The notes under the pieces are model-generated. The model was not told the DNA's origin and ran no database searches. It worked only from the letters and a program-made list of their open reading frames with translations. Positions 1 to 64,000 of a stretch of 64,000 bases of DNA are shown piece after piece (position 1 is the first letter of the stretch; the number at the start of each line of letters is the position of its first letter). This stretch comes from Dehalococcoidia bacterium (GTDB lineage Bacteria; Chloroflexota; Dehalococcoidia; Lucifugimonadales; UBA3495), in NCBI GenBank assembly GCA_963422635.1, contig OY730415.1, forward strand, positions 1,139,343 to 1,203,342, given 5' to 3'. The translations under genes were made by a program, and so were the position numbers.

Positions 1-1334
1 CTCATACCGCTGCCGCCCTTGCTGAACAAGGGAACCAGAACCATCGGCGCAATCAACGTCGTCAACACGGTCATCATTATGCTGACGCCAAACAGGTCTT
101 GCCCGATAATGCCCTGAGCCAGGCCGATGCCGGCGATAATCAGCGCTACCTCGCCTCGGGGCATCATCCCCACCCCAACCCGGGCGCTGCCCCGCAGGTT
201 GAATCCGCTGAGCCGCGCCGGAATGCCGGAACCCAGCACCTTGGAAACTATCGCCAACACCGAAATTACCAGCCCAAAGACGATGCCATTCTGCATCGAG
301 CTCACATCCACCAGCATCCCCATCACCACAAAAAACACCGGCACCAAAAAGTCGGTTATTCCAGTCATCGACTCTTCCACCAGATGCCCCAAGCGGGTGG
401 TGGACAGCGCCAAACCAATTGAAAAAGCGCCAATAATAAAGGCCAGGCCAAACACCTCCGCCAAACCCGCCGCCAGCAGAGCCAACGCCAAGGGCAGCGC
501 CAGCAAAGCCCCGGTAGTGCGGAACTTGTCGAGGAATTTCTCGATGTAGGGAGCCACCAGGATGCCAATGGCGGTCAACCCCAGCCAGAATCCGATGGCC
601 TTAAAGCTAATCCAGCCCAAATTGCCCAGGGAAAAAGTTCCGGCGGCGCTGATGCCCACCACCACCGTCAGCACCAAAATGCCCAGCACATCATCCACCA
701 CGGCGGCGGCGATAATAGTAACTCCCTCCGGCTGGTCCAAGCGGTTCAGGTCCGCCAGCACCCGGGCCGTAATCCCCACCGAAGTAGCCGTCATAATGGC
801 CCCCATAAACAGGGCCTCCGGCGACAGCCAGCCGTCCGCTCCGGCAAAGCCCAGCAGCACCGTAGCGCCAACGCCCAAAACAAACGGAACTACTACCCCG
901 CCCAGGGCGACCGCGGTAGCCGGGCCGGCGTAGCGCAAAAACTGCCGCAGATTCGTCTCCAGCCCGATGGCGAACAGCAGAACGATGGAGCCGATTTGGG
1001 CCAGCGCATACAGCTCATTGCTGACCGGAATGGCCGCCGGCTCGCCCTCGGTCAAGGGCAAGGGAAAGAGCGGCCCCAAAGTGAAACCGGCCACCGTCAA
1101 GCTCAAGCCGCCCAGCGCAAAGGGGCCAATGAGGACGCCAACGCCCAACTCGGCCAGCACCGCCGGCAGTTTAAGAAACCGCGCCGCCAGTTCCCCGGCC
1201 ACCTTGGCCGCAAAGAGAATAATCGCCACTTGAATCAGCAACCGGATAATTAGCGAGTTTATTCCGTGCTCCCCCGAACCCCCGGCGGAAAACAGGGATA
1301 AGGGCAGCCCCAACTCCAAGATAACTGCATCCAT
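1..1334 (-). CDS. Cation:proton antiporter (CPA2, Kef/NapA-type); C-terminal part lies outside the window
   Basis: Absent from the ORF track because there is no stop inside the window. My reverse-strand translation from the ATG (complement of 1332-1334) is uninterrupted and very hydrophobic: MDAVILELGLPL...LLIQVAIILFAAKVAGELAARFLKLPAVLAELGVGVLIGPF...FAIGLETNL...GMMPRGEVALIIAG. These are typical Na+(K+)/H+ exchanger motifs. The + strand ORFs listed here are shadows. Confidence 0.85.
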   Translation of the reverse strand, partial: MDAVILELGLPLSLFSAGGSGEHGINSLIIRLLIQVAIILFAAKVAGELAARFLKLPAVLAELGVGVLIGPFALGGLSLTVAGFTLGPLFPLPLTEGEPAAIPVSNELYALAQIGSIVLLFAIGLETNLRQFLRYAGPATAVALGGVVVPFVLGVGATVLLGFAGADGWLSPEALFMGAIMTATSVGITARVLADLNRLDQPEGVTIIAAAVVDDVLGILVLTVVVGISAAGTFSLGNLGWISFKAIGFWLGLTAIGILVAPYIEKFLDKFRTTGALLALPLALALLAAGLAEVFGLAFIIGAFSIGLALSTTRLGHLVEESMTGITDFLVPVFFVVMGMLVDVSSMQNGIVFGLVISVLAIVSKVLGSGIPARLSGFNLRGSARVGVGMMPRGEVALIIAGIGLAQGIIGQDLFGVSIMMTVLTTLIAPMVLVPLFSKGGSGM

Positions 1335-1555
1335 AAATTACAGTAGAGCTCATCCTTTGGTGATAATTTTCACTAACCAGTATAACACCAGCAGGAACCC
1401 CGGGACAAACCGCCCCCGCTCCCGCCGAAACCCCAAAGATAACCGTTTGACCGTAAGAAACCAAAATCCGACCCCTGTCGCCATCTCGTCCACCCTCGCC
1501 GCTCCCTCAAAGAAGCGTAAGAAGAAAAAGGCGCCGGCGCCGCTATCCGCTCAAG

Positions 1556-1585
1556 TTGACAACTTAATAAGGGCTTTGATAGTAT
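1556..1585 (+). promoter_or_regulatory. Sigma70-like promoter upstream of the ThrC-like/NIL/CysO-like cluster
   Basis: TTGACA (1556-1561), 18 nt spacer, TAGTAT (1580-1585) preceded by TG (extended -10). It is followed by a GC-rich leader of about 150 nt before the first gene. Confidence 0.55.
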
Positions 1586-1732
1586 CATCAAGTCTAGCCG
1601 GGGCCTGCCCGGTTCCGTCCCGTCCGGCGCCGGCTCTTGGGCGCCATCGGCCAGCCAATCCGCGTTGCCTTGCCGGGACGAATGGGTTGCCGGGACAGAC
1701 GACCTACCCGTAACTGCCCCTAACTGGAGGTA

Positions 1733-3034
1733 TTGGCGACATTGGCTTTCGTAAGTGGATTGAGGTGCCGCGAATGCAGCCGAGAATACCCGGCTGAAGC
1801 CCTCAACGTTTGTGATTTTTGCTTCGGGCCGCTGGAGGTCGTTTACGACTACGCCGCCATCGCCGAGGTGGTCAGCCGAGACCGCATCGCCGCCGGCCCC
1901 CTCAGTATCTGGCGCTATCAGGACCTGCTGCCAGCCAACGGCGATGCGCCGGTGGACATCATGGCCGGCTATACCCCCCTGATTAAAGCAAAAAACCTCG
2001 GCAAACTCCTGGGGCTGAACAACCTGTACATCAAGAACGACAGCGTCAACCCCTCCTACTCCTTCAAAGACCGAGTAGTATCCGTGGCCGCCACCAAGGC
2101 GGTAGAGTTCGGCTTCGAGACCATCGCCTGCGCCTCTACCGGCAACTTGGCCTGTAGCGTAGCCGCCCACGCCGCCCGCGCCGGCATCCGCTCCGTAGTG
2201 TTCATCCCCTCCGACCTGGAACGCGGCAAAGTCATCGGCGCCGCCGTTTACGGCCCCACCATGGTGGCGGTAAACGGCACCTATGACGAAGTCAACCGCC
2301 TATGCAGCGAGGTGGGCGACAACTATCCCTGGGCCTTCGTCAACATCAATATGCGCCCCTACTACGCCGAAGGCAGCAAAACCCTCGGCTACGAAGTGGC
2401 GGAACAACTGGGCTGGCGCATCCCCGACCACGTGGTCATCCCCTCCGCCTCCGGCGCCATGTTCACCAAAATCTGGAAAGGCTTTAACGAACTGGCCTGC
2501 CTCGGCCTGCTGGAAGGGACGCCGCCCCTCACCTTCGGCCCCGACCAGAACACCGTCCACCACCCGGCGATCACCACCCGGATGCACATGACCCAAGCCG
2601 AAGGCTGCGCTCCCATCGTCAACGCCTGGACCGCCGGTCAAACCCAAGTGCGCCCCGTACGCCCAGACAGCATCGCCAAATCCCTCGCCATCGGCAACCC
2701 CGCCGACGGCATCTACGCCCTGCGCGTCATCAAAGAATCCGGCGGCAGCGCCTACGCCGTGCCGGAATCTCAAGTAGTCGCCGGCATCAAGCTGCTGGCC
2801 GAAACCGAAGGCATCTTCACCGAAACCGCCGGCGGCGTAACCATATCCGGCTTGAAACGCTTGGCCGAAAGCGGCGCCATCCAGCCCAACGAACTTACCG
2901 TTGTCTACATCACCGGCAACGGCCTGAAAACCCAGGAAGCGGTGGAAGACGTGGTCAACCCCCTCATGGTACGACCCACTATGAGCTCCTTCGAGGAGGC
3001 GCTGAACGGCCGGCCGCTGGGAATTACGCATTAG
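1733..3034 (+). CDS. Threonine-synthase-family PLP enzyme (ThrC-like; possibly a sulfur-carrier-dependent homocysteine synthase)
   Basis: 433 aa. It has an N-terminal Cys-rich zinc ribbon (CRECSREY...CDFCFGPLEV), then a PLP fold with the lysine motif NPSYSFKDRVV typical of ThrC. GGAGG lies at 1726-1730. The start is uncertain (TTG 1733 or TTG 1742). Confidence 0.85.
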   Translation: MATLAFVSGLRCRECSREYPAEALNVCDFCFGPLEVVYDYAAIAEVVSRDRIAAGPLSIWRYQDLLPANGDAPVDIMAGYTPLIKAKNLGKLLGLNNLYIKNDSVNPSYSFKDRVVSVAATKAVEFGFETIACASTGNLACSVAAHAARAGIRSVVFIPSDLERGKVIGAAVYGPTMVAVNGTYDEVNRLCSEVGDNYPWAFVNINMRPYYAEGSKTLGYEVAEQLGWRIPDHVVIPSASGAMFTKIWKGFNELACLGLLEGTPPLTFGPDQNTVHHPAITTRMHMTQAEGCAPIVNAWTAGQTQVRPVRPDSIAKSLAIGNPADGIYALRVIKESGGSAYAVPESQVVAGIKLLAETEGIFTETAGGVTISGLKRLAESGAIQPNELTVVYITGNGLKTQEAVEDVVNPLMVRPTMSSFEEALNGRPLGITH

Positions 3035-3097
3035 GAATCGGGAGTTAAATACGGATAACCCCAACTAGCGGTTCCAAGTTCGTAATTGAGGAATAAA

Positions 3098-3340
3098 ATG
3101 GGCAGGCAGCGGGTAAAGTTCACCTTTGAGGGCGAACTGGTCAAAGAGCCGATAATCTATCGGCTAGGCCGCGACTTTCACCTGGTCACTAACATCCGCC
3201 GCGCCCACGTCGGCGAGGCTATCGGCTGGGTGGTGCTGGAACTGGACGGCGAGAAAGAGGAAATTGAACGCGGCCTGCAATGGGTCAGTTCCACCGGAGT
3301 GCGCGTTGACCCAGTAAGCGGGGATGTAATCCAGGGCTAG
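3098..3340 (+). CDS. NIL-domain protein (stand-alone)
   Basis: 80 aa from ATG 3098, with GAGGA 5 nt upstream. KFTFEGELVKEPIIYRLGRDFHLVTNIRRAHV...GWVVLELDGEKEEIERGLQWV matches the NIL domain. That domain is found at the C-terminus of MetN methionine-transporter ATPases and in archaeal homocysteine-synthesis proteins. Confidence 0.7.
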   Translation: MGRQRVKFTFEGELVKEPIIYRLGRDFHLVTNIRRAHVGEAIGWVVLELDGEKEEIERGLQWVSSTGVRVDPVSGDVIQG

Positions 3341-3564
3341 ACCGCCGGAAGGACAAAGGCAAAAAGTGAACCCGAAGGACTAAATGTCGCCTATAGAACC
3401 CGATATACCCGCAAGCGGCTCTTAATCTCTGAACGCACCGCCGAAAAACTTTCCGATATAGCCGCTCTGCCAGACCGGCTGGAGCCGCCGGCCGATACCG
3501 AAGCGGCCACAGTCAACCGATAAGCTAATAAATAACTAATCGACAATAAAGGAGGAGCCCCCAG

Positions 3565-3840
3565 ATGCCGGTCATGGTTCGTATCCCCACGCCCCTGCGC
3601 CGTATGACCAATGGACAAGACAAGGTGGAACTGCAAGAGTCCCGCCTCTCCGAGCTGATCGAGAACCTGGAAACATCCTACCCCGGTTTCAAGGAACGAC
3701 TGATTGACGAGAACGGGGAATTGCGCTACTTCGTAAACATCTATCTCAACGGCGAAGACGTCCGCTTCCTGGAAGGCCTGGACACCGCCGCCGCCGCCGG
3801 CGACGAAATAAGCATCGTCCCCGCCGTAGCTGGCGGCTGA
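3565..3840 (+). CDS. CysO/MoaD/ThiS-family sulfur-carrier protein with C-terminal Gly-Gly
   Basis: 91 aa with an AAAGGAGG RBS. IPTPLRRMTNGQ...FVNIYLNGEDVRF...GDEISIVPAVAGG is collinear with my recollection of M. tuberculosis CysO. The GG end is the thiocarboxylation site. Confidence 0.85.
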   Translation: MPVMVRIPTPLRRMTNGQDKVELQESRLSELIENLETSYPGFKERLIDENGELRYFVNIYLNGEDVRFLEGLDTAAAAGDEISIVPAVAGG

Positions 3841-3978
3841 CCCGCCGCCTCGGCAATGAAGACTTGGCGCTCAACTATCCTCCCCGACCCAGCCGGCGGC
3901 CGACCCGCCGCCCAGCCTCCCGCCGCTACCCCGGCCGGCGCCGACCATCCCCCTGCCCTGGCCGGGGAGTTATCCATA

Positions 3979-4052
3979 CGCTCGGTATGCTGGGATATAA
4001 CGCAGTCGCCGCCGCCAAGCCGACCCGCCCGCTCGGTATGCTGAGATATAAC
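3979..4052. repeat. Pair of 23-nt direct repeats (1 mismatch), 51-nt period
   Basis: CGCTCGGTATGCTGGGATATAAC occurs at 3979-4001 and CGCTCGGTATGCTGAGATATAAC at 4030-4052, inside a 930-bp non-coding tract. Confidence 0.9.
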
Positions 4053-4130
4053 CCCGGTCCATTGTCCGCCTCCCCGCCCGGGCCGACGGCCGCCCCCTAC
4101 CCCTCTACCCTCCCGCCGCCTCCCCCAGAG

Positions 4131-4144
4131 TCAGCCGGAATGAC
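4131..4144. repeat. REP-like palindromic element copy (half-site TCAGCCGGAATGAC)
   Basis: Matches the GTCATTCCGGC / GCCGGAATGAC motif that recurs in intergenic DNA at 4445, 32296, 34667, 37338 and 45126. Confidence 0.6.
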
Positions 4145-4444
4145 TACCGCCATAACCTCATCGACCTAAACCCCTAGTAGCGGGCCCGGCTCCCGTTGCG
4201 CCTGACCGAAGCGCAGCTTTCACCCCAACTCCCTTCGGCCCTTAACCCAGCCTCGCCCCTTTCCCCCGGCCGGCGCCGGCAGACGCCGCGGCTTACCGCC
4301 TGCAGAAAGAAATGCCCGTCATCCATCTCGATATCATCCTGGTTGGCTTCGGTCGCCGCTCCTACGGTATAGCTGGTATAGCTGCCGACCATCAGAGTGG
4401 CCCCCATCTTGGAACCTCTCCGGAAACCGCTGTTATCATCCCCC

Positions 4445-4466
4445 GTCATTCCCCGGCCCCGCCCGG
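4445..4466. repeat. REP-like element copy (degenerate)
   Basis: GTCATTCCCCGGCCCCGCCCGG, immediately abutting the ~70-bp tandem repeat. Confidence 0.45.
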
Positions 4467-4606
4467 CACCCAGGAGTACTACCCCCCCGGCCTGATTTCT
4501 TGCGCCAACCATCATTGGACTCCGGCCCCGCCCGGCACCCAGGAGTACTACCCCCCCCCGGCCTGATTTCTTGCGCCAACCATCATTGGACTCCGGCCCC
4601 GCCCGG
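4453..4606. repeat. Tandem repeat, ~69-71 bp unit, about 2.2 copies
   Basis: The unit CCGGCCCCGCCCGGCACCCAGGAGTACTAC(C7-9)GGCCTGATTTCTTGCGCCAACCATCATTGGACT starts at 4453, 4522 and 4593 (the last copy is partial). The copies differ only in poly-C length (7 vs 9). Confidence 0.9.
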
Positions 4607-4790
4607 AAGAACGACGGTAGCGGATTTGGCGGCATCGTTTGGTTGACAACCGGCCCGATTGGCCCGATTGTTCGCGCCCCCCTTCAACCTACCCCTCTGG
4701 CAGACCGCCCTTGCCTAAACCCCTTCAATCCGCCTAATCTGCCAGATAGCAATTGCCTAAACCCCTCTTTTGCCGGACAATGTAACCCTA

Positions 4791-6089
4791 ATGCGCTATA
4801 ACATCTTGCCCGCCGCCGGACTTAGCCGGTTCCTGCCTTCGTCGATGCGCTACGGCCAGTTCCGCTACTACTGGCTGGCCCTGCTCACCGGGGTAACCGG
4901 GCACCAAATGTTGTTCCAGTTCACCCTTGGCTGGCTGATGTTCGACCTTACCGGCGAGCCCCTCTACCTGGCCTACCTGGGAATGGCGCTCGCCCTGCCG
5001 GCCCTGGCCCTCAACCTGCTCGGCGGCGTGCTGGCCGACCGCCTGGAACCCCGGGCCCTGGTAGCCGGCGCCCAGAGTATGTCCGCCACCGTGGTGACCC
5101 TGCTAGCCCTCCTGACCCTGCTAGGCCAGGTCGAACCCTGGCACATCCTGCTAACCGCCTTCATCGCCGGCGTCGGCCAAGCCTTTGACCAACCCAGCCG
5201 CGCCAGCATCTTCCCCCGGCTAGTAGACCGAGCGCATATCGTTAACGCCGTGGCCATGGAATCCGTCGTCTGGAACGGAGTGCGCATCCTGGCCCCCGCC
5301 CTGGCCGGCCTGGTCATCGACCGGCTAAGCATCGAAACCTCTATGTTCCTCAGCGCCGCCTCCTTCTACGTCCTGGCGATCGTGATCTCCCAGCTCCGGC
5401 TCCGGCCCCGCGCCCCGGCCACCGGCCAGGTTATCCGGCAAATCGGCGACAGCTTCCGTTACGTGCGAAACCACCCCCTGTTCCTCTATATCATGCTGCT
5501 CACCTTTTGCAACAGCCTGTTCGGTATGGCCTACATCCTGCTAATGCCGGTCCTCGCCGAAGAATCCCTGAAAGTGAGCGCGGAACAAGCGGGCGGCCTC
5601 CTGGGCGCGTCCGGCGTGGGCGCCCTGGCCGGCAACTGGATCATCGGCAGCCTCAAACCCGGCAGCCGCCTCGGCCAACTAATCCTCGGCGGCGCAATGC
5701 TCTACGGAGGTTGCCTAATTCTCTTTGCCCTGGCCGCCTGGCAATCCCTTTACTGGGCATCGATGGCGATCCTCTTTGTCGCCGGCATCAACTTCTCCCT
5801 ATACCTGGTCGGCGGCTTGAGCACGCTCCAAGAACTGGTGCCCGACGGCATCCGCGGCCGGGTAATGGGCCTGTACGGCGCCACCTGGAGCCTGGGGCCC
5901 CTGGGAATGGCCCAAGGAGGCTTCATCGCCCAATACCTGGGCGCCCCCTTGGCCGTGGCCCTCGGCGCCAGCGTCATCCTGGTTATAGCCCTGCTGATTT
6001 ACCTGTTCCGTCCCGACGTCCGCAACTTCCGCCGCCAAGCCAAGCGCGCCCAAACCGAACAGCCGGCCGCTGCGACCGCCAACGACTAG
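4791..6089 (+). CDS. MFS transporter (EntS/MFS_3-like exporter)
   Basis: ORF 4770-6089 is hydrophobic throughout, with about 12 TM segments. FRYYWLALLTGVTGHQM and LADRLEPR are MFS-type motifs. The start is uncertain (TTG 4770, ATG 4791 or ATG 4845). Confidence 0.8.
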   Translation: MRYNILPAAGLSRFLPSSMRYGQFRYYWLALLTGVTGHQMLFQFTLGWLMFDLTGEPLYLAYLGMALALPALALNLLGGVLADRLEPRALVAGAQSMSATVVTLLALLTLLGQVEPWHILLTAFIAGVGQAFDQPSRASIFPRLVDRAHIVNAVAMESVVWNGVRILAPALAGLVIDRLSIETSMFLSAASFYVLAIVISQLRLRPRAPATGQVIRQIGDSFRYVRNHPLFLYIMLLTFCNSLFGMAYILLMPVLAEESLKVSAEQAGGLLGASGVGALAGNWIIGSLKPGSRLGQLILGGAMLYGGCLILFALAAWQSLYWASMAILFVAGINFSLYLVGGLSTLQELVPDGIRGRVMGLYGATWSLGPLGMAQGGFIAQYLGAPLAVALGASVILVIALLIYLFRPDVRNFRRQAKRAQTEQPAAATAND

Positions 6090-6122
6090 CTTAAACACCA
6101 ACTCTCATCTAAAGGAGCGATT

Positions 6123-6503
6123 ATGAGCAGTCAAGACCCTACCCCTAGCTATAACCCCCTATCGCCGGAGGAGCGCTACATCATCGAGCAAAAAGGCACC
6201 GAACCGCCCTTTACCGGGGAATATGACGACTTCTATGACGAAGGCGTCTATCTCTGCCGCCGCTGCGACGCCGAACTATACCGCTCCGCCGACAAATTTA
6301 ACGCCCACTGCGGCTGGCCCGCCTTTGACCGGGAAATCCCCGAGGCAGTGCGCCAACTGCCCGACCCGGACGGAATGCGCACCGAAGTTGAATGCGCCCA
6401 CTGCGGCGGACACCTGGGCCACGTCTTCTTCGGCGAAGGATTTACCCCCGCCAACGCCCGCCACTGCATAAACTCCCGGTCTATGCGCTTCATCCCCAGC
6501 TAA
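6123..6503 (+). CDS. msrB: Peptide-methionine (R)-S-oxide reductase
   Basis: CRRCDAELYRS...HCGWPAF...CAHCGGHLGHVF...RHCINS: two CxxC zinc motifs and the catalytic Cys of the SelR/MsrB domain. GGAG RBS upstream. Confidence 0.93.
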   Translation: MSSQDPTPSYNPLSPEERYIIEQKGTEPPFTGEYDDFYDEGVYLCRRCDAELYRSADKFNAHCGWPAFDREIPEAVRQLPDPDGMRTEVECAHCGGHLGHVFFGEGFTPANARHCINSRSMRFIPS

Positions 6504-6606
6504 CTCCGGGGCGCCCCGGCGGGATAACCCAAGAAACAACCGACTTGTTAGAGCAAGGGCCGGCGTGGTATCCTTATCCTTGCTAACCGCGCTAACCGCC
6601 AAACGG

Positions 6607-6681
6607 GTCCCTGTAGCTCAACGGATAGAGTGCTGGCCTCCGGAGCCAGAGATGAGAGTTCGACCCTCTCCAGGGATACCA
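6607..6681 (+). tRNA. tRNA-Arg (anticodon CCG), CCA encoded
   Basis: Manual cloverleaf: acceptor GTCCCTG/CAGGGAT; D arm GCTC-AACGGATA-GAGT; anticodon arm CTGGC-CTCCGGA-GCCAG; T arm GAGAG-TTCGACC-CTCTC; discriminator A plus CCA. Confidence 0.9.
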
Positions 6682-6807
6682 CCGGCTTAGCCGGTTCAAT
6701 TCCCGCAACCCGGCCCTTCCACCCCTCCGGTAGCTGAAACTGTCGGGCAATCAGATAGCCGGGTAATCGGGTAATCAAGTTGTCAGGCATCAGGTAAATG
6801 GTACTGT

Positions 6808-6882
6808 CGGGGCGTGGCCCAGCGGCAGGGCGCCTGGTTTGGGACCAGGAGGTCGGCAGTTCGAATCTGCCCGCCCCGACCA
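6808..6882 (+). tRNA. tRNA-Pro (anticodon TGG), CCA encoded
   Basis: Acceptor CGGGGCG/CGCCCCG; D arm GCCC-AGCGGCA-GGGC; anticodon arm CCTGG-TTTGGGA-CCAGG; T arm GGCAG-TTCGAAT-CTGCC; A plus CCA. Confidence 0.92.
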
Positions 6883-7029
6883 TCCTTCCCTTTGGCCCGC
6901 CGGCCCCGACCTTTCCGGTGTTTTACGCTGACCCTCCTCAACAATAAACCATAGACTTTTCTCGGCCCAGACCATAGACTAACTCTCGACTACCCTCGGC
7001 CACTCCCAAACCCGCCCCGGAGGTTCGCT

Positions 7030-8082
7030 ATGCCCGTCTTCCCCCACCAATACCTGCATAAAATCGCCTACCACATCTACGTCGCCAAAGGAACGCCCGA
7101 AGAGGAGGCGGAAACCGTCGCCGCCCACCAGATAAAATCCAACCTGGTCGGCCACGACTCCCACGGCATCATCCAGCTTACGGAGTATTGCAGCCGCATC
7201 GACCGGGGCCACATCGTCCCTGGCGCCCCCTTCGTGGTGGAGCGGGAAACCCCCAACACCGCCGTCATCAACGGCAACTGGGGCTTCGGCTTTGTGGTTA
7301 CCGAAAAGGCGATGCGGCTGGCCATCGACAAGGCCAAACAACACGGCGTCGCCGCCCTGACCATCCACCACCAAAGCCACGTCGGACGGGTGGGCGACTA
7401 CCCCGCCATGGCCATCAACGAAGGGATGATCGGCCTGGTAACCGCCGACTCCGGCGCCGGCCCCAAGAACGCCGCCCCCTTTGGCGGCCTGGCCCGGCGC
7501 CTTGGCACCAACCCCATATCCATCGGCGTGCCCAGCGACCTGGCCGGCCCAGTGCTGCTGGATATGGCCACCAGCGCAGTGGCCATGGGCAAGATAAACC
7601 TCCAGCGCAGCCGCAACGAACCAGTACCCCTGGGCTGGATTGTGGACAAAGACGGCAACCCCACCACCGACCCCAACGACTACTTCGCCGGCGGCGCCAT
7701 CCTGCCCGTAGGCGCCGACCAGGGACACAAAGGCTACGGCCTATCCTTCATGGTCGAGATGTTCTCCGGCCTGCTCACCGGTCTGGGCTTTGGCATCGAC
7801 CCCCAGGCCCGCCACAACGACGGCGTCTTCATCTCCGTTTACAACGTAGAACATTTCCGTCCCCTGGCCGACTTCAAGCGGGAGATGCGAGAATTCGTCG
7901 AGTTTATCAAAACCTCGCCCCCGGCCGTCGGCTTCACCGAGGTGCTTTACCCGGGCGAAATGGAATACAACACCGAACTGAAACGCCGAAAAGAAGGCAT
8001 CTACATCGAGGACGAAACCTGGAACAGCCTAACCAACCTAATGCAGGAACTCAAGGTCGCCGACGCAGTAGGCCAGCCGTAG
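7030..8082 (+). CDS. Ldh_2-family oxidoreductase (malate/L-lactate/sulfolactate dehydrogenase-like)
   Basis: 350 aa with NLVGHDSHGI, HHQSHVGRVGDY, GTNPISIG and GHKGYGL motifs of the Ldh_2 family. GGAGG RBS. Confidence 0.85.
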   Translation: MPVFPHQYLHKIAYHIYVAKGTPEEEAETVAAHQIKSNLVGHDSHGIIQLTEYCSRIDRGHIVPGAPFVVERETPNTAVINGNWGFGFVVTEKAMRLAIDKAKQHGVAALTIHHQSHVGRVGDYPAMAINEGMIGLVTADSGAGPKNAAPFGGLARRLGTNPISIGVPSDLAGPVLLDMATSAVAMGKINLQRSRNEPVPLGWIVDKDGNPTTDPNDYFAGGAILPVGADQGHKGYGLSFMVEMFSGLLTGLGFGIDPQARHNDGVFISVYNVEHFRPLADFKREMREFVEFIKTSPPAVGFTEVLYPGEMEYNTELKRRKEGIYIEDETWNSLTNLMQELKVADAVGQP

Positions 8083-8100
8083 GGTAGCAAGTAAGCTCCC

Positions 8101-8162
8101 TTATTACAAAAAATTGTAGCAAACGAAAAATAGCTATAATTTTTCGCCCTTTTTTGTAATAA
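8101..8162. promoter_or_regulatory. 13-bp perfect inverted repeat enclosing a TATAAT box, upstream of the Fic gene
   Basis: TTATTACAAAAAA (8101-8113) and TTTTTTGTAATAA (8150-8162) flank a 36-nt AT-rich spacer that contains TATAAT at 8135-8140. Confidence 0.5.
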
Positions 8163-8272
8163 CAACGGAAACTCGGAGTAAATTACCTTGTAGCCGAAAA
8201 GTCGCCTTCTGCATCCTAACTCTCAATCTTTACCGGCTGGAAAGGATTAAGCGGTCGACAAAGGACTAGCTT

Positions 8273-9412
8273 ATGGCTCACCGTAGCGGACAGTATATCC
8301 AACAACCCGCCGACTACCGGGCTTTTATTCCTAACCCTTTGCCGCCGGAGCCGTCCCTGAATCTGGACGCGGAAATGCTGCGGCTGCTTTCCGTTGCCGA
8401 TCAATCCTTGGGCCGGCTGGACGGCATAGCGGATACGCTGCCCAACCCTGACCTGTTTGTACGTATGTATGTACGCAAAGAGGCAGTGTTGAGTTCTCAA
8501 ATTGAAGGGACTCAAGCCTCTCTGACCGATATTCTGGAATACGAAGCCAACGTAGGCCATCGCCAGTTACCAAACGACGTGTTGGAAACCTTCAACTAGG
8601 TCAAAGCCTTGAACACCGGGTTAGAGCGGCTTGATGAGTTGCCGCTGTGCAATCGGTTGCTTCGAGAAATCCACGGCATCCTGATGCAAGGCGTCCGAGG
8701 TCAAGAAAGGTCGCCGGGGGAGTTTCGCCCATCGCAGAACTGGATCGGCAAACCCGGTAGCGCGCTCAACACTGCAACCTACATCCCGCCTCCCCCGGAT
8801 GAAATGACCTTGGCAATGAGCGATCTGGAGTTTTACCTGAACTCGGACTCACCCACGCCCGTTTTAATAAAATGCGGGCTGGCCCACGGGCAGTTCGAGA
8901 TGATTCACCCCTTCCTCGACGGCAATGGCCGGTTGGGACGGCTATTGATTACTTTCCTTTTATGCCAGCGGAAGGCGCTGACCCGTTCCCTGCTTTACCT
9001 CAGCGCCTACTTCAAACAAAATCAGGACGAATACTATGACCGGCTCTATGGAATCAGTAGCGGTGGGGATTGGGAAGGCTGGCTAAAGTTCTTTCTGAAA
9101 GGCGTCGGCCAAATCTCCCAAGAGGCCACGGAAACCGCCCGCAGGATAATCGCAATTCGGGAAGAACACCGTCAACTTGTCAACCGGAGGGTCGGAGGGA
9201 GAAACGCCCTAACCCTGCTTGATGCGCTCTACCAAAAGCCGGTGGTCACTGTGGCCGACTTAGCTAGTATGCTCAATGTTTCTTACGTTACCGCTAATAA
9301 CCTGGCGCATAGCTTTGAGAATATCGGCATTTTGGAAGAACTCACCCAACGCCCCCGAAACAAGGTTTACCGGTATAAACCTTTCCTGGACATTCTAAAC
9401 CGAAACTTGTAA
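8273..9412 (+). pseudogene. Fic/DOC-family (AMPylase-type) gene interrupted by one in-frame TAG (8597-8599)
   Basis: ORFs 8273-8599 and 8609-9412 are in the same frame. The N-part carries the inhibitory motif SSQIEG, matching (S/T)xxxE(G/N). The C-part carries the Fic active site HPFLDGNGRLGR and a C-terminal wHTH-like tail. The stop sits in ...DVLETFN*VKALNTG, where I recall homologs reading E-V-x-N-Y-x-x-A-L. Confidence 0.75.
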
Positions 9413-9457
9413 GCCCACCGGCGCCTAACTATTACAAGAAATTTTAGAACGTCGTCG

Positions 9458-9482
9458 GTTATTAAAGAAAATCTTTAATAAC
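9458..9482. terminator. AT-rich hairpin between the convergent Fic and hypothetical genes
   Basis: GTTATTAAAGA-AAA-TCTTTAATAAC, an 11-bp perfect stem located between two converging stop codons. Confidence 0.4.
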
Positions 9483-9514
9483 TCTTTAGTAACCAACGGC
9501 CAGGCCAGCTCAAA

Positions 9515-10219
9515 TTACTCGACGGAACCGGTGCGCAGCCGGTTAATATGATTCACCACCAGAAACAGGCCGAGCGCTTGCTTGGCATTAAAGTAAGCGT
9601 TGATTGAACCGCCCAAGTTGCTGTGAATCATCAAGTTGATTAGGTTTTCATTCGTATAGCGCCGTTCCCACCGCGCTACCACGCTGCGGATAGTAGCAAT
9701 GGGTACGCGCGTGGCTTGGGGGGTTACCGACGGCCCCACCGACAGAAAGTCCAAATCCGTCCAGATTAACCCTTCCCGGTACGGATAAGGGCCGAGGGCG
9801 TCCGAAACCTCTTCCGGCCCAACCTCCAATCCCGGGTACTCCTCCCGGGTGAATACCCGGTGGAGATAGCCAGTTAAGCCGATCATTCCAGCATACTGAA
9901 TCGGGCCGAAATAGGACGTGATACTGCCCGAAGTCCCGTACACCCCCAACGAAGTCTGCGCATGGTGCGGGTTCTCCTTCTGAAATACCCATTCCGCATA
10001 AATGGAGTGGATTTCCTTGAGCGACAAACGGAAAGACTGCTCCGTATCGCTGCCGGATTTGTGCAGGCAGTCGTCTTCAATCCAGGTTATGCCTTCGAGG
10101 CACGGGATCGGGTTGAATCGTAATACCATCTCCTCCCTTCTCTCCGAGCCCCGGGCCGGCCCCCGACCATTAGACGCATCCGGGTTGCCTCTTTGCTGAA
10201 ACTGCCGCAAGATATTCAT
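9515..10219 (-). CDS. Hypothetical protein, no family recognised
   Basis: 234-aa ORF with a GGGAG-type RBS sequence upstream of ATG 10219. Composition looks lower-GC than the backbone. There is an apparent internal duplication (LEGITWIEDD...IHSIYAEW vs REGLIWTDLD...IRSVVARW). Confidence 0.55.
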   Translation of the reverse strand: MNILRQFQQRGNPDASNGRGPARGSERREEMVLRFNPIPCLEGITWIEDDCLHKSGSDTEQSFRLSLKEIHSIYAEWVFQKENPHHAQTSLGVYGTSGSITSYFGPIQYAGMIGLTGYLHRVFTREEYPGLEVGPEEVSDALGPYPYREGLIWTDLDFLSVGPSVTPQATRVPIATIRSVVARWERRYTNENLINLMIHSNLGGSINAYFNAKQALGLFLVVNHINRLRTGSVE

Positions 10220-10843
10220 TGCTCCGCTCCCTGAGGCTCCCGACCGCTACGCTTAAGTTGCGAGAACCCCGTGATGAAGTACTACCGACGCTAGCGGAGG
10301 CATTCTAGCCAAGTTGAGGGATATAGTCAAAATTGCTGGCTGCTTGGCTTGTCCGGTTAGCGTGGCCGGCTAAACCGGCCACGCCGAACGTCCTAATCAC
10401 CGCCGGAGTATCCGCCCCGCCGTCTACGTTTGCAAATCCAATCCCGACCTTACCGGCCCCCTACGAATAAAACCAAAAAATTGGCATCGATGAAACATCC
10501 GGGAAATACCCCTTCGGAGCCATCTTCTCCCTCTGATAGAGCCAGAAAGCGGTCGCTGAAGGATTCGCGACACGACCATCGTCGTCGTTGACCTAAACCA
10601 CCTCGGAAGAGCATGCCCAGACTCTACTCCAAAGTGTAGTAGTCAAGGAACTTATAACCTTTTCGGAATGCGCAGAGCGCATGAATCCAATAGTCCTTCT
10701 CCATGAATTGGAACAGTCAAAACGTCATACTCCGCCGTACTCGCCCGGCGCGCCCGGTCAATCGCCTTGCGCTGCATCCCCCGCCCAGCCTATCATACCC
10801 CAAGTCAACCCATCCTTGCCAAACAAAAAGAGGTTAACAATAA

Positions 10844-12151
10844 ATGTTTCCCCAGAACGTCTTTCCCGATACCGCCGAAATCGACCCGCAAGGCTGCCTG
10901 GTTATCGGCGGCTGCAACGCCCTCGATTTAGCCGCCCAGTATGGCACGCCAGTCTACGTGCTCGATGAGGCTACCCTGCGAAACCGCTGCCGCAGCTACC
11001 TCCAGGAGTTCGAGCGGCGCTGCCCCGGCGCCCGCGCGCTGTACGCCGCCAAGGCGTACATCAACCCGGCCCTGGCCCAAATCCTCCAGGAAGAAGGACT
11101 GGGATTAGACGTAGTGTCCGGCGGTGAACTGGCGGTGGCCGCCGCCGCCGGCTTTCCCCTGGACCAGGTCTATTTCCACGGCAACAACAAAACTCCCGAC
11201 GAACTGGCTTACGCCCTGGAGCAGGGCATCGGCCGAGTGGTGGTGGACAGCTTTCACGAACTGGAACTGCTCAACCGCATCGCCGCCGCCGCCGGACGGA
11301 CGCAAGACATCCTCATCCGGGTATCGCCCGGCATCGACCCCCACACCCACGCCTACACCACCACCGGCATCATCGACTCCAAATTCGGCTTTTCGATCCA
11401 GACCGGCGCCGCCGCCGCCGCCATCCGCCAAGCCCTGGCCGCCGCCCACCTAAACCTGCGGGGGCTGCACTTTCACCTGGGTTCGCCCATCTTTGAGCTG
11501 GAACCCTACGCCGCCGCCACCGACCTGGTCCTGCGGTTCGCCGCCCCTTTCCGGGAAGAGGGCCTCGATTTGCAGGAATTCAGCCCCGGCGGAGGCTTTG
11601 CCATCGCCTACACCCGGGAGCAGCAGCCGCCCGCCATCGCCGACTACGCCGAAACCATCGTCGGCGCGCTGCAGTCCACCTGCGCCGAACTGGGCCTGGC
11701 GATCCCCACCCTGCTGATTGAGCCCGGCCGCTCCATCATCGGCCCGGCCGGGGTGGCCCTGTATCGCATCGGCGCCATCAAGGACATCCCCGGAGTGCGC
11801 AAATACGTCAGCGTGGACGGCGGCATGGGCGACAATATCCGCCCCGCCCTGTACCAGGCCGCCTATGAGGTAGTATCGGCCGGCAAGGTCAACCGCGCCG
11901 ACACCGAGCAAGTTACCATTGCTGGCAAGTATTGCGAATCCGGCGACGTGCTGGCATCCGATATAATGCTGCCGGTCGCCGAGCCGGGAGACCTCATCGC
12001 CATCCCCGCCGCCGGCGCCTACTGCCCTTCCATGGCCAGCAATTACAACCTGAACCCGCGCCCGCCCATCGTGCTGGTACAAGACGGTCAGAGCCGGCTA
12101 ATTCGCCGCCGGGAAAGCTACGCCGATATGATGCAGTGCGACGTTCGATGA
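10844..12151 (+). CDS. lysA: Diaminopimelate decarboxylase
   Basis: 435 aa with the YAAKAY PLP-lysine motif, HFHLGS, EPGRSIIG and CESGD. Confidence 0.95.
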   Translation: MFPQNVFPDTAEIDPQGCLVIGGCNALDLAAQYGTPVYVLDEATLRNRCRSYLQEFERRCPGARALYAAKAYINPALAQILQEEGLGLDVVSGGELAVAAAAGFPLDQVYFHGNNKTPDELAYALEQGIGRVVVDSFHELELLNRIAAAAGRTQDILIRVSPGIDPHTHAYTTTGIIDSKFGFSIQTGAAAAAIRQALAAAHLNLRGLHFHLGSPIFELEPYAAATDLVLRFAAPFREEGLDLQEFSPGGGFAIAYTREQQPPAIADYAETIVGALQSTCAELGLAIPTLLIEPGRSIIGPAGVALYRIGAIKDIPGVRKYVSVDGGMGDNIRPALYQAAYEVVSAGKVNRADTEQVTIAGKYCESGDVLASDIMLPVAEPGDLIAIPAAGAYCPSMASNYNLNPRPPIVLVQDGQSRLIRRRESYADMMQCDVR

Positions 12152-12245
12152 TAACGGAGTTCAACGGTTCCAGGCCAACGCCGTTCCGCCGGCCCCAGCA
12201 GGAATGACTGGAAGGGGAGTATTGCGCCGCGGGGAAGCATTGAGA

Positions 12246-13286
12246 ATGTGGCCGGTTTACGGCCAAGACCATATCCTGCGTCAGTGGGAGGCCGGGCTAA
12301 AAACCGGGCGGCTGGCCCACGCCTACCTGCTGGTCGGCCCGCCCCACATGGGTAAAATGTCCCTCGCCCTCGCCCTGGCCCAAGCGGTCAACTGCTTGAG
12401 CCGCCCGCCCGCCGCCGCTGGCAATGCCCCCTGCGGCGAATGCCGCCAGTGCCGCCGCATCGCCCAGGGCATCCACGCCGACGTGAAAGTGGTGGGCGTT
12501 GGCTCCGGCGAAGACGAAGGCCCGGCCCGCCGGGACATCCGCATTGACCAGGTGCGAGAAATTGAGTCCTTTCTCAACCTAACCCCCTACGAAGGTTCCC
12601 GCAAGGTTATCATTATCGACGGGTCGGAGTCGTTGAATACGGCGGCGGCCAACGCCCTGCTCAAAACCCTGGAGGAACCCCCCGACGATGCCCTGTTACT
12701 GCTGCTGACCGTCAGCGAGGATGCCCTGCTGCCTACTATTCGCTCCCGTTGCAGCCTCCTCTACCTGAAACCGGTAGCCAAGGCGGAACTGGAGCATAAG
12801 CTGGTAAACGAGTATGACACCTCCCCGGCCTTGGCGGAACAGTTGGCCCGCTGGTCCCGAGGCTGCCTGGGCCAAGCGGTCAACGTCCGGCAAGACCCGC
12901 AAATCCTGGAGCAGCGAGACGCCGACCTGGAACGGCTCCTGGAGGTTTGCAACGGCGGCCTCGACGCCCGGTTTGACTATGCCGCCGAACTGGCGACCCG
13001 CTTTAACCGAGAACGGGACGCCGCCCGAGAACTGCTTTACCTTTGGCTGCGCTGGTGGCGCGACCTGCTGCTGGTTAAGGAAGGCGTCGAGGAATACGTC
13101 CACCACGCCGACCGGATTATGCCCCTGCGCCTGCAAGCTACCGGGCTCACCACTGCCCAGGTGGTAGCTTTCATCAAAGATTTGAACCGCACGCTGGCGG
13201 CCCTGGACGCCAACGCCAACGCGCGTCTGGCCTTGGAGGCGCTGCTGCTTAACCTGCCGCCCTCCCCCTCCGGGAACCAGAGCTAA
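12246..13286 (+). CDS. holB: DNA polymerase III delta-prime subunit
   Basis: AHAYLLVGPPHMGKMSLALALAQAVNC plus a CGECRQCRRI zinc module and clamp-loader C-terminal helices. The start is taken at ATG 12246 within ORF 12204-13286. Confidence 0.88.
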   Translation: MWPVYGQDHILRQWEAGLKTGRLAHAYLLVGPPHMGKMSLALALAQAVNCLSRPPAAAGNAPCGECRQCRRIAQGIHADVKVVGVGSGEDEGPARRDIRIDQVREIESFLNLTPYEGSRKVIIIDGSESLNTAAANALLKTLEEPPDDALLLLLTVSEDALLPTIRSRCSLLYLKPVAKAELEHKLVNEYDTSPALAEQLARWSRGCLGQAVNVRQDPQILEQRDADLERLLEVCNGGLDARFDYAAELATRFNRERDAARELLYLWLRWWRDLLLVKEGVEEYVHHADRIMPLRLQATGLTTAQVVAFIKDLNRTLAALDANANARLALEALLLNLPPSPSGNQS

Positions 13287-13372
13287 AGGCCTTGAAGCCG
13301 GAATCGCAATTAACCCGCTCTTCATCGATTAGCCGGAAAATGGTAAAATAAGTAGGCTAAATGGATAAATAA

Positions 13373-13861
13373 ATGCAAGACAATCGAATGACCTGGTGGT
13401 TCTGGGTGCCGGCCCTGCCCAAGCCCTTAATCGTAGCGGCGTGGGTGCTCTATTGCGTATATTCCGCTGGCGCTCCTTATTTGCACTCCTTGGCAACTCC
13501 CGGTCAACCCTGGTGGCTTGACCTATGGTACGGCGCCGGCGGCAATGCCATCGGCGTTTTTACCTGGACTATCATCGCCGTTCAACTTAACGTGGAGGTC
13601 GTATTTATGATATTCACTCTGCGGGCTAATCAGCGTCAGGTAGAGCAGGCAGCTATTAAGAACCGGGAAGAAGGCCGGGAAGAGGGGCGGGAAGAGGGCC
13701 GGGAAGAAGGTCAAGAAGAAGGTCGCACCCAGCAACAGCAAGCATGGCTGGACTGGTACAAGGAAGTCAAAGGCAGTCTGCCGGGAGACGCGCCGCCGCC
13801 GCCTCGCCTGAGCAACGGCAACAACGACGGGGGCAGCGACAACCGGCAAGATAAGCCTTGA
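13373..13861 (+). CDS. Two-TM membrane protein with an (EEGR)n tetrapeptide repeat
   Basis: 162 aa. Two hydrophobic segments are followed by NREEGREEGREEGREEGQEEGR, encoded by 12-nt tandem repeats at 13664-13728. It has the same architecture as ORF 28907-29323. Confidence 0.6.
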   Translation: MQDNRMTWWFWVPALPKPLIVAAWVLYCVYSAGAPYLHSLATPGQPWWLDLWYGAGGNAIGVFTWTIIAVQLNVEVVFMIFTLRANQRQVEQAAIKNREEGREEGREEGREEGQEEGRTQQQQAWLDWYKEVKGSLPGDAPPPPRLSNGNNDGGSDNRQDKP

Positions 13862-13932
13862 TTTTCGCGGCCATCCGGGAGGCGTCAAACGTCAAACCCG
13901 GGTTAGCCGGAAATGTCCGTCGGCGCCAGCCT

Positions 13933-14625
13933 TCAACTCCGTATCCCCAGATCCGGTAAATCCGGGTTAATTTTCCCCGTCTCCTCCCGCCAAGGTAGGT
14001 AGGGCCGCCATTCGTCCAGAATGGCGCGGTTCTGGAGAATGCGATAGGGGTTGGGTTGGGGAACCCGCGGTTCCGTCTTGAGCCGCATATTAGCCTCGGC
14101 CGGTGTCCGCCCCGCCTTGTGCCAGTTGCACCGGCTGCACGCCGCTACCACGTTTTCCCAAGTATGCTCCCCCCGCTGCCGTCGCGGCACCACGTGGTCC
14201 AACGTCAACTCCGGCGTCTTCTTTCCGCAATACTGGCAGGTGTATTGGTCCCGCAGAAAGATTTCCTTCTTGGACAGTTTGCGCGGAGCAAAAGGCCGCT
14301 TGACCAGATAAGCCAAGCGGATAATTGAAGGGGCTTCGATGACGGCCGAAACGGAGCGAATCTCTCCCCGGTAGTTCTCCAGCAACTCCGCCTTGCCTTT
14401 GCTGAGCAGGATGACGGCCCGGCGCACCGTCGAGACATTGACCGGGACGTAGTTGAGATTAAGCACCAGCACCGGCGAGGTCAACCCGCCATCCTCGGCC
14501 GATTCCCTGCCGAACTTGTTCCCTGGCCCGTTCCGGCATTGGCCGGCGCCGGACGGCGCCGGTTTACCGCTAAGGGCTTTTCCAACCACCTGCGCTTTCA
14601 CCTCATTAAAGTTGGCGATTGCCAA
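13933..14625 (-). CDS. HNH endonuclease
   Basis: DQYTCQYCGK...LDHVVPRRQRGEHTWENVVAACSRCNWHKAGR is a canonical HNH/zinc motif. The N-terminal ~55 aa are poorly constrained, so the start is uncertain. Confidence 0.85.
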   Translation of the reverse strand: MAIANFNEVKAQVVGKALSGKPAPSGAGQCRNGPGNKFGRESAEDGGLTSPVLVLNLNYVPVNVSTVRRAVILLSKGKAELLENYRGEIRSVSAVIEAPSIIRLAYLVKRPFAPRKLSKKEIFLRDQYTCQYCGKKTPELTLDHVVPRRQRGEHTWENVVAACSRCNWHKAGRTPAEANMRLKTEPRVPQPNPYRILQNRAILDEWRPYLPWREETGKINPDLPDLGIRS

Positions 14626-14752
14626 TTTGGTGAACCGGAATGGCTGCTAATGCTTTTCCGATATTATATACCAACGGCGGAAAATATGCTCGCTCTGCCG
14701 GATTTGGCGACCCAGATACCGGCATCGGGGCCCGGGGAAAGGGGATTTTCCC

Positions 14753-15388
14753 TTAAGGAGAGCGCCGAAGCTCGGCCAGTCGCTCCCTCAGCCGGATTAA
14801 CCCCGCCAGCGCCGCCACCCCGTAGAGGTAGCCGCCGATAACGTCGCTGGGCCAATGCACGCCCAAGTAAACCCGGGAAACCCCTACCAGCGCAATCAGC
14901 AAAACCAGTCCCCCGACCAGCCCGCGCCGCGCCAACGGATTACGAACCCCCGACCCGACCAAGTAAATCAATATCCCCCCCAGCAACATCGCAAAAGTGG
15001 CGTGGCCGCTGGGAAAGCCCAAGCTGCTCGGGACGGAGTCAATAATAGCGTAATCCGGGCGGGGACGGCCAATGAGCGATTTCAGGGCCGGAATCAGGGC
15101 CGTCGGCATCACCGCCAGAACCAGCAGCAACGCATCGGCCCGTTGGCGGTTCAGGAACAGCAGCCCCCCGGTCAGCGCCGCCGCCGAAATCGCCACCGGA
15201 ACCCAGCCCAAGTAGGATACTGTCCGGAATACGGCAGTCAGGCCCGGACTTTGCCAGCCCTGAATCCCCCGCAGCGCCACCTCGTCCCCGGGCCAAACGG
15301 GAAAGGCCCAAGCCAGAACAAAAGCTACTCCGGTCAGCAGCGCCCCACCGACCAACGCCCCATCCTTGCCGGAAATTTTAGCCGTCAT
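14753..15388 (-). CDS. PAP2-family phosphatase (membrane)
   Basis: KSLIGRPRP, SFPSGH and SRVYLGVHWPSDV are the three PAP2 motifs, with multiple TM helices. The start is taken at ATG 15388 (MTAKISG) inside ORF 14753-15496. Confidence 0.85.
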   Translation of the reverse strand: MTAKISGKDGALVGGALLTGVAFVLAWAFPVWPGDEVALRGIQGWQSPGLTAVFRTVSYLGWVPVAISAAALTGGLLFLNRQRADALLLVLAVMPTALIPALKSLIGRPRPDYAIIDSVPSSLGFPSGHATFAMLLGGILIYLVGSGVRNPLARRGLVGGLVLLIALVGVSRVYLGVHWPSDVIGGYLYGVAALAGLIRLRERLAELRRSP

Positions 15389-15464
15389 CCCTCTTCCCCG
15401 CCTAGCGCCGCCTCTAACCAACCGCTTAATACGAAAACCGGGGCGGGGGAAGCGGCAGCTCGGT

Positions 15465-15854
15465 TCAGCCGCCATTTCTCGAAAGCGCCTCGGCATCCCG
15501 AATATAGGTCAGCGTCTCCCGGATGTCCTCAATCAGTTGCTCCTCCGGTTCGGTAATGCCATCGTAGAAGCGCCTTCCGTGCAAAATCTGAGCCCGGTGG
15601 CCGTAGCGAACTTCCAGTTGTCGGAAGTAGAAATCCTCCCGCCGCAAACTCCGAACCCCGTGCATTGTCTGTCCAGCGCTCCGAGGTTCCCGGCCCGTTC
15701 GGGCTAAAATCAGAGCGTCAGTAGCGCGCTTGGTAGCGCCCCAGGCTTTCTCCGCCGAGTTGCGCAGATTTCCCCGCTCCAGTTCCTCCAGCGCATCTTG
15801 ATAAAGAAACCGGGCATCGGCGAAAATAGTTTCTACCCCTTCTGTTTCCAGCAT
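15465..15854 (-). CDS. PaREP1-like / HEPN-superfamily helical protein
   Basis: ALEELERGNLRNSAEKAWGATKRATDALI is the PaREP1-type N-terminal helix pair. HRAQILHG fits R-x4-H. A GGGGAG RBS precedes ATG 15854. Paralog of 50586-51017. Confidence 0.55.
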   Translation of the reverse strand: MLETEGVETIFADARFLYQDALEELERGNLRNSAEKAWGATKRATDALILARTGREPRSAGQTMHGVRSLRREDFYFRQLEVRYGHRAQILHGRRFYDGITEPEEQLIEDIRETLTYIRDAEALSRNGG

Positions 15855-15936
15855 ATTACTCCCCAAGTTCACCCCTAATGAGCTTTTGGCGTAGCCTACC
15901 CCCTTCCCCTAGTCTTTAGCTCCCCCGGCTCCGCCC

Positions 15937-17361
15937 CTACGCCGCCGGCCGGTTACCCACTTCCGGCCCCACCCGGCGCCGCTGGAACTGGCCGCTGCCC
16001 AGGTCGGTGTGCAAGCGGCCTTCCTCCACCGCCACCTTACCCCGCAGGATGGTCATCACCGGCCAGCCCTCAACCTCGCGCCCTTCCCAGATGCTATAGT
16101 CGGAGATGTGAAAGTCGTCCATAGTCAGGGGCCGCTTAATGTCTGGGTCAATCAGCGCAATATCGGCGTCGCTGCCCGGGGCGATGACCCCTTTGCGCGG
16201 GTAAAGGCCCATTATCTTGGCGGCGTTGGCCGAGGTTACGTCCACGAACCGCTGCAACGACATCCCCCGCTTGGACACCCCCTCGCTGTAGGTGATGCCC
16301 AGCCGGGTTTCAATCCCGTTATGGCCGCCAGTAACGTCGGTTACCCGCCGCCCGGCGATTTTCACATCCCAAGTGGTGCAATACTCGTCGGTAGCCATCG
16401 AACTCAGGCCGCCCTGGACGATGCCGTCCCACAAGGAGCGCCGGTCGTTTTCCGATTTGAGGGAGGGATAGGTATGGTACTTCATCCCGTTTTCCTCTTG
16501 GTAGTTGTCGGCGCTAAAGCAGCAATAGTTGTGCAGCGTCTCGCCGTACACCGGCATCCCCTTGGCCCGGGCCTCCTGCACTGCGGCCAGTCCCTCCCGC
16601 GCGCTGACATGCACAAAATAGACCGGCGATCCGGTCCACTCCGCCACCCGCAGCACCCGCCGGAAGGACACATCCTCCGATTCATTGCTGTGCACCAAGT
16701 GCATATTCCACCACTCGGTACGCTCCTGTTCGGTCAGCTTGCGATACATGTGCTGCACCATATCATCGTCCTCGGCATGCACCATCAGCATCGCCCCGTG
16801 CCGCTGAACTTGCTCCATCAGGTCGTGCAAGTGACCCATCCGCACCATCCGCGGCTCCCCGGACATACTGGGCGGTCGGATGTTGGTGGTGAAAATCTTG
16901 ACGCTGGCAAAGCCGTCCTGGATCTGTTCGTTGAGTTGGCCCAGAACGTTGTCCGATATATCCCCCAACAACATCAGATGGTGGGCATAGTCGGCGTAGG
17001 AGTTGCCCTGCCAAACCCCGGTACGCTCCTGAATAGCCTGGTTGAGGTCAATGCCGGGATACTGGATGGCGAAATCCAGGATGGTGGTGGTGCCGCCGAA
17101 AATCGCCGCCCGGCTCACCTCCGCCGGCGGCGCCGTTTTCAGGTCGCCCTGGCCCATCACCGGAGCGTAAACGTGGGCGTGCGGCTCAATGCCGCCGGGA
17201 ACCACCACCTTGCCGGCCGCATCGATAACGCGGGCCGTCTCTTCAGTAAGGGTATTACTGGCGGCAACGGCGACGATTTTCTCGCCCTGCACCGCAATGT
17301 CCCAATCGCCCACCCCCCAAGGGGTAACCACCTGGCCGTTGCGAATAATCAAGTCAAACAT
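15937..17361 (-). CDS. Cyclic amidohydrolase (dihydropyrimidinase / D-hydantoinase family)
   Basis: 474 aa with the metal-binding GGIEPHAHV, SVKIF, MVHAED and YFVHVS. The overlapping 474-aa + strand ORF is a shadow. Confidence 0.88.
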   Translation of the reverse strand: MFDLIIRNGQVVTPWGVGDWDIAVQGEKIVAVAASNTLTEETARVIDAAGKVVVPGGIEPHAHVYAPVMGQGDLKTAPPAEVSRAAIFGGTTTILDFAIQYPGIDLNQAIQERTGVWQGNSYADYAHHLMLLGDISDNVLGQLNEQIQDGFASVKIFTTNIRPPSMSGEPRMVRMGHLHDLMEQVQRHGAMLMVHAEDDDMVQHMYRKLTEQERTEWWNMHLVHSNESEDVSFRRVLRVAEWTGSPVYFVHVSAREGLAAVQEARAKGMPVYGETLHNYCCFSADNYQEENGMKYHTYPSLKSENDRRSLWDGIVQGGLSSMATDEYCTTWDVKIAGRRVTDVTGGHNGIETRLGITYSEGVSKRGMSLQRFVDVTSANAAKIMGLYPRKGVIAPGSDADIALIDPDIKRPLTMDDFHISDYSIWEGREVEGWPVMTILRGKVAVEEGRLHTDLGSGQFQRRRVGPEVGNRPAA

Positions 17362-17416
17362 TGCTCAAACCTCCTGCTCCCGGATTTGTTCGGTACGTAT
17401 TGGGGCGATTACTCCC

Positions 17417-18102
17417 TCATCCGTCCGGTATAGGCCGCTCGCCCAATAAGACCAAGAGCGATAACACTCCCAATCTCCCAATGATGATACCGCCCCCCAG
17501 ACTTATTTCGGCAACAATTGCCGCAGACCCGAATATATAGGTAAAGCCGAATGGCCAAACCAGCCCGGTTACCAACCCGGTGGTTAAACTGCCGGAAGCG
17601 CTTTTTGACTTCTGAGTCCGGTACACCGCCGACCGGCGCTGCCGGGCGCCTTCGGCTCGGGCAGTACGCAAAGTGATGTCACGAAATTTGCGCTCCGGTA
17701 TTCGGGTTGCCGGGGGCTTACGCCATGGCGCCAGCAATTCACGGTAACGCTTCCTGAATCGCCATCGGTCTGATTCCCCTTCGAACTGTTGCAGAACCGG
17801 CAAAGAACCTGCAAGTTAGACTCGTCGTTTTTTTCTTTGTCGGTTTTTCCTGGGCGGTCGAGCGGATGTATATGGTCGATGGTGAGGTTGTTTCGGTTCA
17901 GGTAAACCCCGCAATACATACCGAGATTGCATTGCCCCCGACTGATACGCCACATTTGTTCTTTAGGAAAGGGTTTACGGAGCGCCGGCCTCCCCGCCGA
18001 CTTATCTCTCTTGAGCCCCAGCAAGATGCCCAAGTACCAGTCGGCGACAGTCAGCCTAATACCAATAATTACGGTAATTACGCCGACTAGTCCAGGGTTC
18101 AC
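17417..18102 (-). pseudogene. HNH-nuclease domain flanked by TM helices, apparently frameshifted
   Basis: ORF 17584-18102 has an N-terminal TM, then CGVYL...IDHIHPL...NLQVLCRFCNSSKG (HNH). Just after KG the sensible continuation (SDRWRFRKRYRELL..., then a C-terminal double TM) is in the +1 frame, which is ORF 17417-17803. The switch point is at the C-run 17776-17779. Confidence 0.55.
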
Positions 18103-18272
18103 GCTACAACTCCGCTACCGGGCTGAATTACGCTACTATTTCAGACCATCTTATCCTTGTCAAGAACGGCGCATTCCGCAATAAGAGGCGTAACCTCGTT
18201 CGCCTTGAGCTTGTCGCCGAGCTGACTGAACGATGAAAACGACGTTCCATATAATTAAGTTGGGCAATTAAG

Positions 18273-18302
18273 TTAGCCTGGGTTGTATTAGCCTGGGTTG
18301 TA
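18273..18302. repeat. Tandem 15-bp direct repeat (TTAGCCTGGGTTGTA x2)
   Basis: Exact copies at 18273-18287 and 18288-18302, between the HNH gene and the 3' end of the MFS gene. AATTAAGTT is also duplicated nearby at 18253/18267. Confidence 0.9.
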
Positions 18303-18325
18303 GTGGAAGTGGGAGTGGAATTACT

Positions 18326-19729
18326 CTATCTCCCGGACAATGCCGCCGCCCCTGCCGGCGACGTTCCACCGCTGCGATACTCCTCCGGCAACGACTCCTC
18401 CCAGTCCGGCAACTGGCGGCGGGCTGTGCCGGGCAGCAGCAGAATGGATATGACCCCAACGGAACTGAAAAACAGGGAAGCGGCAATGGTGGCGGTGAAA
18501 CTGCCGGAAGCCACCACCGGCCAGGCGACTCCCTCGGTCAAATCCCGCAGCAGCCCCCCGATAGCGGCGCCAGAGGCCATGCCAATCCCGGCTCCCATCA
18601 TCTGCCAGCCATAGGTAGTCCCGATCGGGGCATTGCCGTAATACTGCCGGTTGATGATCGGGAAGGCGGTCATCTCCCCGCCGAACCCGATGCCGAACAG
18701 CGCCGCAAACAGATAGAACATCCAGGCGCTGTCGGCAAAGAAGAGCAGAAACACCGGCGCCACCTGCAAGAAAAAGCAGACGCCCATCACCCCCTTGCTG
18801 CCCAGGTGGTCGGCCAGAATTGGCACGCCGAACCGAGTCAGGGTGCTGGCTACCGAGAGAACCACGAAGATTCCAGCGGCCAACCCTGGCGCCACGCCCG
18901 CCTCCTCCGCCATCGCCACAATAAACACCATAACGATGGCGTGGCCGGCGCAGCCCCAGTAATGGATGCCGATAAGGTTCCAGAAGGCTGGCGTGCGCTG
19001 CGCCTGCCGCAAGAATACTTTGGCCCGAATACGCGCCGAGGGGCCGCCCTGCATCCGGCGCAACGGCTCATCCGCCGCCGCCCCCAGGGGACGGGCGCCA
19101 ATATCCGCCGGCTCGCTATAGAACAGCCGGCCCAGCAGTAACAATAGCGCCCCCCCGACAATGCCGGGGATCCAGAAAGCCGCCCGCAGCCCACTCTCGC
19201 CGCCGCCAAACAGGCCGATGATGAGTAGAATCAACGGCACCGCCACTATTGGCCCCAGCCCTTGGGACGCTTGCAGCGCCCCCATACCCACCCCCAAGCG
19301 CCGCTGGAACCACAAGGTAACCCCGGTGGTCAGCGGCACCTGAAAAATTCCCATTGATGCGCTGAGGATAACGCCAAAGTAGAGGTAGAATTGCCAGAGG
19401 TGATTAACGGTGCTCGTAAGCGTCATCCCGATAATAAACAGGGCTGCGCCCAGCGCCATCGTAACCCGGACGCCATACCGGTCCCCCAGCCAGCCCGCTG
19501 GCGGGCCGAACATCCCGGAAACCACCCATTGCAGGGCGAAAGCCCCGCCGACCATCCCGTAGCTCCAGCCGAAGGTCTCCACCAAGCGGGGAATCAGGAT
19601 GCTGGAAGAAGTGCGAAAACTGGAAGAACTGAGCCGCATCAACGCAGCTACCCCTACAATGACCCAAGCGTAGTGGATCGGGTGGTTTCCTACCGACAGT
19701 TGGGACGGTCTCAAGTTAAGATTGAGCAA
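18326..19729 (-). CDS. MFS transporter
   Basis: 467 aa, about 12 TM, with a central cytoplasmic loop. Typical MFS_1 architecture. Confidence 0.8.
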   Translation of the reverse strand: MLNLNLRPSQLSVGNHPIHYAWVIVGVAALMRLSSSSFRTSSSILIPRLVETFGWSYGMVGGAFALQWVVSGMFGPPAGWLGDRYGVRVTMALGAALFIIGMTLTSTVNHLWQFYLYFGVILSASMGIFQVPLTTGVTLWFQRRLGVGMGALQASQGLGPIVAVPLILLIIGLFGGGESGLRAAFWIPGIVGGALLLLLGRLFYSEPADIGARPLGAAADEPLRRMQGGPSARIRAKVFLRQAQRTPAFWNLIGIHYWGCAGHAIVMVFIVAMAEEAGVAPGLAAGIFVVLSVASTLTRFGVPILADHLGSKGVMGVCFFLQVAPVFLLFFADSAWMFYLFAALFGIGFGGEMTAFPIINRQYYGNAPIGTTYGWQMMGAGIGMASGAAIGGLLRDLTEGVAWPVVASGSFTATIAASLFFSSVGVISILLLPGTARRQLPDWEESLPEEYRSGGTSPAGAAALSGR

Positions 19730-19919
19730 TAGCCCTCCTGTTTCCAGTCTCCGCCGAGATGCCCCTTATCGTGCTGGCAAATCGTCAATCTGTCAAGATT
19801 GACCGCTTTCGTCGGAAGGACGGTATAAGCCGGGCCCAGCCAAAATTGCCCGGCGGAGTTCGCCTTTCGAGACGCCGGGGGCGTTTGGGACGCTTTTGCC
19901 ATCGCCCGGCGCCTCCCAC

Positions 19920-19972
19920 CCTATTGACTTGACACGCTGGCCTATTGACACGCTGGATGACCCTTCTCTAAT
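19920..19972 (+). promoter_or_regulatory. Tandem 16-bp operator-like direct repeats overlapping a sigma70-like promoter
   Basis: CCTATTGAC(TTGAC)ACGCTGG is at 19920-19940 and CCTATTGACACGCTGG at 19941-19956. TTGACA (19945-19950), 16 nt spacer, TCTAAT (19967-19972). Confidence 0.45.
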
Positions 19973-20388
19973 CTAAAAATGTGCATGCACGCCAACCCCT
20001 GGCCCGGGTTAACGGTATTCCCTTTCCCCCAGGCGCGGATAAGTCCCCCTTCGAAGGAGGCCGCCCTTTTCAGGCCCTTAAGAGCCATCCGGTAACGAAC
20101 CGGAAATCTTAAAGCGCGGAACTAATCACGGAACCAATAGGGAACCAATAATTAAGCGAGGTATCCAACCATGCGTGGCCCCGGGCTGATGGCGTTAAGC
20201 GGCGGCCCGGGTCGGTTACCCGGTCAAGAAGCTGGCGAAAAGCGGTTTGACGGACGGGATAAGGTCGGGGGTTTGCCTACCCGACCCCAAGACGCACCTC
20301 GCCGGCCAGTACCCTGCGGGTCGGACGCTATGGCCTGGCAACCCATCAGCGGCTCGGCTCTGCCCCGGGAAATCATCCTCGCGAGAAA

Positions 20389-20418
20389 GGGCGGGGCGCG
20401 CTAACCTGCGCCCCGCCC
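20389..20418. other. Perfect 11-bp all-GC-rich hairpin (GGGCGGGGCGC-loop-GCGCCCCGCCC)
   Basis: Seen directly in the sequence, with an 8-nt loop. There is no clear U-tract on the + strand, so its role as a terminator or RNA 3' end is uncertain. Confidence 0.4.
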
Positions 20419-20657
20419 CCTACCTCCCCCCCTTTCCGCTCAACTTCCGGCCCCCAACCTTTGGCCTCCCAACCGGCCTGAGCCAGGCCCCTTCGCCGCC
20501 GCCGGGTATCGGCGGACGGCCCCGGCCTGAACCGCAACCCCGCCATACCGCCCTTTGCCCATTTGTCATATAATAGGTGAATAACCGGCCGACCGTTCCG
20601 TTGAACGACTGACGGTTTGACGCTTTCGGCGCAACCCGGCGTAATTGGAGGGATAAC

Positions 20658-23291
20658 TTGGCGCGCGAGGCCGAAAAAAGCCGAGAAACAACTACACCCC
20701 AGGAAATAACCCTGCCCATCGAAGGTATGACCTGCGTCGCCTGCGTAACGCACGTCGAACGCGCCCTGCGAGAGGCTCCGGGAGTGCTCTCCGCATCGGT
20801 GAACCTCGGCGCCGAGCGGGCGGCGGTGCAACTAGCCCCCGGCGAGGTTCACCCGGAGCGATTGCTGCCGCAACTGCAACGGGCGGTCAGCGACGCCGGC
20901 TACCGCATTGCTACCGCCCAAACTACCCTCAATGTGGGCGGAATGACCTGTACCGCTTGCGTCAGCCACGTAGAGAAGGCCCTCAAGGACCTTCCCGGCG
21001 TGGTAGCCGCCGCGGTCAACCTGGCTGCGGAGAGAGCCACCGTAAGCTATGTGCCGGGTCTGGTCGGCCTAGCCGACTTCCGCCGGGCCGTGGCGGATTA
21101 CGGCTACCGGGTGGACGGGGCGGACGGCGCAGACCGGGATTCGGCGGCGGAACTGGAACGCCTGTCCCGCGCCGGAGAAATCCGCTACTTCCGAAACCGC
21201 TGCATCTTTGCCCTAACCGTCGGCATCCTGCTGCTGCTGGGTTCAATGCACGCTCTGCCCTGGACGCCGGCCCTGCTGCGGCTGGAATACCAGTCCTTCT
21301 TAATCTGGCCCTGGCTGCTCTGGGCCTTGGCGACGCCGGTGCAGTTCTGGGCCGGCTGGCCCTTTTACGCCTCCGGCCTGGCCGCCCTCCGGCACGGTTC
21401 CGCCAATATGCACACCTTGGTAGCCCTGGGGTCGTCGGTAGCCTATGGCTACAGCGCGGCGATAACCATTTTAGGCGCGCTGGCCCCGCAAGGGTTGACC
21501 GGCAGCAACATCGGAACCGGGGTATATTTTGACACGGCGGCGCTCATCATCGCCCTGATCCTGCTGGGGCGCTTTCTGGAGGCCCGCGCCCGGGGCCGAA
21601 CCTCCGCGGCCATCCGGCGCTTAATCGGCCTCCAACCCAACACGGCGCGGGTTATTCGGGACGGGCGGGAAGTCGAAGTTCCGGTGTCGGAGGTGGCGGT
21701 CGGCGATGTGGCCCTGGTGCGGCCCGGCGAGAAAATCCCGGTAGATGGGGAGGTAATTGAGGGAACCTCGACCGTGGACGAGGCGATGCTTACCGGCGAA
21801 AGTATGCCGGTAGATAAGGAGCCGGGTCAGCCGGTATATGGCGCCACCCTGAACCGTACCGGCTTCTTCCGGCTTCGGGCCACCCGGGTCGGTCAGAATA
21901 CTGCGCTGGCCCAAATCATTCGACTGGTGGAGGAAGCGCAAGGTTCTAAAGCGCCCATTCAGCGGCTGGCCGACCAAGTAGCCGCCGTCTTTGTGCCGGC
22001 GGTCGGCGGGGTCGCCTTGGCCGCTTTTGTCTTCTGGCTGTTGCTGGGGCCGGAACCGGCGTTGACTTATGCCGTCCTCACCCTGGTGGCGGTGCTGATT
22101 ATCGCTTGCCCCTGCGCCCTGGGCCTGGCTACGCCCACCGCCATTATCGTGGGAACCGGCTTGGGAGCGGAACGGGGCGTCCTCATCCGCAGCGCTCAGG
22201 CTCTGGAAATGGCCCACCGGGTAACTACCGTCGTCCTGGACAAGACCGGCACCCTGACCGAGGGTCGCCCGGTGGTTACCGACGTGATTCCGGCGCCCGG
22301 CGTGATTCCGGCGCCCGGCCCCGACCGGAACCCGAACCCGGAAGGGGCGTCTGCCGCTGCTGCCGTCGAGGAGCTGCTGCGCCTGGCCGCCACCGCGGAG
22401 CAAGGCTCCGAACATCCCCTGGCCCAGGCCCTGGTTCGGGAGGCCGGGGAACGGGGTATAGTTCTGGGCCGGGTCGCCAACTTTCAAGCGCTGCCGGGGC
22501 AGGGAGTAACCGCCGAAGTGGACGGCCGCCCGGTTTTGCTGGGCAACCTTTCCCTGATGCAGTCCCGGGGAGTCCCCTTGGGGCGCTTGGCCGAAACGGT
22601 GGAAGGGCTGGGGGATGCCGGCAAGACGCCGGTAATTCTGGCGCAGGATGACGCTTCTCCGGGAGTGGTGGGAGTAATTGGCGTAGCGGACACTGTTAAG
22701 TCCTCCTCGCGGTCAGGCGTGGCCGAGTTGCAGCGGATGGGGCTGGAGGTGGTGATGCTCACTGGCGACAACCGCCGCGCCGCCCGGCATATCGCCGACC
22801 GGCTGGGCATTGCGCTGGTGGAGGCGGAGGCTCGGCCCCCAGACAAGGTGGCGGTAATCCGGCGGCTTCAGGCCGAGGGAAAGACGGTGGCGATGGTGGG
22901 CGACGGCATCAACGATGCGCCGGCCCTGGCGCAGGCCGACGTGGGCCTGGCGATGGGCGCCGGAACCGACGTGGCGCTGGAATCGGCGGACATTACCTTG
23001 ATGGGCAGCGACGTTGACGGCGTCATTACCGCCCTGAACCTGAGCCGCCAGACCCTGCGGGCGATCAAGCAAAACCTGTTCTGGGCCTTCTTCTACAACG
23101 TCTTGCTGATTCCGGTGGCGGCTGGCGTCTTATACCCGGTATTCGCCGCGCTGGGCGGCGTGCCGGCTGGGCTGGGGTTTTTCTTTGGCGAGCAGGGATT
23201 CCTGAACCCGGCGCTGGCGGCCCTGGCCATGGCCTTCAGTTCGGTAACGGTAGTAACCAATTCCCTGCGGCTGCGGCAATCCGGGGGGTAG
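20658..23291 (+). CDS. copA: Copper-translocating P1B-type ATPase
   Basis: Two HMA domains ([16 protein letters not shown]), the CPC TM motif, DKTGTLT, TGDN and [17 protein letters not shown] and a TTG start. Confidence 0.95.
22284..22319 (+). repeat. In-frame 18-bp tandem duplication inside copA (VIPAPG x2)
   Basis: GTGATTCCGGCGCCCGGC occurs exactly twice, 14 codons after DKTGT. The sequence resembles the intergenic REP-like motif GTCATTCCGGCGCTGGCC. Confidence 0.9.
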
Positions 23292-23333
23292 CGGAAGGGC
23301 GTATTTTCCGCATGTTTCAGGTGGTCGCCCATC

Positions 23334-23555
23334 CTAACTTCTACCTCTGAAGGACTTGACCATCCAAAATATGTTGCACAGGGCAATTAGTCCGGCCCCA
23401 ATCCAGAGGGCAGTTCCGGCGGTGGGGCCGCTTAAAGTTACCCCGGCTAAGGTAACCTCTTCCCACGCCAAGCCCACACCCAAGCCGAAAATGAAGACCG
23501 CAAAGGCAATCACAAATATGGCCGCGTGAACGACTATTTTCAGAACCGTACTCAT
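23334..23555 (-). CDS. Small two-TM membrane protein
   Basis: 73 aa with two clear hydrophobic helices. A GGGGGAAG RBS lies 4 nt before the ATG. Confidence 0.6.
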   Translation of the reverse strand: MSTVLKIVVHAAIFVIAFAVFIFGLGVGLAWEEVTLAGVTLSGPTAGTALWIGAGLIALCNIFWMVKSFRGRS

Positions 23556-23629
23556 AACTTCCCCCTAATTTGCCGTCTCTTTATTGCAAATATCGGAGTA
23601 ATTAAAATGAAAAGCGATGAAGCGCCAAC

Positions 23630-26290
23630 CTAAACGTTGGCTCCGCAGCAGCGCTTGTATTTCTTGCCGCTGTTGCAGGGGCAGGGGGCGTTGCGGCCAA
23701 TCTTGACCCCGGCGAAGCCGGCTGGGCGTCCGCTGCCGATGACCTTTCGCATGGGGCTGGCCGGGGCCGGGGCGGCGGCGCGTCCTCGGTTGGTTCCATT
23801 GGTTCCATTGGTATCATTGGTATCATTGGTTCCGCTAGCTGGCGGCGAAGCTACTGTAACGTGGAACAGAGAATGCACCACATCCTGTTGCATCCGGTGG
23901 AGCAGTTCTTGAAAGGTTTTGTGGCCCTCGGTGCGGTACATCACCAGGGGGTCGCGCTGGCCGTAGGCGTGGAGGCCGATGCCGGTGCGCAGGTTTTCCA
24001 TCGTGGTCAGGTGGTTGACCCAGTGCAAGTCAATGGCTCGAAGCAGCAGCAGCCGTTCCAGCGTCCGCATCTGCTCCGAGCCTAGCTCGGTCTCCCGGTC
24101 GGCGTAAACCGTTTCGGCGTAGTCCGGGAGCTTCCGGGCGATCTCTTCGTACTTCCAGCGGTAAACCTGCGCCTCGTCGGACAGGTCTGGCGGCGGCGGG
24201 CAGACCAGGGCTAAATCGGAGACGAATCCGGTGGCGTCCCAGTTGTCGGCGTGGCGGTCGGGCAGATGTTTGCGCATCAGGTCGTCGAACTCCTGGCGCA
24301 ACATCTCGATAATCTTTTCGCGCAGGTTGTCGCCGTTCAGGATACGCTCCCGGTCGGCGTAGATAATCTCTCGCTGGGTATTTAGCACGTCGTCAAAGTT
24401 CAGCAGGTGCTTGCGGATGTCGAAGTGGTAGCCTTCGACCTTGATTTGAGCGCTGCTGATGGACTTGGTAATCAACTTGTTCTCAATGGGTTGGTCTTCG
24501 TCCAGCCCGGTCCAGCCCATCACCGACTTGATGCGGTCGCCGCCGAAGCGTTGCATCAAGTCGTCTTCCAGGGCCACGTAGAACTGGGAGCTGCCCGGGT
24601 CTCCCTGGCGGCCGGAGCGGCCGCGGAGCTGGTTGTCGATTCGCCGGGCGTCGTGGTGTTCGGTACCGATGACGTGCAGGCCGCCGAGGTTGACGACTTG
24701 GGCGTGCTCGGCGGCCCAGCCTGGGGCGTCGGCGCTGCTGCCGCCAAGGACGATGTCGGTGCCGCGCCCGGCCATGTTGGTGGAGACGGTAACTGCGCCC
24801 AACCGCCCGGCTTGGGCCACTATGGCGGCTTCGTGCTGGTGGTTCTTGGCGTTCAGAACCTGGTGCGGGACGCCGCGTCGCTTCAGTTTCTCGCTCAGTT
24901 CTTCGGAGGTTTCCACGGAGGCGGCGCCAACCAGGAGGGGCCGGCCGGTTTGGTGAATCTTAACGATGTCCGCTACCACCGACTCCCATTTGGCTGAGGC
25001 GGTCTGAAAGACCAGGTCGGGCGCATCTTCTCGCATCATCGGCGCGTTGGTGGGTATTACCGACACCTCCAGCCCATAAATCTTGTAAAACTCGTCGGCC
25101 TCGGTGGCCGCCGTACCGGTCATGCCGGCCAGCTTCCGGTACATCCGGAAGTAGTTTTGCAGGGTAATGGTGGCGTAGGTAACGCTTTCCCGCTGGATTT
25201 TCAGCCCTTCCTTGGCTTCGACCGCTTGGTGCAGTCCGTCGGACCAGCGGCGTCCGAACTGGAGCCGCCCGGTGAATTCGTCAACGATGACGACTTCTCC
25301 GTCCCGGATTACGTAGTCTTTATCCCGGTTTTTTTGGACATAAGCGGTAAGGGCGTTCTCGATGTAATGAACCAGGTGATAGTTATCCGGGTCGTATAAA
25401 TTGTTAACTTTGGTCCACCGCTCCATCTTCCCGATGCCCTCCTGGCTCAGGGAGATGGCTTGGGTTCGTTCGTCGATGGAATAGTCTTCGGCCGGGTTCA
25501 GGCGAGGCACCAGCTTGGCGAAGGTGTAGTAGTGCTGTACCGGCTCTTCCGCTGGCCCGCTGATTATCAGGGGGGTGCGCGCCTCGTCAATCAGGATGTT
25601 GTCCACCTCGTCAACGATGGCGTAGTTGCGCTCTCGCTGCACCCGTTGAGCGGGTTCGATCGCCATGTTATCTCGCAGGTAGTCAAAGCCGAACTCGTTA
25701 TTGGTGCCATAGAGAACGTCGGACTGATAGGCTTCGGCCCGGCTGACCTGGCGCAGGAGCTTCATTCCGTTGGGAGCTTCGGCGACTTCCGGGTCGTACC
25801 GGAAAGCGGAGTCGTGCTGGAGGCAGCCGACGGTCAGCCCCAGGTTATGGTAGATGGGGCCCATCCATACCGGGTCGCGGCGGGCGAGGTAGTCGTTGAC
25901 CGTTACGACGTGGACGCCCTGGCCGGTCAGGGCGTTCAGATAGACGGGCAAGGTAGCGACCAGGGTTTTGCCTTCGCCGGTTTTCATTTCGGCAATCTGG
26001 CCGCGGTGCAGCGCCACGCCGCCGATAAGCTGCACATCGTAATGGCGCTGTCCCAGGCGGCGGCGGGCTACTTCTCGGACCACGGCGAAGGCTTCGGGGA
26101 GTAGGTCGTCGGTAGTTTCGCCGCGGGTCAGCCGGTCGCGAAACTGGTCGGTCATAGCGCTCAACTGGGCGTCGGACTGACCCTGCATTTTGCCTTCGAG
26201 GGCGTTAATGGCCGGGGGGATGGTCTGAGCGATTTTGCCTACCGCCTTTTCGTTGGGGTCGCCGATAAATTTACGGAGCAAGGTAACCAT
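23630..26290 (-). CDS. secA: Preprotein translocase ATPase SecA
   Basis: 886 aa with MKTGEGKTLV, DEVDNILIDEARTPLIISG and a C-terminal CPCNSGKKYKRCCG zinc finger. Confidence 0.97.
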   Translation of the reverse strand: MVTLLRKFIGDPNEKAVGKIAQTIPPAINALEGKMQGQSDAQLSAMTDQFRDRLTRGETTDDLLPEAFAVVREVARRRLGQRHYDVQLIGGVALHRGQIAEMKTGEGKTLVATLPVYLNALTGQGVHVVTVNDYLARRDPVWMGPIYHNLGLTVGCLQHDSAFRYDPEVAEAPNGMKLLRQVSRAEAYQSDVLYGTNNEFGFDYLRDNMAIEPAQRVQRERNYAIVDEVDNILIDEARTPLIISGPAEEPVQHYYTFAKLVPRLNPAEDYSIDERTQAISLSQEGIGKMERWTKVNNLYDPDNYHLVHYIENALTAYVQKNRDKDYVIRDGEVVIVDEFTGRLQFGRRWSDGLHQAVEAKEGLKIQRESVTYATITLQNYFRMYRKLAGMTGTAATEADEFYKIYGLEVSVIPTNAPMMREDAPDLVFQTASAKWESVVADIVKIHQTGRPLLVGAASVETSEELSEKLKRRGVPHQVLNAKNHQHEAAIVAQAGRLGAVTVSTNMAGRGTDIVLGGSSADAPGWAAEHAQVVNLGGLHVIGTEHHDARRIDNQLRGRSGRQGDPGSSQFYVALEDDLMQRFGGDRIKSVMGWTGLDEDQPIENKLITKSISSAQIKVEGYHFDIRKHLLNFDDVLNTQREIIYADRERILNGDNLREKIIEMLRQEFDDLMRKHLPDRHADNWDATGFVSDLALVCPPPPDLSDEAQVYRWKYEEIARKLPDYAETVYADRETELGSEQMRTLERLLLLRAIDLHWVNHLTTMENLRTGIGLHAYGQRDPLVMYRTEGHKTFQELLHRMQQDVVHSLFHVTVASPPASGTNDTNDTNGTNGTNRGRAAAPAPASPMRKVIGSGRPAGFAGVKIGRNAPCPCNSGKKYKRCCGANV
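23792..23833 (-). repeat. 9-nt coding tandem repeat in the secA C-terminal linker (TND/TNG units)
   Basis: GGTTCCATT x2, GGTATCATT x2 and GGTTCC encode GTNDTNDTNGTNGTN on the minus strand. Confidence 0.9.
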
Positions 26291-26511
26291 GTGCAGGCAC
26301 CACCTTCAGGGAGTAGGCTCGGCCAGAGGCGGAGCCGGGTTTATGCGATGATTAACGGGGCTGGATTAACGGGTCCGGAGTTGTTCCGGGCGACCTGATT
26401 TGCGCTTTTTTGCGCTTTTTATTGTACCCGAATGACCGGAGAGTTGCACCTTGCCGCCGGGCGCGCTTCCCCTGCATCCGGAATTTCTTCCGGTCGGGGG
26501 ATTTAGCGGCT

Positions 26512-26542
26512 CAAAAAATGGCCCCCGGAAACTCCGGGGGCC
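26512..26542 (-). terminator. Intrinsic terminator of the 62-aa gene
   Basis: 10-bp stem GGCCCCCGGA/TCCGGGGGCC (26520-26542) followed on the minus strand by ATTTTTTG. Confidence 0.75.
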
Positions 26543-26597
26543 GGATAGGTTGCGGGGTTCGGCCGGGGCACCGAAGCGCCGGGAGGGGGAAGGCGAG

Positions 26598-26786
26598 CTA
26601 CTGGTGGTAGCGGTAATACCGAACTCCCGCAAAGGGCATCGAGTAGGTCCAGGAAGCGGTTTCCGGGGGCGGCTTCTGCGTCGGTTTCGCGGCAGCTTCG
26701 ATTATTTCGTCCACCTGCCGGTTTACTTGGTCGATTAGCTCCCGGCGGGGATTTTCTACTTTTTGTCGCGGCCCAAGAGTTACCAT
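26598..26786 (-). CDS. Small protein (62 aa), unknown family
   Basis: AGGAGGTG RBS 5 nt before the ATG, with its own consensus promoter and terminator. MVTLGPRQKVENPRRELIDQVNRQVDEIIEAAAKPTQKPPPETASWTYSMPFAGVRYYRYHQ. Confidence 0.65.
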   Translation of the reverse strand: MVTLGPRQKVENPRRELIDQVNRQVDEIIEAAAKPTQKPPPETASWTYSMPFAGVRYYRYHQ

Positions 26787-26850
26787 GATTGCACCTCCTA
26801 TTCGACGAACAAAGGTAGAGTTTGCGGAGTTGCCGTAGGGTTTGAATTGC

Positions 26851-26889
26851 TGTGTATGAAATTATACACATTGATATATACTGTGTCAA
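26851..26889 (-). promoter_or_regulatory. Consensus sigma70 promoter with overlapping operator-like palindrome
   Basis: On the minus strand: TTGACA (26889-26884), 17 nt spacer, TATAAT (26866-26861), preceded by TG. The inverted repeat TGTGTAT-N6-ATACACA (26851-26870) overlaps the -10/+1 region. Confidence 0.75.
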
Positions 26890-27024
26890 GAGTGCTCATA
26901 CGATATGCTGGATGTTAGTGAAGGTCGGTGCGCTCAACAGCGGCGGTTTGGCACTGGGGATGCCCGGCGTCAATGGAGTCGATAGTGAGAGGTGGCCGGC
27001 GGCGGGATAGTTTAAGCAGGGCGT

Positions 27025-27088
27025 TGACCGCCAGCTAAAGAGAAGCTCCCCCCGGTTAACCGGGGGGAGCTTCTCTTTAGCTGGCGGT
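27025..27088. terminator. Perfect 64-bp palindrome; core is an A-tract/hairpin/T-tract bidirectional intrinsic terminator
   Basis: GACCGCCAGCTAAAGAGAAGCTCCCCCCGGTT|AACCGGGGGGAGCTTCTCTTTAGCTGGCGGTC. The inner stem GCTCCCCCCGG/CCGGGGGGAGC is flanked by CTAAAGAGAA and TTCTCTTTAG. Confidence 0.7.
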
Positions 27089-27148
27089 CTTGACTGGGTA
27101 GTGGGCGAGGCGGTCAGTCCCGGCTTTTTTGCCCGGTTCCGCCAGACT

Positions 27149-27340
27149 TTAGTGGAAAATGTTGGGGCTGCCCAACTCCAGTTCCAACCGGTGGGCTTGC
27201 TCCAGTTCCCGTTGGAGCCGCTGCCGTTGGGACATAGCCGGCCCGGAGACCCAGGCGTAGGCGATGACGATTTCCCGGGCGACCCGTTCCAGGATGCTGG
27301 TAGCTTCGGTATTGGGTTCGATGGTGTTCGGGGTAGTCAT
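27149..27340 (-). CDS. Small protein (63 aa), paralog of 27400-27579
   Basis: AGGAG RBS. ...ILERVAREIVIAYAWVSGPAMSQRQRLQRELEQAH... aligns without gaps to the upstream small ORF. Confidence 0.6.
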   Translation of the reverse strand: MTTPNTIEPNTEATSILERVAREIVIAYAWVSGPAMSQRQRLQRELEQAHRLELELGSPNIFH

Positions 27341-27399
27341 TGTTTTTTACTCCTATATTTATTTCTTTTCTTTCTGGGGCTTACTGGTTTCGTTGAGGG

Positions 27400-27579
27400 T
27401 TACAGCGCTCCGACGGAGTATTTGCTGTTGTGAGCTTCGGCCAGCTCGCGGTCGAACCGTTCCCGTTCCGACATAGCCGGCCCGTTCAGCCCCTCGCAGG
27501 CGGCTCCCAGGCCTCGGGCGATTCGGTTGAACAGCCCGTTGTGGTTGTGGTCGAAGTGTATGTGGAAGTGGGTGTGCAT
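27400..27579 (-). CDS. Small His-rich protein (59 aa), paralog of 27149-27340; below the ORF-track length cut-off
   Basis: My translation is MHTHFHIHFDHNHNGLFNRIARGLGAACEGLNGPAMSERERFDRELAEAHNSKYSVGAL. An AAAGGAGG RBS lies 6 nt before ATG (27579-27577) and the stop is TAA (27402-27400). Confidence 0.6.
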   Translation of the reverse strand: MHTHFHIHFDHNHNGLFNRIARGLGAACEGLNGPAMSERERFDRELAEAHNSKYSVGAL

Positions 27580-27640
27580 TTGTTGCCTCCTTTTTTCTAG
27601 CTGTAGCAGAAATACTAATCAGCTATTACTATTGAATATG

Positions 27641-27669
27641 ATGATACACGCCTTTTATTATGTTGTCAA
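27641..27669 (-). promoter_or_regulatory. Sigma70-like promoter of the two-small-gene operon
   Basis: On the minus strand: TTGACA (27669-27664), 17 nt spacer, TATCAT (27646-27641), with TG immediately upstream. The surrounding DNA is very AT-rich. Confidence 0.65.
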
Positions 27670-27796
27670 GCGATAATGTAAATAATTTGTTATTGATTTA
27701 TTAAATATATCTTTTATGGATTCGCGGGGTTGAGAGGAAGGAGCGGAGGTGAGGAGGCGTTGGCCCAAGCTGAGTTGCCCGGCTTGGGGTTGTTTC

Positions 27797-27831
27797 CGTA
27801 AAAGCGTCGGGGCCGGCTTCAAGCCGGCCCC
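27797..27831 (-). terminator. Putative intrinsic terminator downstream of the LLM oxidoreductase gene
   Basis: Stem GGGGCCGGC/GCCGGCCCC (27809-27831) with loop TTCAA, followed on the minus strand by GACGCTTTTAC. Confidence 0.5.
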
Positions 27832-27898
27832 GGTTGGCCCGAACAACAACGACCGAGTTCGGTGGGGGGAGGGAGCGGTTAGGCCGATGGGGGTTCCG

Positions 27899-28801
27899 CT
27901 ACCAGTCGCCTACTCCGGTCAGGGCTTCCCGGAAACGGGCGATAGCCTGGATATGCGCTGCGGCGCCGCTCAAGCCGCTGCGCCGGGTTTCTACTGTGAT
28001 GCTGGCTGCGCCTAGGGACTGCCAGCCTTTGGCCTCGTCCACCCAGTCTTGCGGCGGTTTGTGGTTGATGCGGATGCGGCCTTCGATACCGACGGCGGCG
28101 GGATCGCGCCCGGCGGCCCGGACGTATTCCCGGAGGGTTTCGATGGCGGCCCGCCCCGGTTCGTCCGGCGGAAAGTTGGGGAACCAGCCGTCGGAGATGG
28201 CGGCGATGCGGCGCAGCGCTGGCTCCGGCGGGAGGGGGCGGGCTCCGCTGCCGGCCCCCAGCCAGATCGGGATGGGACGCTGCACGGGCAGGGGGTTTAG
28301 GCCAGCGTAGGTAACCCGGTGCCAGCGCCTCTTAAAGTTTACGACTGGCTGCGTCCACAAGGCTCGCAGCAGGGCAATTTGCTCCTCGCTGCGCCGGCCC
28401 CGGTCGTGGAAGTTTCGGTTCAGGGCCTCGTATTCTACGGGGTTCCAGCCGACGCCGATGCCCAGTCGCAGCCGACCACCGCTGAGCAGGTCCACCTCCG
28501 ACGCTTGCTTGGCGACCAGCGCGGTGGCTCGCTGGGGCAGGATCAGGATGCCGGTGGTTAGCCCGATGGTTTTGGTGATGGCGGCCAGGTAGCCTAGTAG
28601 GGTAAAGGATTCGTGGATGACGCTGTGGTGCGTGTAGTAGGAGCCGGTCAGGGGAGAATGGCGGGTGGCGTCGGCGCCCAGCACGTGGTCGGCGACGAAT
28701 AGGTGGGAATAGCGTAGCTCCTCGGCGGCTTGGGCGTACTCGCGGATGGCGCCGGGGTCGGCTCCGATTTCGGTCTGCGGAAAAATAGCTCCGATTTGCA
28801 T
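27899..28801 (-). CDS. LLM-class (luciferase-like) oxidoreductase, probably F420-dependent
   Basis: 300 aa. MQIGAIFPQTEIGADPGAIREYAQAAEELRYSHLFVADHV... is the typical N-terminus of F420-dependent LLM proteins. Confidence 0.8.
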   Translation of the reverse strand: MQIGAIFPQTEIGADPGAIREYAQAAEELRYSHLFVADHVLGADATRHSPLTGSYYTHHSVIHESFTLLGYLAAITKTIGLTTGILILPQRATALVAKQASEVDLLSGGRLRLGIGVGWNPVEYEALNRNFHDRGRRSEEQIALLRALWTQPVVNFKRRWHRVTYAGLNPLPVQRPIPIWLGAGSGARPLPPEPALRRIAAISDGWFPNFPPDEPGRAAIETLREYVRAAGRDPAAVGIEGRIRINHKPPQDWVDEAKGWQSLGAASITVETRRSGLSGAAAHIQAIARFREALTGVGDW

Positions 28802-28906
28802 TAGCGGCTCCCTTAGCTCAAAGGATAAGGATGGGGTTTATAGCCGGCCAAGTAAGGCGGCGATGATATAATTAGGGTAAGTAAATAGCGCTGAGGTATT
28901 CTTGAT

Positions 28907-29323
28907 TTGCCGATTCGTCTGGACAAGCTTACTCTGAATTTCATAATAGCAGTGGTTTTAACCGATTGTCAGGTGGTGTTCTTTGCTTGGTACGAGGTGT
29001 TTTACAGGGATCAGGACTCTCTGCTGGCGACGCTCATTGGCGTTGGGATCGGCGTAACCATAGCCTTGGCAGTAACTATTACGACTTTTGCCCATTGGGA
29101 GGTGGTCAGGATGATTTCCGAGAGATACCTGAAGCAGAGGTTTAATGCGGGGAAGGAAGAGGGGAGAGAAGAGGGCAAGGAAGAGGGGAGAGAAGAGGGG
29201 AGGACGGAGACCCTGGAAGAGGAGCGCAAACGCATCAAGGAAGCCCTGGAAGAGATTGGAGGTAAACTTACGCCGGAGGAGCAGGAACGCTTGCTGGGTA
29301 CGTCGGATGGGAAACGTTCTTGA
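28907..29323 (+). CDS. Two-TM membrane protein with an (EEG[RK])n repeat, paralog-like to 13373-13861
   Basis: 138 aa. Two hydrophobic segments are followed by GKEEGREEGKEEGREEGRTE (12-nt repeats at 29151-29203) and a charged helical tail. Confidence 0.6.
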   Translation: MPIRLDKLTLNFIIAVVLTDCQVVFFAWYEVFYRDQDSLLATLIGVGIGVTIALAVTITTFAHWEVVRMISERYLKQRFNAGKEEGREEGKEEGREEGRTETLEEERKRIKEALEEIGGKLTPEEQERLLGTSDGKRS

Positions 29324-29441
29324 ACTGCGCTGCGGCGGTTCTTCCGGTTATGCATTTTCCGATCCTTTTAGGGGATTGTAAATGCAAGAAGGCGATTGCC
29401 TCGGTATAATCTTCGCCAAAGGGTGAAGCAGCGGTCGGGCT

Positions 29442-29935
29442 TTACCCCCGCCGCCGGTATTCGTCGCCGCAGTCGCCGATTAGCTCCAGCAAGTTCCGGG
29501 ACCGGTTGGTTACTTCTCCAATGGCCGCTGCGTCGGTATCGTCCTGGTATTCCCACCAGGGGAATTGCGGTAAGTCCAGCGTAGCCACGTCCGTCCGGCG
29601 CCGGGCCGAGTCCTCGTTGCTTTCCCCAATCTGCCGGGTCATCGGGCTGGGCTGAGTCGCCCGTTTGGCGAAAGCCTGAAGGGCGGCCAGGGCCGCTGCG
29701 CCTCGGGTCTGGGTCGGTTGCCGACGGAGCTCCCCGATGAAGTTCTCTGCCGGGCCGTAGTGGTCGGCCAGGTCTCAAATGGTTAAACCGGCGCCCAGGT
29801 AGTCGAACATGCTCGGCCCCGTCGCCGTCGGGTCAATGCGGCCGCGGATGCCGGCCACCGGCCCCATCCGGTTCAGCAGACGATAGATGGTCAAGTCCGG
29901 GGGAATCGAAACTGGCCGGTCTCCGATAGATTCAT
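29442..29935 (-). pseudogene. Degraded small HTH-like gene (frameshift plus in-frame TGA)
   Basis: A strong RBS (AGGAGG) plus ATG at 29935 opens a frame that stops after 14 codons. The adjacent frame continues ...DLTIYRLLNRMGPVAGIRGRIDPTATGPSMFDYLGAGLTI*DLADHYGP..., with TGA at 29775-29777, down to stop 29442. The G-run at 29899-29903 is the likely frameshift site. Confidence 0.4.
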
Positions 29936-30063
29936 TGGGGCCTCCTGCGCCGACTTTAATCCAGCATTCCGGCCCAGCCTATTGTATAGTATCATTCCTA
30001 CATTCCCCGTTTCCGCGCCGTTTTGGGGCAGATTATCTTGGGAAAGTTATGAGGAGGTAGGTA

Positions 30064-31179
30064 ATGGGCCTGGCATCCGGAAAGATTCGCTTGGGTATTA
30101 TTGGCGCCAACGCGCAGCTGGGTTGGGCGCCCCGCTCCCACCTGCCGGCGGTTGTCGCCAGCCCGGAGTTTGAGCTTACTGCCGTGGGTACCACCCGCCG
30201 GGAGAGCGCTGAGGAGTCGGCCCGGCAGTTCGGGGCGCGGCTGGCTTTTGACGATTATCGGGACTTGGTGGCGCACCCGGACATTGACGCTGTGGTCGTG
30301 GCGCTGCGGGTACCTTCGCATTATGCGCCGACGGTGGCTGCCCTCAACGCTGGCAAACACGTCTATACTGAGTGGCCGTTGGGTCAGACCACGGCGCAGG
30401 CCGTCGAGATGGCTGACTTGGCCCGGGCCAAGGGGGTGCGCAATATGGCGGGTCTGCAAGCGCGGAAGGCGCCGGCCCTGCTATATCTGAAGGAACTGGT
30501 GGCGGACGGCTACGTTGGCGAGACGCTGTCCTGCCATTTGAGCTTGGTGCGCGGTGGTTCTTTGGAGCGTCATTCCACCCGCACTTGGCAGCGGGACAAC
30601 GAATTGGGAGCGCATACCTTGACCATTGCCGCCGGCCACAGCATTGACGCTTTGCGCTTTGTCGTCGGCGATTTCAGCCATGTTTCCGCGGTGGTTTCGA
30701 CCCAGGTCGGGGAGTGGTTGGAGACGGATACGGGGCGGCGGGTGGAGGTAACCTCGCCGGACAACGTTCTGGTCAGCGGGCGGCTGAAAAACGGGGGCGT
30801 AGCTTCGGCGCACGTTGCCAGCAATCCTTGGGCCGGTAGCGGCCTGCGGATGGAAATCTACGGTAGGGAGGGGACGCTGGCGGCTTCCTCGGCGGACTCG
30901 CCCCAGTTGGGCGACGTAACCCTTTCGGGGGTACAAGGTCGGGGCGCGCTGCAACCGCTGGAGATACCGGCCCGTTTCCGCTATGTGCTGGAGGAGATGC
31001 CTCAAGGGGAACCCTATAACGTGGGGCAGATGTATTACCAGTTTGGCGAGGCTATCCGCTCCGGCCAGGATTGCCAACCGGACTTTGACACGGCGGTGGA
31101 ACTGCATTATCTGGTCGATGCTATCCGCCAGGCTTCGGATGAAGGCCGGGAGGTGGCGGTTTCCGCGTCCGCCGGGTAA
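30064..31179 (+). CDS. Gfo/Idh/MocA-family oxidoreductase
   Basis: IRLGIIGANAQLG Rossmann N-terminus, EWPL motif, 371 aa. GAGGAGG RBS. Confidence 0.85.
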   Translation: MGLASGKIRLGIIGANAQLGWAPRSHLPAVVASPEFELTAVGTTRRESAEESARQFGARLAFDDYRDLVAHPDIDAVVVALRVPSHYAPTVAALNAGKHVYTEWPLGQTTAQAVEMADLARAKGVRNMAGLQARKAPALLYLKELVADGYVGETLSCHLSLVRGGSLERHSTRTWQRDNELGAHTLTIAAGHSIDALRFVVGDFSHVSAVVSTQVGEWLETDTGRRVEVTSPDNVLVSGRLKNGGVASAHVASNPWAGSGLRMEIYGREGTLAASSADSPQLGDVTLSGVQGRGALQPLEIPARFRYVLEEMPQGEPYNVGQMYYQFGEAIRSGQDCQPDFDTAVELHYLVDAIRQASDEGREVAVSASAG

Positions 31180-31418
31180 GGCCGAAGTTCGCCGGTTGGC
31201 GGAACGCAGGGCGTTAAAGATGCGGTCCCACGACCGGGGTTTGTCATAGATAATAGATAGTAGATAGAGGCAGGGACAGCGCCGGGAATCGGGGCAGCGG
31301 AGAGGGTTGCCGCATAAATACAGGCTCAATGCGGTTTTCGACGGCTGCCCGACCGGACTAATGATTTTGGCTGCCTTCGCCGGCGTGCTGACCGGCCGAT
31401 TTTCGACGGCTGACTGGA

Positions 31419-31826
31419 CTAAGGCCTTTCTTCCAGCGCTCCTGGCAGGTCGGCCAAGTTGAACACGATGGCGTCGACGGCTTTGTGCATAATGTCCGGC
31501 TCGTCGCCGTCGTGCCAGAGCAGCACGGTGCGCTTGCCGGCGCCGATGCCGTAGCCCAGTTCCAGGTGGGCCGAGCGGCCGCAGGGGAGGACACAGACTA
31601 CGGCGTCGCAGTTGACCAAGGCTTCCATATCCCGGCGGAATATGGACTGGACTTGGGGCCGGTTTAGGACGTGGAGCAATTCCGCGGAACTTACCCCGCC
31701 GGTATGGTTCTCCGCATAGCCCCCTTGTCGGCGAAAGTCGTAAACGTCGTGGCCGGCGGCGCAGAGAACTGCCAACGCTTTCGGGTAAACTTCGTTGCGC
31801 CAGGAACTGGCTAGGTAAACTTTCAT
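31419..31826 (-). CDS. Nucleoside 2-deoxyribosyltransferase-like protein
   Basis: KVYLASSWRN...CDAVVCVLPCGRSAHLELGYGIGAGK resembles the NDT-like (Nuc_deoxyri_tr2-type) fold. The start is taken at ATG 31826. Confidence 0.55.
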   Translation of the reverse strand: MKVYLASSWRNEVYPKALAVLCAAGHDVYDFRRQGGYAENHTGGVSSAELLHVLNRPQVQSIFRRDMEALVNCDAVVCVLPCGRSAHLELGYGIGAGKRTVLLWHDGDEPDIMHKAVDAIVFNLADLPGALEERP

Positions 31827-32295
31827 CAAGACACGCCTCGGTATTGTTCGCATAAGGCCCGGCCCTGGTTCGCTGCCCGGCCGGACTTCATTACAAGTAT
31901 CTCAGGAATTATAAAGAAATCTGATCAAAAGGGCTTTGTTCCAAAAGGCGTGAATCCGGGGAACTTTGGGAACTAACCGGCTGGTTGCGCAAGGCCTCTG
32001 GGCTATTGGTCGGAATTGGGATTCAGCATTTTAGTCAATATCAGACTGAAACGTCCGGCAATAGCGGGTTGGTTGCTCCGCTACCTTCGTTCACGCAGAC
32101 ACATTAGAGAACCGCAAGACACCCTTGACCGAAGGTTTCGTACATATGCGGAACCTTCGGCTTTCGGCTTGGCGCAATCAGGCGGATAATCCCCCCAAAT
32201 ACGGGATAGTGTTCGTCCTGGTTCCTGTCGACCTTTACCCTGGTATTCTCCGCGCTGAATTGGCAGCTTAACCTTAATCGGCATCACTCTCAACC

Positions 32296-32318
32296 GTTAT
32301 TCCGGCGCTGGCCGGGAT
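32296..32318. repeat. REP-like palindromic element copy
   Basis: GTTATTCCGGCGCTGGCCGGGAT, intergenic. Confidence 0.6.
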
Positions 32319-32429
32319 GCGCGCTCTGCGCTACCCGCCAAGTAGGGGCCGGCAAGGATAGGTAGCAATCCCGGCCTTGGTGGAGTATCATACCCTTAAC
32401 CTGCATCCGGCAAGCAAGGAGGCGTCCTT

Positions 32430-33419
32430 ATGGCAGACAAGATGACTATTCTGGTAGGCACCGTGGGCCAAGGCATTATCCGCAGCGCCGATGGCGGCGA
32501 CAGCTGGCAGCGGGTCGGCATTAACCAGGGCCTGCACTCGGACGCCTTGGTGCGAACTGTGGTGAACCATCCTGACCGGCCGGAAATCCTCTTTTCCGGC
32601 ACCGACCGGGGCCTTTACCGCAGTGATGACGCCGGCAGGTCTTGGCGTCGCGGGGACTCGCTCCTCAGCGATTATTGCGTCTGGTCGATAGCTATCGACT
32701 CGGCGGACCCGCAGACGATGTATGCTGGCACGGGCACTCCCGACCCGGCTGCTATTTTTCGTTCCGGCGACGGCGGCCAGACTTGGGAAAAGCGGCCGGC
32801 GGAGGTGGCCGAGACTTGTCCGGCGGTGGGCGTCCCCCGGGTTACCGGCATCGCGATTGACCCGACCAACCGCCGGGATATTTGGGTCGGTTTCGAGGTG
32901 GACGGGGTACGCCACAGCGCCGATGGCGGCGATACTTGGGAGAAGGTCAATCATGGGGCGATTCCCAACCTGGACATTCACAATGTGGCGGTGGCTGCCG
33001 GGCCGCCTAAAACGGTGGTCGTGGTGGTCAACGATGATGTTTATACCAGCGATGATGACGGGGCCAGTTGGAACGCGGTAGGCGTCCGGGAGGCCTTCCC
33101 CTATACTTACCCTCGGGGCATTATGGTTCAGCCTGACGACCCTCGGACCATTTTCGTAACCATTGGCGATACTACGCCCGGCCGGGTGGGCGCGGTGATG
33201 CGCTCTAAAGACGTTGGCAAAACTTGGGAAAGTTTGCCCTTGCCGGCGCCTCCGAACACCGCGATGTGGGTGGTAAATGTCCAGCCCTTTGACCCGAAGG
33301 TGGTCTTGGCCGGCAGCCGCTATGGTTACTTGTATCGCAGCGATGACGGGGGCGATTCTTGGCAAAAGTTGTGGCGCGAGTTCAGCGAGATTTCGTCGGT
33401 TACCTGGATTCCCGCTTAA
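32430..33419 (+). CDS. BNR/Asp-box repeat beta-propeller protein
   Basis: Seven SxDxGxSW/TW Asp-boxes: SADGGDSWQ, SDDAGRSWR, SGDGGQTWE, SADGGDTWE, SDDDGASWN, SKDVGKTWE, SDDGGDSWQ. AAGGAGG RBS. Confidence 0.85.
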   Translation: MADKMTILVGTVGQGIIRSADGGDSWQRVGINQGLHSDALVRTVVNHPDRPEILFSGTDRGLYRSDDAGRSWRRGDSLLSDYCVWSIAIDSADPQTMYAGTGTPDPAAIFRSGDGGQTWEKRPAEVAETCPAVGVPRVTGIAIDPTNRRDIWVGFEVDGVRHSADGGDTWEKVNHGAIPNLDIHNVAVAAGPPKTVVVVVNDDVYTSDDDGASWNAVGVREAFPYTYPRGIMVQPDDPRTIFVTIGDTTPGRVGAVMRSKDVGKTWESLPLPAPPNTAMWVVNVQPFDPKVVLAGSRYGYLYRSDDGGDSWQKLWREFSEISSVTWIPA

Positions 33420-33556
33420 ACCCGGGATTAAATCCCGAATTGGGCCGCCGCTGGGGTAGCCCTGGCGGCCGGCCGGTTTTTTGATGCGGGGCGTCGGTAA
33501 TGGGCGCTCTCGCCGGGAGAGAGGGGCCGACACAAGTCAAGTAAGGAAAGCAGCCG

Positions 33557-34597
33557 ATGAAATTCGCCTTTTTTAGTCATGTTCCCTGGCCGGAAGGGGC
33601 CGAGCCGCAACAGATTATTGCGGATACGACGGAGCAGATTCAGTATGCCGAGGAGTTGGGCTTTGTCAGCGCCTGGCTCGCCGAGCATCACTTTACGCGC
33701 TACAGTATGGTGCCTTCCTCCCTGATTTTGGCGACTCATATCGCCGCCCGGACTAGCCGGATTAGGGTGGGGACGGCGGTGTTGGTATCGCCGCTGCATA
33801 ACCCGATGCGGTTGGCGGAGGATGCCGCAATGTTGGATCTGGTCAGCAACGGACGGCTGGATGTGGGTTTTGGCCGCGGCTCCGGCGGTTATGAATACGC
33901 CGGCTATGGGTTGGATCCGGCGGAAAGCGCGGAGCGGTTTCAGGACTCGGTCAAAATCGTTCAGGGCTTGTGGACTACCCCTGGTTTCAGCTACGAAAGC
34001 CGTTTTAACCGGTTGGAGGATATTAACCTGGTGCCGCCGCCGGTGCAGCAGCCGCATCCGCCCATCTACATTGCCGCTACCCGCACCCAAGCCACCCTGG
34101 ATTTTCTGGTTTCCACCGGCCACAACCTGTGTATCGCGGTAGTTCAGGACACCGCGGACGCCCTGGATTTGTGTCACCGCTTCGTTGAGATGTCCGCGGC
34201 GGCGGGCAATAATCGGCCGATGTCGGAAATCCCGTTCTTTCGCTACTTTTATGTGGGCGAAACTGAGGAACAGGTGCGCCGGGACACGGAAGAGCGCATT
34301 AACTGGGTCGCTGACATAATGCAGTGGCGGCGGTTTATCCCCAGCGGCAGCGAGGTTTATCGCCGGATGGACGACTGGCGGCGGCAGCGTACCCAACTGC
34401 CTGACAGCTATGATTATTTGACGGCGAACCGGGCCATTATCGGCACTCCTGACCAGTGTGTGGCCCAGCTAAAGGAGCTGCAAGCTCACGGTATCGACTA
34501 CTTTGGTTGTAACTTCGATTTCGGCGGTATGAGCCGGGACAAGGTGGCGCGCTCTATGGAGTTGTTCGGCCAGGAGGTGATGCCTCGGCTGGGCTAG
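33557..34597 (+). CDS. LLM-class flavin-dependent oxidoreductase (luciferase-like monooxygenase)
   Basis: 346 aa with LGFVSAWLAEHHF and GRLDVGFGRG, a typical LLM fold. Confidence 0.85.
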   Translation: MKFAFFSHVPWPEGAEPQQIIADTTEQIQYAEELGFVSAWLAEHHFTRYSMVPSSLILATHIAARTSRIRVGTAVLVSPLHNPMRLAEDAAMLDLVSNGRLDVGFGRGSGGYEYAGYGLDPAESAERFQDSVKIVQGLWTTPGFSYESRFNRLEDINLVPPPVQQPHPPIYIAATRTQATLDFLVSTGHNLCIAVVQDTADALDLCHRFVEMSAAAGNNRPMSEIPFFRYFYVGETEEQVRRDTEERINWVADIMQWRRFIPSGSEVYRRMDDWRRQRTQLPDSYDYLTANRAIIGTPDQCVAQLKELQAHGIDYFGCNFDFGGMSRDKVARSMELFGQEVMPRLG

Positions 34598-34666
34598 AGT
34601 AGAGCGACTGGAGCAAGTCTTGCGGGGCGCAGCTACTGGGGGCTGGCGGGATGCTGGCGTCCCGGC

Positions 34667-34693
34667 GTCATTCCGGCGCTGGCTGGGAGCCGG
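34667..34693. repeat. REP-like palindromic element copy
   Basis: GTCATTCCGGCGCTGGCTGGGAGCCGG, intergenic between the LLM gene and mnmA. Confidence 0.6.
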
Positions 34694-34845
34694 AAACTCT
34701 AGGCCCAAGGTAGCTTGTAGCTTGACGAAGGTAAGAGCTTCCGGGATGCCGGCGAAATCCGGAAGGGCTGTCGCCTTTAGCCAGCCCTTCCGGATTTCAA
34801 TCTTCGGTTGTACCGCTGGCCTGGGTATGCTAGGCTAATTTGGCT

Positions 34846-35997
34846 ATGGTTAATCGGGAAGGGAGCAGCAACCGGGTAGTTGTCGCGATGAGTGGCGGGG
34901 TGGATTCCGCGGTAGCCGCCCTGCTTTTGCGGCGGCAGGGCTATGACTTGGTAGGCGTTACGATGAAGCTTTATAGTCTGGAGCAAGCCGACTTGCCCGA
35001 CTACTACCGGGGTTGCTGCACGGTGGATGATGTGGACGATGCCCGGCGGGTCTGCCAGTTGCTGGAGATCCCGCATTATGTTCTCAACGTGCAGCGGGAG
35101 TTTCAGGCTCATGTTATCGACTATTTTTGCGCCGAGTATCAGCAGGGCCGCACGCCGCATCCCTGCATTGCTTGCAATGACAAGATAAAGTTCAGCTTTC
35201 TGGCGGGACGGGCCGCCATTCTCGAGGCGGCCTACGTTGCCACCGGCCACTATGCCCGGATTGAACTGGGCGCGGCCGGCCGGCTGTCTTTGAAGAGCGG
35301 GTTGGACGCCGCCAAGGACCAGTCTTACGTTCTCTTTGGAATGGGGCAAGAGGAGTTGTCCCGCACCCTGCTTCCGGTGGGCGGCTATGCCAAGTCGGAC
35401 ATCCGCCAACTGGCGCGGTCGGCCGGTTTTCCTAATGCGGAAAAGTCGGATAGTCAGGATATTTGTTTCATTCCCTTTGGCGACTACCAGGCTTTTCTGG
35501 CGGAACGAGTAGTCACGGCGGCTGGGGAGATTGTGGATAGGGACGGGCAGGTATTGGGGCGGCACCGGGGCATCGAGTTTTTTACTGTGGGCCAGCGGCG
35601 GGGATTGGGGATCACCGGCCCGGAACCGCTTTATGTGCTGCGGTTGGAGCCGGAAACCAACCGGGTGGTGGTCGGCCCCGAAAGCGGCTTGTACCAGGAT
35701 CGGATGGTTGTTTCCCGGGTCAATTATATTGCTGGCGCGCCCCCGGCCGGGCCGACGCCGGCAGGGGTGAAAATCCGCTATCAGTTTACGCCGGCGTCGG
35801 CGGTGGTTTACCCCGACCTGGAGGGCCGGCCCGACCGCGCCCTGGTCTGTTTCGACCGGCCGCAGCGGGCGATCACTCCCGGCCAGGCGGCGGTGTTCTA
35901 CCAGGAGGATACGGTGCTGGGCGGCGGGTTTATCGACTCTGGCCCACCAGAGTCGCCGTCGGGGCCGGGGCCGGGGTCGTTGCCGGTAGAGGCCTAG
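34846..35997 (+). CDS. mnmA: tRNA-specific 2-thiouridylase
   Basis: VVVAMSGGVDSAV PP-loop, CIACNDKIKF and GHYAR motifs. Confidence 0.95.
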   Translation: MVNREGSSNRVVVAMSGGVDSAVAALLLRRQGYDLVGVTMKLYSLEQADLPDYYRGCCTVDDVDDARRVCQLLEIPHYVLNVQREFQAHVIDYFCAEYQQGRTPHPCIACNDKIKFSFLAGRAAILEAAYVATGHYARIELGAAGRLSLKSGLDAAKDQSYVLFGMGQEELSRTLLPVGGYAKSDIRQLARSAGFPNAEKSDSQDICFIPFGDYQAFLAERVVTAAGEIVDRDGQVLGRHRGIEFFTVGQRRGLGITGPEPLYVLRLEPETNRVVVGPESGLYQDRMVVSRVNYIAGAPPAGPTPAGVKIRYQFTPASAVVYPDLEGRPDRALVCFDRPQRAITPGQAAVFYQEDTVLGGGFIDSGPPESPSGPGPGSLPVEA

Positions 35998-36002
35998 CTC
36001 TT

Positions 36003-36638
36003 ATGCCGGACTTGTCCCTGGAACGACAGCTTTACCGGCGGGGAGTGACGCGGGTGGCCGGGGTGGACGAGGCGGGACGAGGGCCGCTGGCCGGGCCGGT
36101 GGCGGCGGCGGCGGTAATCTTGCCTCCTGACCTGTCCGGCGCGGAACCTTGGCTGGCGGCGCTGGACGACAGCAAGCGGCTGTCTGCCCGGCAGCGGGAA
36201 AGGGGGTTGCAATTGATTGAGGAACACGCCCTGGCGGTATCCGTCGCCGAGGAGTCGCCGGAGGAAATCGACCGCTGGGGCATTGGCGACGCCGTCATCC
36301 GGGCGATGTTGCGCGCGGTGGCCGGCTTGGCGGTTGCGCCCCAGCACCTGTTGTTGGACTATGTGCCGATTAAGGAATGTCCTTATCCCTTTGATACGCT
36401 AGTCAAGGGGGATGGCCGCAGCTATTCCATCGCCGCCGCCTCGATTGTCGCCAAGGTTACCCGCGACCGGAGTATGGAACAGGCCGAAGCTCGCTACCCG
36501 GGCTACGCTTTTGCCCGTAACAAGGGCTATCCGACGGCGCAGCACCGCGCTCAGCTGCAAAAGCTGGGCCCTTGCCCTTTGCATCGCCGCTCCTTTGCGC
36601 CGGTGCGTCAGGCGGCCCGGCTTGGGGAGGCTGACTAG
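36003..36638 (+). CDS. rnhB: Ribonuclease HII
   Basis: VAGVDEAGRGPLAGPV and DSKRLS motifs; 211 aa. Confidence 0.93.
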   Translation: MPDLSLERQLYRRGVTRVAGVDEAGRGPLAGPVAAAAVILPPDLSGAEPWLAALDDSKRLSARQRERGLQLIEEHALAVSVAEESPEEIDRWGIGDAVIRAMLRAVAGLAVAPQHLLLDYVPIKECPYPFDTLVKGDGRSYSIAAASIVAKVTRDRSMEQAEARYPGYAFARNKGYPTAQHRAQLQKLGPCPLHRRSFAPVRQAARLGEAD

Positions 36639-36645
36639 TTTGTCG

Positions 36646-37074
36646 ATGGCCCGGGTCCGGTTGGGGCGGGAGGGGGAAAGGCTGGCTCGCCAGTATTTGG
36701 AGGGAGCCGGTTACCGAGTAGTGGCGGCCAACTATCGCTGCCTTTGGGGAGAGATAGACCTGATTGCCTGGGACGGGGCTGAGTTGGTATTCGTCGAGGT
36801 GCGCTCCCGCCGCAGTTCCGGCTATGGCTCGCCGGAGGAATCGATCACCCCGGAGAAGATGGAGCGTCTTCTGGCGACGGCGCAGGACTACCTGCAAAAC
36901 CGCTTGCCGGAGCTGGGCCGGGGAGAAATCGATTGGCGTATCGACCTAATCGGCATCCGTTTTTACGCTGGCGTTACCGAAGCTGGCATGGACGCCGGAA
37001 ATGGTCGGGACGAGCGGATTAAGGAGGGCCGGGCGCCCCGGATTGAACATCTGAAATATGCCGTAGAGCTATAG
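36646..37074 (+). CDS. yraN: YraN-family (UPF0102) endonuclease-like protein
   Basis: GERLARQYLEGAGYRVVAANYRCLWGEIDLIAWDGAELVFVEVRSR. The upstream part of ORF 36412-37074 overlaps rnhB and is not coding. An alternative TTG start lies at 36640. Confidence 0.85.
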   Translation: MARVRLGREGERLARQYLEGAGYRVVAANYRCLWGEIDLIAWDGAELVFVEVRSRRSSGYGSPEESITPEKMERLLATAQDYLQNRLPELGRGEIDWRIDLIGIRFYAGVTEAGMDAGNGRDERIKEGRAPRIEHLKYAVEL

Positions 37075-37135
37075 CTACGATTGTTTGGCGCGTCCCCGCT
37101 CGCATATCCCGTTCTGGCATATTCTGTTCTGTTTA

Positions 37136-37231
37136 TCAGATCCCGCCGCCGCTAAACCGGAACAGGAAAAAGTAAATCAGGAACAGCGCAATCAGCAGAA
37201 CGCCGATAATCAAGCATCCATACTTGGTCAA
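37136..37231 (-). CDS. Candidate 31-aa hydrophobic peptide
   Basis: A GGGAGG RBS lies 5 nt before TTG 37231. MTKYGCLIIGVLLIALFLIYFFLFRFSGGGI has a single TM. It is too short to verify. Confidence 0.3.
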   Translation of the reverse strand: MTKYGCLIIGVLLIALFLIYFFLFRFSGGGI

Positions 37232-37337
37232 CGCCGCCTCCCGCCGCGATGGGGTTCCCTGGCGCGGGATGTTACCGGAAATAATCGAACAGATCTCATC
37301 ATTTCAGCCTGGCTCCGCGTTATTCGGAACTCCTACT

Positions 37338-37360
37338 GTCGTTCCGGCGCTGGCCGGAAT
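37338..37360. repeat. REP-like palindromic element copy (best hairpin)
   Basis: GTCGTTCCGGCGCTGGCCGGAAT; TTCCGGC and GCCGGAA form a 7-bp stem. It lies just downstream of the comB stop. Confidence 0.65.
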
Positions 37361-37367
37361 TCGGTCT

Positions 37368-38066
37368 TCATACCGGCGCTTTCCGCGCTACCGGCCGGCC
37401 CTCTTCCCGGCTAACTTTCATCGCATAGGGGTACTTGCTTATCTGGAGGGCGAGTTCCACGTCTTGGGGATGGTATTGGGGCTGGCGGGCGTCAAAGAAC
37501 TTTTGGGTGGCGCCGCCGGCGAGGATCAGACGACGTAGGGCGTCCGGGTCGGGGCGGCGTCCCTCCAGCAGGTTGCGCAGGTAGATGCCGCAGTGCTCGT
37601 CTTCGTCGGCCCGCACCAGGCCTTGGTCGCCCATCGCCACGATGGTTACCAACTCCGGCTGGTCTTGCAAAACCGCCGCAACAGTAGCTTCGGCGACGAT
37701 TAGAGAGCCGAGGTAAATGGTATCGGCCTGGCCGGAGTCGAAAGCGGCGGCCACGCCCACGGTGCCGGCCCGGGTGGACTGGACCAGGGCTTGGCCGGTA
37801 AAGTCCACTTGGGATATTTCGTAGGGGGAGTTGCCATAGTCAAAGCCGTCGGGCCGTTTGCCGTCCACCTCGCCCAGCAGCGCGTTGCCGACGCCGCGGT
37901 GGTGGAGGGCGAGGGCGTCGGCGGCTTCGGCCACCAGGGTAATCTGGGTTGCGCCGTGGTCGAAGGCGATGGCGGCGGTGGTAAAGGCGCGAAAGACGTC
38001 GATGATGATTACGGTTCCCGTCGCTTCTTGCGCATCCCGAATCAGGCTACCCAAGCGTATTTCCAT
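37368..38066 (-). CDS. comB: 2-phosphosulfolactate phosphatase family protein
   Basis: VIIIDVFRAFTTAAIAF...GEVDGKRPDGFDYGNSP...STRAGT are ComB-family motifs. Confidence 0.8.
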   Translation of the reverse strand: MEIRLGSLIRDAQEATGTVIIIDVFRAFTTAAIAFDHGATQITLVAEAADALALHHRGVGNALLGEVDGKRPDGFDYGNSPYEISQVDFTGQALVQSTRAGTVGVAAAFDSGQADTIYLGSLIVAEATVAAVLQDQPELVTIVAMGDQGLVRADEDEHCGIYLRNLLEGRRPDPDALRRLILAGGATQKFFDARQPQYHPQDVELALQISKYPYAMKVSREEGRPVARKAPV

Positions 38067-38127
38067 AAGATTTCCTCAGTGAATTAGTAGGCTTCGCTGG
38101 TTTGACCGTTAGGCCGTACGGCGAACT

Positions 38128-38383
38128 TCAGCTTATACGCCGGAAAGAGACCGCGGTTGTATTTTTATCCAGGGTTTCCTTTTTCCAGCCGACGGAAAGC
38201 CATGCTTGGGGGTGGCGGGAGGAGCTGCTGCGGTCGTTGCCCCGCCAAGCGGATATTCGGGGGCGCCGGGCGGCAATTTAGCTCCGATAGTGATAGTCCC
38301 TTTAATTTGGCTAAAAGTCAGGGGCGCTTGGTTGGTATTAGACGACTTGAGATACTCCGTCAAAGGGCCATATTTCTGCATGG
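38128..38383 (-). pseudogene. Frameshifted small conserved gene (MxKYxPLxxYL...LPxSA...AWWxN...AWLxxGW family)
   Basis: Frame 1 reads MQKYGPLTEYLKSSNTNQAPLTFSQIKGTITIGAKLPPGAPEY. The expected continuation SAWRGNDRSSSSRHPQAWLSVGWKKETLDKNTTAVSFRRIS* is in another frame. The switch is near 38246-38259. Confidence 0.5.
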
Positions 38384-38391
38384 CTTGCCCC

Positions 38392-39336
38392 TTACTTCTT
38401 GACCAGCTTTTGGAGGGTTCGGGGCGCATCCGGCGGGTTGGAGTAGCTGCGGGTATGGGTCCAGGAGACTTCGCCGACGTAGATGTCGCCTCGGGAGTCG
38501 ATGCAGATGCCGTGGGGGGCGATGAAGCGGCCGGGTATTTCTCCCTCGGTTTCGCGGCCCAGGCGGGCCAGGACGTTGCCCTTGGTGTCGTAAATGGAGA
38601 CGCGCGGCCCCAAGTTCGTCGCCTCGAAGTTGGGGCCGATGGGGACGCCGAGTTCGCCGATATAGGTTAGTTCCGCTGCCTGGTCGATGTAGAGGCCGCA
38701 GGGTCGGGCCATGTTGACCCACTGGGTCTCGAACTTGCCGTTGGCGTCAAAGACTTGTACCCGATGATTCTCCCGGTCGGCGACGAATACCCAGCCGTCT
38801 TTGTCGGTGCAGACGTTGTGGGCGATGTTAAAGCAGCCGGGGTCGGTGCCGGATTCGCCCCAGGAAAAGAGCAGCTTGCCGTCGGGGGAATACTTGTGCA
38901 CTCGGGCGTTGCCGTAGCCGTCGGAGACGTAAAAGTCGCCGTTGCGCGGGTCGATGGCGACGTGGGTGCAGCGGTTGAAGGGGTTGCCGCTCATAAAGCC
39001 GGCGGGCTGTCCGCTGCGGCCCAGGGTAAAGAGGACTTGGCCGTCCAGGGTACACTTGCGGACGGTATGGTCGCCGTCGTCGGTGCAGAAAATCGTGTCG
39101 TCCGGCCCCATGGTTATGCCATGGGCCCGGGGAAAGATGCCTTCGCCCCAGGAGCGGAGGAAGTTGCCGTTCCGGTCAAATATAATCATCGGGTGTTCGC
39201 CCCGGTTAAAGGCGTACAGGTTATCGTTGGAATCCACGCCCACCGCCGCCACCTCCTTGAAGGCCCAGCCGTCGGGCAGGGTTCCCCAGCCCTCGGCCAC
39301 CTGGTAGCGATAATCGCCCGTCCCTAGTTCCGCCAT
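38392..39336 (-). CDS. NHL-repeat beta-propeller protein (peptidyl-alpha-hydroxyglycine lyase-like)
   Basis: Repeated motifs of the type ...P.GI..D..G.IYV.D..NHRVQVFD.... The start is taken at ATG 39336 (MAELGTG). Confidence 0.75.
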   Translation of the reverse strand: MAELGTGDYRYQVAEGWGTLPDGWAFKEVAAVGVDSNDNLYAFNRGEHPMIIFDRNGNFLRSWGEGIFPRAHGITMGPDDTIFCTDDGDHTVRKCTLDGQVLFTLGRSGQPAGFMSGNPFNRCTHVAIDPRNGDFYVSDGYGNARVHKYSPDGKLLFSWGESGTDPGCFNIAHNVCTDKDGWVFVADRENHRVQVFDANGKFETQWVNMARPCGLYIDQAAELTYIGELGVPIGPNFEATNLGPRVSIYDTKGNVLARLGRETEGEIPGRFIAPHGICIDSRGDIYVGEVSWTHTRSYSNPPDAPRTLQKLVKK

Positions 39337-39520
39337 ATTGCAACCTCTTTGCTTTGCGTTGATTTGCGCTCGGTCAATCCCGCGGTCGGGGGTTATGCTG
39401 GAGATTGTAACACCAAAACCGGGCGTTGCCATAACTGCCGGGCGTTGCTATCATCGGGAGAGCCGGTAAACTTGACGCCCCGGCGATTGGGCGATTGAAG
39501 GACGGCGGAGGATGGGTTAG

Positions 39521-40216
39521 ATGGTTCAGCAAGAGGCGCGGGATTTCGTAAAGTATTCCTTCTACCAGGTGGCTCCGGAGTGGCGGCGGTTGTCTGCGGC
39601 GGAACGGGCGCGAAGCAAGGAGGAGTTTGCGGCTACCCTGGCGGAGTTTTCCGATCGGGTGGCGCTGTCTAGCTATAGCTTGGCGGCGACCCGGGGGGAC
39701 GTGGACTTTATGCTTTGGAAAATCAGCCCCACCCTGGAGGCCATTGATGAACTGATGGCGCAACTGAACCGGACCGAGCTGGCCGCTTACTTGCGGATGC
39801 CCCATTCTTATCTGGCGATGACCCGTCGTTCCCCCTATGTGGACCAGCATCGGCATGAGGGGCAGGAGGGGGCGGCTTCTACGATGCGTATTATCGGACG
39901 CAAGTACCTGTTCATCTATCCCTTCGTCAAGACTCACGACTGGTATCAATGCTCCCAGGAGGAGCGGCAGCGGCTGATGAGCGAGCATTTTACCATCGGG
40001 CACCGCTATCCGGAGGTGAAAATCAGCACGGCCTATTCCTTTGGTCTGGACGATCAGGAGTTTGTGCTGGGCTTTGAGACGGATAATCCGGGGATGTTTC
40101 TGGATTTGGTGATGGCGCTGCGGGAATCGGAGGCTCGCCCGTACACGCTGCGGGATACGCCGATATTTACGTGCTTGAGCAAGCCGGTTAAGGAGTGTTT
40201 GGACGGGTTGGGATGA
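39521..40216 (+). CDS. hemQ: Chlorite-dismutase-family coproheme decarboxylase
   Basis: 231 aa. YSFYQV..., FIYPFVKTHDWY and EHFTIGHRYPEVKISTAYSFGLDDQEF are characteristic of HemQ/ChdC. GGAGG RBS. Confidence 0.85.
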   Translation: MVQQEARDFVKYSFYQVAPEWRRLSAAERARSKEEFAATLAEFSDRVALSSYSLAATRGDVDFMLWKISPTLEAIDELMAQLNRTELAAYLRMPHSYLAMTRRSPYVDQHRHEGQEGAASTMRIIGRKYLFIYPFVKTHDWYQCSQEERQRLMSEHFTIGHRYPEVKISTAYSFGLDDQEFVLGFETDNPGMFLDLVMALRESEARPYTLRDTPIFTCLSKPVKECLDGLG

Positions 40217-40261
40217 TGGGGGGAGTTACAATGATTTCTATACTCCAGCAGGAGATGGGAT

Positions 40262-41314
40262 ATGGCTACCAGAATTGCTTTGTTCAATCACAAAGGCGGT
40301 GTCAGTAAAACCACCACCACTTTCCATTTGGGATGGATGCTGGCGGAAAAAGGCCATAGGGTAATAATGGTTGACGCTGACCCTCAGTGCAACTTGACTG
40401 GTTTGGTACTCAATTATAGGGGGCCGGCTGCTCTTGAAAACTTCTATGAACAAGAGAAAGGTCGCAACTTTAGGGACGGCTTGGCCCCGGCATTTGAATC
40501 CAGACCTGAAGTTCTGAAAGCGGTTGACTGTTGCCAGGTCTCTGGTCGAGAAGGGCTCTTTCTGTTGCCGGGCCACATTAAGTTATCTGAATATGAGGTT
40601 ACTCTGGGGATTGCTCAAGAGCTTTCCGGTTCTATCCAAACGCTTCAGAATCTGCCGGGTTCGATAGCTCGCCTGTTAGAGTTGACGGCTGAACGTCATT
40701 CAGCAGACTATGTGCTGATCGACTTGAACCCTAGCCTCAGCTCGCTCAATCAAAATCTGGTGATGACCAGTCACTTCTTCATCGTTCCTACGACACCGGA
40801 TTACTTCTCCGCTATGGCGGTCCAGTCATTGGCTGGTGTATTGCCGGATTGGCTCAAATGGGCGAAGCGGGCTTCGGAACTGCCGGTGTTGAATTCTGCC
40901 GTCTATCCATTTCCCAACATTACGCCGAAGTTACTAGGAACTATCATACAAAACTATCGGCTTAGGGACAGTCGTCCGGCCAGCGCGTTCCAAAGCCGGA
41001 TCGACGACATAGACCGTAACGTTTCGGAAGAGTTGTTTCCGAAGCTGAAAAAATCTGGTATGACTTTGCCCCGATCGGCTTATGAGAAGTATGGTCTCAA
41101 AGGGATTTGTTTGGCTACAATCTCCGATTTTAATTCGCTCATCGCCAAGTCTCAAGAGCACCAGACCCCGGTGTATGCCCTAACTGCCGAGCAGATAGGA
41201 CAGAGTGGTAATGTCCTGGAAAATACTGAGGTATCACGGAACAACTTCAAAGAAGTCTTTTCCGACTTGGCGGACAAAGTAATATCCCTTGTGAACTATG
41301 CAACCAGCCCTTGA
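40262..41314 (+). CDS. ParA/MinD-superfamily ATPase (orphan, no ParB)
   Basis: Deviant Walker A NHKGGVSKTTT, A' box MVDADPQCN and Walker B YVLIDLNPS. 350 aa, AGGAG RBS. Composition looks lower-GC than the flanks. Confidence 0.85.
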   Translation: MATRIALFNHKGGVSKTTTTFHLGWMLAEKGHRVIMVDADPQCNLTGLVLNYRGPAALENFYEQEKGRNFRDGLAPAFESRPEVLKAVDCCQVSGREGLFLLPGHIKLSEYEVTLGIAQELSGSIQTLQNLPGSIARLLELTAERHSADYVLIDLNPSLSSLNQNLVMTSHFFIVPTTPDYFSAMAVQSLAGVLPDWLKWAKRASELPVLNSAVYPFPNITPKLLGTIIQNYRLRDSRPASAFQSRIDDIDRNVSEELFPKLKKSGMTLPRSAYEKYGLKGICLATISDFNSLIAKSQEHQTPVYALTAEQIGQSGNVLENTEVSRNNFKEVFSDLADKVISLVNYATSP

Positions 41315-41948
41315 TTTGTTTCGAGAGAACATGGGGCGGGCAAGGGACCTGATTGCCATTTCCCATGTCATACAGGTTCAAACTACCCAAGCGCTAGACC
41401 TCTCGGATGTCTTGCGGGCTGCGCTGGTTATGTCGGTGAGCGCGCTTGACCATTTCATACATGAGGCGGTCAGAGCCGGTATGCTGGAATCCTACCGGGC
41501 TGAACGCCCCAGAACGCCGGGCTTTTTGAGTTTTCAAGTAACGATAGGAGCCGTTCTTCAAGGACTTTCCGATCCGGATTCACCAAATTGGGTAGAAAAC
41601 CAAATTAGAGATCGACACGGATACCGGAGTTTTCAAACTCCTGACCAAATCGCAGATGCAATCCGGCTAATCTCCGAGGCGCCGCTGTGGAGCGAGGTGG
41701 CGCTACTCTTAGGTATGGATCGCCGAGAAGTTACCGAAACCTTGACTCTTATTGTTCAGCGCCGCAATAAAATTGCGCATGAAGCTGATGTAATGCCGGA
41801 CTATGCTGGTCAGATAGTTTATTCGGATTCGCGTTCGCCTATTGACGAAGACCTAGTGAAAGGCGCCGTTAACTTTATTGAGCGAATATCGGAGACTATA
41901 TATACCATCGTATCGACTATACCACCGTTGCCCTCCAGGAATTATTAA
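41298..41948 (+). CDS. HEPN-like protein with an R-x4-H motif (predicted RNase)
   Basis: 216 aa; overlaps the ParA gene by 17 nt. It carries QRRNKIAHEAD (R-x4-H) and an N-terminal LRAALVMSVSALDHFIHE helix. The fold assignment is by motif only. Confidence 0.6.
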   Translation: MQPALDLFRENMGRARDLIAISHVIQVQTTQALDLSDVLRAALVMSVSALDHFIHEAVRAGMLESYRAERPRTPGFLSFQVTIGAVLQGLSDPDSPNWVENQIRDRHGYRSFQTPDQIADAIRLISEAPLWSEVALLLGMDRREVTETLTLIVQRRNKIAHEADVMPDYAGQIVYSDSRSPIDEDLVKGAVNFIERISETIYTIVSTIPPLPSRNY

Positions 41949-41960
41949 CAACCAAGAAAA

Positions 41961-41992
41961 GGGGCGAACCGTTCACGGTTCGCCCCTTTTCT
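41961..41992. terminator. Bidirectional intrinsic terminator
   Basis: GAAAA-GGGGCGAACCG-TTCA-CGGTTCGCCCC-TTTTCTT, between the convergent HEPN-like gene and aconitase. Confidence 0.8.
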
Positions 41993-42070
41993 TGCGCGGA
42001 TTTTTTGACTCGAACGGAAGCCGGGCTTGCCGGCTCCGTTTGACGTTCTTCCCCGCCCTTGCTTGCCCTT

Positions 42071-44341
42071 TTACTGGTGGAATAGGTTAAGGGCGGAACC
42101 GAGGCGGAACCATTCTATTTGCGATTCGCCGTAGGAGTGGTTTAGTTGGAGGGTTTCGGAGCTGCCGTCGGCGTGGCGGATGATGCACTCTACCGGCTGG
42201 CCGGGGGCCAAGTTCTGCAACCCTACCAGGCTGATGCGGTCGTCCTCTCGAATGCGGTCGTAGTCGTCCGGGTTGGGGAAGGTTAGAGCCAGCAGTCCCT
42301 GCTTTTTCAAGTTGCTTTCGTGGATGCGGGCAAAGCTGCGCACGATTACCGCCGCGCCGCCCAGTAGACGGGGCGACAGGGCGGCGTGTTCCCGGCTGCT
42401 GCCTTCGCCGTAGTTGAAGTCGCCGATGGCTACCCATTTAATTCCCTGGGCTTTATAGTCCCGGGCGATGCGGGAAAAGGCGACGCCTTCTTCGCCGGTT
42501 ACGACGTTTTTGCCCTTGCCGGCGACGTCGTCATAGGCGTTGATGGCGCCCATAAACATATTGTCGCTGAACTTGTCCAGATGCCCTCGGAAGCGCAGCC
42601 AGACCCCGGCGGGGGAGATGGAGTCGGTGGTGGTCTTGCCTTTGGTCTTGACCAGCACGGGCAGGTCCAGGAAGTCGTTGCCGTCCCAGGCCGGCCAGGG
42701 TTCCAGCAACTGGATGCGCTCGCTGTCCGGCGCTACGGTCAGTTCGATGTCGCTGCCGTCTTCCGGCGGGTTCTCGTAGGAGGAACTGCCCCGGTCGAAG
42801 TTTTGGGGCGGCACGTCCGGGGCTGGCTGGGGCGGCGCCAGGCGGAAGGGCTGGCCGTCGGAGCCGGTGAGGGTGTCGGTGATTGGGTTGAAGGAGAGGC
42901 GGCCGGCGAGGGCCAGGGCGGTAACGATTTCGGGGCTGCCGATGATGTTCATGGTGGAGGCTTCGCCGTCGTTGCGGGCGGGGAAGTTGCGGTTGTAGGA
43001 GGTTACGATGGTGTTGGGTCGGCCTACGGGGTCGCCTTGGCGGCGCCACTGGCCGATGCAGGGGCCGCAGGCGTTGGCGAGTACGGTGGCTTGAATGTCT
43101 TTAAGGGACTGCATCTGTCCGTCCCGCTCGATGGTGGCGCGCACCTGCTCGGAGCCGGGGGTTACCATAAAGGGGACGGCGGCGGTCAGGCCGTGGGCCT
43201 TGGCTTGTTCGGCTACGTCGGCGGAACGGCTCATATCTTCGTAAGAGGAGTTGGTGCAGCTGCCAATCAGGGCCGAGGCGATTTCGTCCACCAAGCCGGG
43301 GTCCTGTTCTAGCTCGGCGGCCATTTGGGAGATGGGGCGGGCCCGGTCCGGAGAATGGGGGCCGACCAGATGCGGTTCTAGTTCGGACAGGTTGATTTCC
43401 ACCACCTGGTCGTAGTGCCGCTCCGGGTTGGCGAGGCATTCCGGGTCGGCGGACAGCAGATGACGGTATTGTTCGGCCAGTTCCGCCAGTTGGCCGCGTT
43501 CGGTGGCGGCCAGGTAGCGGGCCATGGTTTCGTCATAGGGGAAGGTGGAGGAGGTGGCGCCTAGCTCGGCGCCCATGTTACAGATGGTGCCTTTGCCGGT
43601 GGCGCTGATGCTCGCGGTTCCGGGGCCGAAGTATTCGATGATGGCGTTGGTAGCGCCGGATACGGTCAGGAGCCCGGCCAGGCGCAGGATGATGTCCTTG
43701 GGGGCGGTCCAGCCGCTCAGTTGGCCGGTCAGCCGCACGCCGATGAAGCGGGGATAGAGAACTTCCCAGGGCAGCCCGGCCATCACTTCCACCGCGTCGG
43801 CGCCGCCGACGCCCACGGAGATGGAGCCGAGGCCGCCGCCGTTGGGGGTGTGGGAGTCGGTGCCCAACATCAGCTGGGCCGGAAAGGCGTAGTTCTCCAG
43901 GGCTACCTGGTGGATGATGCCGGCGCCCGGCCCCCAGAAGCCGACGCCGTACTTGGCCGCCGCCGTCCGCAGGAAGTCGTAAACTTCATTGTTCTCGCCC
44001 AGCGATTCTTGCAGGTCTTGGGAACCTTCCACCCGGGCTTGGATCAGGTGGTCGCAGTGGACTGAAGTTGGCACGGCGGTGGTGGCGCGCCGGGTTTGCA
44101 TAAACTGGAGCATGGCGGTTTGCCCCAAAACGTCCTGGAGGATTACTCGGTCGGGCCGCAGTTGGATATAGGTTTCCCCGCGCACTAAATCGGTGTTCGT
44201 CGGGTCGTCCAAGTGAGACAGCAGGATTTTATCGGCCAGGACCAAGGGGCGGTTCAGGTTCCGGCGCACGGTGTTCAAGTTCCGGTCCAACTTTTCGTAG
44301 ATGCCGGAAACCAACTCTCTTGTCGGTTCAATCGTTGCCAT
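42071..44341 (-). CDS. acn: Aconitate hydratase
   Basis: 756 aa with IIHQVALEN, GTDSHT, CTNSS, CGPCIGQW and SYNRNFPARN. Confidence 0.95.
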   Translation of the reverse strand: MATIEPTRELVSGIYEKLDRNLNTVRRNLNRPLVLADKILLSHLDDPTNTDLVRGETYIQLRPDRVILQDVLGQTAMLQFMQTRRATTAVPTSVHCDHLIQARVEGSQDLQESLGENNEVYDFLRTAAAKYGVGFWGPGAGIIHQVALENYAFPAQLMLGTDSHTPNGGGLGSISVGVGGADAVEVMAGLPWEVLYPRFIGVRLTGQLSGWTAPKDIILRLAGLLTVSGATNAIIEYFGPGTASISATGKGTICNMGAELGATSSTFPYDETMARYLAATERGQLAELAEQYRHLLSADPECLANPERHYDQVVEINLSELEPHLVGPHSPDRARPISQMAAELEQDPGLVDEIASALIGSCTNSSYEDMSRSADVAEQAKAHGLTAAVPFMVTPGSEQVRATIERDGQMQSLKDIQATVLANACGPCIGQWRRQGDPVGRPNTIVTSYNRNFPARNDGEASTMNIIGSPEIVTALALAGRLSFNPITDTLTGSDGQPFRLAPPQPAPDVPPQNFDRGSSSYENPPEDGSDIELTVAPDSERIQLLEPWPAWDGNDFLDLPVLVKTKGKTTTDSISPAGVWLRFRGHLDKFSDNMFMGAINAYDDVAGKGKNVVTGEEGVAFSRIARDYKAQGIKWVAIGDFNYGEGSSREHAALSPRLLGGAAVIVRSFARIHESNLKKQGLLALTFPNPDDYDRIREDDRISLVGLQNLAPGQPVECIIRHADGSSETLQLNHSYGESQIEWFRLGSALNLFHQ

Positions 44342-44602
44342 AACGGTTCTCCCCTAATGTTTATTCTTGGTTTAGTTCGCTCGACGACCGGCGGCGGATA
44401 AAAGGCTGGGCCGGCGGGGGCGGGATTGATGGCGGTAGTCTAAAAGGATATGGGGTAGCTGTCAATCTGTTGGCGGGGGACGGCGGGGACAAGGGAGGAC
44501 CTCTCCCGGAGCCGACCGCGGTCGTGGCAACGGACGGGAGAGGTCTTTCGGTCTAACCGGGATAGTTAAAGCGGCGGTTAAGCCGGGTATGCCGCTTACT
44601 TG

Positions 44603-44872
44603 TTACTTGCGCTTGAGGGAATCGGGGTCGGTGTTCTTGAAGTAGTCGTAGTTCATGGCGATGTAGTTTTCCCACTGGTTGGGGACGGCGTCTTCGGCAA
44701 AGATGGCGGTTACCGGACAGACCGGCTCGCAGGCGGCGCAGTCGATACACTCGTCGGGGCTGATGTAGTACATATCGTCGTCGTCGGTGGTATAGATGCA
44801 GTCCACCGGGCAAACATCAACGCATGCGGCATCCTTCAGACCAACACAGGGTTCGGTAATTATATAGGTCAT
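44603..44872 (-). CDS. fdxA: 7Fe-type ferredoxin
   Basis: EPCVGLKDAACVDVCPVDC (3Fe-4S type) plus CIDCAACEPVCP (4Fe-4S); 89 aa. Confidence 0.9.
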   Translation of the reverse strand: MTYIITEPCVGLKDAACVDVCPVDCIYTTDDDDMYYISPDECIDCAACEPVCPVTAIFAEDAVPNQWENYIAMNYDYFKNTDPDSLKRK

Positions 44873-45015
44873 TTCTCGAATTGCTCCTCTGAACTAGCGG
44901 TTATTAAGAGTAATGGCTCGGTCGGCCCGGCTCCCGTTGAGGAACAACAGAAGAGCCACTGAAATTATAGCATAGCCCGGCGGGTTTGCAATATAATCCG
45001 GCGGCTCGCTCCGGA

Positions 45016-45093
45016 GGGATAGGGGGTAAAGGGGGGTTGAGGGAGGCGAGGATTTTGAGCAGTAGGTCGCTTCGGCGGGATAGGGGGTAAAGG
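45016..45093. repeat. 17-nt direct repeat GGGATAGGGGGTAAAGG (2 copies, 61-nt period)
   Basis: Copies at 45016-45032 and 45077-45093, in the fdx-dprA intergenic region. Confidence 0.85.
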
Positions 45094-45125
45094 AAATCGA
45101 GGGTAATAACTTTCGGGCTTCCGGC

Positions 45126-45140
45126 GTCAGCCGGAATGAC
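45126..45140. repeat. REP-like palindromic element copy (half-site GTCAGCCGGAATGAC)
   Basis: Same motif family as 4131, 32296, 34667 and 37338. Confidence 0.6.
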
Positions 45141-45241
45141 GGCAGGGGCAGGGGCGGGGGCGGAAGGGTCGTCGGATTCGGAAAGGTTTGCTGACACTGG
45201 CGTTGTTGTTCCTCTTTTGCGCCTTGTGCTAGAATCGCTGG

Positions 45242-46381
45242 ATGAATACTGGCGAGGATTTGGAACGGGTTAAGTTTTGGGTGGCGCTTAGTCGGGTTCG
45301 CAACTTGGGGGCGGCCCGCTTTAGAAAGCTGGAAGCATTTTTCGGCGATCTGGGAAATGCGTGGGGCGCCGGGGTGGGGGATTTGCGCGCCGCCGGTCTG
45401 GATGCCCGCGCCGCCGCCGCGGTGGTGGAGGCGCGCCGGGGAACTTCTCCCGATGCTGAGTTGGCCCGGCTGGAACGGGCCGGCGTCCGCGCTCTTACTT
45501 GGCACGACCCGGAATATCCGCCCCGGCTCAAGCAGATTGAGGGGCTGCCCCCGGTGCTTTACGTTAAGGGTAGCTTGGTTCCTGAAGACGAGCGGGCGGT
45601 GGCGGTGGTAGGTACTCGCAGTCCCACCGGCTATGGACGGGAGGCGGCGTCGGTCTTGGCTGGCGATTTGGCTCGCAGTGGCATTACTATCGTTAGCGGG
45701 CTGGCCCTGGGCGTCGACGGCATCGCCCACCGAGCGGCCCTGGCGCAGGGCGGGCGCACCGTCGCCGTGGTAGCCAGCGGTTTGGATATTGTTTATCCTA
45801 AAGACCATATCGGGTTGTCGCGCCGGATTGAGGAGCAGGGGGCAGTGGTTAGCGAGTATTCCCTGGGGGCCCGCCCCGACTCCCGCAATTTTCCCCGGCG
45901 CAACCGCTTGATAAGCGGGATGAGCTTGGGTACGCTGGTAGTTGAGGCGGGCGAGCGCAGCGGCGCCGGCTGGACGGTGCAGCATGCGTTGGAGCAGAAC
46001 CGGGAAGTATTCTGCGTACCGGGCAGCATTTTTTCTCCAGCCAGCCGCTTGACTAACCGGCTGCTCCAAGAAGGAGCCAAGCTGGCTTCTAGCCATACCG
46101 ATATTTTGGAGGAACTGAACCTGAGCGTGGTAGCGCAACAGATTGAAATGCGGCTGACGGAGGGCTTGCCGCCCAGTCCGGCTGCCGACAGCGAGGCAGA
46201 GTTGCTCCGCTGTCTTGACTATGAACCGATGCACATTGACGATATTCGAAGAGAGGCCCGCCGGCCCGCCGCCTTGGTAAGCGGCTTGTTAACTATGCTG
46301 GAGCTTAAGGGTTTGGTAAAGCAGGTGGGCGGGATGCACTATGTTCGGATAGGGGAGGCGACCTCAACCTATGGCAGGTAA
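45242..46381 (+). CDS. dprA: DNA-processing protein A
   Basis: AVVGTRSPTGYG...SGLALGVDGIAHRAAL...VAVVASGLDIVYP. Confidence 0.93.
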   Translation: MNTGEDLERVKFWVALSRVRNLGAARFRKLEAFFGDLGNAWGAGVGDLRAAGLDARAAAAVVEARRGTSPDAELARLERAGVRALTWHDPEYPPRLKQIEGLPPVLYVKGSLVPEDERAVAVVGTRSPTGYGREAASVLAGDLARSGITIVSGLALGVDGIAHRAALAQGGRTVAVVASGLDIVYPKDHIGLSRRIEEQGAVVSEYSLGARPDSRNFPRRNRLISGMSLGTLVVEAGERSGAGWTVQHALEQNREVFCVPGSIFSPASRLTNRLLQEGAKLASSHTDILEELNLSVVAQQIEMRLTEGLPPSPAADSEAELLRCLDYEPMHIDDIRREARRPAALVSGLLTMLELKGLVKQVGGMHYVRIGEATSTYGR

Positions 46382-49070
46382 GGGAACAACCACGGCAGCG
46401 GCCCAGGCGTTAGCCGGGGACGCCGGGGCGGACGGCAAGGAGGGGCCGGATAACCGGACGGCCCGCCCGGTCAGGACGAAGGCGACGGGCAAGGCGACCG
46501 CGAAGGCGACGGGCAAGGCGACCGCGAAGGCGACGGGCAAGGCGGCTACGAAGGCGACGGGCAAGGCGACCGCGAAGGCGACGGGCAAGGCGGCTACGAA
46601 GGCGACGGGCAAGGCGGCTACGAAGGCGACGGGCAAGGCGGCCACTAAGGCGACGGGCAAGGCGACCACTAAGGCGACGGGCAAGGCGACCGCGAAGGCG
46701 GCGGGCAAGGCGACCGCGAAGGCGGCGGGCAAGCGCTTGGTAATCGTGGAGTCTCCGGCCAAAGCCCGTACCGTAGGCCAGATTCTGGGCAATCGGTATG
46801 TGGTTACCGCTTCCCAAGGCCACGTCCGGGACTTGCCCAAGGGCAAGATGGGGGTTGACTTGGAGCGCGACTTTGAGCCGTCCTATGTGACTATGCGGGA
46901 CAAGATGTCCTTGGTTAAGGAGATAAAAAGGGCGGGGGATGAGGCGGCGGATATCTACTTGGCGACGGACCCGGACCGGGAGGGCGAGGCGATATCCTGG
47001 CACTTGCAGACGGCGGCCGGTTGGGATAAGCAGACGGAGCCGCCCAAGCGGGTGGTTTTTCATGAAATCACTAAAGACGCGGTGGAAGAGGCTTTTCAGC
47101 ATCCCCGGGAAATTGATATGCGGCTGGTCAATGCCCAGCAGGCTCGCCGAATTTTGGATCGGCTGGTGGGCTACCAGATTAGCCCGCTGCTGGGCAAGCG
47201 GGTGCAGCGGGGCCTATCCGCTGGGCGGGTGCAGTCGGTAGCCCTGCGGCTGGTTACGGACCGGGAGCGGGAAATTCGGGCTTTTACGCCGGTGGAGTCC
47301 TGGACGCTGGATGCTCAACTGCATCGGGAAACCGACCCGACCGACCGGCTGGAACTGTTTTCCGCTACCCTTCACTCGGTCAAGGGCAGCCGCAACCGGT
47401 TGAACATCCCGGTCGAGGAGGAGGCCCGCCGGTATGAGGCGGAGTTGCAGGACGCCGCCTATGCGGTGGCTGACGTGCGGAAACGGGAGGTGCGGCAGCG
47501 GCCGGCCGCTCCGTTCACTACCAGCACGTTGCAGCAGGAGGCGGGCCGCAAGTTGCGCTTTACGGCCCAGCGAACCATGGCGGTGGCGCAGCAGCTATAT
47601 GAGGGGCTATCCGTGGGCAGCGAAGGCTCGGTGGGACTGATTACCTATATGCGCACCGACTCGGTCCAAGTGGCCCAGACCGCGGTGCAGGAGGCTCGGG
47701 AATATATCGGCGCCAAGTATGGTCAGGAGTATCTGCCGGACCAGCCGCGCGTCCATCGCACTCGAGCCAAAGCGGCGCAGGAAGCCCATGAAGCGATTCG
47801 GCCCACTGCGATAAGCCGGGATCCGGAGGCGCTGAAGGCGCACTTGACGGCCGACCAGCGCCGGCTATACCAGCTAATCTGGGCGCGGATGCTGGCGAGC
47901 CAGATGGCGGATGCTCGCTCCGACGCCACCACGGTAGATATTGACGCCATTTGCAAACAAGGCGACGTCGACGCGGCGTCCGACGCAACTCCCGCAACTC
48001 CCAGGGTCTATAACTTTCGGGCTACGGGCTCGGTACTGAAGTTTCCCGGCTTTCGCATGCTGTATCTGGAAAGTCGGGATGAGGGCGATGCGGAGGAGAA
48101 TCGCAAGTCCTTGCCAGAACTGGCTCCGGGGCAACGGCTGAACTGCCAGCAGTTGGCGGCGGCGCAGCATTTCACCCAGCCGCCGCCCCGATTCACCGAA
48201 GCTACGCTGGTTAAGGCGATGGAGGAGAAGGGGATTGGGCGTCCCAGCACCTATGCTCCTACCATCGGCGTGCTGCTGGCTCGCAACTATGTGGCCAAGG
48301 AGCAGACTAGCTTGCATCCTAGCGAACTGGGCTTCACCGTATCGGACCGGCTGACTGAGTTTTTTGCCGATTTGATGAACCCGGACTTTACTTCCCGGAT
48401 GGAAGAAAAGCTGGACGAGGTATCCCAGGGAGAACGGGAGTGGGTTCCGATGCTGCGGGAGTTTTATGTTCCCTTCGCCAAAGACCTGGAAACGGCTCAA
48501 GCTAATATGCCCAATGATAAACCGGCGGATGAGGCGACCGACGAAATCTGCGAAAACTGCGGTAGTCCGATGGTTATTAAGGCCGGGCGCTTTGGCCGTT
48601 TCGTCGCTTGCACTGGCTACCCCAAGTGCCGAACCACCCATCCGGTTAGGGTCGAGAGCGATGGGGAGGGCGCAGAGGGGAGGCTTTCCGCTGATCGGGA
48701 AACGGATGAGGTTTGCGACCAGTGCGGTCGGCCGATGGTCATCAAGACCGGGCGTTATGGGGAGTTTATTGCTTGTAGCGACTATCCCAAGTGCAAGAAC
48801 ACTCGTCCGATGAAAATCGGGGTGGCCTGTCCCCGGTGCGGGGGCGATTTGGTGGAACGCGGGAGCCGGCGCGGCGTCTTTTACGGCTGCTCCCAATATC
48901 CTGACTGCAAGTTCACGATCAACCGGCGGCCGCTGCCCGACCCCTGCCCGGAGTGTGACGGCCTGATGGCGCAGGACAGTCGGGTTGGCCCGGAGGGTGT
49001 GGCTTGCACCGTCTGCGCTTGGAAAAGCGCGGCTGCGGAAAAGCAGGAATTGGCGACAGTTGGGGGCTGA
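46371..49070 (+). CDS. topA: DNA topoisomerase I with an N-terminal (K-A-T/A-G)n repeat extension
   Basis: Toprim LVIVESPAKARTVGQILG begins at residue ~123. The core domains are followed by four C-terminal CxxC...CxxC zinc ribbons. An alternative internal TTG start lies at about 46737. Confidence 0.93.
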   Translation: MAGKGTTTAAAQALAGDAGADGKEGPDNRTARPVRTKATGKATAKATGKATAKATGKAATKATGKATAKATGKAATKATGKAATKATGKAATKATGKATTKATGKATAKAAGKATAKAAGKRLVIVESPAKARTVGQILGNRYVVTASQGHVRDLPKGKMGVDLERDFEPSYVTMRDKMSLVKEIKRAGDEAADIYLATDPDREGEAISWHLQTAAGWDKQTEPPKRVVFHEITKDAVEEAFQHPREIDMRLVNAQQARRILDRLVGYQISPLLGKRVQRGLSAGRVQSVALRLVTDREREIRAFTPVESWTLDAQLHRETDPTDRLELFSATLHSVKGSRNRLNIPVEEEARRYEAELQDAAYAVADVRKREVRQRPAAPFTTSTLQQEAGRKLRFTAQRTMAVAQQLYEGLSVGSEGSVGLITYMRTDSVQVAQTAVQEAREYIGAKYGQEYLPDQPRVHRTRAKAAQEAHEAIRPTAISRDPEALKAHLTADQRRLYQLIWARMLASQMADARSDATTVDIDAICKQGDVDAASDATPATPRVYNFRATGSVLKFPGFRMLYLESRDEGDAEENRKSLPELAPGQRLNCQQLAAAQHFTQPPPRFTEATLVKAMEEKGIGRPSTYAPTIGVLLARNYVAKEQTSLHPSELGFTVSDRLTEFFADLMNPDFTSRMEEKLDEVSQGEREWVPMLREFYVPFAKDLETAQANMPNDKPADEATDEICENCGSPMVIKAGRFGRFVACTGYPKCRTTHPVRVESDGEGAEGRLSADRETDEVCDQCGRPMVIKTGRYGEFIACSDYPKCKNTRPMKIGVACPRCGGDLVERGSRRGVFYGCSQYPDCKFTINRRPLPDPCPECDGLMAQDSRVGPEGVACTVCAWKSAAAEKQELATVGG
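46479..46733 (+). repeat. 12/24-nt coding tandem repeat (~21 x AAGGCGACGGGC-like units)
   Basis: Encodes KATGKATAKATGKAATKATG... in the topA frame. The third codon positions are G/C, consistent with coding. Confidence 0.9.
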
Positions 49071-49394
49071 AGCCCGGTAATTTCGCCCCGAAATAGGCTG
49101 ATCGGGTGTCGTCAAGATAGCTGGGGCCAAAGTCCGGGGCTTTTAATTCCCCCTTCCTCCGCCGCTCTCCCGGTGAAGAGAGGGAGGGCTTTGGGTCGCA
49201 GCGATGGCAGAGAAGGCGGTGAGGTCTCTCTCTCGCTGGGGGACATTACCTTATCAGGCCAAATCAGGCCGACAAGGTACCTTATCAGCAATAGATTCCG
49301 GAAGGGATTTCGACAAAGGCGGTGAGCGTCCGGCAAGGCAATTCCGCCGGTCAAGGGGTATGCTGAACCTATCTTCTACAGCGGGAGGTTCAGC

Positions 49395-50405
49395 GTGTCC
49401 ACCGACGTTTCTGAGGAAATGGCCCCCATGCTGGAGAGGTACGAGATTTACCTACGGGGACAGCGGGGCTTGTCGGACAATACCGTTCGGGTCTATCGGG
49501 CCGACCTGGACTCCTTTCTCCGTTACTTGGCCCAGAGCGGTCATTCTCTCGATGATATGAACCGGCGGCTGGCGCGGAGCTATCTGGCTTGGCTGGCGAC
49601 CGAGGCGCGGGAAACGACGCACCCCTATTCGGGACGTAAGCAGAAGGAGGGGTACGCCCGGGTCAGCATCGTCCGCAAGCTGACCGCCCTGCGCTCCTTT
49701 TACCAGTTCCTGGTGCAGCAGGGGAGGTTTAAGCATAGCCCGGCGCCTTCGGGCCGCAGCCTGCAGGTCAAGGTGGAAAAGCCTTTGCCTTCCTTTATTG
49801 GCAAGCAGGAAGCGGCGCGTCTGCTGGAAACCCCGGCTGAGGATGAGGGCTATGGCCGGCGCGACCGGGCTATTCTGGAAGTCCTCTACTCTTGCGGCGT
49901 CCGCCTGGCTGAAATTGCTGGCATGGACTTGCCCGACGTTAACTTTGCGCAGCGGCAGATACTGGTGGAAGGCAAGGGTTCCAAGGAGCGCTGGGTTTTG
50001 TTCGGCAAGCCGACCGAAGAGGCTTTGCGAAGTTATCTCAAGGAAATGCGGCCGCAGATTTTGGCCGATGCCCCGCCGGGCAAACCGGTTGCCGCTGAGG
50101 CGCTGTTTCTCAACCGCTATGGGCAGCGGCTGTCTCGCCGCAGTATCGAAAAGCTGGTGCGCCGGTATGCGACTCAAGCCGGGTTGCGGGACGGTATTCA
50201 CCCCCATACCCTGCGCCACACCTTCGCTAGCCACATGTTGGAAGGCGAGGCCGACTTGCGGGTAATTCAGGAACTGCTGGGCCATTCCAGCCCCACTACC
50301 ACCCAAATATACACTCACATAACCAAGCAGGAAGCTAAAGCTGCCTACCTGAACTTTCACCCCCGGGCCGGGGATGGGTCGGGGGATGGGCAGCCGACCG
50401 GCTAG
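49395..50405 (+). CDS. xerC: Tyrosine recombinase XerC/XerD
   Basis: Core-binding N-domain, then HTLRHTFASHML...LLGHSSPTTTQIYTH. Confidence 0.9.
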   Translation: MSTDVSEEMAPMLERYEIYLRGQRGLSDNTVRVYRADLDSFLRYLAQSGHSLDDMNRRLARSYLAWLATEARETTHPYSGRKQKEGYARVSIVRKLTALRSFYQFLVQQGRFKHSPAPSGRSLQVKVEKPLPSFIGKQEAARLLETPAEDEGYGRRDRAILEVLYSCGVRLAEIAGMDLPDVNFAQRQILVEGKGSKERWVLFGKPTEEALRSYLKEMRPQILADAPPGKPVAAEALFLNRYGQRLSRRSIEKLVRRYATQAGLRDGIHPHTLRHTFASHMLEGEADLRVIQELLGHSSPTTTQIYTHITKQEAKAAYLNFHPRAGDGSGDGQPTG

Positions 50406-50585
50406 AGGCCGCCGCGCCATTGGTCCCTTTCTACCCGACCTACCCGACCAGACCTACCCGACGGCGCCGCCAGGGGATGGGGTGGCCGGGGATGAGAGGT
50501 TTGAGCGCATCGTTCCGGGAATGTCCCGGTAAAAGGTTGTTGGTATATACTGAACGGGCAATTCCCGGTCGAAGCGGGGCGCAAG

Positions 50586-51017
50586 ATGACGCAAAAGTCC
50601 ACCCGGTACATTGAGGGAAGCCAGACCTTGCTGCAGCAAGCGCAGGCTGAATTGGAACGGGGCGACTTGCGTCAAGCTTCGGAAAAGGCGTGGGGCGCCG
50701 CCGCCCAAGCGGTCAAGGCCGTTGGGGAGGAACGGGGTTGGAACCATAGCGGCCATGCCATGCTCTTTGACATAGTGGCGCAAGTTAATGATGAACGACG
50801 CCGGAGGCGAATAAGTCGGTTGTTTATCGCCGCCAACCAGCTGCACATCAATTTTTACGAGGATTTGATGGAAGAAGAAGACGTGCGGTACGGTATCGAC
50901 ACCGTACAAGCATTGCTGCGATGGTTGGAGGAGGCGCGCTGGATACCCGCTCCTGATTTCGTCCCGCAAACCGACCGACAACGGGCGCGGCTGGCCCGGC
51001 TTACCGCCGGTCGGTGA
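50586..51017 (+). CDS. PaREP1-like / HEPN-superfamily helical protein
   Basis: AQAELERGDLRQASEKAWGAAAQAVKAVG parallels ALEELERGNLRNSAEKAWGATKRATDALI of 15465-15854. Confidence 0.55.
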   Translation: MTQKSTRYIEGSQTLLQQAQAELERGDLRQASEKAWGAAAQAVKAVGEERGWNHSGHAMLFDIVAQVNDERRRRRISRLFIAANQLHINFYEDLMEEEDVRYGIDTVQALLRWLEEARWIPAPDFVPQTDRQRARLARLTAGR

Positions 51018-51020
51018 ACG

Positions 51021-51068
51021 CCAAGAACTATGCCAGGAACTGAGCCAGGAACTGAGCCAAGAACTGAA
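51021..51068. repeat. Intergenic 12-bp tandem repeat x4
   Basis: CCAAGAACTATG, CCAGGAACTGAG, CCAGGAACTGAG, CCAAGAACTGAA, directly upstream of the aroQ RBS. Confidence 0.9.
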
Positions 51069-51083
51069 GGAGCTTAATCGCCG

Positions 51084-51536
51084 ATGACCCGCCTACTGGT
51101 TATCAACGGGCCGAACCTCAACATTTTGGGCCGGCGCAACCCCGGCATTTATGGGGTGAAGACGCTGGAAGAAGTGAATGCCGCCATCTTGGCAAAGGCG
51201 CTGGCGCTGGGGGTGGAGGTTAGCTTTTATCAGTCCAACCTGGAGGGGGAAATCATCGACTGCATTCAGGAAAGTTGGGGACGGATTGACGGCATCGTCA
51301 TCAACCCCGGCGCCCTGACTCACTATGGGTATTCGCTGAAGGACGCCCTGATTGACGCTGCTGTGCCGGTCGTGGAGGTGCATCTGGGCAACATTCACGC
51401 CCGGGAGGAGTGGCGCCGCCGGTCGGTCATCGCTGACATCGCCCGGGGGCAGATTGCCGGATTTGGCTGGAGAAGCTATACTGCGGCGGTGGAAATCATC
51501 GCTGAATTAATCGAAGAGGAGAGCAACTTACTATGA
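51084..51536 (+). CDS. aroQ: Type II 3-dehydroquinate dehydratase
   Basis: LLVINGPNLNILGRRNPGIYG and the HLGNIHARE motif. Confidence 0.95.
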   Translation: MTRLLVINGPNLNILGRRNPGIYGVKTLEEVNAAILAKALALGVEVSFYQSNLEGEIIDCIQESWGRIDGIVINPGALTHYGYSLKDALIDAAVPVVEVHLGNIHAREEWRRRSVIADIARGQIAGFGWRSYTAAVEIIAELIEEESNLL

Positions 51537-52600
51537 AAGAACGCGCAGCCCGGTTGGCGGCCCAATTGCCGGAGCGGGACTTGGATGCCATGCTCATTTC
51601 GGCCCCGGAAAACCGCCGTTACTTTTCCGGCTTCACCGGCTCGGCCGGCTACCTGCTGATTACCGCGGAGCGGTCGGCGCTGTTCACCGATTCCCGCTAT
51701 ACGGAGCAGGCGGCCAACCAGTCTCCCCATTTCGAGGTGGTGCAGATGCGGGCTGGTTGGGACTGGCTGCTGGATATGTTGAAGGAAACTGGGGTCCGGC
51801 GCATTGGCTTTGAGAGCGAAAATATCACCGTGGCTTCTTATAACCGGGCGCTGGACGCGCTGAAAGGGGATGAGGCTTTGAGTAAAGCGTCCCTGATACC
51901 GGCGGCCGGCATTGCTGAGGAACTGCGGATTCTCAAGGACGCCGAAGAATTGGCCCAACTGCAAAAGGCTATTGACGCTTCGGACGCTGCGATGGAAGCG
52001 GTTTGCCCTACCATCGCGGCGGGGATGACGGAGAAGGAGGTGGCCTGGAAAATGGAGGTGGCGATGCGGGAGTTCGGGGCCGACTGCATCAGTTTTGACA
52101 CCATTGTGGCGGCCGGGCATAACGGCGCGATGGCGCACCATCATCCGGGGGATAAGGTGATCGAGGCTGGGGAGCCGATTGTGATTGATATGGGGGCGCA
52201 GGTGGGCGGCTATTGCAGCGATATTACGCGCACGGTGACGGTGGGCGAGCCGGACGAGATGTTTCACCGGATTTACAGCATTGTGCTGGGGGCCCAGCTT
52301 ACCGCGATCAACACCGTGCGCCCCGGCTTGACCGGGGAGGAGTGCGATGCTCTGTCCCGGGACTTGATTGCCGAGGCGGGTTACGGCGATAATTTCGGCC
52401 ATAGTTTGGGGCATGGCGTTGGCTTGGCGGTGCACGAAAAGCCTTGGGTCGGTTCCCGTTCCAAGGATGCCTTGCAGGCTGGCATGGTCTTCACGGTGGA
52501 ACCGGGCATTTACCTCAGCGGCTGGGGCGGCGTGCGCATTGAGGACATTGTTATCTTGGGCGAGGAGGGGGCCACGCCGTTGAGTCAGGCGGGGAAGTAA
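51533..52600 (+). CDS. pepP: Xaa-Pro aminopeptidase (M24B)
   Basis: DMGAQVGGYCSDITRT, HSLGHGVGLAVHE and EPGIY form the metal-ligand set. Confidence 0.9.
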   Translation: MKERAARLAAQLPERDLDAMLISAPENRRYFSGFTGSAGYLLITAERSALFTDSRYTEQAANQSPHFEVVQMRAGWDWLLDMLKETGVRRIGFESENITVASYNRALDALKGDEALSKASLIPAAGIAEELRILKDAEELAQLQKAIDASDAAMEAVCPTIAAGMTEKEVAWKMEVAMREFGADCISFDTIVAAGHNGAMAHHHPGDKVIEAGEPIVIDMGAQVGGYCSDITRTVTVGEPDEMFHRIYSIVLGAQLTAINTVRPGLTGEECDALSRDLIAEAGYGDNFGHSLGHGVGLAVHEKPWVGSRSKDALQAGMVFTVEPGIYLSGWGGVRIEDIVILGEEGATPLSQAGK

Positions 52601-52708
52601 TCCCCAATCTCCAGGTGTTCGCGTTGGCATAGCCAATGTTAAATGGGACAATTCGCCCAAAATGGGAAGTGGGTAGGGTGGAACTGAGAATACGGGCCGG
52701 ATACGTTT

Positions 52709-53761
52709 ATGGCTGATCAAACCCAAGCTCCCTTAACTTTCGCTGATCTGTTCTGTGGCATCGGCGGCTTTCACTTGGCCGCCGACGCTCTAGGTATGAC
52801 CTGCCGTTTCGCCTGCGACATAGATAGCGAAGCCAGGCGAGCTTACAGCGCTAATTTCGGAGTTGAACCTGCTGGCGACATCACTGCTATTTCCCCGGAA
52901 GACATCCCCAATCATGACATCCTCTTTGCCGGCTTTCCTTGCCAGCCCTTTAGCATAATCGGGGTAATGCGAGGATTTGACGACACTAGAGGGGCTCTGT
53001 TTTTCAATTTAGCCAAGATTATTGAGGCTAAGCGACCCCAAGCCTTTTTGCTGGAAAATGTCCGCCAACTCTCAACGCACCACCAGGGCAAAACCTTAAA
53101 GAAAATTATCAGCGCGCTGACGGATCTGGGCTATCGCGTCGACTGGAAACTGCTGAACGCCCTGAACTTTGGATTGCCGCAAAAGCGTGAGCGTACTCTT
53201 ATCGTTGGTTTTCAGGACCATTCAGCGCCTTTTAATTGGCCGGAACCGATCGGTCAACCGGCGCCATTAGCGGACGTTCTTGAGCAGGATGTTCCCTGGC
53301 GTTATTTCGCCAGTAACAACATACGCCTTAAGCGTCTGGAGAAACACCAAAGTGAGCTTGAACTGTCGATTTGGCACGAGAACAAAGGAGGGAACGTAGC
53401 CAGTCATCCTTTTTCTTGCGCCTTGCGCGCCGGGGCGTCATACAACTATCTGCTGGTAAATGGAGAAAGAAGATTGACGCCGCGGGAAATGCTGCGGTTG
53501 CAAGGATTTCCCGAATGGTTTTCCTTGACCGGCTCGTACCAACAAATCAGAAAACAAACCGGGAATGCAGTCCCCGTACCGGTAGTTCGGGCGGTTTTGG
53601 AGCAGATGGTTTATGGGTTATCAAAGGCCGAGATTGCGCGGCGGATGGAACAGCCCTACTCCGTACCCGCTGGGACAGATACCGGATTCGGTTGTTCGGT
53701 CAATCGCCAGCAGTATCGTATACTTGAGCGCAGTGGGGAGGATCGATTTATCCGGAGATGA
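52709..53761 (+). CDS. dcm: DNA (cytosine-5)-methyltransferase
   Basis: Motif I FCGIGGF, motif IV FPCQPFS, motif VI ENV and motif X GNAVPVP. Confidence 0.95.
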   Translation: MADQTQAPLTFADLFCGIGGFHLAADALGMTCRFACDIDSEARRAYSANFGVEPAGDITAISPEDIPNHDILFAGFPCQPFSIIGVMRGFDDTRGALFFNLAKIIEAKRPQAFLLENVRQLSTHHQGKTLKKIISALTDLGYRVDWKLLNALNFGLPQKRERTLIVGFQDHSAPFNWPEPIGQPAPLADVLEQDVPWRYFASNNIRLKRLEKHQSELELSIWHENKGGNVASHPFSCALRAGASYNYLLVNGERRLTPREMLRLQGFPEWFSLTGSYQQIRKQTGNAVPVPVVRAVLEQMVYGLSKAEIARRMEQPYSVPAGTDTGFGCSVNRQQYRILERSGEDRFIRR

Positions 53762-54341
53762 TTGGGGTGATATTTTTGCGGCGGCGGTTAACGGGAACCA
53801 CCTTCAGAGTCCTTTGGGAATAGCTGATATTGCTCTAGGAACAACCGCTTGGTCAGCAAAAACTGTAAAATCAAAATATGCTGACGCTCTCCGCGTACGC
53901 CTAATCTCGGGCCGCAATAGTCCGATTTTCTCTTCAGGAAACCCGGACTTTTTTGCTGACATTCAGGAGACTGGTCGGCAGGTTTTGCAAATCTGGAATG
54001 CCAGGGTTGAGGAAGCTATTCAGCAGTATCCCCACTTACGGAATATAGTTTTGCTTCGGGATATGGAAAGGTTTCGGTTCAAGTTATTTGAGCAGCAGAC
54101 GGTGCAATTCGACCCAGCTGATTACACGTGGCGGCTTAATGGGCGCAAAAATTTTGAAGGCCTAAGTGTTCAAGGCAACGTGCATTCTTTCACCTGGCAA
54201 CCGCATGGATCCCAATTTACAATAATCAGGCGAGTAGGCGGGTCGGCACGTTCGTTTAGGGTCGATAAACCGAGTGGACTTGACCCGGATCAAGTGCTTG
54301 CTAATCTTGGATACAGCGATAGTTGGGTAACCTTCTGGTGA
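53724..54341 (+). CDS. Putative type II restriction endonuclease (partner of the m5C methyltransferase)
   Basis: ORF 53613-54341 overlaps the end of dcm. The likely start is TTG 53724 or GTG 53733. GIADIALGTTAWSAKTVKS could be a PD...(D/E/S)xK-like core. Composition looks low-GC. The assignment rests mainly on position. Confidence 0.5.
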   Translation: MSAVGRIDLSGDDWGDIFAAAVNGNHLQSPLGIADIALGTTAWSAKTVKSKYADALRVRLISGRNSPIFSSGNPDFFADIQETGRQVLQIWNARVEEAIQQYPHLRNIVLLRDMERFRFKLFEQQTVQFDPADYTWRLNGRKNFEGLSVQGNVHSFTWQPHGSQFTIIRRVGGSARSFRVDKPSGLDPDQVLANLGYSDSWVTFW

Positions 54342-54686
54342 AGGAGGAAGGTTGCGGTCGATACGGTTGCCCCGGATGTCCGAAGCCGTATAATGGCTCA
54401 AGTAAGATGCAAGGGCCTGAGGCCGGAGATGTAAATACGTCGCCGTCTCCACAGCTGGGGGTACAGATACCGATTACATCGGGAGGGCTGGCGCGGAAAA
54501 CCAGACTTAGTGTTTCCGAGCCGCAGGAGGGTGGTATTCGTCAACGGTTGTTTCCGGCGCAATCATTTCGGGTGCAAACAGGTACGCATCCCCAGTAGTA
54601 ATCGTGATTACTGGATAGCCAAACTGGAGCGCAATTGCGAGCGGATAAGCGAAACATTGAGTGGCTGGAGAGTAATGGCGGTATAG
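54342..54686 (+). pseudogene. vsr: Very-short-patch-repair endonuclease remnant
   Basis: My translation: ...APDVRSRIMAQVRCKGLRPEM*IRRRLHSWGYRYRLHREGWRGKPDLVFPSRRRVVFVNGCFRRNHFGCKQVRIPSSNRDYWIAKLERNCERISETLSGWRVMAV*. It is collinear with Vsr but has an in-frame TAA (54432-54434), no proper start codon, and FWHGH changed to FRRNH. Confidence 0.7.
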
Positions 54687-54773
54687 GAAGGTCAACGGAA
54701 GGATATATCGGCAACCAGCGAACTTTTAATCGATTTTCTTAAAAATGAGAATACAGCCCTTGCTGGAGCAAAA

Positions 54774-55340
54774 ATGAGTATTAACTTTAGCGACCTTAGT
54801 CGCAATATGGTTATTGAGCTGGACGGCCAGCCTTGGCAGATTATGGATTATGAGCGGCACAAGATGCAGCAGCGCGCCCCGGTTACTCGCATTAAGATGA
54901 AGAACCTCATCTCCGGCGCGGTGGTGGAACGTACCTTTCAACGCTATGATACCGGCTTTACCGTGGCCGAGATCGACAACCGGGAAACCCAGTATCTCTA
55001 TACTGACGGCAGTTATTACTACTTCCTGGACCAAGAGACCTTCGACCAGTATGAGCTGACCAAAGAGCAGCTGGGTTCTACTCTGGATTATCTGAAAGAG
55101 AATATGCTGGCGGAGATGGTGTTCTACAAGGGTTCGCCGATTAATGTCAACCTGCCGACCCACGTGGAACTGGCGGTGGTGGAAACGCCGCCGGCCTTCC
55201 GCGGCGACACGGCCCAGGGCGGCAACAAGCCGGCTACGCTGGAAACTGGGCTGCGGGTCAATGTGCCGATGTTCGTCGTCGCTGGCGCAGTGGTGCGAGT
55301 GGACACGCGTACCGGCCAATATACCGAGCGGGTCAGCTAA
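54774..55340 (+). CDS. efp: Elongation factor P
   Basis: 188 aa with the typical EF-P N-terminus and the loop containing KMQQRAPVTRIKMKNL. Confidence 0.95.
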   Translation: MSINFSDLSRNMVIELDGQPWQIMDYERHKMQQRAPVTRIKMKNLISGAVVERTFQRYDTGFTVAEIDNRETQYLYTDGSYYYFLDQETFDQYELTKEQLGSTLDYLKENMLAEMVFYKGSPINVNLPTHVELAVVETPPAFRGDTAQGGNKPATLETGLRVNVPMFVVAGAVVRVDTRTGQYTERVS

Positions 55341-55344
55341 CGCT

Positions 55345-56697
55345 TTGGTTTTCCCCCGGCAGGAAGTTCTCACCGTCAGCCAGGTGGCGGTTCATCTGCG
55401 GGAACTGCTGGACAGCAACTCCTTTCTGTCCGATCTGTGGATTGTCGGCGAGGTATCGAACCTGCGCGCCTCCGCTACCGGCCATTCCTACTTTACCCTC
55501 AAGGACAGCGGGGCGGGGCTGAACTGCGTTCTCTTTCGCGGGCAGAGCGGCGCCGGGATGCTGGAAAACGGCAGGTCGGTGCAGACTCATGGTCGGATGA
55601 GTTTTTATGAGCCGCGGGGTTCCACCGACTTTATGGTTGACCGGGTGTTGCCCCAGGGGGAAGGTGAACTGGCCCGGGAGTTGGAACGGCTGCGGTCCCG
55701 CCTGGGGCAGGAGGGCTTGTTTGAGGAGTCGCGCAAGCGGTCGCTGCCGCAATTCCCCCGGGTAATCGGGGTGGTTACCTCTCCTACCGGGGCGGCTTGG
55801 CAGGACATCCAGAACATCATCCGCCGCCGCTATCCTTTGGCTGCCCTGTTGCTCTCACCGACCCAGGTTCAAGGGCTGGATGCGGCCCCGGCCATCGCCG
55901 CCGCGCTGGAGCGGCTGGATGGGGATGGCGGCGTCGATGTGATAATTGTGGCCCGGGGCGGCGGCTCGCTGGAAGACCTGTGGCCCTTTAACGAAGAGGT
56001 AGTAGCCCGGGCCATCTTTCGCAGCCGGGTTCCGGTGGTGAGCGGCGTGGGCCACGAAACCGACTTTACTATTGCCGACGAGGTGGCCGACCGGCGCGCT
56101 CCGACTCCTTCGGCGGCGGCGGAGTTGGTGGTCCCCGACCGGATGATGCTGCGTCAGACGCTGGCAGCTTGGGCCGAACAAACCGGTCGGGGAGCGTTGC
56201 GCACGGTGGAGGCCAGACGAAGCGAGGTATCAAACTTGGCGCGCCGGCTGGAATCGGGCCGGCCCGATTTGGACAACTGGAAACGGCAGGTGGATGATCT
56301 GTCGGAGGCGGTCAACGGGAGCTTCAGGAATCGGTTGATGCTGGCCCGGGTGGAAGTGGCCGGGTTGGGAAGCCGGCTGCGGACTTTAGACCCGGCGGCG
56401 ACCCTGCGCCGGGGCTTTGCGGTGGTGCAGCGCAAGGACAATGGGCAGGTAGTAACTAATATCGGGCAGGTAACCGGCGGCGACGCTCTGACCGTCGCCG
56501 TGGCTGACGGAACTATCCCCGCGGTCGCACTCGACGGAATAACTGACCGGGGCGACGTTGACCAAACTCCGGCAGCCGAAACTTCCGCCCCGGAACCGGT
56601 TCCCGAACCCGCCCCGAGGCCGAAACTACCGGTTAGAACAACTCGCCGGGGTCGGCCAAAACCGGCCGAGCCGCCGGAGATGGAGCGGCTGCTGTAG
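55345..56697 (+). CDS. xseA: Exodeoxyribonuclease VII large subunit
   Basis: LTVSQVAVHLRELL OB-fold N-terminus, GVVTSPTGAAWQDI and IIVARGGGSLEDLW. The start is uncertain (TTG 55345). The part of ORF 55144-56697 that overlaps efp is not coding. It has a Pro-rich C-terminal tail. Confidence 0.88.
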   Translation: MVFPRQEVLTVSQVAVHLRELLDSNSFLSDLWIVGEVSNLRASATGHSYFTLKDSGAGLNCVLFRGQSGAGMLENGRSVQTHGRMSFYEPRGSTDFMVDRVLPQGEGELARELERLRSRLGQEGLFEESRKRSLPQFPRVIGVVTSPTGAAWQDIQNIIRRRYPLAALLLSPTQVQGLDAAPAIAAALERLDGDGGVDVIIVARGGGSLEDLWPFNEEVVARAIFRSRVPVVSGVGHETDFTIADEVADRRAPTPSAAAELVVPDRMMLRQTLAAWAEQTGRGALRTVEARRSEVSNLARRLESGRPDLDNWKRQVDDLSEAVNGSFRNRLMLARVEVAGLGSRLRTLDPAATLRRGFAVVQRKDNGQVVTNIGQVTGGDALTVAVADGTIPAVALDGITDRGDVDQTPAAETSAPEPVPEPAPRPKLPVRTTRRGRPKPAEPPEMERLL

Positions 56698-56847
56698 GTC
56701 GTCGGGTTGCCGGCGGACGGGGGCAGCCCGCTTAAATCCTGGTCTTTCTCCCGGAGATTGCCGCAACTGTTTTGTTCGCAAGCCAATTGACAGGTCGAGG
56801 TTGGCGTTCTTAAAGTGTTGCTAGTTAGGGATGGGAGTTGCTCAATA

Positions 56848-57171
56848 ATGACAACCATGCCGCCGGAAACTCTGGAAAAGGTTAGGGACATTTTTGAGGC
56901 AACCCTCAACGAGCGCTATGCCGGGGAACTGGTTTTCGACCCGATATTGGTAAGGCCGGACGTGGATTACTAGGGGGATGAATATCTGCGCGTCCTGCTG
57001 GTGGTCAATGGCGACCCTAACTTGTTGGACGTGAAATGGGACGTTGGCCTGATTCGGCGGGTTATGCTCAAGCTGGAAGCGGAAGGGATAAGGGAGTTTC
57101 CGTCCCCGTCCTTCATTGATAAAGCCGAGTACCAGTACTTTCTGCGCCGGGGAGAAGTTGACACCCTCTAA
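56848..57171 (+). pseudogene. Small partner gene of the HEPN-like ORF, with an in-frame TAG (56971-56973)
   Basis: My translation: MTTMPPETLEKVRDIFEATLNERYAGELVFDPILVRPDVDY*GDEYLRVLLVVNGDPNLLDVKWDVGLIRRVMLKLEAEGIREFPSPSFIDKAEYQYFLRRGEVDTL*. There is a single frame either side of the TAG, and the 3' end overlaps the next ORF. Confidence 0.45.
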
Positions 57172-57634
57172 TTTCATCGACACGTCCCTAGACTTGGTCA
57201 ATGCAACCGGGCGGGGGCGTCCCCGACAAACGAACTTGCGCCGGGCGGTCAGCGCCGCCTACTACGCTATGTTCCATTGCCTGGCCTCCTGTTGCGCCGA
57301 TATACGGGTTGGCGGCGCCGGGGCTGACCGCAGCGAACCTGCGTGGCGGCAAGCCTACCGAGCGCTGGAGCAGGGCGCCGCCAGGCAGCGTTGTAACCAC
57401 CGTCAGTTTATTCGGCGGTTTCCGGCGGGCGTTCAGGACTTTGCGGCAAAGTTCGTGGGGATGCAACAAAAACGCCACACGGCAGACTACGCCCCGGATG
57501 GAACCTTTGCCAAGATCGACGTTCTTAGGGACATAACGGCCGCCGCGGAAACCATCCGACAGTTTCAGCGAGTTCCGGTTAAAGACCGGAGGGCCTTTGC
57601 GGTGTACGTCCTGTTGAGCGTCCGGAAAAACTGA
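57158..57634 (+). CDS. HEPN-domain-like protein (putative toxin)
   Basis: NLRRAVSAAYYAMFHCL and QQKRHTADY resemble the two conserved HEPN (PF05168-type) helices. The start is taken at TTG 57158, which overlaps the upstream stop; the ORF-track start is 57116. Confidence 0.55.
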   Translation: MTPSNFIDTSLDLVNATGRGRPRQTNLRRAVSAAYYAMFHCLASCCADIRVGGAGADRSEPAWRQAYRALEQGAARQRCNHRQFIRRFPAGVQDFAAKFVGMQQKRHTADYAPDGTFAKIDVLRDITAAAETIRQFQRVPVKDRRAFAVYVLLSVRKN

Positions 57635-57681
57635 ATCCCTTTACTCATTACTCATTTCGTCAGCCGAGGTTTTGCCGAACT

Positions 57682-58005
57682 ATGCTTGAACCGCAGAACT
57701 CAGAAAGACTCTTGTCCGACCTCCAAACCCTCTCCTTTGAGGAGGCGTTTACTCGGTTGGGGGGTATGGTGGAGACCCTGGAATCCGGCGGACTGCCCTT
57801 GGCCCAGGCGGCGGAGCTTTTTGAGCAGGGGATGACGTTAGTTCGGCGGTGCAGTGAGCTTCTGGAGGAGACCGAGTTGAGGATTTCCCTGGTTCGGGAT
57901 AACGCTGGCGCCCCGACCGGCGGCCAGCCTTGGCCGGATGATTCGGATTTGCCGCCGCCGGATGACGAATGGATCCCGGATGAAGATTTCCTTCGGGCGG
58001 ACTGA
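57682..58005 (+). CDS. xseB: Exodeoxyribonuclease VII small subunit
   Basis: LSFEEAFTRLGGMVETLESGGLPLAQAAELFEQGMTLVRRCSELL. Confidence 0.9.
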   Translation: MLEPQNSERLLSDLQTLSFEEAFTRLGGMVETLESGGLPLAQAAELFEQGMTLVRRCSELLEETELRISLVRDNAGAPTGGQPWPDDSDLPPPDDEWIPDEDFLRAD

Positions 58006-58008
58006 CGG

Positions 58009-58839
58009 ATGCTGAACATCGGCTGGTTCTCCAGTGGGCGGGGGGAAGGCTCCCGTGGCTTGTTGCGGTTTGTTCACCAGCGGCTGGAGCGGGACCTGCC
58101 GAAGGCTCGGATCCGGTTTGTCTTCAGCAATCGGGCGCCGGGGGAGGCGGAAGGCTCGGATGAGTTTTTCCGGCTGGTGGATTTCTGCGGCATTCCGCGG
58201 ATAAGTTGTTCCTCTGCCGAGTTTCGCCGTACTCGCGGTTCTGCTGGCCGGCGTTGGGCCGAATTGCGCCCAGAGTTTGACCGGCTGACGCTGGACGCTC
58301 TGGCCGGATATGAACCGGACCTCTGCGTTCTGGCCGGGTATATGCTGATTGTGGGGGGCGAAGTGTGCCGCCGCTATCCGATGCTGAACCTGCACCCGGC
58401 CTTGCCCGACGGCCCCATCGGAACTTGGCAAGAGGTCGTCTGGACGCTGATTCGGGAACGGGCTTTCCATACTGGGGCGATGATTCACCTGGCAACTGAG
58501 GAGGTTGACCGGGGGCCGGTATTGTCTTATGGCACTGTTCCTATCACCGGCCCGGATTTCGACCCGGCTTGGCAGGTTCTGGTCGGGTCGGATTTGGAGT
58601 CGATAAGAGGGGTGCAGGGCGAGGATTTCCCCTTGTTCCGGCAGATACGCCAGGCTGAATACCGGCGGGAACCCTATCTGCTGTTTGAGACGCTGCGGGC
58701 GGTGGCCGAAGGTAAGGTGGTCGTCCGGGATGGGCAAGGGTGGGACGCCGCTGGGCAACCCTTGGTCGGGTCTTGGCCCCAGGGCTTGTGTCTGGACGCT
58801 GAAATTGACCGGGCGATGGCGGCAGACGGTTTGGTCTGA
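58009..58839 (+). CDS. Formyltransferase-domain protein (PurN-like, atypical)
   Basis: GWFSSGRGEGS, PDLCVLAGYMLIV, LNLHPALP and HLATEEVDRGPVL are collinear with the PurN fold but diverge from the NxHPSLLP consensus. Confidence 0.6.
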   Translation: MLNIGWFSSGRGEGSRGLLRFVHQRLERDLPKARIRFVFSNRAPGEAEGSDEFFRLVDFCGIPRISCSSAEFRRTRGSAGRRWAELRPEFDRLTLDALAGYEPDLCVLAGYMLIVGGEVCRRYPMLNLHPALPDGPIGTWQEVVWTLIRERAFHTGAMIHLATEEVDRGPVLSYGTVPITGPDFDPAWQVLVGSDLESIRGVQGEDFPLFRQIRQAEYRREPYLLFETLRAVAEGKVVVRDGQGWDAAGQPLVGSWPQGLCLDAEIDRAMAADGLV

Positions 58840-58899
58840 AGCGCGTTCGGTCCAGGGGACAAGGGTCGGGGAAGAGAGGGAGCGGCGGTCGGCGGTCAG

Positions 58900-60228
58900 T
58901 CAGGCGGATTGTTGGAGGAGGCCCGGGTGGAGGGGGATGTGGTCGCCGTTGGGGGTCAGCAGCTGGGGCGTTCCTTGTCCTTCGATGGCGTCCCGGTCAA
59001 CGACGCAGCGGGCGATGTTCTTGAGGGAGGGCATTTCGTACATCACGTCTAGTAGGGTTTCCTCGACGATGTAGCGGAGGCAGCGGGCGCCGGTGTGGTG
59101 GCTCAAGGCTCGTTCCGCCGCGGCTTCTAGCGCCCCTGGCGTAAACTCCAACTCTACGCCATCGATGCTGAACAGGCGTTGGTATTGCTTGGCGATGGCG
59201 TTTTTCGGCTCGGTTAGCACCCGCACGAGGGCTTCCCGGTCCAAGGGTTCCAAGCTGGTTACTACGGGCAGGCGGCCTACCATTTCCGGAATGAACCCGA
59301 ACTCTAGCAGGTCTTCCGGGGTTGCTTGGGACAGGATAGCGCCGACCTCGGTCTCTGGATTTCCCTTGCTTCGGCTGCCGCCCAAGAAGCCCAGTTGGGA
59401 GCCGGCGGTGGCGATGCGGCGGGATATTAGGTCGCTGAGGCCGTCGAAGGCGCCGCCGCAGATGAAGAGGATGTTGCGGGTATTAATCTGGAGGAGCTCT
59501 TGTTGAGGATGTTTGCGGCCGCCTTGCGGGGGTACGTTGGCGATGCAGCCTTCGATGATTTTGAGCAGTTCTTGTTGGACGCCTTCCCCGGAGACGTCCC
59601 GGGTGATGGAGCGGTTGACGCCCTCCTTGCGGGCAATTTTGTCGAGTTCATCGATGTAAATGATGCCTTGCTCCGCCCGGGTTATATCCCAGTCGGCGGC
59701 CTGGATGAGCCGCAACAGGATGTTTTCTACGTCCTCGCCCACATAACCGGACTCGGTGAGGGAGGTGGCATCACAGACGGCAAATGGGACGGCGAGGGTG
59801 CGGGCCAGGGTTTCGGCCAGGAGGGTTTTACCGCAGCCGGTGGGGCCCAGCAGCAGGATGTTGGCTTTTTGCAGTTCTACGTCGGAGTTGTCGGCGTCGG
59901 ACCAGATGCGCTTGAAGTGGTTATAGACGGCGACGCTCAGGGTTTTTTTAGCCTGTTCCTGGCCGATGACGTAGGCGTCCAGGTTGGCGTAGATTTCCCG
60001 GGGAACCAGGAGGCTGTCGCGGGGCGCCAGGGCGGGAGGTTGGGGGCTTTCCGGTTCAATCAGTTCGCCCAGCGCACGGATGCAGTCGTAGCATACGGAG
60101 GCGCGTCCTTGACCGGCCAGCACCAATTCGGCGCTCGCCCGGCTTTTTCCGCAGAAGGAGCATTGGATTGGTCGGGCGCTGTCTCTACTCCCGGGGCCGG
60201 AGGAGCCTTTGCCTCTGGGATTAGTCAC
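58900..60228 (-). CDS. clpX: ATP-dependent Clp protease ATP-binding subunit ClpX
   Basis: CSFCGK...CYDC zinc module, [13 protein letters not shown] and IIYIDELDK. Confidence 0.97.
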
Positions 60229-60516
60229 GGTTCACCGCTGCCATATTAATATAAAGGGAACGTAGGGGAACTATTGGTATACCATACCGGATAGGGGGTT
60301 CAGATAGCCGGTTCCATTTTTTCGCTGGGCACCGCTTCCGGTTTCTGGGCCGGGGGTTTATGCCGGTATTATTGGCGTAGTTCGCCGCCAACCGCTCAAA
60401 GGAAAGAAATGACGCTACTCTCTGACCCCAGCCCGGCTCCCCTGGGGAGTGGGGGTAAACTTTCTCTCTTGCCCTGGGGTGAGGGTGAGGATGAGAGGGC
60501 GTCATACTTTTTGGGA

Positions 60517-61188
60517 CTAGGCGGCCTTATCCGACTCGTCGGCGGCGCGGCCCACGCCGCCCAAAATCTCGTCAACCAAGCCATAATCGACCGCTTGTTC
60601 CGGGGTGAGGTAGTTGTCCCGGTCGGAGTCCAGGGCTATTTGGTCGTAGCTTTGGCCGGTGTTTTCGGAGAGGATGGTGCGCAGCCGTTCCTGGAGGCGG
60701 GTAATTTCCCGGGCGGCGATCTGGATGTCTGAAGCTGATCCCTGGGTGCCGCTCTGGGCTTGGTGCATATGCACGGTGGAGTTGGGCAGACAGTAGCGCT
60801 TGCCCTTGGTTCCGCCGGAGAGCAGGACGGTAGCCATGCTGGCGGCCATACCCACGCAGACGGTGGAAATTGCCGGGGATACCATGCGCATGGTGTCGTA
60901 AATCGCCAGGCCCGCAGTGATTGACCCGCCGGGGCTGTTGATGTAAACGCTGATGTCCCGGTCGGGGTCTTCCCGTTCCAGGTACAACAATTGGGCGATT
61001 ATGGTGTTCGCCACTTGGTCCATTATGGGGGTGCCCAGGAAAATAATCCGCTCTCTGAGGAGCAAGGAGTAGATGTCAAAGGCCCGCTCCCCTCGGGGGC
61101 TGGTTTCAATGACCATGGGTATGATGTTTTGGGGAACGACCAGGGACGATTCAAAGGGGTTATCTTGCATTGGGTTCCGCTCCTTCAT
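60517..61188 (-). CDS. clpP: ATP-dependent Clp protease proteolytic subunit
   Basis: INSPGGSITAGLAIYDTM (catalytic Ser) and VHMHQ (His). The start is possibly ATG 61170. Confidence 0.95.
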   Translation of the reverse strand: MKERNPMQDNPFESSLVVPQNIIPMVIETSPRGERAFDIYSLLLRERIIFLGTPIMDQVANTIIAQLLYLEREDPDRDISVYINSPGGSITAGLAIYDTMRMVSPAISTVCVGMAASMATVLLSGGTKGKRYCLPNSTVHMHQAQSGTQGSASDIQIAAREITRLQERLRTILSENTGQSYDQIALDSDRDNYLTPEQAVDYGLVDEILGGVGRAADESDKAA

Positions 61189-62683
61189 CGCTGTCTTCCG
61201 TTTCCGAGGGGTCAGCTTCGTTGGTTGGGCCGGCCGGGGGAGCGGCCGGGGTTCCCGCTGGGTCGGCTTCCGCTACGTTTATGTTTTCCGCTTCTTCCGT
61301 CACTGAGGCCGGCTCCGACCTTAAATTCGAGTTCGGATCCGGGTCCGAGTTTAAGTCGGATGGCGATGCTGTCGCCGCGGCGGCGGCTTCCGTCCCCTGC
61401 CCCTGGACAATCTCCACCAAACGCTGCATTACCTTGCGGTTGAGCAGGGAGGCGCGAATGGATTCCTGGGTGTCTGCGGAGTTGAGGGCGCGGCGCATGG
61501 CGGCGGCGTTTTCCTCGGAGGAAGAGGCGATCATTGAATCGACTTCTTCCTGGACTTCCTCCGGGGCGACTTCTATTTCCTCTTGCTGGGCCAGCTTGCG
61601 GACTACCAGCATACGGTTGAGCCGGTCTATGGCGGCGGGGCGCAGTTCTTCCTGAAATTCCGCTTCGGTCTTGCCTACATAGCTCAGGTAGGTGTCCAGG
61701 TCCAAGCGCTGGTTGCGGAGCATCCGCTCGCGTTCTTGTTGAAGGTTGCGGATTTCGCGTTCCAGCAGCAGGTCCGAGGCGCTGATGGTGGCGTTTTCCA
61801 GCAGCGAGGCCAGGCTGCGTTCCTGGAACTCGTAATCGGATTGGGATTGGGCCTCGTCGGTAATGCGTTCCTGCACGTGAGCGCGCAGGGCGGCCAGGCT
61901 TTCGAAGCCTTCGCCGACGCCCTTGGCGAACTCGTCGTCCAGTTCCGGCAGTCGTTTTTCCTTGATGGAAAGGGTCTCGACCTGGAAAGCTACGTCTTGG
62001 CCGGCGTATTCGGGGCGGGGATAGTCCTCCGGCACGGTCAGGATAAAGTTCTTTTGCTGGCCTTCGGACATCCCTTCCAGGTAGGCGGCAAAACCTGGGA
62101 AGGGGAGCACGTTCTCCGGCTGGGGGATGTAGTCGACGCCCACGTCGTTGACCAGTTGTTCGCTGGCGATGCTGCCGAGAACGTTCAGGTTCAACAGGTC
62201 GCCGAACTGAACCGGACGGCTGACCGGTTCCCAGGGAGCCGCTTCGGCGCGGAGCCGTTCCAAGACTTGGGATACCTGTTCGTCGGTGATTTCCACTGGC
62301 TCTTTTTCCAGGCGGAGGTTGTAGAAGTCGCCGAGGCTGACGGTCGGTTCCAGGGGTATGGTGGCGGTGAAGGAAACTGGTTCCAGTTCGGTGACCTCGA
62401 CCCGGGGTTCGACGAAAGCCTGGAGTTCTTCTTTCTGGAGGGCCTGGTTCAGGGTTTCGGGGATCATAAAGTCCAGGGCTTCCTGGAGCAGGGCGGTGCG
62501 GCCGATGTAGTTTTCGACGATGGAACGGGGGGCTTTGCCTTTGCGAAAACCGGGGATATTGAGGCGTCCGACGGTTCGGCGGTAGGAACGGTCGATGTAT
62601 GGGTCTTCGTCCGCGGTGTCCATTTCAATGTTTAGGGTGATTTCCGTTGGACTGGACGATTCCTTGGTAATTTTCACCGCCAT
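61160..62683 (-). CDS. tig: Trigger factor with an acidic low-complexity C-terminal tail
   Basis: MAVKITKE...NIPGFRKGKAP and a PPIase-like middle domain. The ~80-aa tail is ...SDLNSDPDPNSNLRSEP...ETEDSDEGAEPNAR. Confidence 0.93.
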   Translation of the reverse strand: MAVKITKESSSPTEITLNIEMDTADEDPYIDRSYRRTVGRLNIPGFRKGKAPRSIVENYIGRTALLQEALDFMIPETLNQALQKEELQAFVEPRVEVTELEPVSFTATIPLEPTVSLGDFYNLRLEKEPVEITDEQVSQVLERLRAEAAPWEPVSRPVQFGDLLNLNVLGSIASEQLVNDVGVDYIPQPENVLPFPGFAAYLEGMSEGQQKNFILTVPEDYPRPEYAGQDVAFQVETLSIKEKRLPELDDEFAKGVGEGFESLAALRAHVQERITDEAQSQSDYEFQERSLASLLENATISASDLLLEREIRNLQQERERMLRNQRLDLDTYLSYVGKTEAEFQEELRPAAIDRLNRMLVVRKLAQQEEIEVAPEEVQEEVDSMIASSSEENAAAMRRALNSADTQESIRASLLNRKVMQRLVEIVQGQGTEAAAAATASPSDLNSDPDPNSNLRSEPASVTEEAENINVAEADPAGTPAAPPAGPTNEADPSETEDSDEGAEPNAR

Positions 62684-62859
62684 TCGCTCCATCAAAGGTT
62701 ATACTGGGGGGCACCCTGCCTTGCCCAGCGCATTGGGTTGCTGCGCTAGGGGTTAGAAAACCGGATTATAGCATAAACCTAATCGGGTTAAAAGGGCGGG
62801 CGGTCACTGGCCTTTTCGGGTTGGTGAATTGGATGCGACATTAGAGGAGCCTTCCGGCC

Positions 62860-63759
62860 TTACCCGCCTTGAAAGCGCTCGCTAAAGCTTCGGACCAGCT
62901 CCTCGTTGCCTTCCCAGGTTAGGCGTCCGGAGGCTAGGGCGGCGTCCGGCGTCAGCCGTCCGTACAGCGTCATCACGCAGGTTTCGCCGTCGCAGCGGAA
63001 GGTTACGTCCGCTGCGTCCGTTCCGCTGGGTTTGAGTTGGTGGCAGGGCTCATCTTGCCCTTCTTTCCGCCGCTCAAGGGGCGTCGGTTGAAGGAGGGCG
63101 CCTTCCGATGAAAGCGCCAAGTCGTACTGAACCTCTGCGGGATGCTGGACCAGGAACCGGAAGCGCAAGGGCTGGGTCAACTCGGGATCGGAGCGAAAGG
63201 CTCGCCGCGCTGCGCGAGGCGCGGTATCCATCAAGACCCGGACGCTGCCTGGGGACAGCCGGTAATCGGGGTCGAACCGGGAGCAGACATCCCAGGCGTG
63301 CATCGCCAGTTCGCTGATGCGCATATCCAGCATGGTTCGCACTGGCTCTGGTCCCGGCGGCCAGTAGCAAAGCGTATCCCACAGTTCCGGTTGTTCCGGG
63401 TCGATGCCGGAGAACACGGCCACTGCCTCGTCCAACCGTTGGAACAGGGTATCCAGGAGCTGGTCGCCTACCTGCGCCCGGGTGGTAAAGGCTCGCCGGA
63501 AAATGTTTTGAGCGAATTGGTCTTCGTCGTGGTCGGTTATTGGCGGGGCGCCCGCCGGCGGGGAAATATCGCCTTGCAGTCCGCGGGTTATGCGGAGAGC
63601 AAAGTCTTGGCCGACCAGGTGGGCCACCACGTCGGCGACGGTCCAGCCCTGGCAGGCGCTGGGCTGTTCCCAGCCATCGGGGGGCAAGGCGGCCAGCCGT
63701 CGCTGGAAGTCGGCCGTTTCCTGCCGCAGTAGGTGAACTCGTTCCGCCGGATTTTCCAT
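62860..63759 (-). CDS. DinB/MDMPI-family (mycothiol-type maleylpyruvate isomerase N-domain) protein
   Basis: LAALPPDGWEQPSACQGWTVADVVAHLVG is the typical TIGR03083 N-terminus; 299 aa. Confidence 0.75.
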   Translation of the reverse strand: MENPAERVHLLRQETADFQRRLAALPPDGWEQPSACQGWTVADVVAHLVGQDFALRITRGLQGDISPPAGAPPITDHDEDQFAQNIFRRAFTTRAQVGDQLLDTLFQRLDEAVAVFSGIDPEQPELWDTLCYWPPGPEPVRTMLDMRISELAMHAWDVCSRFDPDYRLSPGSVRVLMDTAPRAARRAFRSDPELTQPLRFRFLVQHPAEVQYDLALSSEGALLQPTPLERRKEGQDEPCHQLKPSGTDAADVTFRCDGETCVMTLYGRLTPDAALASGRLTWEGNEELVRSFSERFQGG

Positions 63760-63800
63760 TCCTGACTCCTTATACGTAGTTACACCCGGGTTAAACCGGG

Positions 63801-64000
63801 TTAAAATTCGGCGGCAAACGCTTGGGCCAACTCCGTATTGCCGGCGGCGGCAAGCTGACCGTTGCTGAGGGCGGCGGCAAGGTCCAGCCGCCGGTAGAGG
63901 AGGAGGAGGAAGGTCTCGGTGTCGCAGTGGAGGGTTGCCGCCGCAGTTGCGTCGCCGGCTGGTTCCAGCCGGCTGGCGGCGGGGGCCGGTATCAGGTCAT
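63801..64000 (-). CDS. Partial gene (3' end only), paralog-like to 62860-63759
   Basis: My translation ...ATLHCDTETFLLLLYRRLDLAAALSNGQLAAAGNTELAQAFAAEF* parallels the C-terminus ...FRCDGETCVMTLYGRLTPDAALASGRLTWEGNEELVRSFSERF of the neighbour. Confidence 0.55.
   Translation of the reverse strand, partial: DLIPAPAASRLEPAGDATAAATLHCDTETFLLLLYRRLDLAAALSNGQLAAAGNTELAQAFAAEF

What the first reader, a model, noticed from the sequence alone, without database searches (positions are those of the whole stretch)
40217..41992. Low-GC gene pair between hemQ and aconitase: orphan ParA-type ATPase coupled to an R-x4-H (HEPN-like) protein
ORF1 (350 aa) has the deviant Walker A of ParA/MinD ATPases (NHKGGVSKTTT), the A' box (MVDADPQCN) and Walker B (YVLIDLNPS). 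There is no ParB or centromere partner, and both flanks are chromosomal housekeeping genes. ORF2 (216 aa) starts 17 nt inside ORF1, which indicates translational coupling. It looks all-helical and carries QRRNKIAHEAD, an R-x4-H motif of the kind that forms HEPN RNase active sites. The ~1.75-kb block looks AT-richer than both flanks and ends in its own A-tract/hairpin/T-tract terminator, consistent with horizontal acquisition. Comparative-genomic surveys of HEPN domains (Anantharaman, Aravind and co-workers, 2013) predicted HEPN families linked to ParA/Soj-like NTPases. To my knowledge no such pair has been functionally characterised or named as a defence or toxin-antitoxin system. Working hypothesis: an NTPase-regulated HEPN RNase, either abortive-infection or TA-like.
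Basis: partly seen in the sequence, partly recalled or inferred. Interest (0 to 1): 0.72.

Follow-up and report, generated by a model that had tools for sequence, protein, structure and literature searches.

The report
ParA-like ATPase paired with HEPN RNase
A small, mobile two-gene cassette, a ParA-type ATPase translationally coupled to a predicted HEPN RNase, sits at a strain-variable site where close relatives carry candidate phage-defence genes or nothing; it is widespread, also rides on phages and plasmids, and no experimental study of it turned up.

Summary
ORF1 (40262-41314, 350 aa) is a ParA/Soj-fold ATPase with intact catalytic motifs. ORF2 (41298-41948, 216 aa) overlaps it by 17 nt and passes the Pfam threshold for RiboL-PSP-HEPN, with an invariant R-x4-H motif.

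The two genes form an obligate pair:
- A ParA gene lies upstream of the HEPN gene in 79 of 79 informative genomic loci across many phyla.
- In the reverse direction, 65 of 67 ParA loci have the HEPN gene downstream.
- The same 17-nt overlap occurs in 61 of 79 loci.
- There is no third conserved gene, no ParB and no centromere-like repeats.

Distant copies (about 30% identity) keep the catalytic block. They sit in Pseudomonas Pf-type filamentous phages and on conjugative Burkholderia plasmids.

In close relatives of this organism, the same site 3' of the aconitase gene holds one of five things: nothing, PADLOC candidates PDC-M02 or PDC-M24, an AriA/GajA-like ATPase, or this pair.

My best reading is a toxin-antitoxin-like conflict or defence module in which the ATPase controls the RNase. 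The 2013 survey predicted ParA/Soj-HEPN pairs for a different HEPN family (MAE_18760). I found no experimental work on such a pair. I rate it a new variant of a known kind, of moderately high interest.

The parts
40250..40254 (+). Shine-Dalgarno-like AGGAG, 7 nt upstream of the ORF1 ATG. The intergenic gap to the hemQ stop (40216) is only 45 nt.
   Evidence: Read directly from the sequence. No sigma-70-like promoter was found on the + strand between 39455 and 40262.
40262..41314 (+). ORF1, a 350-aa ParA/Soj-fold (SIMIBI) ATPase. It belongs to a 'long' clade whose nearest solved relative is DIP2308 (PDB 3PG5).
   Evidence: Pfam AAA_31 at 91.3 bits and CbiA at 51.8 bits. AF2 model with pLDDT 82.1 and pTM 0.87. 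Foldseek top hits are 3PG5, Soj and pNOB8 ParA at probability 1.00. phmmer against PDB gives 3pg5_A at 1e-16. PHROGs phrog_164 at 164 bits.
40286..40315 (+). Deviant Walker A (residues 9-18, NHKGGVSKTT), with signature Lys11 and P-loop Lys16/Thr17.
   Evidence: Invariant in 23 of 23 aligned homologs: K11 G12 G13 V14 S15 K16 T17.
40709..40732 (+). Walker B (residues 150-157, YVLIDLNP; Asp154). The A' box D38/D40 lies at 40373-40381.
   Evidence: D38, D40 and D154 are invariant in alignment A2.
41298..41314 (+). The 17-nt overlap between the ORF1 end and the ORF2 start. ORF2 has no Shine-Dalgarno sequence, which implies translational coupling.
   Evidence: Exactly 17 nt in 61 of 79 loci across several phyla; 8 nt in 4 loci and 13 nt in 2. 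Sequence read.
41298..41948 (+). ORF2, a 216-aa all-helical RiboL-PSP-type HEPN protein and the predicted RNase effector.
   Evidence: Pfam PF18735 at 44.8 bits against a cut-off of 28.4. All 20 family members match it, and the only recurrent secondary hits are other HEPN families. AF2 model with pLDDT 82.6 and pTM 0.80, all-helical. PHROGs phrog_13503 at 116.6 bits.
41760..41789 (+). Codons for RRNKIAHEAD (residues 155-164), containing the R-x4-H motif R156...H161 of the predicted HEPN active site.
   Evidence: R155, R156 and H161 are invariant and N157 nearly so in alignment A1. The block RRN[KSA]I[AV]HE[AGS]D is kept in relatives of about 30% identity from phages and plasmids.
41953..41994 (.). 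Perfect 20-nt-arm hairpin flanked by an A-tract and a T-tract. It looks like a bidirectional terminator between ORF2 and the convergent aconitase gene (42071-44341, minus strand). It is probably resident to the site.
   Evidence: Empty sites in L254, L257 and L251 also have a GC-rich hairpin after the aconitase gene. Rfam matches here are only below-threshold hairpin hits.

Best explanation
This is a self-contained, horizontally mobile two-gene conflict cassette. ORF2 is the effector, a HEPN-family RNase whose R-x4-H active site would normally form on dimerisation. ORF1 is its obligate regulator, a catalytically competent ParA/Soj-type ATPase that dimerises on ATP. ORF1 is translated first and ORF2 is coupled to it through the 17-nt overlap, so the RNase is never made without its partner. 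The most likely working cycle has three steps. ParA, probably as the ATP-bound dimer and possibly on nucleoid DNA, binds the HEPN protein and keeps it inactive. A trigger then changes the ATPase's nucleotide or DNA-bound state; candidates are a phage or other invading element, or loss of the cassette. The RNase is released and cleaves cellular and/or invader RNA, stopping growth in an abortive-infection or toxin-antitoxin-like manner. SHOWN HERE: the gene anatomy; the family assignments; conservation of catalytic residues in both proteins; the strict two-way gene partnership and conserved overlap; purifying selection; carriage on phages and plasmids; and location at a strain-variable site shared with candidate defence systems. 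INFERRED, NOT SHOWN: RNase activity, toxicity, physical interaction, the direction of regulation (inhibition versus activation), the trigger, and any protection against phage.
For: Family assignment and catalytic residues:
- ORF2 passes the Pfam gathering threshold for HEPN_RiboL-PSP, as do all 20 aligned homologs. Their only recurrent secondary hits are other HEPN families.
- R155, R156 and H161 are invariant and are kept in relatives of about 30% identity.
- ORF1 has a ParA/Soj fold. K11, K16, T17, D38, D40 and D154 are invariant.

Partnership:
- ParA lies upstream on the same strand in 79 of 79 informative loci.
- In the reverse direction, 65 of 67 metagenome loci with this ParA clade have the HEPN gene downstream.
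- The overlap is exactly 17 nt in 61 of 79 loci.
- No third conserved gene exists.
- The two genes co-diverge, with Mantel r 0.785 and 0 of 999 permutations reaching it.

Selection and mobility:
- dN/dS is 0.07-0.13.
- Copies occur in a Pf1-like prophage, in inovirus WX-TY and on conjugative Burkholderia plasmids. A further 27 IMG/VR contigs carry the pair.

Hot-spot context:
- The site 3' of the aconitase gene is empty in L251 and L254-L259.
- It holds PDC-M02A/B in L250 and L260, PDC-M24A/B in L247, and an AriA/NsnB/GajA-like ATPase in L248 and L249.
- It holds this pair in the window, L001, L004, L262, L263 and L264.

Divergence:
- Pair alleles at the shared site are near saturation at synonymous sites (pS 0.69-0.77). 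The flanks are at pS 0.30-0.53.

Distribution:
- Only 441 loci were found among 185,579 species genomes, scattered over many phyla.
Against: - There are no experimental data.
- Foldseek found no significant match of the ORF2 model to any solved HEPN structure. The best HEPN hits had E above 1 and TM up to 0.59. A profile search of PDB sequences found nothing.
- PADLOC has no model matching ORF2.
- Outside this clade, the immediate neighbours of the pair are mostly housekeeping genes, with only sporadic TA, R-M or IS genes. Classical defence-island enrichment is therefore not general.
- In L044 the ParA gene is split by an IS1595/PIN insertion while the HEPN ORF stays intact. That fits poorly with a constitutively toxic HEPN, unless its expression is lost.
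- ParA is more conserved than HEPN. This is the opposite of the usual pattern in which the toxin is more conserved than the antitoxin.
- The higher pS of the pair could partly reflect its weaker codon bias and not greater allele age.
Confidence: 0.5

Rival explanations
1. It is purely a selfish addiction (post-segregational killing) toxin-antitoxin module. HEPN is a stable toxin and ParA a labile or enzymatic antitoxin. The cassette persists because its loss kills the cell, and it has no role in phage defence.
For: The layout resembles HepT/MntA, with the enzyme gene upstream of the HEPN gene. This is the analogy drawn in PMC3710099. The pair is carried on conjugative plasmids and in the accessory region of Pf prophages, where ParDE and PfiTA toxin-antitoxin modules also sit. 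It is a free-standing cassette among housekeeping genes.
Against: At the aconitase site the pair is replaced by candidate defence systems and is often absent, so loss is tolerated at population level. ParA (350 aa) is more conserved than the presumed toxin, which is unlike labile antitoxins. In L044 the ParA gene is disrupted while the HEPN ORF is intact.
Confidence: 0.2
2. The components are the same but the logic is reversed. ParA is the sensor and activator. On ATP-dependent binding to foreign DNA or to a phage protein, it recruits or assembles HEPN into an active RNase. HEPN alone is inert.
For: An intact HEPN gene persists beside a disrupted ParA gene in L044. The ATPase and its clade-specific insert are very strongly conserved; the segment at residues 101-133 is almost invariant yet is modelled with low confidence. 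That suggests a ligand- or partner-binding role. NTPase-activated HEPN nucleases exist (PrrC and RloC; from my own knowledge).
Against: The upstream position of the gene and the strict translational coupling are more typical of neutralisers. No data bear directly on this question.
Confidence: 0.15
3. It is a partition or positioning system. ORF2 is a HEPN-fold adaptor (a ParB/McdB analogue) that links a cargo or DNA site to the ParA ATPase.
For: The parA-then-partner gene order with coupling is typical of par operons. Copies occur on plasmids and filamentous phages, and GenBank AY324828 annotates Orf317 as Soj-like. PHROGs names the ATPase family 'ParA-like partition protein'.
Against: The window has no iterated repeats or centromere-like sites, and the intergenic gaps are only 45 nt and about 120 nt. 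Most copies are isolated 1.7-kb cassettes in chromosomes. A catalytic R-x4-H block is invariant over the whole family. NCBIfam's partition-ParA equivalogs are far below their cut-offs, for example NF041546 at 63.8 bits against 180.
Confidence: 0.05
4. It is a housekeeping RNA-processing factor with an ATPase chaperone.
For: The flanking genes are housekeeping genes. The 45-nt gap after hemQ, with no promoter-like site, suggests possible co-transcription with hemQ.
Against: The pair is present in only 441 loci among 185,579 species genomes, and the distribution is patchy. Strains within one metagenome sample differ in presence or absence. Carriage on mobile elements also argues against it.
Confidence: 0.03

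Closest known systems
Predicted ParA/Soj-HEPN dyad of the MAE_18760 HEPN family (Anantharaman, Makarova, Burroughs, Koonin, Aravind 2013, PMC3710099)
   Same: A two-gene unit in which a ParA/Soj-like SIMIBI ATPase gene accompanies a gene for a HEPN protein with R-x4-6-H. That paper postulated the ATPase as antitoxin and the HEPN protein as RNase toxin.
   Different: The HEPN family differs. All 20 members tested here match PF18735 (RiboL-PSP-HEPN). Only 4 of 20 touch PF18737 ('MAE_28990/MAE_18760-like'), at E of 0.0018 or worse. For RiboL-PSP the paper lists an L-PSP fusion and an operon with ParB, not ParA. That dyad is itself only a prediction. I could not obtain the MAE_18760 sequence to compare directly.
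HepT/MntA (HEPN/MNT) type VII toxin-antitoxin systems
   Same: A small HEPN RNase with R-x4-H is paired with an adjacent nucleotide-using enzyme that controls it. Weak Foldseek hits of the ORF2 model are mostly HepT structures.
   Different: The partner here is a ParA-fold ATPase and not a MNT nucleotidyltransferase, so AMPylation chemistry is not expected. ORF2 is larger (216 aa against about 130 aa) and belongs to the Abi2/Swt1-related RiboL-PSP family.
PrrC / RloC anticodon nucleases (from my own knowledge; also discussed in PMC3710099)
   Same: A P-loop NTPase module regulates a HEPN RNase that acts as a suicidal anti-phage effector.
   Different: In PrrC and RloC the NTPase is an ABC/Rad50-type domain fused to the HEPN domain, and the protein is embedded in R-M loci. 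Here the NTPase is SIMIBI/ParA-type and is a separate polypeptide in a stand-alone cassette.
ParABS / ParA-adaptor positioning systems (Soj-Spo0J, pNOB8 ParA, McdAB)
   Same: ORF1 shares the fold, the deviant Walker A and the ATP-sandwich-dimer residues. The partner gene lies downstream.
   Different: There is no ParB, no centromere repeats, and no plasmid or cargo context in most loci. The partner carries a conserved nuclease motif.
DIP2308 of Corynebacterium diphtheriae (PDB 3PG5)
   Same: It is the nearest solved structure and sequence to ORF1. It is similar in length (361 aa) and shares the insert with the LPGH motif.
   Different: It is an uncharacterised structural-genomics target. Identity to ORF1 is about 20% by Foldseek. 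I did not examine its gene neighbourhood.

Membership tests
RiboL-PSP-HEPN (Pfam PF18735), HEPN superfamily | Score above the Pfam gathering threshold over most of the model | tested here: met
   44.8 bits against a cut-off of 28.4, covering model positions 23-189 of 191. All 20 homologs match, best E 1.6e-17.
RiboL-PSP-HEPN (Pfam PF18735), HEPN superfamily | Conserved R-x4-6-H motif with a polar residue after the Arg | tested here: met
   R156-N157-K-I-A-H161. R155, R156 and H161 are invariant and N157 is at least 90% conserved. The motif is kept in relatives of about 30% identity on mobile elements.
RiboL-PSP-HEPN (Pfam PF18735), HEPN superfamily | All-alpha HEPN fold that superposes on solved HEPN structures | tested here: inconclusive
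   The AF2 model is all-helical with pLDDT 82.6. Foldseek gives no hit at E of 0.001 or better. HepT, Csm6 and AF_0298 appear only at E 1-3 with TM 0.4-0.59 relative to the target.
RiboL-PSP-HEPN (Pfam PF18735), HEPN superfamily | Endoribonuclease activity | not testable with these tools
   This needs biochemistry.
RiboL-PSP-HEPN (Pfam PF18735), HEPN superfamily | Fusion to an endoRNase L-PSP domain (the origin of the family name) | tested here: not met
   The best 150 of 1,568 representative relatives are almost all stand-alone proteins of about 200 aa. This fusion names the family but is not required for membership.
ParA/MinD (SIMIBI) deviant-Walker-A ATPases | xKGGxxK[ST] with signature lysine, A' box aspartates and Walker B aspartate | tested here: met
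   K11, G12, G13, K16, T17, D38, D40 and D154 are invariant in 23 sequences.
ParA/MinD (SIMIBI) deviant-Walker-A ATPases | ParA/Soj fold | tested here: met
   Foldseek probability 1.00 to 3PG5, Soj (2BEK), pNOB8 ParA and McdA. 286 hits at E of 0.001 or better.
Type I plasmid/chromosome partition system (ParABS) | Adjacent ParB-type centromere-binding protein | tested here: not met
   The only conserved neighbour is the HEPN gene. No ParB appears among the flanking genes.
Type I plasmid/chromosome partition system (ParABS) | Centromere-like repeats next to the operon | tested here: not met
   No multi-copy repeat families occur in 39900-42150. The only notable inverted repeat is the terminator hairpin.
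Type I plasmid/chromosome partition system (ParABS) | ParA reaches NCBIfam partition-ATPase equivalog cut-offs | tested here: not met
   NF041546 at 63.8 bits against 180. TIGR03453 at 57.8 bits against 348.
HepT/MntA type VII toxin-antitoxin | MNT (minimal nucleotidyltransferase) antitoxin partner | tested here: not met
   The partner is a ParA-fold ATPase.
HepT/MntA type VII toxin-antitoxin | Toxicity of HEPN neutralised by the partner | not testable with these tools
   This needs expression experiments.
MAE_18760-HEPN + ParA/Soj dyad (PMC3710099) | ParA/Soj-like ATPase gene adjacent to the HEPN gene | tested here: met
   79 of 79 loci.
MAE_18760-HEPN + ParA/Soj dyad (PMC3710099) | HEPN protein belongs to the MAE_18760/MAE_28990 family (PF18737) | tested here: not met
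   ORF2 does not hit PF18737 at E of 1 or better. Only 4 of 20 homologs hit it weakly, best E 0.0018, while 20 of 20 hit PF18735.
Catalogued anti-phage defence systems (PADLOC-DB v2.0.0) | Component proteins match the models of a system | tested here: not met
   ORF2 has no matches. ORF1 matches PDC-M28B only over the P-loop (residues 2-40, 30.6 bits).

The most novel reading that the evidence does not exclude
The ParA partner works as a nucleoid- or ATP-state sensor. As an ATP dimer bound non-specifically to chromosomal DNA, it sequesters the HEPN RNase on the nucleoid. Phage-induced nucleoid degradation, DNA mimicry or ATP collapse releases the RNase. ParA-type DNA-surface chemistry would then be repurposed as an immune 'guard' of nucleoid integrity, which would be a sensing principle not yet described for a defence system. 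A corollary is that Pf filamentous phages and conjugative plasmids carry the cassette to protect their hosts against competing elements.
Probability: 0.12. Interest if true: 0.85.

Novelty: new variant of a known kind. Interest (0 to 1): 0.64.

Why it matters
HEPN RNases are recurrent effectors of prokaryotic immunity and toxin-antitoxin systems: Cas13, Csm6, RnlA, PrrC, HepT, and AbiD, AbiF and AbiV. How each one is kept silent and then switched on is the interesting part.

In this case the controlling partner is a ParA/Soj-type ATPase. That protein family is otherwise known for positioning DNA and cellular cargo, and I found no experimental work on such a pair.

The module is compact at 1.7 kb and is clearly a unit. 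It spans Chloroflexota, Cyanobacteria, Poribacteria, Acidobacteriota, Planctomycetota, Spirochaetia and Proteobacteria. Relatives are carried by Pseudomonas Pf phages and Burkholderia conjugative plasmids, so tractable hosts exist for experiments.

Its position at a strain-variable site shared with PADLOC candidate systems makes a defence role directly testable. If that role is confirmed, it would add a new regulatory logic to the HEPN effector repertoire. It would also give a function to PHROG 13503 and to the DIP2308-like 'long ParA' clade.

Tried and rejected
- Foldseek of the ORF2 model against PDB and BFVD gave no significant hit. The fold-level HEPN test therefore stays inconclusive.
- An hmmsearch of the HEPN profile against PDB sequences found nothing.
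- PADLOC has no model for ORF2.
- NCBIfam gave only sub-threshold ParA-family hits.
- Rfam on 39400-42300 gave only sub-threshold hits driven by the hairpin.
- The supplementary files of PMC3710099 held no alignments, so I could not compare ORF2 directly with MAE_18760.
- Five literature searches for a characterised ParA-HEPN pair, including the Pf-phage literature, found none (papers read).
- A third conserved gene was rejected. The next-largest clusters are antisense shadow ORFs or lineage-specific synteny in 9 loci or fewer.
- General defence-island enrichment at the +/-1 gene position across 77 and 76 loci was not seen. The neighbours are mostly housekeeping genes.
- The 546-aa ParA-HEPN fusion P0232 looks like an indel across the overlap on a single metagenome contig. 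I gave it no weight.
- ParA relatives at 36-44% identity in viral contigs have no consistent partner, so they are not part of this system.
- I rejected 'low GC means recent acquisition', because the deficit is family-wide.
Full report
1. WHAT IS IN THE SEQUENCE

ORF1 (40262..41314, +, 350 aa) and ORF2 (41298..41948, +, 216 aa) exist as described and overlap by 17 nt. hemQ lies upstream (39521..40216; Pfam Chlor_dismutase, 186 bits). Only 45 nt separate it from ORF1, and an AGGAG sits 7 nt before the ORF1 ATG. ORF2 has no Shine-Dalgarno sequence. The aconitase gene lies downstream on the other strand and converges on the pair (42071..44341). A perfect 20-nt-arm hairpin lies at 41953-41994.

The block is the lowest-GC coding stretch in the window. 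GC is 0.490 for ORF1 and 0.499 for ORF2, against a mean of 0.602 (sd 0.042) over 51 long ORFs. GC3 is 0.54 and 0.48, against a mean of 0.70.

2. WHAT THE TWO PROTEINS ARE

ORF1 matches Pfam AAA_31 (91 bits) and CbiA. Its AlphaFold model (pLDDT 82.1, pTM 0.87) superposes on ParA/Soj-family structures at Foldseek probability 1.00. The closest is the uncharacterised 361-aa protein DIP2308 (PDB 3PG5). Soj, pNOB8 ParA, delta of pSM19035 and McdA follow.

In 23 homologs the signature lysine K11, the P-loop K16/T17, the A' box D38/D40 and the Walker B D154 are all invariant. The protein therefore looks like an active ATPase that dimerises on ATP. It does not reach any NCBIfam partition-ParA cut-off; NF041546 scores 63.8 bits against 180.

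A clade-specific insert (residues ~101-133, LLPGH..SEYEV..QNLPGS) is almost invariant, yet residues 108-123 are modelled with low confidence. It is a candidate partner-binding or ligand-binding segment.

ORF2 passes the Pfam gathering threshold for HEPN_RiboL-PSP (44.8 bits against 28.4). All 20 aligned homologs match that model. Their only recurrent secondary hits are other HEPN families: Swt1 in 10, Apea in 7, and MAE_28990/MAE_18760-like in 4, all weak.

The model is all-helical (pLDDT 82.6, pTM 0.80). R155, R156 and H161 are invariant and N157 is nearly so. Foldseek gave no significant match to solved or viral structures. HepT, Csm6 and AF_0298 appear only among weak hits, and a profile search of PDB sequences found nothing. 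The HEPN call therefore rests on the sequence profile and the motif, not on an independent fold match.

3. THE PAIR IS AN OBLIGATE UNIT

A scan of one genome per species (185,579 species) found 441 loci that encode ORF2 relatives. The best 80 come from Dehalococcoidia and other Chloroflexota, Poribacteria, many filamentous Cyanobacteria, Acidobacteriota, Planctomycetota, Spirochaetia, Binatia and Dormibacterota.
- In 79 of 79 informative loci an ORF1 homolog lies upstream on the same strand.
- In 61 of those 79 the overlap is exactly 17 nt.
- No other gene is conserved.
- In the reverse direction, 65 of 67 metagenome contigs that carry this ParA clade and have enough downstream sequence also carry the HEPN gene.
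- ParA relatives at 36-44% identity in viral contigs have no consistent partner.
- The two proteins co-diverge (Mantel r 0.785, 0 of 999 permutations). HEPN changes about 1.2 times faster than ParA.

The exceptions are informative. In L057 both genes have decayed. In L044 the ParA gene is split by a 2.4-kb insertion carrying an IS1595 transposase and a PIN-domain gene, while the HEPN ORF stays intact.

An exhaustive profile search found 1,568 representative clusters at E of 0.001 or better, and 271 at 1e-30 or better. Nearly all are stand-alone proteins of about 200 aa.

4. MOBILITY

Relatives at about 30% (HEPN) and 41-43% (ParA) identity occur as adjacent pairs in three mobile contexts:
- a Pf1-like prophage of Pseudomonas aeruginosa (AY324828), where the ATPase is annotated 'similar to Soj' and the HEPN ORF is not annotated;
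- the inovirus WX-TY, where the pair sits between the regulatory region and the integrase;
- conjugative plasmids of Burkholderia glumae.

All of them keep the block RRN[KSA]I[AV]HE[AGS]D. A further 27 IMG/VR contigs carry the pair. PHROGs has a family for ORF2, phrog_13503, of unknown function.

The Pf literature places TA and defence cargo such as ParDE, PfiTA and KKP in the same accessory regions. It does not describe this pair.

Across 74 loci the pair always has lower GC than its flanks, by 8.6 points on average, whatever the host GC.

5. THE INSERTION SITE IS A CARGO HOT SPOT

I examined relatives whose aconitase is 86-94% identical to the window's. The site 3' of that gene holds one of the following:
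- nothing, with aconitase and hemQ about 180-250 nt apart (L251, L254-L259);
- a DUF4365 gene plus a 375-aa gene, matching PADLOC candidates PDC-M02A/B at 180 and 343 bits (L250, L260);
- DUF6978 plus DUF1828, matching PDC-M24A/B at 195 and 106 bits (L247, and partly L261);
- an AAA_15/AAA_21 ATPase resembling NsnB, AriA and GajA (L248, L249);
- the ParA-HEPN pair (window, L001, L004, L262, L263, L264).

Six of these variants come from a single metagenome sample, so this is strain-level variation.

Where the pair is shared, the flanking genes are at pS 0.30-0.53. ParA and HEPN are near saturation (pS 0.69-0.77), with dN/dS of 0.07-0.13. The alleles are therefore much older than the flanks, or have been exchanged, while staying under purifying selection. 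One caveat is that weaker codon bias in the pair may inflate its pS.

Empty sites also have a hairpin after the aconitase gene, so the window's terminator is probably resident.

6. INTERPRETATION

The anatomy, the catalytic conservation in both proteins, the strict coupling, the mobile-element carriage and the hot-spot context together support one reading. This is a conflict cassette in which a ParA-type ATPase controls a HEPN RNase effector.

I favour inhibition of the RNase by ParA until a trigger arrives, in the manner of toxin-antitoxin or abortive-infection systems. I give this a confidence of 0.5. The rivals are:
- a pure addiction module (0.2);
- the same components with ParA as activator (0.15);
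- a partition system with a HEPN-fold adaptor (0.05), which is contradicted by the lack of a centromere, the chromosomal stand-alone context and the invariant nuclease motif;
- a housekeeping RNA-processing role (0.03).

Nothing here demonstrates RNase activity, toxicity, interaction or defence.

7. COMPARISON WITH WHAT IS KNOWN

Anantharaman et al. 2013 (PMC3710099) predicted ParA/Soj-HEPN TA dyads, but for the MAE_18760 family. For RiboL-PSP-HEPN they listed an L-PSP fusion and an operon with ParB. By Pfam the present family is RiboL-PSP and not MAE_18760-like.

Functionally the nearest analogues are HepT/MntA, where an enzyme partner controls a HEPN toxin, and PrrC/RloC, where an NTPase regulates a HEPN nuclease. 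The partner class and the architecture differ from both.

PADLOC v2 does not contain the system. Five literature searches found no experimental work on it.

My verdict is a new variant of a known kind: real, widespread and untested.

Noticed in passing
window 52709-54341: A second low-GC cassette (GC 0.52). It holds a C5 cytosine DNA methyltransferase (Pfam DNA_methylase, 279 bits) followed by an overlapping 242-aa ORF with no Pfam match. The second ORF could be the cognate restriction enzyme. The cassette lies between an Xaa-Pro peptidase-like gene and EF-P.
   Followed up: partly
window 8609-9412 and 17584-18102: Two more below-average-GC ORFs with conflict-type domains: a Fic/DOC protein (67.5 bits, GC 0.534) and an HNH endonuclease (35.8 bits, GC 0.545).
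   Followed up: partly
window 46476-46733: The 5' end of the topoisomerase I gene (46371-49070) contains 10.8 copies of a 24-nt tandem repeat at 93% match. It encodes a Lys/Ala/Thr/Gly-rich KATGKATA-type N-terminal extension.
   Followed up: partly
L247, L248, L250, L260, L261 (site 3' of the aconitase gene in relatives): Alternative cargo occupies the same site: PDC-M02A/B (DUF4365 plus a 375-aa protein), PDC-M24A/B (DUF6978 plus DUF1828), and an AriA/NsnB/GajA-like AAA_15/21 ATPase. Small CCDC90-like ORFs are often present too.
   Followed up: partly
L250 11277-12271; L257 9661-11609; L258 10356-11847: A second variable spot lies a few kb away, between the NHL-repeat gene and the 2-phosphosulfolactate phosphatase gene. 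In some relatives it holds an AAA_15/21 ATPase plus a DUF4276 protein. The DUF4276 protein of L250 matches PADLOC HEC-01B at 97 bits. The window has only about 325 nt at that position.
   Followed up: no
L074 versus L070: A contig binned as 'Candidatus Hadarchaeota archaeon' (L074) gives the same coordinates, identities and scores for both genes as a Dehalococcoidales contig (L070). This looks like mis-binning and not an archaeal occurrence.
   Followed up: no
L044 2061-6191: The ParA gene is interrupted near residue 307 by a 2.4-kb insertion. The insertion carries an IS1595-family transposase (164 bits), a PIN-domain protein (32.6 bits) and a 256-aa ORF. The HEPN ORF downstream remains intact.
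   Followed up: yes
P0232 (JGI metagenome contig, 546 aa): A single protein joins the ParA and HEPN parts in one frame across the usual overlap. It lacks about six N-terminal HEPN residues. It is either a real fusion or a sequencing indel.
   Followed up: partly
L086 (GenBank AY324828.1, record positions 426-935): In this Pf1-like prophage record the HEPN ORF next to Orf317 ('similar to Soj') is not annotated. It ends early, lacking the C-terminal helix, close to the att2 end of the record.
   Followed up: partly
ORF1 residues 101-133 (window about 40562-40660): The most conserved stretch of the ATPase (LLPGH..SEYEV..LGIAQELS..QNLPGS) is specific to this clade and to DIP2308. Residues 108-123 are predicted with pLDDT below 50, so this conserved segment may become ordered only on binding something.
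   Followed up: no
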